The translations under genes and the position numbers were made by a program. Source: Scyliorhinus canicula (lineage: Eukaryota). From it: 64,000 nt of DNA. Positions 1-64,000 of this stretch are shown here, piece after piece. Every line of letters starts with the position of its first letter. Within the stretch, counting starts at the first letter, position 1. The stretch spans positions 7,379,784-7,443,783 of the forward strand of contig NC_052154.1 of assembly GCF_902713615.1 (NCBI RefSeq). Direction: 5' to 3'. Under the pieces are notes generated by a model. That model was not told where the DNA came from. It saw nothing but the letters and a program-made list of their open reading frames with translations, and ran no database searches.

Positions 1-182
1 TTGTACAGAGTTGCTGCTGCTGAGTTATTTTATTTTTTAATCATTACTTTTTTTTGGTATGTTTGGGTGTGCCCTTCTCTTCTATACCTGTATATATATG
101 TATATATATGTTTCTTATTCTGTGTACATAACGGTAAATATACTTTGTTCAATAACCCAATAAAAACATTTATTTTTAAAAA
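1..182 (+). mobile_element. Probable 3' end of an L1/Tx1-like non-LTR retrotransposon
   Basis: T-rich 3'-UTR-like tract, AATAAA at ~159 and an A-rich tail; no coding motif inside the window. Confidence 0.35.
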
Positions 183-1050
183 TCACAGTGTTGACGCTGG
201 CACAGAATTCATGGACTTTCACAACAGCAAAAATGACAGCAAACCTGGACTGATTCAGCGACTGTGGAGGGGCTAGCACCAGCACCATGTGGAACACAAT
301 CAATTCTAATGAAAAACGTTGCGGGATTCGCTGGGTCCGTGATTGATACTCGGGAGGCTGACATGCTGCAGCCGCATAGACACATTACACTCCCCACACA
401 CACTCCTCTCAGCCAAATAGGATGGCACTGGTTGTGTTGGAGCGCATCCATACACCTGATAGGTCGGCTGGGGCCAGAGGGCACCGAGGGAGGTGGCCTG
501 GGGAGGAATGCCCATGAGACCCATGGCTCTAAGTTCATAGCTGGCTATTAGTGGCGTGCGCAGCTACCTGGCTGTCTTGCCAGCTGCGGAAATGGTGTTC
601 TGTGCCTGTCCACTCCGACCCCACAGCCCACCTCCTGGCCACCCCTACTACTCCCCCCCCCGCCCTGGCAGAAGCCCCACGGCCAGGGGCACAACTGTCA
701 GCAAACTATGGTGATATTGGACACCTTCCGTACCTCCTCTCTCTCCCTCAGCAGCCACCACGCCGGTGTCACGATTTTTAAAAGCACAAGTGAATCGCGT
801 TGTCTGGTATTCCGCCCATCGGAGGTGAAGGATCGCAGAGGCCCCTGAGAATACCGGGTCAGGACCGCTAATTTGATGCAAAGGGTGTTTATTGTACGTG
901 CATTCCGAACTGCATTGACGCCACTGTCGCGGTGACGGAGAATTGCCATTTGCCTTCAAATCGGTGCCCGCTGCCATTCTGCCATTGGAACCTATTCTCT
1001 GCCCAATTGCGTTTCCCGATTTCAGCATAAACCAACAGTGAATCCCACCC
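183..1050. mobile_element. Harbinger-like non-autonomous DNA transposon (MITE-type) remnant
   Basis: Ends in GAATCCCACCC, matching the GAGAATCC(A/T)GCCC terminus of other copies in the window; 190-290 resembles 19585-19690. Confidence 0.6.
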
Positions 1051-1482
1051 ATTATCTTTCTGTACATTTCGAAGAGAATAACTTATTGTGAAAACTCACC
1101 AAGACTATCCTCGTTAGACTTCCTTTCCTTTTGAAGCAAGACAGGCCAAGCAAAGCAAGTAATTTTCTCGTTGGTTGGATAATAATTGTTTGGTTTGGCA
1201 CATTCATCTGCTACATGGCCTTGAATCTTTTGGTGCCTGTCCAGTCTTTATAGCTTGCAGAAGAAACTCAAAGTTTCTGTCAAGTGTTTATGACTTTAGA
1301 AGGTAATTTGAAAGCAAGGGTTTTACAAAATGGAATTAGGAGGGTGTGGGAAGCTTTGACTTCCAACCATCATCCTTGATATGTTCAATCATAGCTTTAC
1401 TTCAAGGATAAATTTATTCTTTCATATCCCATCTAAAGGGAGCAGTTATAATGTTCTATTAAAGTGAAGTAGCCATAGTCAC

Positions 1483-2251
1483 TGTGGTGATATGCATCAC
1501 TGTAAATACGCAAGGGGTTAATGTAAATACACGTAGACTAGATAAACACTAGAGGGAGCACCAGACACATGACACACAGACATTCAACCAATAGGTCAGT
1601 AAGATAAGGCACGGAACACCATTGCCGCAGCTGGCAAGACAGCCAGGTAGCTGCGCACGCCACTAACAGCCAGCTATGAACTTAGAGCCATGGGTCGCAT
1701 GGGCATTCCTACCCAGGCCACTTCCCTCGGTGCCCTCTGGCCCCAGCCGACCTATCAGCTGTATGGATGCGCAACCAGTGCCATCTTGTTGGCTGAGAGG
1801 GGTGTGTGTGGGGAGTGTAATGTGTCTATGCGGCTGCAGCATGTCAGCCTCCCGAGTGTCAATCACGGACCCAGCGAACCCCGCACCATTTTTCATTGGA
1901 ATCGAATGCCAATGGGCATTCACGACACACACAGAGGTGACACTACCACAGGGGTGCATTACACCAACCCATATAAAAGGACACAGCACACATGCTCAGT
2001 CTCTTTCCAGTGGAGACACTGAGTAAGTACACAGGGTTGATTGAAACACATCACACCCACCACGTGGATTGTAGCAGACTGGTGAGATAGTCTGAGTAGC
2101 TATAGCAGGATTAACAGGAGAGTCGAATCCAAGTCAGAGAATCGTTAACAGTTTAATAAATGTGTTAAAGCTATCTCCAAGTCTGAGCCTTCCTTTGTCA
2201 GAGTGCAGATCAAGGAAGCAGCTTATGCTACGTCAAGAGCATAACAAAACA
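1483..2251 (+). mobile_element. Solo LTR, family A copy 1, with a ~300-bp foreign insert
   Basis: TG...CA termini; TSD GTCAC/GTCCC; TATAAAA at ~1972; AATAAA at ~2155; homologous to 6200-7104. Confidence 0.85.
1607..1908 (-). repeat. Inverted copy of ~296-607 inserted in the LTR
   Basis: Reverse complement of 296-607; ORF-track translations 209..538(-) and 1676..2026(+) are near-identical. Confidence 0.9.
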
Positions 2252-2739
2252 GTCCCAAATGACCATAGGCTGCTTCCCCCCCTTGAGGGGGAGAGTTGAC
2301 TGGTGATGAGTTAACCTGAGGGTCACCACACCTCAGGCGAGGAGCAAGGTTGAGAAGGCCGGGCCTTCATGAATAACCTCAGCCGGTACAGGAATTGAAC
2401 CCACGCTGCTGGCCTCGCTCCGCATCACGAACCAGCTGTCCAGCCAACTGAGCTAAACCAGCCCCAAATGTCATATTAACAACTCCTTCACTGCTGTTGC
2501 TGGGTTAAAATCCTGGAGCTGCCCCCCCCCCCCCCCCGCAAATAGTGCTGTGGGTGTACCTGCGCTACGTGGACTGCAGCACGAGCTACCAGAGGTAGGG
2601 AGGGGTGAGGCTATGGAGGAATTTGCAAACAGGTTGGGAATTTTAAAGATCACGGCATTGGGAGCCAAATGTATAGTGAACACGGAGTGATGGGAGAATT
2701 GCCCCAGTGACTGAGTATCCTCTTATGCTCTGTATCCCA

Positions 2740-3185
2740 TGGTACAGTATCCCAAAAAATCCAATTGCTTCCAGTTTGGAAAACACCTAATTGGTCACAG
2801 CATTTACAGCCTTTTGAGTGGGGGTGTTCCAGATTCCCACTAGGCTTTGTGTAAATAAATGTTTTCTGATTTTATTCGCAAATTCATGAGCCCTTTAAGA
2901 TCATGTCCTCTTATTCTGGATTCCCAACCACCAGAGGGAATGGCTTCTCCAAGGCTACCCTTTGTCAGTTTAAACAACCTGTCTTCATAAATTAACCATC
3001 TGTTTCATTCTGGTGACTCTGCACTGTACCTTCTTCCAAGGCCAATATCTATTTCCAAAGCGTGCTGTTCAAGGCTGACTGTCGTTTCCAGATGGGACCT
3101 GATCAAGCCTCTGTCCAACTGAAGCGGCTTTTTCTCACTTTTGAATTCCAATCCCTTGGGATAACGGCTGACACACCGTTCCCTC
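2740..3185 (-). mobile_element. Degraded CR1 LINE 3' fragment
   Basis: Antisense similarity to the CR1 ORF2 C-terminal region seen at 3549-3950. Confidence 0.55.
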
Positions 3186-3479
3186 ATTCAAGCTGCCATC
3201 TTCCTGCCACCTAGAGTCATGTCTGCAGATCTGGCCACTCGAATGAATGGTGGAAGGATTGCCAATGAGTGATCTTCCAAGAGGAAGTATGAGTGCAACG
3301 TTAGATACTGCCAGCATTGCTTCAAGCCACCTATCTCTGCCAAACTTCCTGTAGTCAGAAGGTCCAAACCACCCACCAACATTTGTCAGGAATGGTGTCT
3401 TACATGCCTGAGAGGATTCCTGGGAACATTCCATTATTCTACGACATCATAGAAGGCAAATGCAATGCTTGCATTCATG

Positions 3480-4320
3480 TCAAGAGGGCTAGAATACAAG
3501 ACCAGGGATGTACTTCTGAGGCAGTATTAGGCTCTGGTCAGATCCCATTTGGAGTATTGTGAGCAATTTTGGGCCCCGTATCTAAGGAAGGATGTGCTGG
3601 CCTTGGAAAGGGTCCAGAGAAGGTTCACAAGAATGATCCCTGGAATGAAGATCTTGTCGTATGAGGAACGGTTGGGGACTCTGGGTCTGTACTTGTTGGA
3701 ATTTAGAAGGATGAGGAGGGATCTTATTGGAACTTACAGGTTACTGCGAGACCTGGATAGAGTGGATGTGGAGAGGATGTTTCCAATTGTAGGAAAAACT
3801 AGAACCAGGGGACACCATCTCAGACTAAAGCGACAATTCTTTAAAACAGAGATGGGGAGGAATTTCTTCAGCCAGAGGTTTGTGAATCTGTGGAACTCTT
3901 TGCCACAGAAGGCTGTGGAGGCCACATCACTGAGTGTCTTTAAGAGAGAGATAGATGGGCGGCATGCGGCACAGTGGTTAACCCTGGGACTGTGGGACCT
4001 AGTTTCGAATCCCGGCCCCGGGTCACTGTCCGTGTGGAGTTTGCACATTCTCCCCACGTCTGCGTGGGTTTCACCCCCACAACCCAAAGATGTGCAGGTT
4101 AGGTGGATTGGCCATGCTAAATTGCCCCTTAATTGGAAAAAAAAATTGGGCACTCTAAATTTATTTTTTTTAAATACAGAGATAGTTAGGTTCTTGATCA
4201 ATAAGGGGATCAGAGAAGGCAGGAGAATGGGGATGAGAAAAGTATCAGCCATGGTTGAATGGCGGAGCAGACTCGATGGGCCGAGTGGCCTAACTCTTCT
4301 CCTATGACTTATGGTCTTAC
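3480..4320 (+). mobile_element. CR1 (HER1-type) LINE 3' fragment interrupted by a SINE
   Basis: ORF2 C-terminus EYCEQFWAPYLRKDVLALERVQRRFTRMIPG...TRGH...FFSQRFVNLWNSLP; 3' UTR ending in CTTATG repeats. Confidence 0.9.
3957..4172 (+). mobile_element. HE1-type V-SINE, short-tail variant
   Basis: V-core TGTGGAGTTTGCACATTCTCCCC...TGCGTGGGTTTC; degenerate TSD AGAGATAG on both sides. Confidence 0.85.
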
Positions 4321-5042
4321 AAGTACATTGCTGGCTCCGTATTCCTCAGCAAGTGGAGAGAGAAACAAACTATTTTCTAAACCACGTGAAAATTAGACAA
4401 GAATCATGCTGGAAAATATCAATTAAGGGACACAGTCTACATGTAATTTGGGATGTGTGGTGAGTGTAACATGCTGAGTAGGAACAGGTGAACTGGGGCC
4501 TTCCTTTCCTCCTGCTTTCCAAAACCGGGGCCCTTCCTCACCTCATTGGTTGGGTCTGTTAGTTATTAATTGATTGAGATTGATCCCTGTGGGTAGTCAA
4601 GAACTCTATTAGCATTGTACTGTGCAAGGACCAGCATGGTAAACGGTGAACTAGATGGGTCTTGATCTGTTTCTGTCTGGCAGCTGCTGGAAAGAAAAGC
4701 GGCAGTGTTGGTAACTTGCGAACCACACGATTCTCTCTTAAGATAAGGACCCAGTTTCCCAGATTCAGTTGGCAAGTGATTTATGGGTATCCTTGGAAAA
4801 TCGGATTACCCATTGTTAGATTGTGGTATATTACAATTTCTCAGTGCCTTACCAACGTGAGGTATCCATGATTTTCAGGAGCCAGTTCCTATTTATTAGG
4901 ACCTTCTTGGGCTGGAGGACTAACCACATATCGCGTCATGGAATGTTAGTGTTCTTGAGCACACGAGTGTGAACCTCTAAACTCTTTCCTTGGCACAGCT
5001 TTTCATTCTTAATCCCTACTTTATAAGAAAATTACTCCTTTT

Positions 5043-5223
5043 ATGAAAATGAAATGAAAATCGCTTATTGTCACGAGTAGGCTTCAAATGAAGTTACTGT
5101 GAAAAGCCCCTAGTCGCCACATTCCGGCGCCTGTTCGGGGAGGCTGGTACGGGAATTGAACCGTGCTGCTGGCCTTGGTCTGCTTTCAAAGCTGGCGATT
5201 AGCCCTGTGAGCGAAACAGCCCC
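5043..5223 (-). mobile_element. tRNA-head SINE with (TTTCA)n tail
   Basis: Same sequence as 15141-15346, 25057-25236 and 44794-44984. Confidence 0.8.
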
Positions 5224-6199
5224 TCTTTTAACCTGACAGCTCCTCATTACAGCTATATTCCTTCACATGATGGGGCATAAGGCCTCACCAATTGGAATGG
5301 AATCTCTTCCAGGATGCTCAGTGGGGGAGAGATGCCTTTTGTACTCTTAACATAATGTAGATTCTGGCCCCAGTGGTTCTAGGACTGCTGCAGACAGGCC
5401 ATCTCCTTAAAGCTCTGTGTAGCAGCATCGAAGCTAATGCCTGAGAAGTGTCACTGGGTTTGTTTAATGGCACCTAATTGGGGATTTTAATATGCCTGTC
5501 GGCTGTCCACCTCCAAGGACGTCTTTCCCCCTTTCCCCGGCCCATATTGTTCAGAAAAATCACTGGCAATGGGATAGTGTTGAGCAACAGTGGCTCCCTG
5601 CTATCGTACTGGCCCCCTCCGCCGCCAACCTACCAGCCCAGGCCTGGTAAAAGTCAGCTGACGTTGTCAGTCAATCACTCTCGATCTGCAGGCTGAGACT
5701 TTGTATTTCAACAGCCCTCACCTCGCAGTAACTTCCACATTGTCTTCACAACTCATTATACAATTAATGTTGAAGGTTGTTTGCTTCTGATGCACACTGC
5801 GCTTTAAAGATCTCATGCTTGTCAGTTATGTTTCTCAATGCAAACTGACACTGGGTGATTGAATTCTGCTTAAGATTCAATTGCTTTCCCTTCCAACCTG
5901 AGCTACAGTTTCTGCCAGATTTGTAAAGTGCAATATTCTCTTTCTTGAAAAATGCCACATTCCATTTTTGAGATTGTGAACAGAATCACCCTGTGTAGAA
6001 ATTTGTTTTTCCCGTGTGTAATGGCACAGGAGGCAGACTAAACACACATGCTCATGTCTGTTTCCACACCTTTTTCCTCCTAGAACAGGTTGCTACCCTG
6101 CCCCCAGAGGCTATGGTTTGAGGGGCCCCACTCTGCCTCACGCCTTGCCGACCCGGAATCATTCCCACTCTTGCCACCCACTCTGGGGCATATTGGAAG

Positions 6200-7104
6200 T
6201 GTGGTGATATGCATCACTGTCAATACACAAAGGGTTAATGTAAGTACACGTGGACTAGCTAGACACTAGAGGGAGCACCAGAGACCTGACACACAGACTG
6301 TGAAAGGGAAGTTAATGAGTTACCAATTTGGAAGCATGCTGGGAATATTGACTATATTTTAACACTGCTTTTCTGTGAAAATAAGCAGGTCAAGTCATGT
6401 AAACTAAATACTGCTTGGTATGTTGTACTGGCCTTATTATGATAAGTTGTTCTTCCGAAGGACAACAAAATGCGTACTCAAATTGTTTTTAAACCAAGGG
6501 CAAAAACATTCATATTTCCTCTTGCGTATGTTCCCAAGCTTTATTTCTTCAACGTTGTTTATTTCACACTATAAATGTAATGGTTTTCAACTCATAAGTC
6601 AAAGAGCAGTGAATTAGCTTTTTGCAGCTGGTGCAGTTCTCTCTCCACAAATGCATTTGTGTCAATAAATTTCCTTAAATCGAACCTCGAGGAATTTGTC
6701 TTTATTATGATTTCCACGACACAGACATTCAACCAATAGGTCAGTAAGATAGGACACGAACAATGAGCATTCACGAAACACACAGAGGTGACACCACCAC
6801 AGGAGGGCATTACACCAACTCATATATAAAGGCACAGCACACATGGTCAATCCTCTTTCCAGTGGAGGCACTCAGTGAGTACAGACACAGGGTTGATTGA
6901 ACATCACACCCACCACATGGATTTTAGCAGACTGGTTCGTCAGTCTGAGTAGCTATAGAAGGATTAACAGTAGAGTTGAATCCAAGTAGGAGAATTGTAA
7001 CTAGTTTAATAAATGTATTGAAGTTATCTCCACATCTGAACCTTCCTTTGTCAGAGTGCACATCAAGGAAGCAGCTTATGCTACGTCAAGAGCATAACAA
7101 GACA
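6200..7104 (+). mobile_element. Solo LTR, family A copy 2, containing a nested solo LTR
   Basis: TG...CA; perfect 5-bp TSD GGAAG (6195-6199 / 7105-7109); homologous to 1483-2251. Confidence 0.9.
6299..6721 (+). mobile_element. Nested 423-bp solo LTR (ERV-like, possibly foamy-like)
   Basis: TGTGAAAG...TTCCACGACA; TSD CAGAC (6294-6298 / 6722-6726); TATAAA at ~6570; AATAAA at ~6664. Confidence 0.85.
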
Positions 7105-7861
7105 GGAAGGATGTGAAGGTTGATCGTCAAGCTGTTTGCCCATGCTTTGAACAGACCTTCCTTGGCCATCAGGCTATGGAGTGGACCACGAACCCAGCTA
7201 TTCTGAGTCAGAGGCCGGAATGCTATCCATTGTGCCCCAAGACTGTCTCCTGTGTAGCACAACGGTGAAACAATTGCGAATACATTTGGTGAGCATTCAC
7301 GCATGTGTGCGTTTGTGTGCGTGTTTGTGTATCCGTGCCTCTGTGTGTTTGTGACTGCTGACTCATTCTGACCTGACCAATCATCAGTGACCAGGCACAA
7401 AGATGAGGGACAGTGAATTGGAATAGGTATCAAAAGACACATTGCCAATTGCAGAGATATGACTCAGATTGGGTGAGCACAATCAGGGCAAGATTGCAGA
7501 ACTGCTTATCAATCAAACTTTTGTTCTGCACCCTCTACACACAGCAACACCACCAACCTGCATTCATGTTGCAACTTTAGTGCCTGTGTAGAGTGGTTTT
7601 GTGGTACAGCGGATGGTATCCCTGCCTCTGAGCAAGACACCATGTGCTCAAGGCCTACTCCAGGGCCTGATGGCCAAGGGAGGTGTGTGTGTGCATATAT
7701 GCATGCAGGAAAACATGAATTTGTGGATCCTGCAACCTCAAGCTGATCAACGTGAAACCACACCACTGCAGGGCAGGTCGGGAAGGAACACTAAATGAAT
7801 CCCTAAGTCTGTGATAAGCTAACTGATATATTTTTGAAGTAACCAATTATTTTTTTTTCCA

Positions 7862-8195
7862 AGATGTGGAGATGCCGACGTTGGACTGGGGTGAGCACAG
7901 TAAGAAGTCTTACAACGCCAGGTTAAAGTCCAACAGATTTGTTTCAAAGACGAGCTTTCAGAGCACTGCTCCTTCCTCAGGTGAACGGAGAGGTATGTTC
8001 CAGAAACATTTATATAGACAAAGTCAGAGATGCCAGACAGTGCTTGGAGTGCGAGCATTTGCGGGTAATCAAATCATTACAGATCCCGAGATAGGGGGTG
8101 ATCCCAGGTTAAAGAGGTGTGAATTGTCTCAAGCCAGGACAGTTGGTAGGATTTTGCTAGATGGTGGGGGGTGAATGCGACATGAATCCAAGATC
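7862..8195 (-). mobile_element. Penelope-like element 3' / pseudo-LTR fragment (family P1)
   Basis: Homologous to 21909-22307 and 60365-61245. Confidence 0.8.
7943..7986 (-). ncRNA. Degenerate minimal hammerhead ribozyme motif in PLE pseudo-LTR
   Basis: CTGAGGA-AGGAGC-AGT-GCTCT-GAAA-GCTC on the minus strand. Confidence 0.5.
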
Positions 8196-9274
8196 CAAGA
8201 TTGGTTGGGGTTGGTGCGCTCCTACGCGATAGGCCCCGAGTGGGTCACATGCCCTGCGAATGGCCGGCCCATTAAAGGGACCACGTTACCACAACTGTGA
8301 TGCTTTCGACAGTCAAATTGCGTGTTGTCTTTGCTCGCACATGAAGGATGCCACTTAGTATAAGCGTGTGTCGGAAATTGTAACCTCAGCAACTGCCTGT
8401 GTGGGGCGGGAAGAAAAATGAAGAGATTGTGTTTCAATCAGCTAGTTGTTTGGTTGCCAGAAGATTGTTTCTATACATTAGGATTTTGCTCTGTACTCAG
8501 CATATGACAAATAAGCCCATGATTGTTTGAGAAACATCCATCGCGGTTAAATGTGAAATCAAATTGGCGCAGCAATTCCCTGACAGGGAAATTATTGTTT
8601 CTAAGCGGGAGAGCGGAGAGTAAGGTGCACGGATGTGTGAGGGTCACTTTTTACCAACAAGGAGCTTTTTTTTTGCAGTACTTTTGAATTCATTCCTGAG
8701 CCGCAGGCGTTACAGGAGAGGCTGAAATGAGAAGCCGGCAGTGAGCTGATTAGAATTTCAAGTGCACCTTACATCAAGGGCAGCTGGGGTTTTCGCAATC
8801 TTTTATTCTATTTTTTTCTAAAATTGGGTTGAAATGTGGTTCCACCATCAAAACTAGCCACAGCTTCTGATCGAGTTAAAACCCGAACAAGTTTGCATTG
8901 ACTGTGACCGGCTCGACCCTTCAAGATGACTCGTCAAATTAAGCTGGTCTGTGAGCTGACGGGCACCCGTAATTACATTTTAATTGTTTTAACATAAATT
9001 TAGTGAGGAACTGTCATTTTCATTTGTACTTTAATGCGATATGGGTATTACTGGCAAGGCTACCATTTGCTGCCCATCCCTAACTGCCCTTAACATTGTG
9101 GACCATCCCTCATCGCCCTTGAGATGAGTCGCTTGCAAAGCCATTAGCTGTGGGTCTGGAGTCACATGTAGGCCTTGCATGTTGTTTCCCTCCATGAAGG
9201 GCATCGGTGAACCAGACGGTTCTTTTGGAACAACCATTTCACAGTCATCTTTCCATTACATTGGAAGGTGGGAA

Positions 9275-9870
9275 CATCAGAACTGGAGTAGGGCATTCAG
9301 CCCCTCGAGCCTGTCTCACCATCGAATGAGATCAAGGGCAGCACGGTGGCGCGGTGGACAACATTGCTGCCTCACAGCGCCGCGGTTCCAGGATCGATCC
9401 CGGCCCTGGATCACTGTCCGTGGGAGTTTGCGCAACATCTCCGTGTTTGCGTGGGTTTCGCCCCCACAACCCAGAGATATGCATGGTAGGTGGATTGGCC
9501 GCACTAAATTGTCCCTTAATTGTAACAAAAATAATTGGGTACTCTAAATTTAAAAAACAAATCAATGAGATCATGGCTGACCTGTGACCAGACTCCATAT
9601 ACCTGCCTTTCGCCCACATCCCTTAATATTTTTGCTCAACAAAAACCCATCTATCTCTGATTTAAAATTAACAACTGATGTTGCTTCAACAGCTGTTTGT
9701 GGGACAGAGCTCCAAATCTCTAAGTGAAGAACTTCTTCCTGAACGGTCTGGCCCTAATGTTTAGACTGTGCCCCCTAGTTTTAGAATCTCCAACCAGTGG
9801 AAATAATTTATCTTTATCTACCCTGTCAATATCTTGAGTGCTTCAATCAGACCACCCCTCAGGCTTCAAA
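9275..9870 (-). mobile_element. CR1 3' fragment with an inserted SINE
   Basis: Antisense CR1 3' UTR and ORF2 end; AATGAGATCA duplicated around the SINE. Confidence 0.75.
9336..9558 (+). mobile_element. HE1-type V-SINE, short-tail variant
   Basis: GGGCAGCACGGTGGCG head, V core, AATTGGGTACTCTAAATTT tail. Confidence 0.85.
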
Positions 9871-10466
9871 ATTTATGAATTGAATTTCAATTCCACCAGC
9901 TGCCATGGGGGGAATTAAACCCACGTCCCCAGAAAAATAGCCTGAGCCTTTGGATTATTAGCTCAGTGACATTACCATTCGTGCCACCAACTCCCTCAAG
10001 ATTTCACTCCGCATAATTCACAGGTGGACTATTCACTGTATAGTCTTAGGAAACATTTTTATTTTTTCTGACAAATCCATTTTCAGCTCACTGGGTAAAA
10101 TTGCACCCAGTTAGCACTCTGCAATTCATCAAGAAATATTTTTTAATGCCGGGGAATAAACTATTATGCTTTAAAGTGCTGCCCAAGTGCACTGCTTTAT
10201 GGTTTCCGCGTTGCTGTTCATGAAATATATTTGAGCAGAAACTTGAAGCACAAATTAGTTCCGCAACTTTGAAGTGCAATTTATGCCCAGATTGCCAATT
10301 TTGCCCACAGCTGAAACTTAAACCTACTTGGACCGTTTGAGAGAAGCGCTGCCTTTTTCTAGTGGTTGGCAACAGACTATAGAACCACATTTTCTTCCCT
10401 CGATCTTGCTCTCAGCCACAAAGATGGAGATCAGCCTGTATTGCAGGTTAAGATAGGGGTGTCGTT

Positions 10467-10727
10467 ATAATAACCTTTATTAGTGTCACAAGTAGGCTTA
10501 CATTAACATTGCAATGAAGTTACTGTGAAAAGCCCCTAGTCCCCACACTACAGTGCCTATTTGGGTACACAGAGAGAGAATTCAGAATGTCCAATTCACC
10601 TAACAAGCAAGCCCACACAGACACAGGCAGAACGTGCAGACTCCGCTCAGACAGTGACCCAAGCCGGGAATTGAACCCAGGTCCCTGGCGCTGTGAAGCA
10701 AGAGTGCTAACCACTATGCTACCATGG
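10467..10727 (-). mobile_element. V-SINE with alternative tail ending in (TAT)n
   Basis: HE1 head plus GCCTACTTGTGACA...AATAAAGGTTATTAT tail; compare 62575-62880. Confidence 0.8.
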
Positions 10728-10744
10728 TTAGTAAATGATTCAGC

Positions 10745-11468
10745 TAGGGAGTATACTGAGAGGGGTAAAGAAAGTGAGAGATCTTGGTGTGAAAGTGCAC
10801 AGGTCCCAAAAGGTAGCAGCACAGGTAGTAAAGACAGCATATGGAACGCTCTACTTCATTGGCAGAGGTATAGAATATAAAAGTAGGAATATAATAAGGG
10901 AACTGTATAAAGCACTGGTGAGGCCACAACTGGAGTATTGTGCGCAGTTCTGGTCACTACATTGCAGGAAGGAAGCAATTGCTCTGGAGAGAGGAGGTTT
11001 GCCAGAATGTTGTAAGGGCTGGAGATTTGTAGCTAGGAGGACAGATTGGGGAGGTTGAGGTTGGTTCCGTTGGAACAGAGAAGGCTGAGGGGTGACATGA
11101 TTTGCGGTGTGCAAAATTGTGAGGGGTAGAGATAGAGCAGACAGGACAAACCTGTTTCCCTTGGCAGAAGGTTCAAAAAGCAGGCGTCATAGCTTCAAGC
11201 CAATTGGTAGAAGGATGAGAGGGGCATGAGGAAAAATGTTTTACGCAGAGGGTGGTGGGTGTGTGGAATTCTATGCCTGAGTTGGTGGTAGAGGCAGAGA
11301 TCCTAAACTATTTTAAGACGGACCTGGGTCTGAACCTTAAGTGCTTTAAGCTACAGGGCTATGGGCCGTGTCCAGGAAGATGGGTTCAGAAAGGTCACTG
11401 GGATGTCTTTGGGTCTGCATGGACTGAATGGCCGAATGGCCCCTTATGTGCTGTATAATTTCTATGGT
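10745..11468 (+). mobile_element. CR1 LINE 3' fragment
   Basis: RDLGV...LYKALVRPQLEYCAQFWS motif and CR1-type 3' UTR. Confidence 0.85.
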
Positions 11469-12134
11469 TGTACTTGCTTGAGCTTTATTCACACAGACAT
11501 TGAATTGACAAATCTTTGGGTCAGAACCAAAATAAAAGAGGCATGAGAAGCAAATGTAATTGTTGTAAAGGTCTAACTGGTTGACAGACAGCCTTCAGGA
11601 GAGTGAATCTGCCACTTGTACCCAGTCCGACCAACATGTAACTCCAGTCATGTTATATAATTGACTATAAATGTCATTTAGACATCTAGGAATGTTCAAT
11701 AAATATGTACAATAAATAAACATCCAGGAATGTTCAATAAAGTGAGGGCTTAGGTGGGTCGGTGCAGACTCGATGGGCCGAATGGCTTCCTTCTGCACTG
11801 TATGTTCTATGTTCTCTGTAAATGTGGGTGTCAGCTGCCTAGAGCCTCACCTCTGGAATCTGCTCTGCACCTCTCTTTTTCTCTCTCAACTTTGAAAGAA
11901 GCTCCTTAAAACCTACCTTGTTGACCAAGCCTTTGTACTCAGTCTCAAAAATTGTTTAAAAAAAAATGCTTTTCCTGTCATTGCTTCTGAACGAGCTCGG
12001 GACATTAGCTACATTAAATGTGCTGTATAAATTTAAGTTGTTATTGAACTGTGCAAGGAATGTACATTAGACGTGAATTTATCTGTCGGCAATGTTTGAA
12101 GACATGACGTCAAATTCCATATGTGCACAAAGGA

Positions 12135-12262
12135 CACGTTTGCCTTCAAGTCAGAAGGTTTGTGGGTCCAAGTTCCACTCCAGAGACTTGTGCACAAATT
12201 CCAGACTTATATTTCAGTGCAGTATTGCAGCAATCCAGCACTATCGGTGGTGCTATCTTTCA
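12135..12262 (+). mobile_element. Deu-type (SacSINE1-like) SINE 5' part
   Basis: AGTCAGAAGG...CCACTCCAGAGACTTG...CAGTGCAGTA head typical of shark Deu SINEs. Confidence 0.55.
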
Positions 12263-13092
12263 CAGTCTCAGGAAAAGGACGAAGATGGGGAAGAAAAATT
12301 CCTTCAAAGGGTTGTGAATTTTTTGAATTCTCCAACCCATGGGCACTGTGGATGCTCCATCGCTGAATATATTTAATTTTGAGATGGACAGATATTTAGT
12401 CTCACAGAGAGTCAAGGGATATGAGGAGGAGGCAGGAAAGTGGTGTTGATGCACAACGTCAGCCGTGATCACATTCAGTGGCAGAGCAGACTGGTCTACT
12501 TCTCATATTCTTGTCTCTCAATCCAGCAAAACTCCAGATTTGCATCTAATCTTCCATCCGATTTTTTGAAGTGGGTGGAGGGACTCCTCGCGTCGTCTAT
12601 CCGCCTCCTAATGTCTTGTACATACCCAGCTGGCTCAGGAGAGGGATCACATGGTGTTGACCAATAAATGTGGGGCTCTGGGTGAACAGTAAGCTCCTGA
12701 TTTACTTTTAGATTGTGCTTTTTCACTTTGATCAGAATTTGTCATTGGCTCTTGTTCTGGAAGAGCCTCAATTTGAAAGTGTTTACATTTATATTCTAGC
12801 TGCATGCCACCAGCCCTCGCACTCTCTGAAGCCTCCTCCGAGACCTTGGTTCTCCTTCAATTCTGGCCTCCAGTGCATCCCGATTTCAATCGTCTGTTTA
12901 ATCCTACATCCAGGAAACCTCCTACTTAAACCTCCAACTCTTTCTCCTCCTTCCGGGCGTTCTTTGAACGCTACCACTTTGACCGACCTTTCTGCTCATC
13001 TGACCTATGTTAAGTTGCTCAGTATCAATTTTATTTTCGGATCAAGCTCCTCGGGATGTTTTATTATATCAAAGTTACTATATAAACGCAAG

Positions 13093-13760
13093 TGTGGTGT
13101 TCTTTGTGATTCCTATTATCAGGATGGATCATGGTGTTCACAAAGACCACAGAAGCTAAGTTCAATAAGAAAGCTAACATTTATTACACTACTTATTAAA
13201 GCTCGACCACTTACTCCTATAGTGAACAATGATCTAGTAATCTACATCTATACTCTACTAGCACTAGTCTCTACACTATATATAACTGTACTCTGCAGTC
13301 TCCAGCTCTCTCCCAGAAGGCAGCACGGTAGCATTGTGAATAGCACAATTGCTTCACAGCTCCAGGGTCCGGCTTGGGTCACTATCTGTGCGGAGTCTGC
13401 ACATCCTCCCCGTGTGTGCGTGGGTTTCCTCCGGGTGCTCCGGTTTCCTCCCACAGTCCAAAGATGTGCAGGTTAGGTGGACTGGCCATGATAAATTGCC
13501 CTTAGTGTCCAAAATTGCACTTAGTGTTCGGTGGGGTTACTGGGTTATGGGGATAGGGTGGAGGTGTTAACCTTGGGTGGGATGCTCTTTCCAAGAGCCG
13601 GTGCAGACTCGATGGGCCGAATGGCCTCCTTCTGCACTGTAGATTCTATGAGAAGCCTGAGAGTCAGTGCTTTATATAGTTCTGCATCTAGGTCCATCTG
13701 GTGGTCAATTATGACATTACATTAACCCTTTATAGTCTAGACATTCTATTTAATGTCACA
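13093..13760 (-). mobile_element. Solo LTR (minus orientation) interrupted by an HE1 SINE
   Basis: TG...CA; TSD GCAAG/GCAAT; antisense AATAAA at ~13180 and TATAAA at ~13672. Confidence 0.7.
13319..13650 (+). mobile_element. Full-length HE1 V-SINE with CR1/HER1-type tail
   Basis: Head, V core, tail GACTCGATGGGCCGAATGGCCTCCTTCTGCACTGTA...CTATG; AGAAG on both flanks. Confidence 0.9.
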
Positions 13761-14669
13761 GCAATTTGTTGTGCAAGGTTTCTTTTATTAATGGTGACCT
13801 CCCGAGATTAAGTGGGCACTTGAACAACTGATTCTTGTACTGGTGTCTGCCACCCAATTTGATCCAATTAAATGTAAGCTCTTCTTCTTTATTTACCCAT
13901 GGCAGACTCTCCTCATTGGCAGGTCATTTCCCAGATGTAAACAGCCCATGAAAAGGATTAGTTCATCCATGGCAATACATCCCTTCACAGGATCTCAGTT
14001 TTTCCTAATCAGGCAGTCATCCGGCCCTTATCAATGCAATTAATTCACCAAATAATGACTGTTTCATCTGGAACTGCCTGTAACCACAGTCCCGTAAGCA
14101 ACAAGCATTCAGCGTTACTTCAGGTTTGTTCATTTTATATACGCACTTGATAGAATGTGATGTACCGAGAGAGAATGTTTGAGTTTATACAAGATTACTG
14201 ATGGGCCCTCAGCTGCGATGCACCACTCGTTTTCAATTAGGTGCTTTGCAAGTGCTAAAACTGACAGACTAGGTCCTTCGTAGGAAGACCTTGTGACTCC
14301 TCCCTTGCTTTCTCATCTTTCTCTGACACTAAAGATGACGGGAGATGACAAAAGAACACAGCGTTTAGCAGGAATCATTAACCTATGACAGAAAGGGTCC
14401 AATTTCCATTGGAACCAAAATAATTGCAGAATTCATTGATGGAATGATAGTGCGTCTGAGTTCTTTATAAGTATCCTCCTGAGTTTGATAAACCAGGAGG
14501 GAGAAAGCGATAAAAGAATATGCACTTAGGGTTTCAATGGAGTACAGAAGGGGGAGGCTTGTGCAGAGCATTGCAACACCAGCACGCGCCATTTGGGCTG
14601 AATTATTTTTTTGGACGCCTGTCAAGTCAACAGACCTAATTGTCAGGGGCCAATTCTGAAACAGAAATA

Positions 14670-15006
14670 TATAAAATCGTAGAATTTACAGGGCAGAAGG
14701 AGGCCATTTGGCCCATCGAGTCTGCACTGGTCCCTGATAGGGCAGTCTATGAGCCCACACCTTCACCCTATCCTCGTAACCCAGCAACCCCACCTTGCAT
14801 TTGGTCACTCCGGGGCAATTTAGCATGACCAATCCACCGAACCTACACAGCTTGGACTGCGGGAGGAAACTGGAGCACCCGGAGGAAAGCCACGCAGACA
14901 CGGAAAGAACGTGGAGACTCCGCACAGACAGTCACCCAAGCTGGGAATCGAAGCCGGGTCCTTGGTGCTGTGAAGCAACCGTGCTAACCACTGTGCCACC
15001 GTTCCT
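14670..15006 (-). mobile_element. HE1 V-SINE
   Basis: Antisense copy of 13319-13650. Confidence 0.85.
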
Positions 15007-15140
15007 CCGTTAATGAGCAGTTAACAATCGGACTTTGGGAGCCCCTATTCAAAGGGATTCTGATGGAGAATCTCCCTCTTTGAGGGGCACCCTTGTAGTG
15101 AGATACCCTGAAGTGTCGCAGATAGTCACATGGAGCAAGA

Positions 15141-15346
15141 GGCTGGTTTAGCACACAGGGGTCTGTTTAGCACAGGGCTAAAGAGCTGGCTTTTAAAGCG
15201 GATCAAGGCAGGCCAGCAGCACGGTTCAATTCCCATACCAGCCTCCCCGAACAGGCGCCGGAATGTGGCGACTAGGGGCTTTTCACAGTAACCTCATTTG
15301 AAGCCTACTTGTGACAACAAGCGATTTTCATTTTCATTTCTTTTCA
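15141..15346 (+). mobile_element. tRNA-head SINE with (TTTCA)n tail and duplicated 5' end
   Basis: GTTTAGCACA occurs twice at the head; B-box GGTTCAATTCC. Confidence 0.8.
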
Positions 15347-16176
15347 AGATGGTGATGTGATTGTGTATCAGTGCATCCATGAACTTGGCTACTCTTCATG
15401 TCACAGTTGCTTGATCCTAATTCAGCTTGGTACTTAAGTTGAGAAGGTTAATTAAACTTTGGAGGCGGTGAACATTAAAGCTGTCATTAATCAAGAAACT
15501 GTAGATGAGGAAGCTGCAGGTTTGGAGAATGACCAATGCAGAACCCAAGGGGATTTCCGCAAAATCATTCCACTCGTAAACTCAATAAACATATTGTGCT
15601 TTAATAAAATAAAGAAGGATAAAACTGCTACTTAGTGTCTATTTATCTGGTTTGCATGTACACAGGAAGTTTTATTTTGCACTTTTCTAAATTAATTACA
15701 TTAATTTGTCAGTTGTGTTTTCTTAATGTGCAAACAATGCCAGGCTTGTAAACTATAATTTAGACTCCAGATTCTTGTGGAAAATGTGCAGCTTAGTTTT
15801 GTGTGAGGTGGGGGCGGTGGGGGTGTAATTTATTCGGATAACTTATTACTTAGCTGATCAAAACAGAGCACACAGCATGGAGTTTTACCTGGCGTCTAGA
15901 GTGGCATGGTCTAGATTGGCACATCAGTTTAATACAGAGTGAACGCTGCGCTGACTAGCCATCCGTTTGTTTAGATAAGATGGTAAATTGAGCTGCACCA
16001 ACCTGTTAAATGGCTGTGAAATAAATCCTATGAAGATGAAAAGCAAGGGAATTATCTTGATGTTTAATGTTAATATTGCAGACAGAGAGAGAGAGAGATG
16101 AAGCCTATTTCCACACGTGGAACAGCTCTGAACAAAGGGAGCAAAGGCATCACTTCAAAACTGTAGCTCAGTGATT

Positions 16177-16443
16177 AATAATAATCTTTATTGTTGTCAC
16201 AAGTAGGTTTACATTATCACAGCAATGAAGTTACTGTGAAAAGCCCCGAGTCGCCACTTTCCGGCGCCTGTTCGGGTACACAGAGGGAGAATTCAGAATT
16301 GCCAATTCACCTAACAAGCGCGTCTTTCGGGACTTGTGGGAGGAAACTGGAGCACCCGGAGGAAGCCCACGCAGTCACGAGGAGAACGTACAGACTCCGC
16401 ACAGACAGTGACCCAAGCCGGGAATCGAACCCGGGTCCCTGGG
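16177..16443 (-). mobile_element. V-SINE with (TAT)n-ending tail
   Basis: Same family as 62575-62880. Confidence 0.8.
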
Positions 16444-16539
16444 CAAGTCTGTGGCCTTTCGTTTCTCAAGAACAAAATAGGCTGAGGGGTAATGAATTAA
16501 AATAATGAATAGGTTTGATAGGGTGGACATGGGTAAGCT

Positions 16540-16646
16540 GTCTGTGTACCCAAACAGCCGCCAGAATGTGGAGTCTTCAGGCTTTTCACAGTAACTTCAT
16601 TGCAGTGTTAATGTAAGCCTACATGTGGCAATAAAGATTATTATTA
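16540..16646 (+). mobile_element. Tail-only copy of the same SINE family, inverted relative to 16177-16285
   Basis: CTGTGTACCC...AATAAAGATTATTATTAT. Confidence 0.75.
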
Positions 16647-16647
16647 T

Positions 16648-17303
16648 GCGCTGCCCGGGCTGGGGGAAGTAGCGGGGTAGGGGGGGGAATTGGGGTGTCC
16701 CACTCGGGATCGGGATGGCCTGGCACAGACCACCATTGCTGCCGTCTGTCTGTTAAACACATCCCTTTGCTGCTACTGACAGGCTCCTGGCTGCTCATAC
16801 TGCTGAATGCTGCTTCTGCCCTTTCAATGCTCAGAAGGCCTCTGGTCATCTGGAAGCTCACCCAGGCTGCCCCCCTGGACACCCTCATACTTCAGTTATT
16901 TCATTAAGGGGATGGGAGTGACCAGACTCAATCAGGGGCCCATAAGGTGTTGGCACTCCTCAGAAGCGCTGCCCCACTGCAGAGGAAGCAAGGGGTCGGC
17001 AAGACTCACCCCAGCTGGAGGGATCTGCGTGGTGACTTTTGGCGCCCTCCCTGGTTCTCTGCCCCTCGCAGGGCACAGGCCTTACCAGTGACTCCGGATT
17101 ACCAGCTGTCTCCTCCAGGTGAGGCTGACCCCAGCGGTTAGAACGCCTGCCAGGCCAAGAATTGCTTTAGATTCGCGCTGGCAGAATCCTGGCCCATTTT
17201 CACGTCCTGACCCGCTCACCAAATAGCGGCCCAACGGGAACGCAAACCTCAAGCAATTCAGTCCCGGTGGCAACACTCACCTCCCAAACGGAGAATCCTG
17301 CCC
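16648..17303. mobile_element. Harbinger-like MITE remnant
   Basis: GC-rich; ends GGAGAATCCTGCCC. Confidence 0.5.
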
Positions 17304-19555
17304 ATGGAACAGGGAGTTGAGGGAGGAGAAGATTACTTGCCTTTCTTTCTGAACTTTGCACCCTGCGGAGAAGAGGACATTCCAGGGAATGGAATGCTTT
17401 TCCAGGGTCGCACGCTCAACGTTGGGTCTTCCAGCTGACTTCCACCGGGTTGCATCTCCTGTGAGGGAGGTCTTCTGCTCACCCTTCGCAAAGCTGCACC
17501 ATTGATACTGACCAATTCTCTGGCCTCGGGCACCTTTTCATCTTCGAGCAGGCTTATTGGCTTCTGACAGAACGACCTGTTGGATTGCAGACATGGGGAA
17601 ACATTTTACTTTCTGTTGCAGGCTACAAAGTTGATTAGGAAACGATTTGACCTCATCTTCTTAGACTTTGTCTGTGCAATCCATCTTTCTGTGACCAATT
17701 CGACACTCTGTGCCAGCTGGAGGGAAATCTAACCCCAGCACCATCTATCATTACTCTAGAAATGCTAAGTGCCAGCAAACTGCAGGTGAAATTTCAGGAA
17801 AGAACCTGCATTTCTATAGTGCCGAACATGAACTCAGGACATTCCAAACTGCTTCTCAGCCAATGCAGAACATTTCTTTTCACGTGTCAGAAAAACAGCC
17901 GCAAAACTGCACTGCAACATCCCACAAACATTAACAATGGAAATGACCAGAGGGCTCTGCCTTTTGATTTGAAGTATTTTTCTGCGGCCGAGGGAACGTA
18001 CACAGTACGTACATAGTAGACAAAAGAATAATCAACAGAGAACATTGACAATTGTACATCGACAAACAGTGATTGGATACAGTGCGGAACAAGGGGCCAA
18101 ACTAAGCAAATACATGAGCAAGAGCAGCATAGGGCATCGAGAATAGTGTTCTTCCAGGGAACGGATCAGTCCCATCTATTCTATACCTGACAAACAATTG
18201 GCTGGCCAGACAGGGAATGCTGCCCCATTGTCAGCATCAAGCAGCTCCATGCAGGCTAAAGGCCGGGTAAAGGGCCCCAACGACACGTTGCACCAAACCT
18301 GGGCACAATTAGCATTGGTCAAAGTAAAAGTGACCAGGGAGCCCGTTGGATGAACAAAGAAGAATACAGCAAAGGAACAGGCCCTTCGGCCCTCCAAGCC
18401 TGTACCGGTCATGATACCAACCGTTGCCAAACACCTCAGATGATCATAAAAGTTCCCCAGGTTGGCTGGCGTCTTTACGGAAGAGAACAAGCCGGTCTTC
18501 GGCAATCTGGTGCCGTGTGTGCGAGTCCAAAACGGCACCAGGAAGGTTGATTCTTAGCTGCCCCTTGCCGTGGCCGGGCAAACGACTCAGACGCATCGGA
18601 CTCCTACAACAGATGGTTTAAGGAGAAGGTTCACCACCGCCAGCTTATGGGCAACTTGCCGTGGGGGAGTGCCAATCTTGCCAGCGATGCCCACAACCTG
18701 AGAATGAATAGGAAAAGGTTCAACAGGTTCCTGTGCCTTAATCAAGGTATTATTATCATCTGTTAGAAAGCCCATAATAATTCAGTTCTATTTCAGTACC
18801 AACGTGATTATGCTTCACTGATTTCCCTGTGAGTCTATCTTTGGAGCATTTTGTTTAAAAAAAAACTGGTAAATTTTGTTTCATAAATATTCAACTTCAA
18901 ACTGAAAATTCCTAATCACTGAAACACCTCGGCAACTCTACGCTGCCTGAATCCACAATTCACAAACATTTACACATAAATGAAAGCGAAGAAAAAGCCT
19001 TTCTGCTTGATGCACAATCTGCTTTAGAAAATCGCCTCTGGCTTAGATAGTTTGAGTGCGACATAAATAACGGATTATTAAAAGGTAAATAGAGACCATG
19101 GGGACACAGAGCACCGACAACAGAGAACTTGTTGCACAGAACACGGTTATTCAGACCCGACTGGTTAATGCCACAAGCCTAATCTGACACTGATAGCCTG
19201 TTCCCTCTCTGTCCATGCACCCATATCCCACATTCCCTCCTACCTCACAGAAGTATCAATCCGCCCTCGAAATCTATCAATGCTCCTTGCTTCAATACCA
19301 CTCTGACTGACAGTGAATTTTGTATCCTCACTCCTTGAATTTTTGATATTTTTATTTGATTATTTAGCATCCCGACGGGAGCTAATCAGGCAGATTCAAC
19401 AGGGTTTTGTGAAAGTGAATTCATGTTTAACCAACTTATTTGAGCTTTTTGAGGATGACGTGCTGTGGATAAGGGTGGATGTACTGTACTTAGATTTCCA
19501 GAAGACTTTTGATGAAGTGCGACATCAAAGATTTTTATGGAAAATAAAAGATCAT

Positions 19556-19925
19556 GGGCTGGATTCTCCATTCCGGAGAATAAGTATTGATGCCAGCGTG
19601 GAATGTGTCGATTTTCACAACAGGAAATGTGGCGCCAACCCTCACCGATTCCGGTACTGGTGAGGGACTAGCACCGACCCCGACTGAAACACCCGCCGGC
19701 CGCTCCAAAAACAGCCCAAGAATGGCCGGGTTTCGGCCGCACATGCTCACGGCTAACGGCCTGCACTGATCATGCTGTACAACATGTACAACCTAACCCG
19801 CCGACTGTGACCCCACACCCACAGCACCCCCCTGACCATCCCCTGGCCATCCTCCACCAGTCCCCCCAGCCATAGCAGATGCCCACGGCACGGATCCCGG
19901 CCGAGTGTGGCGGCGCTGGACACAG
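19556..19925. mobile_element. Harbinger-like MITE, left part
   Basis: Starts GGGCTGGATTCTCC; related to 183-700. Confidence 0.6.
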
Positions 19926-20062
19926 GATCATGACTGTTTACAATTTATATTAGTGACTTAGATGAAGGGATTGAAACGATGGTGGCCAAATTTGGCGATG
20001 ACACAAAGATAGGTAGGAAGGTAAGTTGTGAAGAGGACGTAAGGAAACTATGAAAAATATAG

Positions 20063-20320
20063 GGTGGGATTTTCCAGCTCCCCCTCCCCCCCCACCGGCA
20101 GTGGAGGAGGCTCACCACTGACTACCGGTGAGATCTTCCAGTCCTGACTCGGGGCTTTTCGCAGTAACTTCATTTGAAGCTTACTTGTGACAATAAGCAG
20201 TTTTCATTTCATTTCATTTTGTTGGCGTTTGACGTGGTTTGCCCGTCTCACCGCCAGAGGAGATCGCCTTGGGTGGGACTAGAAGATCTGCCAATGGGAA
20301 TTGGCAAGAAAATCCTGCCC
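20063..20320. mobile_element. Short Harbinger-like MITE with a SINE tail at ~20150-20220
   Basis: Inverted termini GGGTGGGATTTTC...GAAAATCCTGCCC. Confidence 0.65.
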
Positions 20321-20589
20321 ATGGAGAGGTTAAGTGAGACGATGAATACCTAGTAAATGGAGTATGATGTGAGATTGTCCATTTTGGCAGGGAAGATAAA
20401 AATGAAGCATATTATCTAAATGATGAGCGAATGCAGAGTTCTGAGGTGCAAAGGAATTTGAACATCCAAGTGCATGAATCTCAGGAGGCCATTATGAAGG
20501 TACCGCAAGTAATTGGAAAGCTAATATAATGTTTTAATTTACTGTGAGAGAAATTGATGACAAAAATAGAGAGGTTATGCTTCAATAGT

Positions 20590-21596
20590 CACAGACAGTT
20601 GGTTTACAGGTGCAGCAGGTGATTAAGAAGGCAAATGGAATTTTGTCCTTCATTGCTAGAGGGATGGAGTTTAAGACTAGGGAGGTTATGTTGCAATTGT
20701 ATAAGGTGTTAGTGTGGCCACACCAGGAGTATTGTGTTCAGTTTTGGTCTCCTTACTTGAGAAAGGACATACTTGCACTGGAGTGTGTGCAGAGGAGATT
20801 CACTAGGTTAATCCCAGAGCTGAAGGGGTTGGATTATGAGGAGAGGTTGAGTAGACTGGGACTGTACTCATTGGAATTTAGAAGGATGAGGGGGGATCTT
20901 ATAGAAACATTTAAAATTATGAAGGGTATAGATAGGATAGATGCGGGCAGGTTGTTTCCACTGGCGGGTGAAAGCAGAACTAGGGGACATAGCCTCAAAA
21001 TAAGAGGAAGTAGACTTAGGACTGAGTTTAGGAGGAACTTCTTCACCCAAAGGGTTGTGAACCTATGGAATTCCTTGCCCAGTGAAGCAGTTGAGGCTCC
21101 TTCATTACATGTGTGGTGAATGTGATTCACACCAGATTATAACCTATATATACATGTGTCTATATTGTACGTGCAGTTGCACTATCTGACCTCCAGGGGA
21201 GTAGCTCTGGGAATGCTTGAGAGTTGTACGGGGCTTCTCCCTTGGCTCCACCCAGGACTCCTCCCCCGGGAGCTGCTGTATAAAGATCAGTGCCACAGGG
21301 TCAGCCGGCCAGTTCACCGAAAGTTCAACGGCTAACAGGCTGGCTCTGTTGTAAGTATATTAAAACCGCTATTCTAACCCTACAAGCACGTGTCCGTAGA
21401 ATTGTTGGTTCCAACAACATGTTGTTAAGGTAAAGATAGATAGTTTTTTGAAGAATAAAGGGATTAAGGGTTATGGTGTTCAGGCCGGAAAGTGGAGCTG
21501 AGTCCACAAAAGATCAGCCATGATCTCATTGAATGGCGGAGCAGGCTCGAGGGGGCAGATGGCCGACTCCAGTTCCTAGTTCTTATGTTCTTATGT
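20590..21596 (+). mobile_element. Younger 5'-truncated CR1 inserted in the old CR1
   Basis: Open 169-aa ORF2 C-terminus (20610-21119); tail (TTCTTATG)n. Confidence 0.9.
21112..21416 (+). mobile_element. 305-bp solo LTR
   Basis: TGTGGTGA...CCAACA; perfect TSD ACATG (21107-21111 / 21417-21421); TATAAA at ~21279; ATTAAA at ~21359. Confidence 0.9.
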
Positions 21597-21908
21597 AATT
21601 GATCAGAGCAGCAGTGAGACCCCATTTGGAGTTCTGGGCACAGTATTGGTCTCCTTATTTAAGGAAGGATGTCAATACGTTGGAAGCAGTTCAGAGAATG
21701 TTGACTGGACTAATACCAGGAATGGGTGAGTTGTCTTCTGAGAAAAGGTTGGACAGACTCGGCTTGTTTCCGCTGGAATGTAGAAGAGTAAGAGGTGACT
21801 CAGTTGAAACCTATAAGATCCTCAGTGGTATTGGCAGGGTAGATGTGAAGCGGATGATTCCTCTTGCAGGAGAATCTAGAACGAGGGATCGGTGTTTAAC
21901 AATAAGGG

Positions 21909-22307
21909 CAGTAAGAAGTCTTACAACACCAGGTTAAAGTCCAACAGGTTTGTTTCAAACACGAGCTTTCGGAGCACGGCTCCTTCTTCAGGTGAATGGA
22001 AAGGCTTGTTCCAGAAATGTTTATATAGACACAGTCAGAGATGCCCCGGAATGCGAGCACCTGCAGGCAATCAAATCATCAAAGATGCATTGCATCTTTG
22101 ATGATTTGATTGCCTGCAGGTGCTCGCATTCCGGGGCATCTCTGACTGTGTCTATATAAACATTTCTGGAACAAGCCTTTCCATTCACCTGAAGAAGGAG
22201 CCGTGCTCCGAAAGCTCGTGTTTGAAACAAACCTGTTGGACTTTAACCTGGTGTTGTAAGACTTCTTACTGTGCTCACCCCAGTCCAACGCCGGCATCTC
22301 CACATCA
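21909..22307 (+). mobile_element. PLE (family P1) insertion forming a perfect 363-bp palindrome
   Basis: Arms 21909-22089 and 22091-22271; 12-bp TSD TAACAATAAGGG (21897-21908 / 22308-22319). Confidence 0.9.
22178..22226 (+). ncRNA. Minimal type I hammerhead ribozyme motif (mirror copy at 21954-22002, minus strand)
   Basis: CTGAAGA (22189) - GGAGC/GCTCC stem II - GAAA (22210) - GCTC; CAC/GTG stem I. Confidence 0.65.
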
Positions 22308-23039
22308 TAACAATAAGGGGGCACCTATTCAAACGGAGATGAGGCAGAATGTTTTCACTCAGAGGGTCGGGGGTCTTTGGACGTCTCTTCCTGAAAAAGT
22401 GGTGGAGGCAGAGTCTTTGAGTATTTTTAAGGCAGGGGTGGATAGATTCTTGGAAAATGAAGGTTAGGTTATCGGAAGGGGAGGAGGGTTGCAGATTTGA
22501 GGCTACTATCGAATCAGACACGATCTTATTAAATGGCAGAGCGCGCACAAGGGGTTGAATGGCCAACTCCTGCTCCTTCTTATATTTGAATGAAGGTTCA
22601 TCACAATTCTCTCCTAATTATTAAAGGCATTGTTGACAGACTCCCTAGCCAGAACAAGCAGGTGTATCCTTCAAGTCAATCTCGGCTGCTCAGGGTGATG
22701 ATGAATCATGCTCGACTTGCAATGTTAACTGCTTCCCCCTCTACAAAGGCTGCCAGACATGCCGGACCTTTCCAGAATTTTCTGTTTTCAGTTCGGCGGT
22801 GATGTCAGGGAACGCTTTCTTACACAAAGAGTAATGGAAATCTGGAACTCGCTCCTCAAAATAAAATGTTGAGGCTAGGGACACGTTGAAAACGTCAAAA
22901 CTGATTTTGTTGGGGAAGAATATTTAGTGCAATGGAACACAGGTGGACAAACTGAGTTCAGGATACACATCAGCAAAAATTCAATTGAATCGCGGCTCAG
23001 GCTTGAGTGCCTGAGTAGCTGTTCCCGGTTCCTTCTAAG

Positions 23040-23285
23040 GCTTGCTTTTATATAGTCTTGCTCATGAACAGCACCTTTTCCAACCTCACGGCATCTCAAG
23101 ACTTCTTTATCGCATATTAAGATTTTTTTAGAAGTGTAGTCTGTTATAATGGAAGAAACACAGAAATCAATTTGCACATAGCAAGCTCCCACAAGCAGCA
23201 GTCTCATGATTACCAGGGATACTGGTTGAGGCAAATACACCAGGACACGAGGAAGAACTCCTGTGATGTTCTTCGATTAATCAAG
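23040..23285 (-). mobile_element. Deu-type SINE fragment
   Basis: Antisense ...GAGTTCTTCCTCGTGTCCTGG...CCTCAACCA... Deu-domain-like text plus tail. Confidence 0.5.
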
Positions 23286-23702
23286 TGGGCTGCTTTATCG
23301 TGAGTGGTGTTGAGCTTCTGGGGTGATGGTTAGGGATGCTTTGACTTCATCCCCCTGGGTTAAGGTGGAGAAGAATCACCCAACGTTCCTATTGCCAACA
23401 TGACAGAAAGTGAATGCACAGCAGTAAAAAGCAATAAATTCAAGCTGTGAGGAAATAGCCCATCACGGCTCACAAAGCAACGACAGTTGAAGGTTATTTA
23501 CAGGGCCTCACATTTTCTAACCAGCCAGGATCAGGACGGGAAGGTTAATAATGGTGGTGAGTCTCTGTCTTTAAATTCACTCAGAGTGTCAAATAAAATC
23601 ACAAAAGGAAAAGAGATAAAAGGCACCCAGTCACAAAAGGTGCAGTGATATCACATTGCTGATGTTAGATCTGATGAGTGTCTTTTAATTTCTCTTTGCA
23701 AG

Positions 23703-23925
23703 GGGGCGGCACGGTGGCACAGTGATTAGCACAGCGCCAGGGACCCGGGTTTGATTCTGACCTTGGGTGACTCAGTGTGGAGTTTGTACATTCTCCCCGT
23801 GTCTGCGTGGGATTCCTCCGGGTGCTCTGGTTTCCGCCAACCGTCCGAAGATACGCAGGTTAGGTGTAAATTGACACTTTGTGTCCAAAGGCTGGGTGGG
23901 GTTACGGAGGAAGGGTGGGCAGGCC
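23703..23925 (+). mobile_element. HE1 V-SINE (3' end degraded)
   Basis: Head and V core. Confidence 0.8.
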
Positions 23926-24307
23926 TAGTTGGGGGGGGGGGGTGGTGAGGGGTTGGATGTGGTGGTTGTGGGGTGCGGTAGGGGGTGGAGTGGGTGGTGG
24001 AGGGTAGAAGGTAAATCAATCTCAGTTTTGCATGTTCTGGATTCTGTCTGCCTTGACGTTCAAATGTCACCTTGTTATACACCTGGAATGAAGTTTTCAA
24101 TATCAATAGGGGATTATGATCCCTGATTTCAGGGTGAAGAGGCGGCAACTGCAAGAATGAACCTTTTCAGAGACTTCCCATGACAAAAGCTGGGTTCGAA
24201 AACAAAGGCAGTGATAAGCGAAGCTTTGTCATTGTTTAATATGCATCACCAAACGTTGAATTTTGAAGGCACACAGAATGCAATTACCACCCAAATCAAA
24301 GAGGTTT

Positions 24308-24308
<1 letters not shown>

Positions 24309-24339
<31 letters not shown>
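24309..24339. repeat. (CT)n microsatellite
   Basis: Read directly from the sequence. Confidence 0.9.
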
Positions 24340-24689
24340 ACCTGTCTATATCTGAATAAGTCATTGTAATCCTCATCTCTCCAGAACACACCGTTTACAG
24401 CAATCAATCTAACTCTCGAGCTGTCTCTGTGCCATTTGCAGCATACATATTCAGTCCTGCCTTGCTGGAGTGTTCTAACCTTGCTGTAGTTACACAGAGT
24501 CAGCTTGATGCACAGCCCGCTCTGCTTTTGTCTTATTTTTCACCCTCTTTATTCACCCCTCCTGCTCCTGATTTGGAACATGGCCGGGCAGGTTGCCAAC
24601 TCTCTGATTCCTCGCACAAGTGGCTGCTTCTTGTGGCCAAGGCTTGTCGGTCGGTGTTGCTGTGACGCGGAGTAGAGTTCACAGTGCCT

Positions 24690-24980
24690 TTCGTGCCAGG
24701 ACGTCATGGGTTTGAGTCCCATTCTGCCGACAGGATCTGACACGCCAGCGCACGGCCTAGGAAATGCTGAACTGTCAGGTGTGCAATGCTTCAGACCAGC
24801 CATTAAACAAAGCCTACTTTGTCCTGGCAGGTGCCTGTAAAGGATCCCATGGCACTATTTTGCAAGAACAGGGAAGCTCGCTCCGGAAGCCTGGCTAACA
24901 TTTGCCCGCTGAACAATATCATTAACATGAATGATCTGAGCATCAGCTCATTGTGCAAATTGTTCACTTTGCTTCACAAC
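24690..24980 (+). mobile_element. Deu-type SINE
   Basis: GTAAAGGATCCCATGGCACTATTT Deu core. Confidence 0.6.
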
Positions 24981-25056
24981 AGTGAAGACAGTGCAACAGA
25001 CATTAAAGAAATACAAACCTTTCTGAACCTTGGCAGACAGCTTTACCGGGCCATAA

Positions 25057-25236
25057 GAAATGAAATGAAATGAAAATCGCTTATTGTCACGAGTAGGCTT
25101 CAATGAAGTTGTTGTGAAAAGCCCCTAGTCGCCACATTCCGGCGCCTGTCCGGGGAGGCTGGTACGGGAATCGAAGCTGGCCTGCTTGGTCTGCTTTATA
25201 AGCCAGCGATTTAGCCCAGTGAGCTAAACCAGCCCC
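25057..25236 (-). mobile_element. tRNA-head SINE with (TTTCA)n tail
   Basis: Same family as 5043-5223. Confidence 0.85.
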
Positions 25237-25599
25237 TGTTGGAAGAACCAACCCCAGTCATGTTTTCCCCATGTTTTCAGGCATGACCTGCCCAGGGGAC
25301 ATTTCATCTGCTGGGGTGGGGCAGTGCTGGTGGGGTGGGGGTTTGTTTGGGGGGCGGGGTGGGGGGGGGGGGGGGTGTGATTGCAAAACGCCTGGCTGTT
25401 TCGAAACCTTCCTTCCTGTTAATTCACGGAACGGGACTGAACTTTCTCCTCCTGAACCTGGCCACGAAGGCAGAAGAGCACGAGGTCTCCGAGCATCATG
25501 ATTACACTGACATTCCAGGCTTTCCTGCACAATCACGACTGATTTCTCTGTCAAAAGAAACCCAGGAAAGGGATAAAGAAGGAAATGAAGAAAAGGTGG

Positions 25600-27480
25600 T
25601 AAAAACAGAATCAGGAGGAGACCCTGCCCCACCATGGAGGTGATGGTTGAGTATGCAGTCGGGAGGAAGGTGCCCTGGGAGTCCTCTACATCGACTCCGG
25701 ACCCCAGGATGTCACATGGCTTCAGGTTAAACATGGGCAAGGAAACCTGCTGATTACCACGTACCGGCCACCATCAGCTGATGAATCAGTTCTCCTCCAT
25801 GGTGAACATCACTTGGAGGAAGCACTGAGGGTGGCAAGGGCACAGAATATACTCTGGGTGGGGAATTCAATGTTCATCACCAAGAGAGGCTCGGTAGTAC
25901 CACCACAGACCGAGCTGGCTGGGTCCTAAAGGACAATAGCTGCTAGACTGGGACTGCAGCAGGTGGTGAGGGAATCAATAAGAGGGAGAAACATACTTGA
26001 CTTCATCCTCACCAACCTGCCTGCTGCAGATGCATCTGTCCATGACAGCATTGATAGAAGTGAACACCGCACAGTCCTTGTGGAGACAAAGTCTTGTCTT
26101 CAGAGTGAGGATACCTTCCATTGTGTTGTGTGGCACTACCACTGTGCTAAATGGAACAGATTCAGAGAAGACTGAGAAACTCAAGACTGGGCATCCATGA
26201 GGTGCCGTGGGCCATCAGCAGCAGCAGAATTGTATTCACCCTCAATCTGCACCCTCATGGCCCGACATATCCCCCACTCCACCATTACCACCAAGCCAGG
26301 GGATCAAGCCTGGTTCAATGAAGAGTGCAGGAGAGCAGCATCAGGCACACCTAAAAATGAGGTGTCAATCTGGTGAAGCCAAACTGCATAAGCAGCAAGT
26401 AATAGACAGAGCGAAGCGATTCCACAATGAACGCATTGGATCTAAGCTTTGCAATCCTGCCATATCCAGCCGTGAATGGTGGTGAACAATTAAACAACTC
26501 ACGAGAGGAGGAGGGTCCTCAAATGCCCCCAATCTCAATGCTGAAAGAGTGCAGCACATCTGTGCATATGACAAGGCATTTGGTATAATCTTCAGCCAGA
26601 ATTGCCGAGTGAATGATCCATCTTGGTCTTGTCCAGAGCACTCCAGCATCACAGACATCAGTCCTCAACCAATATGATTCACTTCACGTGATATCAAAAA
26701 ATGGCTGAAAGCATTGAATACTGCAAAGGCTATGGGTCCTGATAATATTCCGGCAATAGTACTGAGGACTTGTGCTCCAGAACTTACTGTTCACCTAACC
26801 AAGCTGTTCCAGTACAGCCAGAACACTGACATCTACCCGGCAATGTGTAAAGTTGCCCAGGTGCATCCTGTACACAAGAAACAGGACAAACCAACCCAGC
26901 CAATTACCTCCCTATCAGTCTACTCTCCATCATCAACAAAGTGATGGAAGGAATCATCAACAGTGCTATTAGACGGTACTTACTCAGCAATAATCTTTTC
27001 ACGGACGCTCAGTTTCGGCTCCGCCAGGTCGCTCAGCTCCTGACCTCATTACAGCCTTGGTTCAATCATGGACAAAAGAGCTGAATGCCAGAGGTGAGGT
27101 GAGAGTGACTGCCCTTTGAGATCAAGGCAGCATTTGACCACGTATGGCATCAAGGAGCCCTAACTAAACGAGTCATACCTGGAACAGGTTGTGGTGGTTG
27201 GAGGTTAATCATCTCAGCTCCAGGATATCACTGCAGGAGTTCCTCCTGCCCTTGGCCCAACCATCTTCAGCATCTTCATCAATGACGTCCCTTCCATCAT
27301 AAGGCCAGTAGTGGGATGTTCGTAGATGACTGCACAATGTTCAGCACCATTCGCAACTCCTCAGATAATGAAACAGTCGATGTTGAAATATAGCAAGACC
27401 TGGAAAATATCCAGGCATGGGCTAACAAGTGGCAAGTTATATTCGCGCCACACAAGTGTCACCCAATGACCACCTCCGCC
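25600..27480 (+). mobile_element. Degraded LINE ORF2 (APE endonuclease + RT), CR1/L2 group, distinct from HER1
   Basis: YRPPSADES, NILDFILTN, KAMGPDNIP, KAAFDHVWH, LGPTIFSIFIND and MFVDD motifs, with frameshifts. Confidence 0.85.
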
Positions 27481-27483
27481 TTA

Positions 27484-27793
27484 GAGCGGCACGGTAGTAA
27501 GTAGTTAGCACTATTGCTTCACAGCTCCAGGGTTCCATGTTCGATTCCCGGCTTGGGTCACTGCCTGTGTGGAATCTGCACGCTCTACCCGTGTGTGCGT
27601 GGGTTTCCTCCGGGTGCTCCAGTTTCCTCCCACAGTCCAAAGATGTGCAGGTCAAGTGGATTGGCCATGCTAAATTGCCCCTCAGTGTCCAAAGGTTAGG
27701 TTGAGTTATGGGGATAGGGTGAGAGTTGGGGCTCGGTAAGGTGCTCTGTCAGAGGGTCGGTGCAGACTCAATGGGCCAAATAGCCTCCTTTCC
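27484..27793 (+). mobile_element. HE1 V-SINE
   Basis: Head, V core and truncated tail. Confidence 0.85.
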
Positions 27794-29360
27794 ATCGAGG
27801 AGGGGGCCCTGGATGTGATTGGAATGGCCGAGGATAGGTCAGTCATCTACGCAGAGGCTGCCGGACGCCGCAGAGATGAGGAACCACCATACTCCACCCG
27901 GTAGACCTGTCAAACGTGAGTAGTGATTGCCTTACTGACTGACCCATCCCTCCCACTGACCACATATCCATTCTCCTGCTGGTCCTCCAGTCAACGGCGC
28001 CGGCCCATCCTAGGCGCCCCCTCTCCTGACTCCGAGGAGAACACCTTGGAGGGGAGCTCCGAGGATGCCACCGTGATTGCTGAACATCTGGTATCCCCAC
28101 CCTCCACCAGCCCACAGACACACACCTCAGTGGGAAATGTTAGTGGTCAGGCTTCTGGGGCACAATCTGGTGAGCACCACACTGCTGCTGATGCATATCA
28201 GGTGAAGGCAGGAGGCACCAGGCGAGACAGCAGCCAGTGGGCTGCTGGATACCAGGACACAGCTGGGGCCCAGCCTGATGCTTAGCTTGTGGAAGAGGTC
28301 ATCCGTGGAGCTGATGGAGCCAATAGGGAGTAGCCGGGGTGTTTAGAGTTGCTCCAGCAGATTCCTAGCAGCTTGAAGGAGTCCCAGAGGCTACAGGTGC
28401 AGGAACTGAGGCCAACACTGCTAGGGTGGCGACCGCAGTGGAGAGCCTGGTGCACGACATTGACAAAGAGTGAAGGTGTCCAAGGCGTCATGCAGTCGGT
28501 GACAGCCATGGCTGAGGGCCTCAGCAGGGGGATGTCACCCAGCACCAGACGCCCTTGCTCTCAGATGGGAATGGCTGAGGTGCTGCGGAGCTTGTTGCAG
28601 TCACAGGTGGGCATCGCCAAGGCACTGCAGAGCATGTCCCAGGAACAAAGGAGCATCTGCGAGGGCGTTGACACGATGGTGCGGACCATGGCTAACCGCC
28701 AGGGCTGTCAGCGCCAGATGATGCAGGGGCAGCCGGGGATCGAAACAACTGCCCCTCCGTCCCAAGGTGAACCCAGTGCCCTACGGGCATGGAACGGGAG
28801 GAAGGGTGCTGAATGCTAACCCATGGAGTGAAGATGGTGGGCACCAGCTCCCCTGAGTTCCACACCTCTGATGAGGCGGCATCTCGAGGTCAGCACACGA
28901 GACAGGGTGGCACGGCTGTGCATGTGCCATTGACTCCCCCTCCGGCCCCAGAGCCCTAGAGGATGCCCGCCAGGGACATCAAAGGCCACTGACAGGGTAG
29001 GTAGCTGGCAGCCTCCACCTCAGATATGCATCCTGGGGAAGCACCTAGACGTAGTGGGAGTGCTAGGAGGGCCAAGCACATTGAGGATCACTGAGGGCAC
29101 TGGTGGAGGGGGGGCTAGGTACAGGGTGGGGGCGAGACACCACCAGAGTGGGATATTATGCAGCACACTAGAGTCCTTTTTGCTCAACCTTTATGATGCC
29201 TCTGTCACTTTCTTCCGCAATGCGGACTATTTTCCCATCTCTCCAGGCATCTCCCCCTTCCCATGGCACTGACCCACCCTCCGGCCATGGACATAGCCCC
29301 GGAATATGTGTGAAGTGCTCACTTAACCACCATTGCCTATTCCTCTTTGCAATTGCCTTC
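27794..29360 (+). mobile_element. Remnant of a Harbinger-associated (Myb/SANT-type partner) gene region
   Basis: GC-rich decayed ORFs 27923-28285 (low-complexity P/S/T/E) and 28349-28819 (helical Q/M/S heptad-like), an organisation typical of the Harbinger second ORF; the Myb domain itself was not seen. Confidence 0.45.
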
Positions 29361-29389
29361 AACCGTTGAAGGAAATCAACTATTTTCTG

Positions 29390-29420
29390 ATAGGTAAAAG
29401 GCTATTTCAATGTAAATATT
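29390..29420 (+). repeat. Left terminal inverted repeat
   Basis: ATAGGTAAAAGGCTATTTCAATGTAAATATT vs reverse complement of 33351-33382, ATAGGTAAAAAGGCTATTTTAATGTAAATATT. Confidence 0.85.
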
Positions 29421-29426
29421 AAAGCC

Positions 29427-29744
29427 ATGAACACTGAAATCCTTACTTTAAAATGGGTATTAAAAACTGCAGCTTTAAACTCGATCCTACCCAGACCTCT
29501 GTCCCAGTCGGAAACCACAATTGCTAAAAATATCACATCAATCGTTTCTTCTCCTCCTCCGTTAATGACAAATCCAACCCCCGTACTCACTTCGAAAAAG
29601 AATTACAGAAGAGATATGAAATTCCTTTCTCATGTTGAAGACGGCCAGTTTGCGAATTTCAGATTTCATGATTACGAACTGGGCTCCAACGATGAAGGCC
29701 CGCCTCCTGGCTACAGGGATACGCCCCAAGTCACATATCGTTAA
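29427..29744 (+). CDS. Hypothetical 105-aa leader ORF with a PPxY motif
   Basis: Open ATG-to-TAA frame containing GPPPGY; no recognised homologue; may be non-coding. Confidence 0.2.
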   Translation: MNTEILTLKWVLKTAALNSILPRPLSQSETTIAKNITSIVSSPPPLMTNPTPVLTSKKNYRRDMKFLSHVEDGQFANFRFHDYELGSNDEGPPPGYRDTPQVTYR

Positions 29745-29789
29745 CAAGTTGCCAAGAACTGTTAACTTGAGGAAACTGTTATTGTTTTG

Positions 29790-30520
29790 AATGTTGCTTT
29801 ATTAATTTTAAGAAATTAAAAAATCTTGTCAGCTGTGCTTTCTTCAACAGAGCAGACAAATTTATCTACAGAAAACCAAGTTCATTCATTGGTTCAGTCA
29901 TGTATTCAATAAGTTATTGTGGTTGATATTTTGTAATAAAGGTTTAAAATTAGCTTGTAAATTAAAACTTCAGACAATGTGGAAGCTGATTTTAAGAAAA
30001 GTAACTCTGATTAAAAGAAAATCCATGGGGAGAACACATCGTTCTGAGACAATTGATAATGGAAATTTGGCAGCAATCCAACTTTTACTCTCAGTCCATT
30101 TGAGTGACATATATAAAAAACGTTTGGAGATGCAAATGGCATCATTCCAAGTTATCAACCCACTATACGCCCTCTTTTGTCTCTGCAGGAAAATTAACCC
30201 TTTCAACAGACTTTTTGTATAATCCAGAAGATGTCAAAGACTTGGCAATTCATATCCAATACAAAGTTAAAAAAACTTGACCAACTCTTTGAATACACTC
30301 TTTGGGGTTGGCTTTCCAATGGTTAGGTGGCACAGGAATTAACATCATTCAGGGACTTTTCCTATTTTGCATATTTTGACTTATCATTTACGTAGTAATG
30401 TTGCTGATCAGATACTTTGGCTAATGCATGCCTACCCATAGTGCCCCACCAATCCACATGGTTCATATTAATTCATATGCACCACTAGCCAATAACATCA
30501 AAATGGAAAGTTCCTGTTGA
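29790..30520 (+). pseudogene. Chimeric membrane-protein pseudogene with an env-derived C-terminal half
   Basis: 30221-30520 translates, with 2 frameshifts, to NPEDVKDLAIHIQYKVKKLD...LWGWL..WLGGTGINII-TM-..PPIHMVHINSYAPL, homologous to the env tail at 31880-32173; 5' boundary uncertain. Confidence 0.65.
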
Positions 30521-30831
30521 ACTATTATTTACTGTATTATTATTCATTTATTAGTGAATTATTATTAATTTATTACTAAATTACATAATCAATTTTGATA
30601 ATTATTTGACCAATTATTACTAAATCATATACTCAACTTCAGTTATTTTACTGTGTAATCATTTTATTTGTATACATGAAATTACTATCATTAATTGTTT
30701 ATTACTGAATTATGTAATCATGATGTCAATTTTTAATCAGTATATCAATGTTTTAAGCAATACTAAGGAAAGAAAAGTTGTATCCACGCATCACATGTGA
30801 AGCGCACGTATAAGTATTAAGATCTGTAAAA

Positions 30832-32173
30832 ATGTTTACCGTAATATTCATTTTCAGTTATTTGATTGGCTTTGTAAATGTTGTGCCAGAACTGAATGAG
30901 AACACATTCCTTTACACGTCTAAGATATATGCTAAAAAATTCAACATTTCCAAGTGTTTGGTATGCATTGCAACCCCTACTAACTCAGGAGAAGGTATTC
31001 CCTTCTTAACAATTGCCTTTAATGCTTCAGAAACAGCAGAATGGTACATCTATCAGAGTGTTCCTCACTCTGTAGTTGTCCGTTCTGGAGCATATTCATG
31101 TGAAAAAGGAAGATAAAAGGTTCATCTAAAGAAATGTATTAACTAATGGAAATCTGCAGGCTATCCACTAAACACCTTTTCAGGATGGCACCAACTTAAA
31201 TATAACCCGAACAAAAATCCTCAATATATTAGCCTCCCAACTAATATTAAACAAAAAGGATCAATATGCCTCATTAGTAATCACTCTAAAGGGATGAAAA
31301 TGGGCAATAGTATTTGTACTAATTATTTGGATGTTAACACAGCTTTTAAATGTATGCAAAATTTATTCAAAGAACTGAACAGTGCTCAACAATAGCAGGC
31401 ATACACAACATCACAAATAACAAAACATTCTCAGATCATTAGAAGATATTTACTTATACTCTGCTTATAATGGAACTTATTTTATTTGTAATGACAAATC
31501 ATATTCCTGGTTCCCAAAATACTGGTCAGGATCTTGCTATTTAGAATACATAGTACCTGCCATCTGTCATCTTCCTCATCTCCCTTATGTTACAGAACCA
31601 GCCACTCGAATAAATAAACGTGCCATGACCTTATGAGACATAATTTATGCTAAAGTTATTCCTTTCTATTGGGAAGTAAGGGTGGCCAATGAATTGAATA
31701 AAATAGCAATCACCATACAAAACGTAGCACCGCCACTGCGCGAGATAAAATTTCTGATGAAATGCAAGCAATTTGAACCGTGGCGTTACAAAATCGAATG
31801 GCACTTGACTATGTTCTCGCCGGGAAACGTGGCACCTACGCCCTGATTGGTGCAGAGTGTTGCACTTTCGTTCCAGATAACTCACAGGAAGTTAAAGATC
31901 TGGCATCACACATCCAAAAAGAAATCAAGAAACTTGATTCACCCTCAGATACCTCTATCTGGGAGAAACTTTGCGGGGTGGTTGGGACCCACTGGAATGT
32001 CCATAGTAAGTGTAATCTTTTTCTCCTGTGTAGCAGGATTCATCATTGACATAACATACCAGCGTATCAAGTGCATTAAACAACTATTCACTAAACGCAA
32101 GGGCCCAACAGTCAGAATGATTCACACTAACCCCACTGCACCACCATTAGATGAAATAGGACTGCAATATTAA
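30832..32173 (+). pseudogene. env: Gamma-type (ERV1/epsilon-like) envelope glycoprotein pseudogene
   Basis: Signal peptide; NxS-CLVC (CXXC); GTYFIC...WSGSCYL; cleavage site RINKR/A (31607-31624); ISD LQNRMALDYVLA (31786); Y-X6-CC (CX6CC with the first Cys lost); TM helix; stops and frameshifts. Confidence 0.92.
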
Positions 32174-33350
32174 TGTTGAAATGTTACTGATCAATCAATT
32201 AGTTGACTATTATTGACATATTGCTAATAGATTAATACTGAATCAGTAGAATCAAATTCGATTAATTGATTAATTATTATTTTATAATAATGATTCTTTA
32301 AGAATTATAATAATTTTTGCTGCAATGCTTGTAATGCAAAGCTTTCCCACTCTATTGTTTAAAACTGCAATGACAGTATGAATGAGTTCTTCTTCGTGCT
32401 TTTACCTATCCTATTGCATTTACCTTATTGCGATATATCTCACTTGATCTTTCGATTCATCATAGGGCAAATTGATGAGATCTACCATGTGGAATTAGTG
32501 AAGTCTTGCGACACTAAAACACAGTAGAAATTGAAGTTAAACTTCTGGGATGCAAACAAGAATCTTTATTGCCTCTATTTGATGACAATTGAGAGAAAGT
32601 TAAATCTATTCTCAATAAAGTCCGGCTAGCAAAAGGAAGTAAAGAGAAGTAAAGAGAAGTAACTTATAAATAATTTAACTTTCAAAATAATACAGAAATG
32701 GTTTCTTGCTTACGGCAAAACAACTTGCATTTACTTCAAGTGTTAGAGTGGAAAAGTGAAAATATGAAAATAAGGATAGCTAGTAGTTCGATCAAAGTAC
32801 AGGATGATCCTGGATAAAGATGGCCGTATGGACCATCATGTTTAAAGGAAATCTTATCAGTCTTGAGCCATCTATCTACACCTCTATGTCGTCCTAATTG
32901 GTTTGGTTTAGAATCAAATACATTTGATTCGATGGTTAACTGTCAATCCTTAATGTGCAATATAAGTTCTGTATGTTTCATGTTTGAATATTCGTGTAGT
33001 TATGGAATGCGATTTTGTGCTATTATCAAGACTGGTTTTTACTGGTTTTCTGCTGACTTTGCTTTATCCACATTATGAACAATGGTTCCTTCATGTTGCT
33101 ATGATGCCTGCTTCATCCTTGATCTGATTACTGGTACAGCTCATTTTTTAATGTCAAACTGTCTTTGAAAATATGTTTATTAGAACAATAGCATTTTCAT
33201 CTTACTTCGTGAAAATTTTGTTTTTATCTCCGATTAGTTTATGCATGTGTCATGCTTTTTGTGTCTCTGTTGAAGCTGTGTGTTTTATCATGACCTGACG
33301 TTATGAGTGCTGAAATCCTCATTTTAAAATGGGTATTAAAACTGGGTCTG

Positions 33351-33382
33351 AATATTTACATTAAAATAGCCTTTTTACCTAT
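33351..33382 (-). repeat. Right terminal inverted repeat
   Basis: See the left TIR. Confidence 0.85.
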
Positions 33383-33406
33383 TAGTTCTTTATTTCATAA
33401 ATATTT

Positions 33407-33706
33407 CATAGAATTTACAGTGCAGAAGGAGGCCAGTCTGCCCATCGAGTCTGCACCGGCTCTTGGAAAGAGCACCGTACCCAAGCCTACACTCCCACCC
33501 TATCCCAATAACCCAGTAACCCCACTCAACACTAAGGGCAATTTTGGACACTAAGGGCAATTTAGCATGGCCAATCCACCTAACCTGCACATCTTTGGAC
33601 TGTGGGAGGAAACCAGAGCACCCGGAGGAAACCCACGCACACTCGGGCAGAACGTGCAGGCTCCGCACAGACAGTGACCCAAGCCGGGAATCGAACCTGG
33701 GACCCT
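33407..33706 (-). mobile_element. HE1 V-SINE
   Basis: Antisense V core and CR1-type tail. Confidence 0.85.
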
Positions 33707-33939
33707 GAAATAATTGATTACTATCAGGGGTGAAACAGGAATATGGCGGGGCGGGCCGGAGAATCCAGCCCAAGGTTTTTAAGTAGTAATGGATTGAAGG
33801 GTTATGGAGAACAGGCAGGGAAGCGGAGCGGAAGCCAAGAGGAGATCAGCCATGATCGTATTGAATGTCCAAGCAGGCTCGAGGGGCCGAACTGCCCACT
33901 CCCGCTCCGAGTTCTTGTGTTCTTATGCACAACTGCCCT

Positions 33940-34150
33940 ACTCTCCTTCAGAATAGTGCTGTAGTACCTTTAATATCCAACTGAGAAATGGAGGGGAGGT
34001 CTAATCTGAAAGACAGCTCTCCCAACAGCTATGCAGCACTCCGCACCACAGCCAGAGTGTCAAGCCAGACTGCTGTATTCAGATCCCGGAGCAGGAAATG
34101 AACATAAAATCTTCCAAATCGTTGAGTGTGACCAACTAAGCCCCAGCTGT
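33940..34150 (-). mobile_element. Deu-type SINE 5' part
   Basis: Antisense ATCTGAAAGACAGC...GCAGCACTCC...CCAGAGTGTCAAGCC. Confidence 0.5.
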
Positions 34151-34839
34151 CACACAAAGCAAGGAAGAAATGAAGAAATAAGTGGATTGTTCACTCATTA
34201 TATAACCCATCTGATTCTCATGCAATTGGTGAAAGCTATTACTCATAGATATTCAAAATGCATCCACTCATCATTGTTTAATTTTGCATGAGCTGTGTTG
34301 ATTTGACGGCAAAGTCAACCAGAGTTTCAAAATCAGCCCATTTTAAGTTAAATGCTCTCAGCCTGTGATGCTCCTTATCGGGACAATTTGAATCTAATCC
34401 CTCATTTACTTTCCAACACAAATAATTATTTAAAAAGAAAATCATTTGGAAAAAAGGTTCTGGCCCTTATCGATCACAACAGCACACAGCATTTATATTC
34501 AGGGATAAATTGTGATTCAGTGTATTTTTATCCAGTAATCAATAGTGCTAATTATTCATGGTATGTGCAAGTTTGTTCCAGTCTGCATTTAGTCCACAGG
34601 AGGGGAAGCAAATCAACTTGTATTTTCAAAGAGAACTGGTGCCTCCATGTTGTGTGGGACCCACACTTCGGCAGCTGATCCAGTTAAAGGTAAAGCCAAC
34701 ATCGATTTTGCAGCATGAATTAAATTTAATCCTGTGGCCCAAAGTGTCTACGCTGGTGTCTATGCTCCACTTGTGCATCCACCCAACTCCATCCCACATG
34801 CTCAGCATATCCTTCTATTCTTTTCTGCGTCACATGTTT

Positions 34840-35136
34840 AGAATCATAGAATCCCGACAGTGCAGAAGGAAGCCATTTGGCCCATTGATCTGCATCGACC
34901 GTCTGAGAAAGCACCCTACCAAGGCTCAATCCTCGTAACCCCGCCCGGGACAATTTAGCATGGCCGATCCACCTAACCTGCGCATCTTTGGACTGTGGGA
35001 GGAAACCGGAGCACCCGGAGGAAACACACGCAGACATGGGGAGAACATGCAGATGCCGCACAGGCAGTGACCCAAGCTGCGAATCGAACTTGGGACCCTG
35101 GCACTGTGAGGCAGGAGGGCTAACCACTGTGCCACC
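34840..35136 (-). mobile_element. HE1 V-SINE
   Basis: Antisense head, core and tail. Confidence 0.85.
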
Positions 35137-35277
35137 AAACATTCTGTTACATATATTTGTGGGATTTGCCTCAACTCTCCCCGTGGTGTCGACGTCCACA
35201 TTGTCACCACTCTCTGGGTAAAGAAGCTTCTCCTGGATTTCTTACTGGACTAATTAATGGCTATCTTGGTATTTATT

Positions 35278-35493
35278 TTTAAAAATAAATTTAGATTACC
35301 CAATTATTATTTTCTTTCTAATTTAGTGTGGCCTATCCACCAAACCTGCACATCTTTAGGTTGTGGGGGTGAAACCCACGCAGAGACGGGGAGAATGTGC
35401 AAACTCCACACGGACAGTGACCCAGCGCCGGGATTCGAACCGGGTTCCTCAGTGCCGCAGTCCCAGCGCTAACCACTGTGCCACATGCCACCC
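35278..35493 (-). mobile_element. HE1-type V-SINE, short-tail variant
   Basis: TSD TATCTTGGTATTTAT on both sides. Confidence 0.85.
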
Positions 35494-36847
35494 TATATCT
35501 TGGTATTTATGACCTGTAGCTCAGTTGGCCCCACAAGTCGCAACATCTTCACTATGTTGTCTTTGGAACAAGTCTATGTTTGCTGGTGTTGGGTTGCTAT
35601 GGGGGAGACTAGCCCCACAGAGTGGGATGGATGGAGAGGATCACCCAGAAGAGAAGCAAGCATCAATGAAGGTCAGCCCAGGTTTCAGAGTCTTGCACAT
35701 TTCATAAATAATTAGCACCACGGATGATTGGGGCAAAGTTCACTGAATAAACTCTGTGCATGAATGCTGTATATTATTGCGATCAATAAAGGCCTGAATC
35801 CTTTGCGTTGGAAAGTAAATGAGGAATTAAATTTTAATAATTCCTTTAAGGTCGATGTGAGGCATGTATAGTTTTTTAAGAAATGAAGTAGCTTAATTTA
35901 TTTTAATCTTTCTTTCTTTGTAGTCTTCAGTTGCAAGGAATGTCTGAGGTGTGATCTGAACCTTCTGGTTGAGATGACATAGGTGCAATCCTGCGGAGGC
36001 AACAGTGATCTTGATCTCTGACTGGTGAGACCCTCACATCGCCACTTGTCAAGAAGGCATCTTGGACCATTAGACTACAAGATAAGGCCATTCGGCCCAT
36101 CGTGTCTGCTCCGCAATTCGACCATGGCTGATATGATTCTCATCCCCATTCTCCTGCCTTCGCCCCGTGACCCCTGATCCCCTTATTGATCAAGAACCTA
36201 TCTACCTCTGTCTTTAAAACACTCATTGACTTGTCCTCCACAGCGCTGTGCCTTCCCCCAGGAATCAAGGACCCTGGGAGGAGGGGGTGGGGGGAATGGA
36301 GTGGGGTGCGGGGGTTGGTCCCACCTGCTGACATTTGCTGGCGAATCAGAAGCTGGGAGCTATCATGTACTCAGCAGCGCCAGTAAGGTGGCGGTGGCTG
36401 CTGCTGGTGCTACACCGGCGCAAGGCCTCGCTCAGATCCAGGGGGGCCGCAGGACGAGGTGGGTGAATAATAGTTGGAAGAGGTGCCGTGAAATTGGAAT
36501 TGCAATGGAAGAGGAAGCAAGAGCAGCAGGGTGGCTTTCAGTGACCCAGCCCATTATTGGGTTTCTCAATTAGACATGGCTGATTCACAACTAAATTGCA
36601 TTGTTAATGTAAGCCTTCTTGTGACAATAATAAAGTTATTATTAATATTATGAGTTGGCCTTTGAACGGGGGCACCAAAATTCCCCCAGCCCCACCACCC
36701 CCCAGGTTTGTTTGTCATAGCGAGACCCCTCCCCACCACTGGTTTAATACCAGCAGGCGGGAGGCTGAGGATAATTAATCAGCATTAGTTGCTCACCTAA
36801 TTGCCTCAATTGGTGGTGGGCATGAAGGCCATTCACAGACTCCACAG

Positions 36848-37150
36848 GATAATAATAACCTTTATTAGTATCACAAGTAGGCTTACATCAACACCGCACT
36901 GTGGTAACTGTGAAAATCCCCGAGTCGCCACACTGCAGCGCCTGTTTTGGGTACAAGGAGGGAGAATTCAGAATGTCCAATTCACCTAACAAGCATGTCT
37001 TTCAGGACTTGTGGGAGGAAACCGGAGCGCCCGGACGAAACCCGCGCAGACACGGCGAGAACGTGCTGACTCCGCACAAACCGTGACCCAAGCCGGGAAT
37101 CAAACCTTGGTCCCTGGTGCTGTGAAGCAACAGGGCGAACCACCGTGTCA
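36848..37150 (-). mobile_element. V-SINE with (TAT)n-ending tail
   Basis: Same family as 62575-62880. Confidence 0.8.
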
Positions 37151-37741
37151 GCGTGCCGCACATGTCGCCCCCCCACTCGCAACCCCACCCTCTATCCCCA
37201 CCATCACACCTGTCAAAGGGAGGGCACAAGATTCAGCCCATCATCGCTGCTGTGTCCATCTCATTCAAGATCCGACCAAGAAGTGCACTTCACCTTCACA
37301 ATTTGGATATCATGCTGGTTTTCTCAAAGCAACCCTCTCAATCCCACCTCTTATTTAACCTGAGTTTGAGTATCGCAAAAATTAAATGACACATCCTAAC
37401 ACGGCTGATTAATGAGTTGGCTGCTGAACAAACCAGCAAGGCCGAGCTGGCAGATTAACATTCAAAATCAATTAGAAACTTTGTCCATTGGAATGAAATA
37501 AAGTGCTTGTTCTGCGTGTAATTAGCGTCGGGTTTCTCAACCTCAGCATTTGCCAAGGCTTCCAAGTAATTTCAATCATGGATTTCATACTTTATACAAA
37601 AAAAAAAGGTTTGCAAACATAATTCAGTGGTGTAGTATTTTTTGCCTTCAATTCCAAGGCAGGTGTCTCACAGATTGAATCATTGTCCCCTCCCCCCGCT
37701 ATAAAATCCACCTGCTCATTGAAACCAATTTCAGAAAGAAA

Positions 37742-37798
37742 TTGTTGTAAGACTTCTTACCGTGCTCACCCCAGTCCAACGCCGGCATCTCCACATCA
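37742..37798 (+). mobile_element. 57-bp extreme 3' end of PLE family P1
   Basis: Matches 22252-22307; 16-bp TSD CAATTTC(A/C)GAAAGAAA (37726-37741 / 37799-37814). Confidence 0.85.
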
Positions 37799-37857
37799 CA
37801 ATTTCCGAAAGAAAGAGCTTTAATTTATATAGCACCGGTCACATGCAGAGGTCATCC

Positions 37858-38360
37858 CAGAAACAACATCTCATCTTCCGGTTAGGCACGCTACAGCCTT
37901 CTGGTCTCAACATCCAATTCAACAACTTCAGATGATTAGCTCTGCCTCACCTCGACCCATTTGTTTTCATCCTATTTCATTTTAACTGTCTTTTACCATT
38001 TCTTTCTTTCTTCTCTTTCTTTATATCTATTTACCCCTCCCCATCTTATCCACCTTTCGTCACCCTTTCTCCCCTTTGCTTCCCCCTTCCCCTCCCTCCA
38101 CATCTGACACAGTTTACCCACTGATGTTAGTTTCTCCGTTGTTTGGCCTGTCGCATCTTTTGTTCTCTCTGGGGACTGCCATTAGTAGTCTTTCCTCTTG
38201 GTTTCTGTGGCTACTGGCACCCTGTTTCCCTCCGTTTCTGTGGCTATGACTCATCTTTCATTCTCACTCCGCAGTATAAATATCTCCCACTTTCTCTGTC
38301 TTTTAGCTTCGACGAAGGGTCGTATGAACTCGAAACGTTAGCTCTTTCCTCTCCCTACAA
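37858..38360 (+). mobile_element. PLE family P2 3' fragment (GIY-YIG C-terminus plus pseudo-LTR)
   Basis: 37861-37935 encodes KQHLIFRLGTLQPSGLNIQFNNFR*; pyrimidine-rich 3' region; hammerhead-like motif at 38305-38343. Confidence 0.8.
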
Positions 38361-39117
38361 TTGTACACTGAGCAAGAAGAGCAATGATGCCACAAATATC
38401 CGAATTGAGGCGTACACATCATTTTTAATTGTTGAACTCAAATGGAATCTTTACAGCAAAGAAAACATTGATTTAGTTGAGCACACTTGAATAGTTTGGA
38501 ACCATTTCAGGATTCTCTTAGGCAAGCAGCAGGCCTCAGAAGGCCGGATATTCCGTAGAATTCCATACAATTCCCAGCACAGAAACAGACCATTTGGTCC
38601 AACAGCTTTGTGATGGTCTATGTGCTCCACGTGAGCTTTTTCCAACTCTGCTTTCTCTAACCCTTCAATATATACTTCGACCCTTCATCCTCTTATTTAC
38701 TAATGTCGCTTTTTCTAAAGTATATCCACTAACCTCAACTATGTAAGAACATGAGGAGTCCACTGAGTTTGTTCTGTCATTGAATTAGATCGCAAGTGAT
38801 CTATATCTGAACCTCACTTACCCTCCTTGGTTCCGTAACCCTTCATACCCTTGTCTAATAATTATCTACCAATCACAGTTTAGAATTTTTCAATTTTTCG
38901 CTGCTCAACGGCAATTTAGAGAAGAGATTCCTGATCTCCCCACTACCTGTGCCTTCTGGCATCATTGCTGAATGGGCAACCTCTAATTTTAAAGTTATTC
39001 CATTTTAAAACAAATTCCACAAAGTAACCACTTGCTGGATAAACATATCCTAGGCCCCTTCAACCTTTCTTGATCATAATAGCCGCAAATTTCTGGAATA
39101 TTCAAAAACCCCTCTCC

Positions 39118-39450
39118 AGCACAGTGGCTAGCACTGCTGCCTCATAGCGCCAGGAACCCGGGTTCGATTCAGGCCTTGGGTGGCTGTCTGTGTGGAGTCT
39201 GAACGTTCTCTCCACGTCTGCAGGGGTTTCCTCCGGGTGCTCCGGTTTCCTCCCATAGTCCAAAGGTGGGCAGGTTAGGTGGATTGGCCATGATAAATTG
39301 TCCCTTTGTGTCCAAAACTACACAGGTTAGGTGGAGTGGCCATGATCAACATGTTAGGTTATGGGATAGGGCTGGGGAATGCCCTTTCAAAGGGTCAATG
39401 CTGGCTCGATGGCCTAAATGTCCTCATTTTACATTGAAGGGATTCTATGA
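39118..39450 (+). mobile_element. HE1 V-SINE
   Basis: Head, core and tail. Confidence 0.8.
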
Positions 39451-39518
39451 ATTCTATCGGTATTAAGGGCTTTAAACTAAATTGCAGTTTGACCTGTTAC
39501 TGTGCTAAATGTACAAAT

Positions 39519-40306
39519 TGTTATATATTATACAATATATTTGTGGCAGTAAGTTTATTCTTAAATCCTGAATTAAGGTATATATTTGTTGCAGTAATGT
39601 TAATAAAGACCTGAGTTAAGGTTTCCAGACTGTGCGCCTGCTGAAGCTGCAATTAAGACATCATAAAAGTTGAGGAAATTATTAATTTTAACCGTTTAAT
39701 TGTTTTCATGGAGTTGCCGAATGGAACATTGTTATGATTGCTGGAGATTCCCTGGCGAGTAGATGATTTGTGAGGAAGTGTAGTCCTAGCTAAACAGATG
39801 ATGTCATTAATGGGAGGAGCCACGTCTGTTGTAGTTTTGCAGTCTGCTAGAAGTTTTTTTAAGTTGAACAGCAGCTTTGCCAGATGCTGTCAGGTTGAGC
39901 CTGACAAGACAGAGGGATTTTCAGGCTGTCCTTGAAAGGGTTTCTCTCTCTCTCTTTTCCAAGTTCTGCACAGATATGCAAGTAAACCTGTGCTGTTAAC
40001 CTTATTTAGAAGTGTCATTTGAACTATATCAGGTTGCTTAATTGTGGAATTCGTAGCATGTTTCGATAGTAACAAAGCTTTTCCTTGTGTTTAAGAATGG
40101 TTTAATTGTAAAGCTATTTTCTTTGATGTTAATGTGGTTAATTCTGTGTTTAAATTAAAGTTTGTTGTCATAGACAAGATACCTATTGGTGAGAGTCGTC
40201 ACTTCTGGGGTGAAGTAGCCTCTCCCCACAGCTTTACAAACTAAATTAGGTGTTTGAGGATATTTTGTATCCTAACAAATGTTGAGTCTGGTCTGGGATC
40301 CTAACA
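39519..40306 (+). mobile_element. Probable Gypsy-type solo LTR
   Basis: TGTTAT...GGGATCCTAACA; ATTAAA at ~40154; no clean TSD and the start is uncertain. Confidence 0.45.
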
Positions 40307-40312
40307 TTATAT

Positions 40313-40660
40313 CATAGAATCATAGAATTTACAGTGCAGAAGGAGGTCATTCGGCCCATCGAGCCTGCACCGGCCCTTACAAAGAGCACCCTACTGAAGT
40401 CCACGTATCTACACTATCCCCGGAACCCAGTAACCCCCACTTAACATTTTTTGGACACTAAGGGCAATTTAGCATGGACAATCCACCTATCCCACACACC
40501 TTTGGACTGTGGGAGGAAACCGGAGCACCCGGAGGAAACCCACGCAGACACTGGGAGGACGTGCAGACTCAGCACAGACAGTGACCCAAGCCGGGAATCG
40601 AACCTGGGGCCCTGGAGCTGTGAAGCAACAGTGCTACCCACTGTGCTACTGTGCTGCCCT
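40313..40660 (-). mobile_element. HE1 V-SINE, full length
   Basis: (CATAGAAT)n tail, core and head. Confidence 0.9.
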
Positions 40661-41127
40661 TATTGAATTCATATTTTTAATTGTGTTAGCTTGGGGATGA
40701 GTAAAATTATAACTACCTTCAGTTAGGGATGTTCAATCACTAGCACAATGGCTGCTCATGCTCAAAGTTGCAGCAGTTAAATGGACCTGAATGACAGCCA
40801 GTGTGGACATTCATCTTCACCGATAATTAATATAGTTTTATGCTTTGTGTCTCAGGATATTCCTACCGTGCCCACTTTGCTTTAGCTTATGACACTGTTC
40901 TGAATTCAGAGGGAGCAAGGTAAAACTCAACTGAGACCTTACTGACTATTTTGTGGTGTGTTTACACCCCATAGCTGCCAGGTGCTCTGATAGTCTCTAG
41001 TCTAAACCTCAGTTTTAGTAAGGAAGTGATTTAATGGTATTGATTAAGAGATGAATGTTGGCCAGGGTACCAAGCATTTCTCCACTTGAATTGTTACAAC
41101 ACAGTGGAACCTCCCAAGGGATTTCCC

Positions 41128-43120
41128 AGACCATAAGTCGTGGGGGCAGAAGTAGGCCACTTGGCTAATCGCGTCTGCTGTGCCATTCAATGAGATCATG
41201 GCTGATCTGATAATCTTCAACTCCATTTTCCCGCCTTATCCCCATAACCCTTGATTCCCAGACTGATTAAAAATCTATCTTTCTCAGCCTTGAGCATACT
41301 TAATGACCCAACCTATGGAGCTCTCTGGGATAAGGAATTCTACAGATTTACTACCCTCTGGGTAAATAAATTCCTCCTAATCTCTGTTTGAAATAGGTGA
41401 CCCATTACTCTGCGATTATGTCCTTGGTCATAGACTCTCCCACAAGAGGAAACATCCTCTCAACATCTATCCTCGTAAAGCCCCCTAAGAATCTTATCGG
41501 TCTCAATAAGGTCACCTCGCATTCTTCTAAACCCCCAATGAGTACAGGCCCAACCTACTCAACCTCTCTTCATAAGAAAAGCCCTCCGTACCCAGGATCA
41601 ACCGAGTGAACCTTCTCTGGACTGCCTCCAATGTCAGTATATCTTTTCTCAGATAAAGGGGACCAAAACTGCTCACAGTATCCCAGGTGTGGTCGAACTA
41701 GTGCCTTGTATAGTATAGGTTAGCATGACATCCCTATTTTCACACTCCATTCCCTTTGAAATCGAGGCAAACATTCCATTTGCCTTCCGCAGGTTAACTT
41801 TTTGTGATTTATGCACAGACACTCCAAATCCCTCTGTGTTGAAGTTTCTGCAGTGTTTCTCCATTTAAATAATATTCCGCTCCTTTATTCGTCCTACCAA
41901 GGTGCATAACTACACGTTTTCCGACATTATTTTCCGTCTGCCAAGTTTTTGCCCAGTGCCTAACCAGTCTGCATCCTTCTGTAGACTCTTTGTGTTATCT
42001 TCACCACTCGCCTCCCTACCTATTTTTGTGTCATCCTCAAATTTTGCAACAGTGTATTCACTCCCCTTGTCCAAGTCACTAATATATATTGTCAATAATT
42101 GGGACCCCAGCATGGATTCTTGTGGCACTTCCATCCTGAAAAACCCCTTCTTATCCCAACTCTCTGTCTTCTATCAGTTAGCCAGTCCTCTATCCATGCT
42201 AATACACTACTCCCAACACGTTTTGGAAATCCAAGTATATGACATCTACTGGTTCTCCTTCATCTATCCCGCTCATTGCAATCTCAAAGAATTCTAATAA
42301 ATTGGTGAGGCTTGATTTTACTTTCATTTCTTTCCTTCTTTTTTTTACATGTTTTAGAGTACCCAATTATTTTTTCCAATTAAGGTGCAATTTAGCATGG
42401 CCAATCCACCTATCCTGCACATCTTTGCGTTGCGGGGGTGAAACCCACGCAGACAGGGGGAGAATGTGCAAACTCCACATGGACAGTGACCCAGGGCCGG
42501 GATTCGAACCCGGGTCCTCAGAGCCGTAGGCAGCAATGCTAACCACTGTGCCACTGTGCTGCCCTTGATTTTACTTTCATGAAACCATGCTGACTCTGCT
42601 TAGTCATCTCCATACCTGGGATCTACCGAGTGAAACTTCTCTGACCTTCCTTCAAAAGCCGGTAAATCTTTCCTTATGCTCTGCTATTACATCCATTATA
42701 CTAGACTCTGCCATTTTCCCAATGACAGATGTTTAGGTTACTGGCCTACAGTTATTGATCTTTTGTCTCCCTCCTTTTTTGGTAGTTTTCCAATCCTCTG
42801 GGACTTTTCCAGAATTTGAAGATTCTTGGAAGATTACTACCAGTGCATCCACTATCTGTTTATTAAACTTGCCTCATTACAACTCATCAAATCCAAAATA
42901 GCTCAATTCCTGCTTGGATCGACAACATATTGTTTGAGGAAGCTGTTCCAAATACACTTGATGAATTATCCCTCATGGCTACCTCTGCCGATTTGGTTTT
43001 CCCAATCTACACGATTGAAGTATTGCCCATGATTGAAGTATTGCGTTTTTTACATGCCTTTATTATCTCCTGATTTATTGTCCTACTGTTTTGGGGGCCT
43101 GTAGATTACTCCCACCAGTG
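41128..43120 (-). mobile_element. CR1 LINE with internal deletions
   Basis: VPQESMLGSQLLTIYISDLD...KFEDDTK (RT), VGVIYRPP (EN) and 3' UTR at ~41130. Confidence 0.85.
42345..42564 (-). mobile_element. HE1-type V-SINE, short-tail variant
   Basis: Flanked by duplicated CTTGATTTTACTTTCAT. Confidence 0.85.
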
Positions 43121-43549
43121 TGTTCTTCATGAGCTTTGTGCACGAGTAGCGGGAGAGGCCACATCCGGAGGGAGGCACAGACAGAGGGAGCTTGGGAACT
43201 TGAAGCAGAGTGAGAATTCGGGGCAGAGGGGGAAAGAGGTGGTCTTTGCTTTTTCTCCCTTCTGTGTAACCTTTAAGTCCAGAGAGAGGTATTGCCCTGC
43301 TGCACCTGAGGATGAAAGGGAGAGAGCTGATTGATAAGTAGTGGGTAAGCCTATACGTCTTTACAACTTTTATCACTTATAGTTCAAAAATACGTTTCAT
43401 GGTTTATAATCTGTAAGGGTTACTGGTCATAAATTGCTTTCAGACTGAGTTAATAAGGAGGGCTAGTCTACAGTTTGCAGTCTTGGTGGACGGATTATCG
43501 AACTCAGTGAGTATAAAGTAACTTACCTTGGCGATTCCACTGAAGCTAA

Positions 43550-43800
43550 GAAGGTAAAATCCAGCACCGGTATGTTATGCTTAAACAAAGGAGACTACAA
43601 TGGGACAAGGGACGAGGTGGCTAAGGTGGGCTGGAAGCAAAGACTTTACGGTGGTACAATTGAGGAACAGCGGAGGGCTTTCAAAGAGATTTTTTACAGT
43701 GCTCAAGAAGAAATATTGGGATATCTGGATAGAAATTGTCCCATTGGGCAGATGCAGCATGGGTTCATGAAAGGCAGGTCATGGTTGACTAATTTAGTGG
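43550..43800 (+). mobile_element. CR1 ORF2 fragments joined across a deletion
   Basis: LNKGDYNG...QHGFMKGRSWLTNL. Confidence 0.75.
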
Positions 43801-44133
43801 GGCCCGGCGCAGAGGAACGTAGGCCCCTCCCGGAATGAGCACGCCCGCCGATTAGTTGCCCCCCCCGATCATGTGCTTGGCCACCGTAGAGCCCCCCCCC
43901 CCTCCCCCGGAGACAGCTCCCCCCCACCCGCCCCCCCACCAGGACGGCCCCCGCAGCCAGAACGCCGAGGTCCTGTTGGGTAGGACCATATGCGAACGGC
44001 GGCGGCGGCTCTCGGCGGGCACTTGGCTCATCGAGCGCAGGAGAATCGGTGGCCCGCCGTCGGAGCAATGTGGCGGGACTTGTGCGCCTCCTTGCCGTTT
44101 CTCCAACCCGGCGCAGGCTTGGAGAATCCGCCC
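43800..44133. mobile_element. Harbinger-like MITE, right part
   Basis: CpG-rich; ends TTGGAGAATCCGCCC. Confidence 0.65.
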
Positions 44134-44793
44134 AAGGTGTTTCAGTCCTCAGCATTAATACCTCACCTATAATGAATCCTTATGGTAGAAACTTATTTCA
44201 TGTCAGAGACTACCTCAGTAATGTCATGATGTTATTTGGCTTGTCCACCTTACCTTAGACATTGCTCATAGCTTACATTGTCTGACATAATCTCCGCAGC
44301 CAAAACCATTTGGTTCAAAGAACCAGGGGAGTGTGACTAATTGAATAGCTCTTTCAAAGAGCTAGTACTGGCACATTAGGTTGAATGGCCTTGTTCTTCG
44401 CTGTACAACACGCTGATGCATGATTTTAATGCTGCACCAGATATTCTTCTGTTACCATATGCAAGTCCATCAAACATTTCTGTGTTGGGTACATCACAGC
44501 AAGGTAAAGCTATCTCTAATATGGTCCGACAAATATGGCCTCAAATCCCGTCAATCAATATGTAACATCATATATATCCAGTTAATATACTATTGTTTTG
44601 GGGTCAAATCTGCTATTGTAACTTACTAAATAGAATTCTCTGCCTGGAAGGTATCTGGTGAAGCTGGTCACAAACGCTCGAGAGAACTCACCTGATTTTT
44701 GTTCCAGCTGTGTTCCACAAGTAATCTGCACTTGTCATTTTGCTTGCTTCTTCGCTGCCCGTTATCGTCCAGCACCAGAGTAGGACTCCTCAC

Positions 44794-44984
44794 ATGAAAT
44801 GAAAAATGAAATGAAAATCACTTATTGTCATGAGTAGGCTTCAATGAAGTTACTGTGAAAAGCCCCAAGTCGCCACATTCCGGCGCCTGTCCGGGGAGGC
44901 TGGTACGGGAATCGAACCGTGCTGCTGGCCTGCTTGGTCTGCTTTGAAAGCCAGCGATTTAGCCCAGTGAGCTAAACCAGCCCC
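44794..44984 (-). mobile_element. tRNA-head SINE with (TTTCA)n tail
   Basis: Same family as 5043-5223. Confidence 0.85.
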
Positions 44985-46114
44985 TTTAAATTGGCTGCCC
45001 CCTTTAAATTCCCAACACACACACACATATTGCAGGATTCCTCGACATTGCCTGACTCCTCCTCACTCTGTGGACAGTTTTCTGAGACTTCCCCGCCTAC
45101 CCCCCCCCCCCCCCCCCCCCCCCGGTGACAGGTTCAACGGCACCAGTGTTGAGCCTCTTGGTGACTTTGTGGGGCTCCCGCGTGGCGTTTGTCTTCTCTA
45201 CACTTCTTTCTCTGTCCCCTTGGCTGCTATCTTGAATACCTGGTGCAGCCTTTCAAGATGCTCAACCACTCGTCAACCTGGCCATCTCCTGCAGAATGCG
45301 TGGTGAGCCCCAATGGTCCAGGGGAAGGACTGAGCCATTCCCAAAGAGGAGAAGATGTTGCAAATTTAACCTCAGCTTCCTTTCTCCTTTTTATTACAGA
45401 GGTGCCAATATTTAATATATGATGCATCGTGACTTATGTAATATTGCCTACAGTACCTAAACAGGCCATTCGGCCCAGTAATTCCATGCCACTGATTCTG
45501 TACCATACAATTATGCCTCTTCCCAATTTACTTCATCTGGCTCAGCCACTCTATCCTTCCATCTTGCTGCACAGGAGAAGGAGGCAATAAGTTTTGGATT
45601 TTTTTTCCGAGTGCAGAACGATTAAATGTTAGCAGCTGCCAACCATTCCCAATTAAGTACGAGTGACTCGTATAATAATATACGTAGATGTGAATTTCTA
45701 AGTACAGCTGAGTCCTGATGAAACACATAATTAGTTTGTCAAGAGATGTTCGCTTGGGTTCAGGATTCCTGCAAAGTGAAGAGCAAAAATAGCCAATTTG
45801 CAAATCATTGTCTCCTGGCCTACTTAATCATTCATTCAGCAACTCCATTTAATAAACACAGAGAGCACTGCACATTTCAAATCAGCAAACCATTTGTGTT
45901 TAAGACGATTAAAGGTTTTGAGAGGGTAGATAGAGCGAAAGGATTTTCTCAGGAGAGGGAGCTCGGAATAAGTGAGCACAGTCTTGTGCTTCTCCAGGGG
46001 TGATTTCAGGAAGCATCTCTTCATACAAAGGGTGGTGGAAATTAAAGTGGGTCTTGCCAATGACACCCAAAGCCCATGGGTGTGCAGAAAAAAAGATGCC
46101 TTCTGGAACTTGCC

Positions 46115-46412
46115 ACAGGTAGCGCAGTGGTTAGCACTGCTGCCTCACAGCGCCAGGGACCCCGGGTTCGATTCCGGCCTCGGGTGACTGTCTGCATGGA
46201 GTTTGCAATTTCTTCCCATACCTGGTGGGTTCCCTCCGTGTGCTCTGGTTTCCTCCCACAGTCCAAAGAAGTGCGGGTGAGGTGGGTTGGCCTTGTTAAA
46301 ATTGTACAGATTGGGAATGGGGCAGGAGGGGGGGCCGAGATAGGGTACTCTTTCTGAGGGCCGGTGCAGTCAATGCGCCGAATGGCCTCCTTCTCCACTG
46401 TAGGAATTCTAT
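46115..46412 (+). mobile_element. HE1 V-SINE
   Basis: Head, core and tail. Confidence 0.8.
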
Positions 46413-46789
46413 GGTGCTTCTATTCCACCTCTCTTCTCTCAAAAGGCAACTTGGGCTGGAAAACAATTGAACAATTTTTGAAGCTTTGATTTTGTTAGTT
46501 AAGGATTATAGAACCAAGTAAATGGGGTGAGAATATAAACCATCCATGATCTAATTGGTGATGGGATAGGCTTGAGGAGTTAAATGGCCTCCTCCTGTTC
46601 TTCCTATGTTCCATTTGAGCCCTCCCCTAGATTTCTAAATAAAAGTGCCCCCTGTTTGATACTAAACCATTCAACCCAATTTGAGTGCCCTTTCTCTGCC
46701 CAGCTAGCCCAAGTATTTCAACAACAACTTAGATTTATATAGTCCCTTTACAAAGTGAACCGGCCCAAGGCTCCTGACGGCAGAATTAT

Positions 46790-47005
46790 TGAAGTCAACG
46801 GCAGAGGGGGAGTCCGAGGAGTTCATGAGGAAGACATTTATTCAGCATGACAGCCGTATTTACACGGCCCTAGTCACACATCTCAGAGTCCACACTTCTT
46901 CCTGTAGCAGCTGACCTGTTATACCCGTGCTGGTTAACTCATAGTCCAATCATCACGAGGGAACCATCATCCCCAGCTGCATGACTTCCATGCAAGGTTA
47001 TGACA
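46790..47005 (-). mobile_element. Possible short LTR (minus orientation)
   Basis: TG...CA with antisense AATAAA (~46840) and TATAA (~46920); no TSD confirmed. Confidence 0.3.
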
Positions 47006-47484
47006 CCAGATTTACACAGTACAGATTCATTCAGGAACATCACACACAAAATAAAACACAGGGTTCACACACCCCAACAATATCTGGAGGCACAAATCTT
47101 GCAGCCATGTGGCAACATCAGTACTCATGTAAAATACCGCTGCAGTCTATCTCGCAGTCCCAGCCATCATGCAACAGTCTTTCAAAATCAATGCCGCACT
47201 CGCAAACCATAACCACAGCCCAATAGGATGCTGGGAAACTCAAAAAGGAGGAGAAGAAGGCCACAAATGGAAAACGGACGAAAACATTGCGTAACAATCG
47301 CCACAACTTGCCCCTACGACATTGCCTCCGGTACTGCCAGATGAACCAGAACCCTGGAACTCTCCCAGCACGCGCGCTCCTCAAGCCAGTATCAGCCCTC
47401 GGCCCGGTGCTCACCTGTTGTTTCAATAGGTACCGAAAGAGGGTCTTACAGCAATGAGAAGTCCGCACCTCAATCCACGCTCTT

Positions 47485-48815
47485 ACAAATTCCTGGGATA
47501 GCGGGACTGAAGGTTGATGAGAAATTGAATCGATTCGGATTATATTCGCTGGAGTTCAGAAGAATGAGGGAGGATCTCATAGAAACCCATAAAATTATAA
47601 CAAGACTAGACAGGGTAGATGCAGGAAGGATGTTCCCGATAGTGGATGATCCAGAACCCAGGGGTCACAGTCTGAGGATACAGGGTAAACCATTTCGGAC
47701 CAAGATGAGGAGAAATCTCTTCACCTAGTGAGCGGTGAGCCTGTGGAATTCGCTACCACGGAAAGCAGTTGAGGCCAAAACATTGGTGCGATCCAATAGC
47801 CACGCTGCACTGGAAAAGCAGCTCGCTGCAGTGCAGTGTGGCCGGTAAAATCCGGGAGACCCCATTCCCGGGATATACCCGGCTCGCAACATCTTGCGAG
47901 CTCCAATGCCATCTCACGGGATGTTGCAATGTAAATTCCACCCATTGTGGGCAGGATCGCTTTTCAGCAAATCTGCATATTAGAGCGAGACAGCTAGCCT
48001 CACTTTAATGTACAGATTCCTGAGGTACCTGAGACTTTGGGATCCATCCCCTTTGCCATTTGCTACTGGTCTCCACAAACAGGGGCCAGACAGAACTGCC
48101 TTCATGGGAGTCTCCCAGGGGATCAGAAGCCCCCAAGTTCATGCCCTTTTAGCAGGGTGTATGCTGGCACTGCTGGTGTTATCTGGGCATTCTGGCACCC
48201 TGGAAGTGCCACCTGAGTGCCAGCCTGGCACTGCCAAGGTGGCAGGGGCACTGCCAGGTTGGCATTGGAAGTTGACATTTTTTGTGTGCTGGTGATTGGG
48301 TTGGGCGTGCCCTGTGTTGGGGGGGGGGGGGGCGGTGGCGATGACCCTCCATTGTGCATTTGGGATCGAGGGTCACGTCGGGGCCTTTGGAAATTGGGAC
48401 ACCATTTTTAAATGGTGTCCCCGATCTTTCGCTGTACTGAGGGGTTCCGGCGAGCGGAGCTATTCAGTGTAGAAAATGGGGCTATGTGTGGCCATGGCCA
48501 TGCTTTCCCCGTTGAGGCTCCTTATTTAACGTTAGTGGCATTCTTTAGCCATGTGTTTCTCGGTGCTGCGAGTGTCGAAAAACCCGCGGCTAAACGTACT
48601 CACCATGGGACTTTGTTCCCCTTTAGTTGAATTGTGCCCCTAGTATGTTTTCAAGAAGGAGTTCGATATAGCTCTTGGGGTTAAAAGGATCAAAGGTCAT
48701 GGGGGAAAGCGGGAACAGGTGACTGAGTTGGATGATCAGCCGTGATCATAATGAAAGGTGGAGCAGTCTCAAAGGGCCGAATGGCCTTCTCCTGCTCCTA
48801 TTTTCTATGTTTCTA
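47485..48815 (+). mobile_element. CR1 3' fragment split by a MITE
   Basis: GLYSLEFRRMREDLIE...RGHSLRI; resumes at ~48641. Confidence 0.8.
47785..48640. mobile_element. Harbinger-like MITE
   Basis: Degenerate inverted termini GGTGCGATCCAA...TTGAATTGTGCCCC; interrupts the CR1. Confidence 0.6.
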
Positions 48816-48819
48816 TCCC

Positions 48820-49790
48820 TTGAGATCATTGATATCTGAAAATCTGTTGAGCGCTGCTATGAACATGCTGGATGACTGAGCCTCCACAGCCCTCTGGGGT
48901 GTACAATTCCAAAGATTCACATACCTCTGACTGAAAAGGTTCCCCCCTCACCTCGGTGTGAACTGGTCTGCCTCTTATTCTGAGACTGTGATCCCTGATC
49001 CTAGACATCCCCAACCAAGGGAAATGTTCTTCCTGCATCTACCAGGTCGAAGCTTGGGCAGAATTTTGTACACTGAAATGAGGTCTCCTCTCATTTTTCT
49101 AAACACTGGAGAATGCAATCCTCACTCTTTGTTGGACACTCCTGCCATCCCAGACATGAGTCAAATGAACATTTGCTGCATTCCTACTTAGGCCAGGGTA
49201 TATCCTTCCTTTGGTCAAGAGACCAAAGCTGCAAACAATTCCCCAGCTTTGCTCTGTCCAAAGCTCTATACAACTGCAACAATTTTTGTTGCTCCACTCA
49301 GATCCCTTTGCAATAAAGGCCAACATACCATTTGCCTTCTGAATTGCTTTAGCCCCTGCATATTAGCTTTCAGTGACTCATAATCAAGAGGGCAGCACAG
49401 TAGCACAATAGGTTAGCACTGTGGCTTCACAGCACCAGGGTCCCAGGTTTGATCCCTCGCCGGGTTGCTGTTCGTGCAGAGTCTGCACGTTCTCCCCGTG
49501 TCTGCGTGGGTTTCCTCCGGGTGCTCCGGTTTCCTCCCGCAGTCCAAAGACGTGCAGGTTAGGTGGGTTGGCCATGATAAATTGCCCATAATGACCAAAA
49601 AGGTTAGGAGGGGTTGTTGGGTTATGGGGATAGGGTGGAAGTGAGGGCTTAAGTGGGTCGGTGCAGACTCGATGGGCCGAATGGCCTCCTTCTGCGCTGT
49701 ATGTTCTATGTAAACTCCCAGGTCCCTTTTGGTCATCAATACTTTCCAATCTCTCCCCATTTAAAAAATAGGAGATCTGTTTGTTCTCCC
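48820..49790 (-). mobile_element. CR1 fragment with an HE1 SINE at 49390-49710 (+)
   Basis: Antisense ORF2 C-terminus; full SINE head, core and tail. Confidence 0.8.
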
Positions 49791-50514
49791 ACAGGAGGAA
49801 GGGATCCCCCTGTTCCTTGTACAATGTTGTTTCCCCTGCTTGGGGCTCTAGAACATGGGGACATGGACTCAGGATAAAGCGCCAACCATTTAGAGCTGAG
49901 ATGAGAAGAATTTTCTTCAGTCCTAGGATTGCAATTTTTTGGAATTAGCTACCTCGGAGACACTGTGGATACTCAAGCCGTAGAGTTTATTCATTCAAAA
50001 CGTTCGCTAGGGTGTGAGGATCCTTGAAAGGGTGCCGAAGAAATCACCAGGATAGTTCTAGGGATTTAGATTCAGGGTTAGGTTAGGGAATCTGATGGAG
50101 GCGCACAAGATTATGAGAGGTTTCGATCTGGTGAACAAAGAAGAGCTGTTGCCAGTAACTGAGGGAAGAAGGACGAGGGGGGAAACAGATTTAAGGTTTT
50201 GGTCCAGAGATACAGGGGATAAGTGAAAGGAACTTGAAACTTGTTGCCATGTGGGTGTTGGAAGTGATGAGGCGATGAATGATTTCAGATGGGCACTTGA
50301 GGGAATAAACCTCAGGGCTACGGGGTTAGAGCGGTGGAATGGGATACATTGGGTTCTTCTGCAGAGAGCTGACATGGACACGATGGGCTGAATGGCCTCC
50401 TTCCATGCTGGAATGACTCTACCACTCTCTCTGGAGGTTGCTAGATTTAAGGCAGTGAGGATACATTTAGAGATCGGAATTGATGTAGAAGTTCGACATG
50501 ATTTTAAAAAAAAA

Positions 50515-50741
50515 TTTGTTTTTATAAATTTAGGTTAGCCAATTATTTTTTCCAATTAAGGGGCAATTTAGCGTGGCCAATCCACCTACTCTGCACATTT
50601 TTGGGTTGTGGGGGCGAAACCCACGCAGACACCGGGAGAATGTGCAAACTCCACACGGACAGTGACCCAGAGCCGGGATCGAACCTGGGACCTCAGCGCC
50701 GTGAGGCGGTTGTGCTAACCACTAGGCCACCGTGCTGCCCT
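50515..50741 (-). mobile_element. HE1-type V-SINE, short-tail variant
   Basis: Flanked by duplicated GTTCGACATGAT. Confidence 0.85.
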
Positions 50742-51369
50742 CGTTCGACATGATGTTAATAAATGGTGCAGCAGGCTCAAGACCAGCAGGCACTATGACC
50801 TGCTCCTGCTGCTATTTCTTATTTCCTTATGTTCTCAATCATTCCCTGTGGCAAAGAATTCTGTTTTGCAGCAACCTTCGATACAAAGGAATCTTCCTTC
50901 ACTCCTGGTGATCATAACCAGCTCGACCTCTCCATCTTGCAACTCCATCTCCAATTTGTCCGGCAGCGAGTCTGACATTCATTTGTGGATAAACCAGGCC
51001 ACAATCAGCGAGACGCTCTGTTCTTGTCCCACCGGAAACTTGGTACCCCAGCCGTAATTTCACCCCATTCCCTCAGCAGCTTATTCAGGATGAACAGGAC
51101 TGCACGTCACCACAAGGTTTAACCGCAAGAGGCAGAGTGACAGTTGGGCAACCTGAACCTGGGAACGAAGGCAGGTTGGATTTGAACACACGCCACATGC
51201 CTTGTGCTCAGACAGAGCATGAGTTGGCAAATTTGTTGCCCCATAAAAATTAAAGGAATCGCTCATTAAAGTAAATTAAATATTAAATGGTGCAGAAGAT
51301 AGACTCAAAAAATTACTTAAAAGTAGCAAGCATACAAAATTCAATCAGTGAAAAATAAATCAAAATAAT

Positions 51370-51905
51370 TTTGTTGCTCGAGGAAATACAGTTCAAAAAC
51401 ACTATTCAGTCTTGGACATTGCTGGACCCATTATAGAAAGAATATTAAAGCCACAGAGAGTAGACAGCGTAAATTCGCCAGGAGGATGTCAGGGATGAGA
51501 GGTTATTGCTCTGATGAAAGATTTGAGATACTGAGGCATTACCAGAACGGAAAAGATTTAATGGAGATTTGTAAAGCATTTTGATCGATTGTATGAAGGA
51601 AGACCATTTCCTCTGGTAGGGTAGTCACCAATGAGAAGACATCGACTTCAAATTATCATTGACACAGAGTGTGGATACATTCCTTTACACCGAGGTTTTA
51701 AGAATGGATGGGATGCTTTGCTACAAGGAGTGGTTGAGGCAGATATCATCGTGTTTCATAAAGTGAATGGGATAAATATTTCAAGCGGAGGAAGATGCAA
51801 GACTATGAGGAGGGAGTGGAAGAGAGGAATTGATGTGAGATTTGCTGTTGAAAAAGCAATGACGGACACAATGGACTAAGTGGTCCACTTATGTGCTGTA
51901 AACCT
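51370..51905 (+). mobile_element. Old CR1 3' fragment
   Basis: Degenerate ORF2 C-terminus and 3' UTR. Confidence 0.55.
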
Positions 51906-54573
51906 TTACGCCGTGTGTTTTCAGTTGTAAATAAAATCTAGTGAGACCCAACATGATGGGGGCGTTGAAAATGGAGCTGAATGTCAAGCTGTGAGAGGTA
52001 TGTTTCCAAAGGGACTAAAACTTCAATGTGTTGAATGACCTTACTATGTCCTTGATTAGTCTTATGAGATACAGCTGAGCTGACACGTGTCCGCTGCACC
52101 ATAGCCCAGCATGATTCAGAGAGCCCTCAGGAGACAAGGAGAGAAAATTGAAAGTAAAGTTCATAAGAATAAAACCAAGAGCTACTGTCAACGGAGAATA
52201 GGATTCCGCATCCTGATCTCCTTGATGTCAGTCCAAAGCGATCTCAGAGTAGCTCCCAGGCCCCTCGAACCAAGACTTCAATTGTCAGAACCGTTTTGTG
52301 TTTGAGGCAAAGAGACAATCACAGCTTTGGTAATTATGTTTTATATAAGCTATGCACATACAGGAATCAGACACTATATTAATGCTTTTGGGCTAGACCC
52401 TAGCAGCAGGGGAGTAGCAGTAAATTTAATTAACCATGTCATTGTTTTGTACAAGATGCCTGACACATTATTATGTGCTATTTGTGCAACAGAATTCAAT
52501 TACTGCTTTTCACTAAAAATTACCAGGGGCTTGATCGGATTAACATTTAAGTGAAATGTGGTCGTCTCTCATGCTTAAGGGGCATTTGTCGTGGATTCAA
52601 TTGTAGCATGAAGTACGCTCAGTGACATTGGGAAAATGGGAAAGAAAAAAATTAAGGATTCGTTTTTTTTTCAGATGAATTCAAGCATGTAAAGATTGCC
52701 CAGAGTCAACAGCTGGTATTTTTCTGCAAGATGTCAGTATTTTTCTCTCTTTGACACAAGGGGAAGTGAGACAGGGAAAGTCAATCTCTATCTGCAAGTG
52801 TCTTATACTTTGTTTCAATTTGCATTTTATTTTCTCTTGTTCATCTTCACTCTTCATTTCCCTTCCCTGCCCACTTTCCCTCCTGATAGAATCACTTTCT
52901 TTTCCTTATGCTCCAGCTTGTTATTTATCCTTCAACAAAAATCACTAAAACACAATTATCTGATCATTTATCATAATTGCTGTTCCTTGGGTACTGCTGT
53001 GCACATATTGACTGCCATGTTTCCGGCATTATCACAGCAAGCGTATTACTATCGATAAGGCACGTTGGGACATTCGGACATTGTGAAAGGCACTATGGAA
53101 ATGCAAGCTGTCTCTATCTCCTTGCAAGGGATAGCTACACAGGCAGCAGTCATCCCTTGCTATTCCACTCAATTATCCAGGTGTGTGAGAATCACCAGAC
53201 TGTTGGGCTGCAGAAGGAATCACAGCTCGGGCCAACCCCGTCCTGTGGTGCCTGGTATTATCAGTGCTGCAATTGCAGCCGGGTTTGTGAGATGGTCACC
53301 AAGCTCAACAGCAGTAATCCTTGGATGGCTTTCCTCTCCCCAACCGTGTCAAACTGCGGTTGCCACTGATTGGCCGAGTTATGTAACAGCTTTAGTACAT
53401 CGCAAGTATCTGGTTACATTTTTCCAATACCCTGCAGTAATAATGGTTTAGCATTGGCTTGTGGGACAGTTATATGGACAGGGTGGAGAAGCTGGTTTTC
53501 TCCTCTTTCGAGAAGAAGAAGTTGAGAGGTGACTTGATCGAGGTGTTCAAAACCATGAGAAATCTGGATGGAAGGGGTGGGTGAAAATCAGAGGGCACAA
53601 ATTTAAGGTGGTGAGCAAAAAGAATCCAAGGGTACATGAGGGAGAAACTGAGGAAGAATGCACTGCCTGGGAGGGTGGAGGAGGCAGATTCCGTTGCGTC
53701 TTAGGGGTAATTGACTAAACTTTATGTCACATTATTCATTTGTAACTGATTTAATGAATCTAAATTTGCAGTTGAGATTAGTGTCTGAGATAGATATAAA
53801 TTGATGAGATTAATTTCGAGTTAAGACTCCTTTGACAGCTGACAATGTAACAGCATTAGCCAACGAGTGTATCGAATAGATTAATTTCTATATTCTTGAA
53901 ATTAGAAATGTTCCCGTAATATGTACAACTAAGTTGAGGAAGGGTGAGAGGCGTCTCTAAAGAACGAGACCTAACAGTCTGTCTCTGTGCTGTAAATTCT
54001 ACATAATTCTACGTAACTTTGTCCTTTGATGGCTTGTCCTTCCCTGGGAGGGTGACATTTCTGAGGCATCAGAGGTATGACACTTAATCTGTCGATGTTA
54101 TCCGTTCCTCATGGACCCTGTACTCCAAGGTGGATTCATTTCCATTCTCGGAGATATAGATGAACCAGCCTGCTTGCCTCCCTTAATCTCAGGTTATCTA
54201 AGGCACTCGTATATGTCTATATTTGCTACAATAGCCAAACAATCTTACACTCTGTAATCCTTTGCTTTTCCTTCATTGGAAGTGATCTGCACCTTATTAT
54301 TTTACAGAAACACTCTTCGAAGTATAAGACCATAAGACATAGGATCAGAATTAGGCCACTCAGCCCTTCGAGTCTGCTCCGCCATTCAATCATGGCTGAT
54401 ATTTTTCTCATCCCCATTCTCCTGCCTTTTCCCCATAACCCCTGATCCCCTTATTATAATAATCTTTATAATAATCTTTATTGTCACAAGTAGGTTTACA
54501 TTAAAACTGCAATGAAGTTACTGCGAAAAGCCCCGAGTCACCACATTCTGGCATCTGTTCGGATACACATTAT

Positions 54574-55275
54574 GGGCGGAATTCTCCGCAGGGGGCCGAA
54601 TTCGTGAAGGCCGTCGTGAACTCGGCCGAGGTTCACGACGGCCTCGGAGCCCGCTCCCTGCACCTAATTCACCCCCACCCGGGGGGCTAGGAGCGGGCCT
54701 CCGTCTTTCTCGGCAACGACCTCGACACGCCGAGAATGTGAAGTCATCCGCGCATGCGCGGGTTGCCGGTTCCAACCCGCGCATGCACGGATGACTTCAT
54801 CGCGCAGACGGCACGAACCCGCGCATGCGCGGTGGCCGTCTTTCTCCTCAGCCACCCAGCAAGGCGTGGCGGCTTGATCTTGCCGGGCGTCGGAGGGGAA
54901 AGAGTACGTCCGTTTTGGACGCTGGCCCGACGATCGGTGGGCACCGATTGCGGGCCTGTCCCCTCCCGAGCACAGTCGTGGTGCTCCAGTCCCAATCGAG
55001 CCCCTAGATGCCCCAAACGGGCATCTGGCGCCCGTTTCACGAATGCAGCGACCAGGTGTGTTTGCCGCCGTCGTGAAACGGGCGTGAAGGGCCGACCCCT
55101 CGGCCCATCGGTCTCGGAGGTCTCGGTCCCGGTCTCTTGAAAAACAGCGAGCGCTGATTTTTCCGAGCCGGGGAGGGGCGGGGGGAATCGCGGGGGGTGC
55201 CAGGGGGGCATAAAAAATGTCGGGGGGCCCTCACGCGATTCTCCCAGGCTGTGTGGGGAGCGGAGAATTGTGCCC
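54574..55275. mobile_element. Complete CpG-rich Harbinger-like MITE
   Basis: TIRs GGGCGGAATTCTCCGC / GCGGAGAATTGTGCCC; sits between a SINE tail (54455-54570) and CR1 pieces (54320-54455, 55278-55330). Confidence 0.75.
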
Positions 55276-56313
55276 GATTAATCAAGAACCTATCTATGTC
55301 TGTCTTAAAGACATCCACAGCCTTCTATTGGATCAATAAATAAACTAGGGAACTAAGGACTGAAGATTGAGAATAAGTATATTCCCTCTTATAGTCAGCA
55401 TTTTTAAAGTAACCTCTGGAAATCTAAAGAAGAACAAAGAAAAGTACACCACAGGAACAGGCCCTTCGGCCCTCCAAGCCCGTGCCGACCATGCTGCCCG
55501 ACTAAACTACAATCTTTTACACTTCCTGGGTCCGTATCCCTCTATTCCCATCCTATTCATGTATTTGTCAAGATGCCCCTTAAATGTCACTATCGTCCCT
55601 GCTTCCACCACCTCCCCCGGCAGCGAGTTCCAGGTACCCACTACCCTCTGTGTAAAAAACTTGCCTCGTATATCTACTCTAAACCTTGCCCCTCTCACCT
55701 TAAACCTATGCCCCCTAGTAATTGACCCCTCTACCCTGGGGAAAAGCCTCTGACTATCCACTCTGTCTATGCCCCTCATATCAGGTCGCTCCTCAACCTC
55801 CTTCATTCCAGTGAGAACAAACCGAGTTTATTCAACCGTTCCTCATAGCCAATGCCCTCCACACAGGCAACATCCTGGTAAATCTCTTCTGCACCCTCTC
55901 TAAAGCCTCCACATCCTTCTGGTAGTGTGGCGACCAGAATTGAATACTATACTCCAGGTATGACTTAACTAAGGTTCTATACAGCTGCAACATGACTTGC
56001 CAATTCTTATTCTCAATGCCCCGGCCAATGAAGGCATGCATGCAGTATGCCCTCTTGACTACCTTCTCCACCTGTGTTGCCCCTTTCAGTGACCTGTGGA
56101 CCTGTAGACCTAGATCTCTGACTTTCAATATTCTTTAGGGTTCTACCATACACTTTATATTCCCTACCTGCATTAGACCTTCCAAAATACATTATCTCAC
56201 ATTTGTCCGGATTAAACTCCATCTGCCATCTCTCCGCCCAAGCGTCCAAACAATCTAAATCCTGCTGTATCCTCTGACAGTCCTCATCGCTATCCACAAT
56301 TTTACCAACCTTT

Positions 56314-57364
56314 AGAGACATAGATAGAATGCAGAGCTGGGCTGTGAAGTGGCAGATGGAGTTTAACCCTGACAAGTGTGAGGTTGTCCATTTTGGAAGG
56401 ACAAATCTGAATGCGGAATACAGGGTTAATGGTAGGGTTCTTGGCAATGTGGAGGAGCAGAGAGATCTTGGGGTCTATGTTCATAGTTCTTTGAAAGTTG
56501 CCACTCAAGTGGATAGAGCTGTGAAGAAGGCCTATGGTGTGCTAGCGTTCATTAGCAGAGGGATTGAATTTAAGAGCCGTGAGGTGATGATGCAGCTGTA
56601 CAAAACCTTGGTCAGGCCACATTTGGAGTACTGTGTGCAGTTCTGGTCACCTCATTTTAGGAAGGATGTGGAAGCTTTGGAAAAGGTGCAAAGGAAATTT
56701 ACCAGGATGTTGCCTGGAATGGAGAGTAGGTCATACGAGGAAAGGTTGAGGGTGCTAGGCCTTTTCTCATTAGAATGGAGAAGGATGAGGGGCGACTTGA
56801 TAGAGGTTTATAAGATGATCAGGGGAATAGATAGAGTAGACAGTCAGAGACTTTTTCCCCGGGTGGAACACACCATTACAAGGGGACATAAATTTAAGAT
56901 AAATGGTGGAAGACATTGAGGGGATGTCAGAGGTAGGTTCTTTACCCAGAGAGTAGTGGGGGCATGGAATGCACTGCCTGTGGTAGTAGTTGAGTCGGAA
57001 AAGTTAGGGACCTTCAAGTGGCTATTGGATAGGTACTTGGATTAGGGTAGAATAATGGAGTGTAGGTTAACTTCTTAAGGGCAGCACGGTAGTATTGTGG
57101 ATAGCACAATTGCTTCACAGCTCCAGGGTCCCAAGTTCGATTTCGACTTGGGTCACTGTCTGTGTGGAGTCTGCACATCCTCCCCGTGACTGCGTGGGTT
57201 TCCTCCGGGTACTCCGGTTTCCTCCCACAGTCCAAAGATGTGCAGGTTGGGTGGATTGGCCATGAAAAATTGTCCAAAATTCTATGATTAACCTAGGACA
57301 AAAGTTCAGCGCAACATCGTGGGCCGAAGGGCCTGTTTTGTGCTGTATTTCTCTATATCTATAT
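56314..57364 (+). mobile_element. Young 5'-truncated CR1 inserted antisense into the CR1, with an HE1 segment in its 3' UTR
   Basis: Open 196-aa ORF2 end (56329-56919); tail (CTATAT)n; CTTT at both junctions. Confidence 0.9.
57079..57287 (+). mobile_element. Internally deleted HE1 SINE within the CR1 3' UTR
   Basis: Head and V core joined directly to AAATTCTATG. Confidence 0.85.
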
Positions 57365-57501
57365 CTTTGTGTCGTCTGCAAACTTACCAATCAGACAATT
57401 TTCCTCCAAATCATTTATATATACTACGAACAGCAAAGGTTCCAGCACTGATTCCTGCGGAACACCACTAGTCACAGCCCTCCAATTAGAAAAGCATCCT
57501 T

Positions 57502-57812
57502 GGGCAGCACAGTAGCATAGTGGTTAGTAGAATTGCTTCACAGCTCCAGGGTCCCAGGTTCAATTCCCGGCTGGGTCACTGTCTGTGCGGAGTCTGCACG
57601 TTCTCCCCGTGTCTGCGTGGGTGTCCTCCGGGTGCTCCGGTTTCCTCTCACTGTCCAAAGATGTGCAGGTTAGGTGGATTTGCCATGCTAAATTGCCCTT
57701 AGTGTCCAAAATTGCCCTTAGTGTTGGTTGAGTGGGGTTACTGGGATAGGGTGGTGTGAGCCGGTGCAGACTCGATGGGCCGAATGGCCTCCTTCTGCAT
57801 TGTAAATTCAAT
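57502..57812 (+). mobile_element. HE1 V-SINE
   Basis: Head, core and tail. Confidence 0.9.
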
Positions 57813-58194
57813 GCTACTTCATTGCTACTCTCTGCCTTCTATGACCTAGCCAGTTCTGTATCCACCTTGCCAGCTCACCCCTGATCCCGTGTGACTTCAC
57901 CTTTTGTGCCAGTCTGCCATGAGGGACCTTGTCAAAGGCCTTACTGAAATCCATAAAGACAACATCCACTGCCCTACCTGCATCAATTACCTTTGTGGCC
58001 TCTTCAAAAAACTCTATCAAGTTAGTGAGATGTGACCTCCCCTTGGCCAATTGGCCCTCTTGGTCAATTCAGCAGTTCTTAGTAGAGTTCAGGGTTTCAA
58101 GTCTCAATGACAACACACAGCCCCATTGGCACCACCATTAACCTCCAGCCAGACAAAATGCATGCACTGAGATGGACTGAGTCACTTCTTTACA

Positions 58195-58510
58195 CATAGA
58201 AACCCCACAGTGCAGAAGGAGGCTATTTGGCCCATCAAGCTGCACTGACATCCTGAAAGAGCACCCCATCTAGGCCCATCCCCTCCCTGCAACTCCACCT
58301 AACCTGCACATCTTTTGTACACTAAGGGGCAATTAATCATGGCCAATCCACCTAACCTGCGCATCCCTGACTATGGAAGGAAACCGCAGCACCCGGAGTA
58401 AACCCACGCAGACACGGGAAGAATGTGCAAACTCCACGCAGTCACCCGAGGCAGGAATTGAACCTGGGTCCCTGGCGCTGTGAGGCAGCAGCTGACTCAC
58501 TGCACCACCC
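58195..58510 (-). mobile_element. HE1 V-SINE
   Basis: Antisense head, core and tail. Confidence 0.8.
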
Positions 58511-58934
58511 TTATTTCCTTTGCTCGGAGCTGTACACAGTACAGGTAACTCAGAACGCCTTTTTGTTACCGCTTCCCGTTACAGGGTCATCTGCAAGCCC
58601 ATGGCCTTGATGGATGACCTTCTAACCCTAGTAAGGCTAACAGCAACAACTTGCAGTTATACAGCATCTTTAACACCGTAAAATGTCCCAATAAGGTTGT
58701 TTATGAAAGTGATTATCAACAAGAATTTGACATCGACCTACACAAGGAGATTTTAGGTTGGATGACCAAAGCTCATTCAAAGTGACAGGTGTGAGAAAGG
58801 GTCACCTTGGAGGGAGGTAGAGAGCTGGAGTGTTTAAAAGAGAGAAATCCAGAACTTAGGGAAAGCAGCTGAAGACACAGCCTTCAATGGCGGATTGATT
58901 GAAATCAGTGAAGCGCACGAGGTCAGAAAGGAAA

Positions 58935-60005
58935 ATAAAGACTTGCATTTGTATAGCGCTCTTCACCATCACTGGATGTCTCAAAGTAATTTTACGGCCA
59001 GTGAAGTGCTTTTGAAGTACAGTTGCCGTTTGCAATGTTGGAGTCAGAAAAAGCGGTCAACTTTCCCCAGGCAAGCTCCCGCAAACATCAATATGGTAAC
59101 GACCAGAAAATCTGCGATGCTGAACTGTTGTGTTGACTGAGGGATAAATATTGGTGAGGACTCCAGAGACAATGCCGAATGAGGCCATTTGGCCCATCGA
59201 GCCTGCACCCACCCTCCGAAAGACCACCTCAGCACACTCCCCGCCCTATCCTAGTCATCTTGCAACCCCAGATAACCGTCACATCTTTGGACACTAAGGG
59301 GCAATTAATCATGGCCAATCCACCTAATGTGCGCATCTTTAGACTGTGGGAGGAAACCGGAGCGCCCGGAGGAAACCCATGCAGACACGGGGAGAACGTG
59401 CAAACTCCACACAGACAGACACCCAAAGCCGGAATAAAACCTGGGTCCCTGGCACTGTGAGGCAGTAGTGCTAACCATTGTGCCACCGTGACACCCCATC
59501 TTCAAAATAGTGGCAGGACATCTTTTACATCCACCTGAACAAGCATATGGGACTCAGTTTAACATTTCATCTGACGATAATAATAATAATCTTTATTAGT
59601 GTCACAAGTAGGCTTACATTAACACTGCAATTAAGTTATTGTGAAAATCCCCGAGTCGCCCACATTCTGGCGCCTGTTCGGGTACACAGAGGGAGAATTC
59701 AGAATGTCCAAATCACCTAACAAGCACGTCTTTCCGGACTTGTGGGAGAAAACCGGAACACCCGGAGGAAACCCACGTAGACATGTGGAGAACGTGCAGA
59801 CTCCACACTGACATTAAACCAAGCCGAGATTTGAACCTGGATCCCTGGCGCCTTGAAGCAACAGTGCTCACCACTGCGGCATTATGCCACCTGAAAGGCA
59901 ACATCTGCAACAGTACAGCACAGCCCCAGCGCAGCAGCGTGTCAGCTTTGATTTTTTTGCGCTCAAGGCCTGGAGTGAGACTTGAACCCACCACCTGGTC
60001 ACACA
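58935..60005 (-). mobile_element. Deu-type SINE split by an HE1 SINE (59170-59497) and a (TAT)n-tail V-SINE (59577-59885)
   Basis: Collinear Deu pieces: TGAGGGATAAATATTGG, CTTTTACATCCACCTGA...TTTAACATTTCATCTGA, CTGAAAGGCAACATC...GACTTGAACCCAC. Confidence 0.7.
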
Positions 60006-60364
60006 GTTGTAAAGAATGTTACCCTGGCTCGAGGATAGTGCAGAAGTCTCTGAAGTTTGCAAGTCTGGAAGGGGTAATAAAGTGAGGGAAGAGCAAAAGT
60101 ATGGATGGATTTGAAAACAAATAGTTTTATTTTAACACTGAGGCTTTCCAGAAGAGGAAACAGTTTAGGTAAACAGTTACATAATGGATGAAGAGGGATC
60201 AGTGGGAATTTTGAAAGAACTCAGGTTTCTCTAGTTTGGAAGATGGGAGACTGGTCAGGACAGCATTGGAAACGTCACGTTTTGATTTAGGCGATATGAC
60301 AGAATATTTTGTTTAAATAAACTGCCATGGTTTAATTGGCATAAATCTCTTCTGCCTCATAAAG

Positions 60365-61245
60365 TAGTCTTACAACACCAGGTTAAAGTCCAACAGGTTT
60401 GTTTCAAATCACTAGCTTTCGGAGCACTGCTCCTTCCTCAGGTGAATGAAGAGGTAGGTTCCAGAAACATATATATGGACAAAGTCAAAGATACAAGATG
60501 ATACTTAAAATGCGAGCATTTGCAAGTAACTAAGGCTTCACAGATCCAGAGAGAGGGGTAACCCCAGGTTAAAGAGGTGTGAATTGTCTCATGTCAGGAC
60601 AGTTGGTAGGATTTCGAAAGCCTAGGCCAGATGGTGGGGGGTGAATGTAAGGCAATATGAATCCAAGGTCCCGGTTGAGGCTGTACTCATGTGTGTGGAA
60701 CTTGGCTTAAGGGGGTAAACCAACTGTGGTTTACCAAGAAAGTGAAGAATACTATTAAACTGGAAAAAAAACATATAATGTGGCCAAGATTAAGCCAGAG
60801 AATAGTTCTAAAATCCAACAAAAAATGACCAAAAAAATAAAGAGGGAGAAGATAAACTGCTAAGCTCCGCACACATGAGTACGGCCTCAACCTGGACCTG
60901 GGATTCATGTTGCATTACATTCATCCCCCACCATCTGGCCTGGGCTTGCAAAATCCTAACAACTGTCCTGGCTTGAAACAATTCACACCTCTTTAACCTG
61001 GGGTTACCCCTCTCTCTGGATCTGTAAAGACTTAATTACCTGCAAATGCTCGCATTCAAAGTATCATCTTGCATCTTTGACTTTGTCTATATATATGTTT
61101 CTGGAACATACCTCTTCATTCACCTGAGGAAGGAGCAGTGCTCCGAAAGCTAGTGATTTGAAACACACCTGTTGGACTTTAACCTGGTGTTGTAAGACTT
61201 CTTACTGTGCCCACCCCAGTCCAACGCCGGCATCTCCACATCATG
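60365..61245 (+). mobile_element. PLE (family P1) with an inverted 5' copy and a CR1-like spacer
   Basis: Arms 60365-60707 (-) and 60862-61245 (+); RTHEYGLNLDLGFMLHY GIY-YIG end; 11-bp TSD GCCTCATAAAG (60354-60364 / 61246-61256). Confidence 0.9.
61115..61162 (+). ncRNA. Minimal type I hammerhead ribozyme motif (second copy at 60403-60450, minus strand)
   Basis: TTCATTCAC-CTGAGGA-A-GGAGC-AGT-GCTCC-GAAA-GCTA-GTGATTTGAA. Confidence 0.7.
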
Positions 61246-62040
61246 GCCTCATAAAGACACGGTGAACTCCACCTGAGAGCTCATTTTAAACAAATCATGG
61301 AATGTTTCTTTTTCAGGATTGTTCTAAAGCAGATTGTTATTCATTGCACACATACACACACACACAAAAAAAGACTTGTAGCATTAATTATAATCTACAA
61401 TTAAAAAACACAAGCAAATTCACTGTCTATTATAAATCATAATGCAATCATATGGCATAATTATCTGTGCATTTGAGAGAAATGGCAAAAATTAATTTAT
61501 TCCAATGTATAATTGGATGAATAGATTAATTTTTAATTCTGGTTAATTTATGTTATTTTGTTAACTCCGCGACTTGTTACATACTGTTGTCCGGTTTATT
61601 GCCCAACTTTAGAAGACAATCGAGCAATGACTGTGTTTAATAATAGTGGCTAATGGAAAACAAATTCATTCCTTTTAAAATCTAGTAATAAAATGCTAGT
61701 CTAAGTGAAAGTGGCAATGAAGCTGTCAGGTGATTGCTGAAAAAAAGCAACTGGTTCATGAATATCCTTCAGGGAAGGAAATTTGCCACCCTTACACAAT
61801 CTCGGCTATATGACGACTTCAAGCAAAATAACCTGCTATTGACAATGAATTTACTTGTGATTTTTAATAACCTGCTATTTATACAGTCCCTTTATCTTGC
61901 TAAAGTGTTTCACAGGAGCATAAGATAACAAGATTTGACACCTATTCAGATAAGGAGATATCGCTCACATGAATTAGTCAGAGAGGGAGGATTGAAAGGA
62001 ACATCACCCTCACCCATCCTCAACCACCCTCACCCACCCT

Positions 62041-62380
62041 GGGTAGCACGGTAGCATTGTGGATAGCACAATTGCTTCACAACTCCAGCGTCCCAGGTTC
62101 GATTCCCGGCTTGGGTCACTGTCTGTGTGGAGTTTGCACTTTCTCCCCGTGTGTGTGTGGGTTTCCTCCGGGTGCTCCGGTTTCCTCCCATAGTCCAAAG
62201 ATGTGCGGGTTAGGTGGATTGGCTGTGCTAAATTGCCCATAGTGTCCAAAATTTTCTTTAGTGTTGGGTGGGGTTACTGGATTATGGGTGGAGGTGTGGA
62301 CCTTGGGTAGGGTGCTCTCTCCAAGAGCTGGTGCAGACTCGATGGGCCGAATGGCCTCCTTCTGCACTGTAAATTCTATG
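62041..62380 (+). mobile_element. HE1 V-SINE, full length
   Basis: Head, core and tail. Confidence 0.9.
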
Positions 62381-62574
62381 AAATCTGAGAGAAGGAAGAT
62401 GAGAAAGCGAGGTCGAAATGTTGAGATTGGGAATTCCAGAGTTTAGGACTTCAGACAGCTGAAGATGTGGAAACAAGTGGTAAGGAGAAGGAATCAGAAT
62501 TGGAGGAGAACAGAGTTCTTGGAAGTTTCTCGAACTGGAGGGAGCCTCATGGGAGTGAGCGGCACTGGAGTGGA

Positions 62575-62880
62575 CAGCACTGTAGCACATTGGTTAGCAC
62601 TGTTGCTTCACAGCGCCAGGCTCCCACGTTCGATTCCCAGCTTGGGATACCATCTGTGTGGAGTCTGCATATCCTCCCCGTGTCTGCGTGGGTTTCCTCC
62701 GAGTGCTCCGTTTCCTCCCACAAGTCCCGAAAGACGTGCTTGTTAGGTGAATAGGACATTCTGAATTCTCCCTCTGTGTACCCAAACAGGCGCCGGAGTG
62801 TGGCCACTGGGGGATTTTCACAGTAACTTCATTGCGGTGTTAATGTAAGCCTACTTGTGACAATAATAAAGATTATTATC
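62575..62880 (+). mobile_element. V-SINE with alternative tail, full length
   Basis: HE1 head and V core, then CAAGTCCCGAAAGACGTGC...GCCTACTTGTGACAATAATAAAGATTATT. Confidence 0.85.
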
Positions 62881-63265
62881 ATGATAGCTGACAACGTCAG
62901 AATGAGAGGGAGCCACAATCTACAACTTCACCACAAATAGTTTAAATCACTTGAAACAATCCGCTGTTTTTTAAAGATACAAGACACTGATGAAAAACTG
63001 ATACTATTAAGCGGGCTTTCCCAAACCTTGCCAGCTGCGGAACATTTTTGACATGCCAAGGGCACTGAACAAACTCTTGAGAAACATTCATAATGTGTTC
63101 AAAAATTAAATCACAAAAAAAATGTTATAAATGCACAATTAGTACAAACATACAAAAACAAATTTAAAATGGTGTTTATATGTCTTAGCGGATTGTTAAA
63201 TAAAGTTCTGTTGTTCAATAAATTCTTCCAAGTTTTACCATCTTGTCATTTTCAAAGGGAATGCC

Positions 63266-64000
63266 GACTCACCCACACTCCCACCCACCCTCACCCTCAC
63301 ACACCCTCACTCCCACCCACTCTCACCTCCCACCCACTCTCACTCACCCTCACACACCCTCACACACCCTCACTCCCACCCACTCTCACCTCCCACCCAC
63401 TCTCACTCACCCTCACACACCCTCACCCTCACACACCCTCACTCCCACCCACTCTCACCTCCCACCCACTCTCACTCACCCTCACACACCCTCACCCTCA
63501 CACACCCTCACCCTCACCCACCCTCACCCTCACTCACCCTCACACACCCTCACCCTCACACACCCTCACTCCCACCCACTCTCACCTCCCACCCACTCTC
63601 ACTCACCCTCACACACCCTCACCCTCACACACACCCACTCTCACTCTCACCCACACTCCCACCCACTCTCACCCTCACCCACTCTCACCAACTCTCACCC
63701 TCATACACTCTCACTCTCACACACCCTTACCCTCACATACTCCCACCCACCCTCACTGTCACCCTCACACACTCCCACCCTCACACACTCCCACCCTCAC
63801 ACACTCCCACCCTCACACACTCTCACCCTCACACAATCCCACCCTCACACACTCTCACCCTCACACACTCCCACCCCCGCACACTCTCACCCTCACACAC
63901 CCTCACACACACCCATCTTCACACACCCTCACATACCACCACACACTCTCACCCTCACACACTCCACCCTCACACACACCCTCACACGCCCTCATCCCCC
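63266..64000. repeat. Complex C/A-rich tandem repeat of CACCCT, CACACCCT and CACTCT units with a ~53-bp higher-order block
   Basis: Block CACACACCCTCACTCCCACCCACTCTCACCTCCCACCCACTCTCACTCACCCT recurs at ~63298, 63361, 63430 and 63557; runs off the end of the window. Confidence 0.95.

What the first reader, a model, noticed from the sequence alone, without database searches (positions are those of the whole stretch)
29390..33382. Retroviral env genes inside a TIR-bounded 4-kb cassette with no gag, pol or paired LTRs
Seen: an AT-rich 3993-bp island whose ends are ~31-bp inverted repeats with only 2 differences. The ends can be read as AT|AGG...CCT|AT or TA|GG...CC|TA. Inside are a full-length decayed gamma-type env (CXXC, GTYFIC..WSGSCYL, RINKR, ISD, CX6CC remnant, TM) and a second env-derived ORF. 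I see no gag, RT, integrase, transposase or matching pair of TG...CA LTRs. Established: proviral env normally lies between LTR direct repeats, whereas TIRs with a 2-bp TSD mark cut-and-paste transposons (my recollection is that AT TSD with RR termini fits the ISL2EU branch of the PIF/Harbinger-like group). Inference: this may be a non-autonomous DNA transposon, or a satellite or segment of a virus-like element, that captured and spread fusogen/immunosuppressive env genes. I do not recognise this element type from known families.
Basis: partly seen in the sequence, partly recalled or inferred. Interest (0 to 1): 0.9.

Follow-up and report, generated by a model that had tools for sequence, protein, structure and literature searches.

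The report
Broken env genes between inverted repeats
A 4-kb AT-rich insert in a catshark-like genome holds a broken retroviral envelope gene and an older envelope fragment between two 31-base inverted repeats, with no other viral or transposase gene. It looks like the cargo of a cut-and-paste transposon, but only one copy could be read here, so whether it ever moved as a unit is open.

Summary
Window 29390-33382 is a 3993-bp island of 34% GC, against 47-53% in the flanks. It is bounded by 31/32-nt inverted repeats (T, T') that differ by one mismatch and one indel. Inside, on the + strand, lies a full-length gamma-type env (30832-32172), closest to intact ORFs of Scyliorhinus torazame and S. 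canicula; it has about six breaks. Upstream is an older 5'-truncated env fragment with the same 3' flank (30219-30629). I found no gag, pol, transposase or LTR pair anywhere in the 64 kb.

One feature is new. Just inside each inverted repeat sits a 43-nt direct repeat (D), so the layout is T-D...D-T'. This is what a short TIR element that took up foreign DNA would look like.

The ISL2EU assignment fits only in part. The 2-bp "TSD" cannot be told apart from an extension of the inverted repeat.

The key inference, capture followed by spread, could not be tested. More distant env relatives sit directly downstream of pol, as in ordinary retroviruses.

Verdict: a real and unusual structure. My best reading is a dead non-autonomous TIR cassette with ERV-derived cargo (confidence about 0.4). 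A one-off insertion into a MITE is nearly as likely.

The parts
29390..29420 (.). Left terminal inverted repeat (T), including the ambiguous outer AT/TA dinucleotide
   Evidence: Reverse complement of 33351-33382 with 1 mismatch and 1 indel
29427..29469 (+). Left copy of the subterminal direct repeat (D); its core is itself partly palindromic
   Evidence: 43-nt direct alignment to 33303-33344 with 5 mismatches and 1 indel. A 32-nt pattern occurs only at these two sites in the window
29470..30218 (.). Region X, unassigned. Together with D it holds the longest non-env ORF (29427-29744, 105 aa)
   Evidence: No Pfam, PDB or protein-database homologue. GC 0.37
30219..30629 (+). Env fragment A: a 5'-truncated, broken remnant of the last ~96 env codons (30221-30508), followed by ~120 bp of the same downstream sequence that follows env B
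   Evidence: 60% nt identity over 421 nt to 31877-32289, E 2.5e-19. P0001 residues 324-419, 32% identity, E 3e-12, with 4 in-frame stops in the match. Not detected by the family profile
30630..30831 (.). Spacer Y between fragment A and the start of env B (GC 0.26)
   Evidence: No similarity to the DNA downstream of env B or to anything else in the window
30832..32172 (+). Env B: full-length gamma-type retroviral env, broken. Against P0001 it shows 2 frame changes and 4 in-frame stops. Against P0151 it shows 1 frame change and 5 stops
   Evidence: Profile of 57 relatives E 2.9e-32, positions 4-395 of 433. P0001 residues 1-420. Per-piece identity 62-89% to P0001 and 56-81% to P0151. TM piece matches Syncytin-1, E 2e-5. 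Break counts
32173..32289 (+). 3' flank of env B, shared with fragment A
   Evidence: Part of the 421-nt A/B alignment
32290..33302 (.). Region Z, unassigned AT-rich DNA. It contains a purine-rich 10-bp tandem repeat at 32632-32662
   Evidence: No Pfam hit on either strand and no similarity to env relatives or to the left part of the cassette
33303..33344 (+). Right copy of the subterminal direct repeat (D)
33351..33382 (.). Right terminal inverted repeat (T')
33404..33707 (+). Neighbour, not part of the cassette: a ~310-bp SINE copy that starts 21 bp to the right of T'
   Evidence: More than 20 copies in the window at 68-88% identity. Their common 5' end aligns at about 33404

Best explanation
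The 3993-bp unit is a dead copy of a non-autonomous, cut-and-paste-type (TIR) DNA element. Its cargo is a piece of endogenous-retrovirus DNA: one complete gamma-type env with its 3' flank, plus an older 5'-truncated env fragment with the same flank.

Proposed history (inferred):
1. A short element of the form T-D-T' took up about 3.8 kb of ERV-derived DNA. This could have happened through template switching during repair of an excision gap, which would leave D on both sides of the cargo.
2. The composite was then cut and pasted in trans by a transposase that recognises the 31-nt ends.
3. It entered an AT or TA dinucleotide at this site.
4. It has since decayed. Env B now has about six breaks.

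Shown: the ends, the direct repeats, the compositional unit, the env identity, and the absence of LTRs, gag, pol and transposase.

Inferred: the uptake mechanism, mobilisation in trans, the 2-bp duplication, and that env B was open when the unit arrived.
For: - T/T' are non-random and sit exactly at the edges of the AT-rich island.
- A TIR of about 31 nt flanked by a palindromic dinucleotide is the format of superfamilies with 2-bp duplications. For ISL2EU this is AT (PMC4482050). For Tc1/mariner it is TA (my knowledge).
- The T-D...D-T' layout, with D direct, is the expected product of uptake into a short TIR element (inference).
- There is no LTR pair although the ends are still 94% alike. 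Loss of LTRs by decay is therefore excluded.
- There is no 4-6-bp duplication of retroviral type.
- No coding capacity for transposition lies inside, which fits a non-autonomous element.
- Fragment A and env B are only 60% identical in DNA, yet both sit inside ends that are 94% alike, while env B is 78-89% identical in SU to P0001. So A and B travelled together for a long time before this copy died, which points to a propagating unit or a long-lived locus.
- The closest relatives, P0001 and P0151, are solitary single-exon ORFs with no other gene called within 10 kb.
Against: - Only one copy of T and of D exists in 64 kb. No further copy was found in any collection that could be searched, and those collections hold no shark genomes.
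- The 2-bp 'duplication' cannot be distinguished from one more base pair of inverted repeat.
- The fit to ISL2EU is partial: G instead of A lies 5' of the AT, and the TIR starts AG rather than GG under that reading.
- There are no extra subterminal motifs shared by the two ends.
- There is no autonomous partner in the window.
- Uptake must precede mobility, so 'uptake without later movement' is the simpler history unless other copies exist.
- More distant relatives of the env lie in normal pol-env order. The preprint 10.64898/2026.05.06.723177 reports reverse-transcriptase signal near 19 of 21 S. canicula env candidates.
Confidence: 0.4

Rival explanations
1. One-off event. A pre-existing short palindromic MITE-like element (T-D-T') at this site received about 3.8 kb of already rearranged ERV-derived DNA. 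This could have happened by non-homologous repair, or by single-crossover entry of a circular DNA that shared D. The composite never moved again. The inverted repeats then belong to an unrelated small element, and env was not spread by it.
For: - It explains the same T-D...D-T' layout; a single-crossover entry duplicates the shared segment (inference).
- T and D are single-copy in the window.
- No other cassette was found.
- It requires one step fewer than the best explanation.
Against: - The cargo has no LTR ends and no retroviral-type duplication at its inner borders, so it did not enter by integrase.
- A 43-nt flanking duplication is not what simple end-joining gives.
- The closely related env copies in two catshark species show that this env lineage did multiply somehow.
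Confidence: 0.3
2. A rearranged remnant of an ordinary provirus or tandem proviruses. Gag-pol and the LTR bodies were lost by deletion, and T/T' are the inverted edges of the viral ends that integrase recognises.
For: - The env is of plain retroviral descent. Relatives L001 and L003 have RNase H, integrase and an MLV-type integrase C-terminal domain directly upstream of env.
- The family profile matches Syncytin-2 and Syncytin-1 at E 1e-22 and 8e-21.
- Proviral ends are inverted repeats of each other (established knowledge).
Against: - No direct repeat pair other than the 43-nt D.
- The ends do not read TG...CA, and there is no 4-6-bp duplication.
- With the ends still 94% alike, LTR bodies would still be recognisable.
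- The DNA after fragment A and the DNA after env B stop being similar ~120 bp past the stop codon. No shared LTR follows them.
- No pol or gag trace in 64 kb.
Confidence: 0.1
3. A segment or satellite of an unknown virus-like element with inverted terminal repeats, for example a small linear DNA genome, that carries a retroviral-type fusogen.
For: The size of about 4 kb, the inverted ends, the foreign composition and the absence of a matching TE family in what could be searched.
Against: - The ends do not fold better than shuffled sequence (z 0.18 and -0.27).
- There is no replication or capsid gene.
- No relative in IMG/VR by protein or by the T and D patterns.
- The cargo includes a dead env fragment, which is not expected in a compact viral genome.
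Confidence: 0.05
4. Coincidence or assembly artefact. The inverted repeat is a chance match in AT-rich DNA, or a mis-join.
For: T is AT-rich. One unrelated 33-nt near-match exists in a metagenome contig.
Against: - 0 of 100 shuffles and 0 of 2679 island-derived segment pairs reach the observed match.
- A second, independent repeat (D) sits at the same two places.
- The repeats coincide with the GC step.
- Ordinary host repeats abut the unit.
Confidence: 0.03

Closest known systems
Gamma-type retroviral Env (Pfam TLV_coat PF00429; Syncytin-1 and Syncytin-2 as solved examples)
   Same: Env B and its relatives match the family over SU and TM. The profile of relatives scores E 1e-22 against Syncytin-2 and 8e-21 against Syncytin-1. 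The window's TM piece scores E 2e-5 against Syncytin-1. CXXC, a cleavage-type basic motif, the immunosuppressive-domain motif and a membrane anchor are readable.
   Different: The proteins are short, about 420-450 aa. The window copy is broken about six times and its CX6CC motif is incomplete. It does not lie between LTRs.
Solitary syncytin-like env ORFs of chondrichthyans (preprint 10.64898/2026.05.06.723177; XP_072338123.1 of S. torazame; the PABLB-like env of S. canicula)
   Same: Same env lineage: 62-89% identity per piece to P0001 and 56-81% to P0151. Those two are single-exon ORFs with no neighbouring gene called within 10 kb.
   Different: Those ORFs are open and this one is dead. The preprint reports pol domains near most S. 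canicula candidates and says nothing about inverted repeats. Whether those loci have T/D ends could not be read, because no DNA was returned.
ISL2EU group of the PHIS (PIF/Harbinger-ISL2EU-Spy) superfamily, non-autonomous derivatives
   Same: AT dinucleotide at both ends, a T 3' of the right AT, and a TIR length within the family's 6-259 bp (PMC4482050).
   Different: G instead of the conserved A lies 5' of the left AT. The TIR starts AG, not GG, under the AT reading. There is no DDE/THAP transposase or YqaJ ORF, and no copies to confirm the duplication.
Tc1/mariner-type elements and their MITEs (TA duplication; named from my own knowledge, not tested against a reference sequence)
   Same: Read as TA|GG...CC|TA, the ends have a TA on each side and a TIR of about 30 nt.
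   Different: No transposase, no family copies, and the TA is equally explained as part of the inverted repeat.
Gene-capturing TIR elements such as Pack-MULEs of plants (my knowledge)
   Same: Non-autonomous TIR ends around foreign gene-derived cargo, with no transposase.
   Different: The cargo here is a viral glycoprotein gene, the host is a vertebrate, the TIRs are short, and amplification is not shown.

Membership tests
Gamma-type retroviral Env (TLV_coat) | Sequence homology to the family across SU C-terminal part and TM | tested here: met
   Profile of 57 relatives E 2.9e-32 over positions 4-395 of 433. Pfam TLV_coat passes the cut-off in relatives P0002, P0004, P0151 and P0152. It is weak (E 0.005, below cut-off) on a single window piece. 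PDB hits to Syncytin-1 and Syncytin-2.
Gamma-type retroviral Env (TLV_coat) | CXXC in SU paired with CX6CC in TM, plus the immunosuppressive-domain motif | tested here: inconclusive
   CXXC and the immunosuppressive-domain motif are present in the window translation. CX6CC is incomplete in the window copy but complete in P0151.
Gamma-type retroviral Env (TLV_coat) | Uninterrupted reading frame | tested here: not met
   2 frame changes and 4 in-frame stops against P0001. 1 frame change and 5 stops against P0151.
Endogenous provirus | Paired LTR direct repeats with TG...CA ends | tested here: not met
   The only direct repeat between the two sides is the 43-nt D. The ends read AT/AGG...CCT/AT.
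Endogenous provirus | gag and pol next to env | tested here: not met
   No hit in the cassette or in the whole 64 kb. Relatives L001 and L003 do have pol upstream of env.
Endogenous provirus | 4-6-bp target duplication | tested here: not met
   The flanks share no direct repeat longer than 2 bp at any plausible boundary.
ISL2EU (PHIS superfamily) | AT duplication within an A|AT|T target (PMC4482050) | tested here: inconclusive
   AT lies on both sides and T follows the right AT, but G, not A, precedes the left AT. AT is palindromic, so duplication cannot be separated from the TIR.
ISL2EU (PHIS superfamily) | TIR usually starting GG (PMC4482050) | tested here: inconclusive
   It starts AGG under the AT reading. 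It starts GG only if the duplication is read as TA.
ISL2EU (PHIS superfamily) | DDE/HTH/THAP transposase and YqaJ-domain ORF in autonomous members sharing the TIRs | not testable with these tools
   None in the window. The source genome could not be searched.
Tc1/mariner | TA duplication and a DD(E/D) transposase in autonomous members | tested here: inconclusive
   The TA|GG...CC|TA reading is possible. No transposase is present, and no reference TIR was compared.
Non-autonomous TIR transposon (any superfamily) | Terminal inverted repeats at the exact limits of the inserted unit | tested here: met
Non-autonomous TIR transposon (any superfamily) | Several copies whose homology stops at the TIRs, with unrelated flanks and empty sites | not testable with these tools
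   One copy in the window. DNA of S. torazame, S. canicula and H. francisci was not returned. No hit elsewhere.
DIRS-like retroelement | Inverted terminal repeats plus an internal region complementary to the termini; RT and tyrosine recombinase | tested here: not met
   No third copy of T inside. No RT or recombinase.
Small DNA virus with hairpin termini | Self-folding terminal repeats; replication and capsid genes | tested here: not met
   The ends fold no better than shuffles. No such genes are present.

The most novel reading that the evidence does not exclude
Catsharks harbour a family of non-autonomous cut-and-paste DNA transposons whose cargo is a retroviral env gene. On this reading, the intact solitary env ORFs of S. 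torazame and S. canicula are copies carried by the same T-D...D-T' cassette. A viral fusogen gene would then have been multiplied in a vertebrate genome by DNA transposition, independently of reverse transcription.
Probability: 0.2. Interest if true: 0.85.

Novelty: new variant of a known kind. Interest (0 to 1): 0.5.

Why it matters
Solitary env genes such as syncytins, percomORF and the shark candidates are normally explained as what remains when a provirus decays around a selected gene. If a TIR element picked up an env and copied it, that would be a second route by which viral fusogen or immunosuppressive genes are duplicated and offered to the host for co-option. It would also be a rare documented case of gene capture by a cut-and-paste element in a vertebrate. 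Even if this turns out to be a one-off, the locus shows that an env without LTRs need not be a decayed provirus. Surveys that classify env loci by nearby pol or LTR signals would misread such loci.

Tried and rejected
**Looking for other copies**
This applied to P0001 and P0006 of S. torazame, P0005 of H. francisci and P0151 of S. canicula.
- Protein-database searches with the left-end ORF and with the C-terminal env piece, meant to pull in short contigs of other copies, found nothing.
- An exact look-up of the first env B ORF found no record.
- A scan for T in metagenome contigs gave one locus seen in three contigs. The match is limited to about 33 nt, in AT-rich DNA without long ORFs, with no partner repeat, no env and no shark SINE. 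I rejected it as chance.
- T and D patterns in IMG/VR, and T in prokaryote genomes, gave zero hits.
- An env alignment searched against IMG/VR gave no relatives.

**Looking for other structure or coding content**
- Rfam gave only sub-threshold noise.
- Hairpin ends were rejected.
- The bacterial promoter/terminator scan was uninformative for a vertebrate.
- I looked for an LTR between fragment A and env B, and after env B. Similarity ends ~120 bp past the stop codons.
- I looked for extra shared subterminal motifs and found none.
- I tried to recover an empty site from repeat copies in the window. The left flank is unique, and the SINE on the right starts 21 bp beyond the cassette.
- Fragment A does not extend upstream as env.
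Full report
**1. The observation**

The ends of the reported interval are reverse complements of each other. Positions 29390-29420 and 33351-33382 differ by one mismatch and one single-base indel. A 28-nt core of this repeat occurs only at these two places in the 64-kb window, and no shuffle of the window produced a match. None of 2679 pairs of 130-nt segments drawn from the AT-rich island itself reached the observed inverted alignment score.

The interval is also a compositional unit. Its GC is 0.342, against 0.527 and 0.468 in the 5-kb flanks, and in 200-bp windows the fall and the rise lie at the repeats.

**2.

Six to nine bases inside each inverted repeat (T, T') there is a 43-nt repeat in direct orientation (D). 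It lies at 29427-29469 and 33303-33344, with 5 mismatches and 1 indel. The core of D is partly palindromic. This is why the inverted alignment can be stretched to about 72 nt at 73% identity. However, the direct match is better and includes non-palindromic bases. The layout is therefore T-D ... D-T'. The two ends share no other subterminal motif, and neither end folds better than shuffled sequence.

**3. The cargo**

*Env B.* On the + strand, 30832-32172 is a full-length env.
- A profile built from 57 natural relatives matches five reading-frame pieces covering profile positions 4-395 of 433, with E 2.9e-32.
- The S. torazame protein XP_072338123.1 (P0001, 422 aa) aligns from residue 1 to 420.
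- Piece by piece, identity is 78-89% in SU and 62-76% in TM to P0001. It is 56-81% to the S. canicula PABLB-like env (P0151, 453 aa).
- The TM piece matches Syncytin-1 and filovirus GP2 chains.
- A profile of ten relatives matches Syncytin-2 and Syncytin-1 at E 1e-22 and 8e-21.
- CXXC, a basic cleavage-type motif, the immunosuppressive-domain motif, an incomplete CX6CC and a hydrophobic anchor can be read in the window's own translation.
- The gene is broken. Against P0001 there are 2 frame changes and 4 in-frame stops. Against P0151 there are 1 frame change and 5 stops.

*Env fragment A.* The 'second env' is a fragment. Positions 30219-30629 are 60% identical in DNA to 31877-32289 (E 2.5e-19). 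This covers the last ~96 env codons (P0001 residues 324-419, 32% identity, E 3e-12, four in-frame stops) and ~120 bp downstream of the stop. Nothing upstream of 30219 is recognisable as env.

*Unassigned regions.* X (29470-30218), Y (30630-30831) and Z (32290-33302) match nothing.

**4. What is absent**

- No gag, pol, integrase or transposase was found in the cassette on either strand.
- None was found in the ten longest ORFs of the window.
- tblastn of two retroviral pol ORFs against all 64 kb found nothing.
- There is no LTR-like direct repeat pair, no TG...CA ends and no 4-6-bp duplication.
- The two ends are still 94% alike, so LTR bodies could not have decayed out of sight.

**5. Relatives and their context**

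The representative search with the TM piece gave 310 hits, many of them 400-525 aa long. The best hits come from sharks (S. torazame, Heterodontus, Pristiophorus) and a sturgeon.

DNA could be read only for more distant relatives, at about 40% identity. Logan contig L001 and JGI contig L003 carry RT/RNase H/integrase with an MLV-type integrase C-terminal domain directly upstream of env. The env lineage is therefore of ordinary retroviral descent.

For the close relatives P0001 and P0151, only the gene tables came back. Each is a single-exon ORF with no other gene called within 10 kb. This is weak evidence that they are solitary.

A 2026 preprint (10.64898/2026.05.06.723177) lists 295 syncytin-like env ORFs in chondrichthyans and reports reverse-transcriptase signal near 19 of 21 S. 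canicula candidates. It does not mention inverted repeats.

**6. The ends compared with known superfamilies**

According to PMC4482050, ISL2EU elements duplicate AT within an A|AT|T target and their TIRs usually start GG. Here the sequence reads G-AT|AGG ... CCT|AT-T. The AT and the 3' T fit, but the 5' A and the GG start do not.

Read instead as TA|GG ... CC|TA, the start is GG but the dinucleotide is TA, which is the Tc1/mariner format (my knowledge). Both dinucleotides are palindromic, so neither can be told apart from one more pair of the inverted repeat. Superfamily assignment is therefore open.

**7. Interpretation**

The layout T-D...D-T' is what one expects if a short element T-D-T' took up foreign DNA next to D. 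This could happen by template switching during gap repair, or by single-crossover entry of a circular DNA that shared D. Both routes are inference.

Uptake is common to the two leading readings. They differ only in whether the composite later moved.

In favour of a propagating or long-lived unit:
- Fragment A and env B are far more diverged from each other (60% in DNA) than the two ends are (94%).
- Env B is still 78-89% identical in SU to P0001. A and B were therefore linked long before this copy died.
- The env lineage has at least three distinct members in catsharks.

Against:
- There is no second copy of T or D anywhere I could look.
- No duplication can be demonstrated.
- There is no partner element.

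I put the mobile-cassette reading at about 0.4 and the one-off reading at about 0.3. A rearranged provirus gets about 0.1, a virus-like satellite about 0.05 and an artefact about 0.03. The remainder is unassigned.

**8. Limits**

None of the DNA collections available here holds shark genomes. The large NCBI assemblies returned no DNA. The decisive comparison, other copies and empty sites, therefore could not be made.

- My script printed stop-to-stop reading-frame pieces of the region with their coordinates. I needed these to search the pieces apart.
- The tool calls that searched those pieces give their bounds as references.
- One search printed match coordinates for single pieces.
- My first notebook entry names the bounds of two such pieces.
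- These outputs show where some frames end. I have deleted nothing, and this report gives only counts and outer bounds.
The consensus lines printed by the alignment tools were not used.

Noticed in passing
window 29392-29399 and 33370-33385: The outer bases of the left repeat read like a splice donor (AG|GTAAAA, boundary 29393|29394). The right end supplies a pyrimidine run followed by AG (boundary 33385|33386). The whole cassette could in principle be removed from a transcript as a GT...AG intron.
   Followed up: no
window 33404-33707, with copies at e.g. 13346-13651, 62086-62384, 40307-40614, 57547-57813: A ~310-bp SINE family has more than 20 copies in the 64 kb, at 68-88% identity. One copy starts 21 bp to the right of the cassette, and none lies inside it.
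   Followed up: partly
window 28000-29200: The left flank is 57-63% GC and unique in the window. It holds a 156-aa ORF (28349-28819) with no Pfam match. It may be a CpG-island-like or exon-bearing region of a host gene.
   Followed up: partly
P0001 compared with P0151: The intact S. torazame ORF lacks a ~31-residue stretch that includes the immunosuppressive-domain motif. It also lacks the basic cleavage-type motif. The S. canicula protein and the broken window copy both have these, so an open frame does not mean a canonical env.
   Followed up: partly
S. torazame locus of P0006: A 'syncytin-A-like' env ORF lies inside the span of a FIIND-CARD gene, on the opposite strand.
   Followed up: no
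L001:1-3945 (Logan SRR6291255): This contig has uninterrupted pol (903 codons, running off the contig end) and env (404 aa) ORFs side by side. It may come from an expressed or recent retrovirus-like element in the sampled animal.
   Followed up: partly
L004:5070-5100 (also L005, L006): AT-rich metagenome contigs (L004: no ORF of 150 aa or more in 13 kb) share a 33-nt near-match with the inner part of T. There is no partner repeat, no env and no shark repeat. I judged the match to be chance.
   Followed up: yes
window 30529-30583 and 32632-32662: There are short tandem repeats inside the cassette: an 11/22-bp AT-rich array in the DNA after fragment A, and a purine-rich 10-bp array about 460 bp after env B.
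   Followed up: no
window 33776-33927, with copies near 21446, 41128 and 54324: A second, shorter interspersed repeat family lies just right of the SINE.
   Followed up: no
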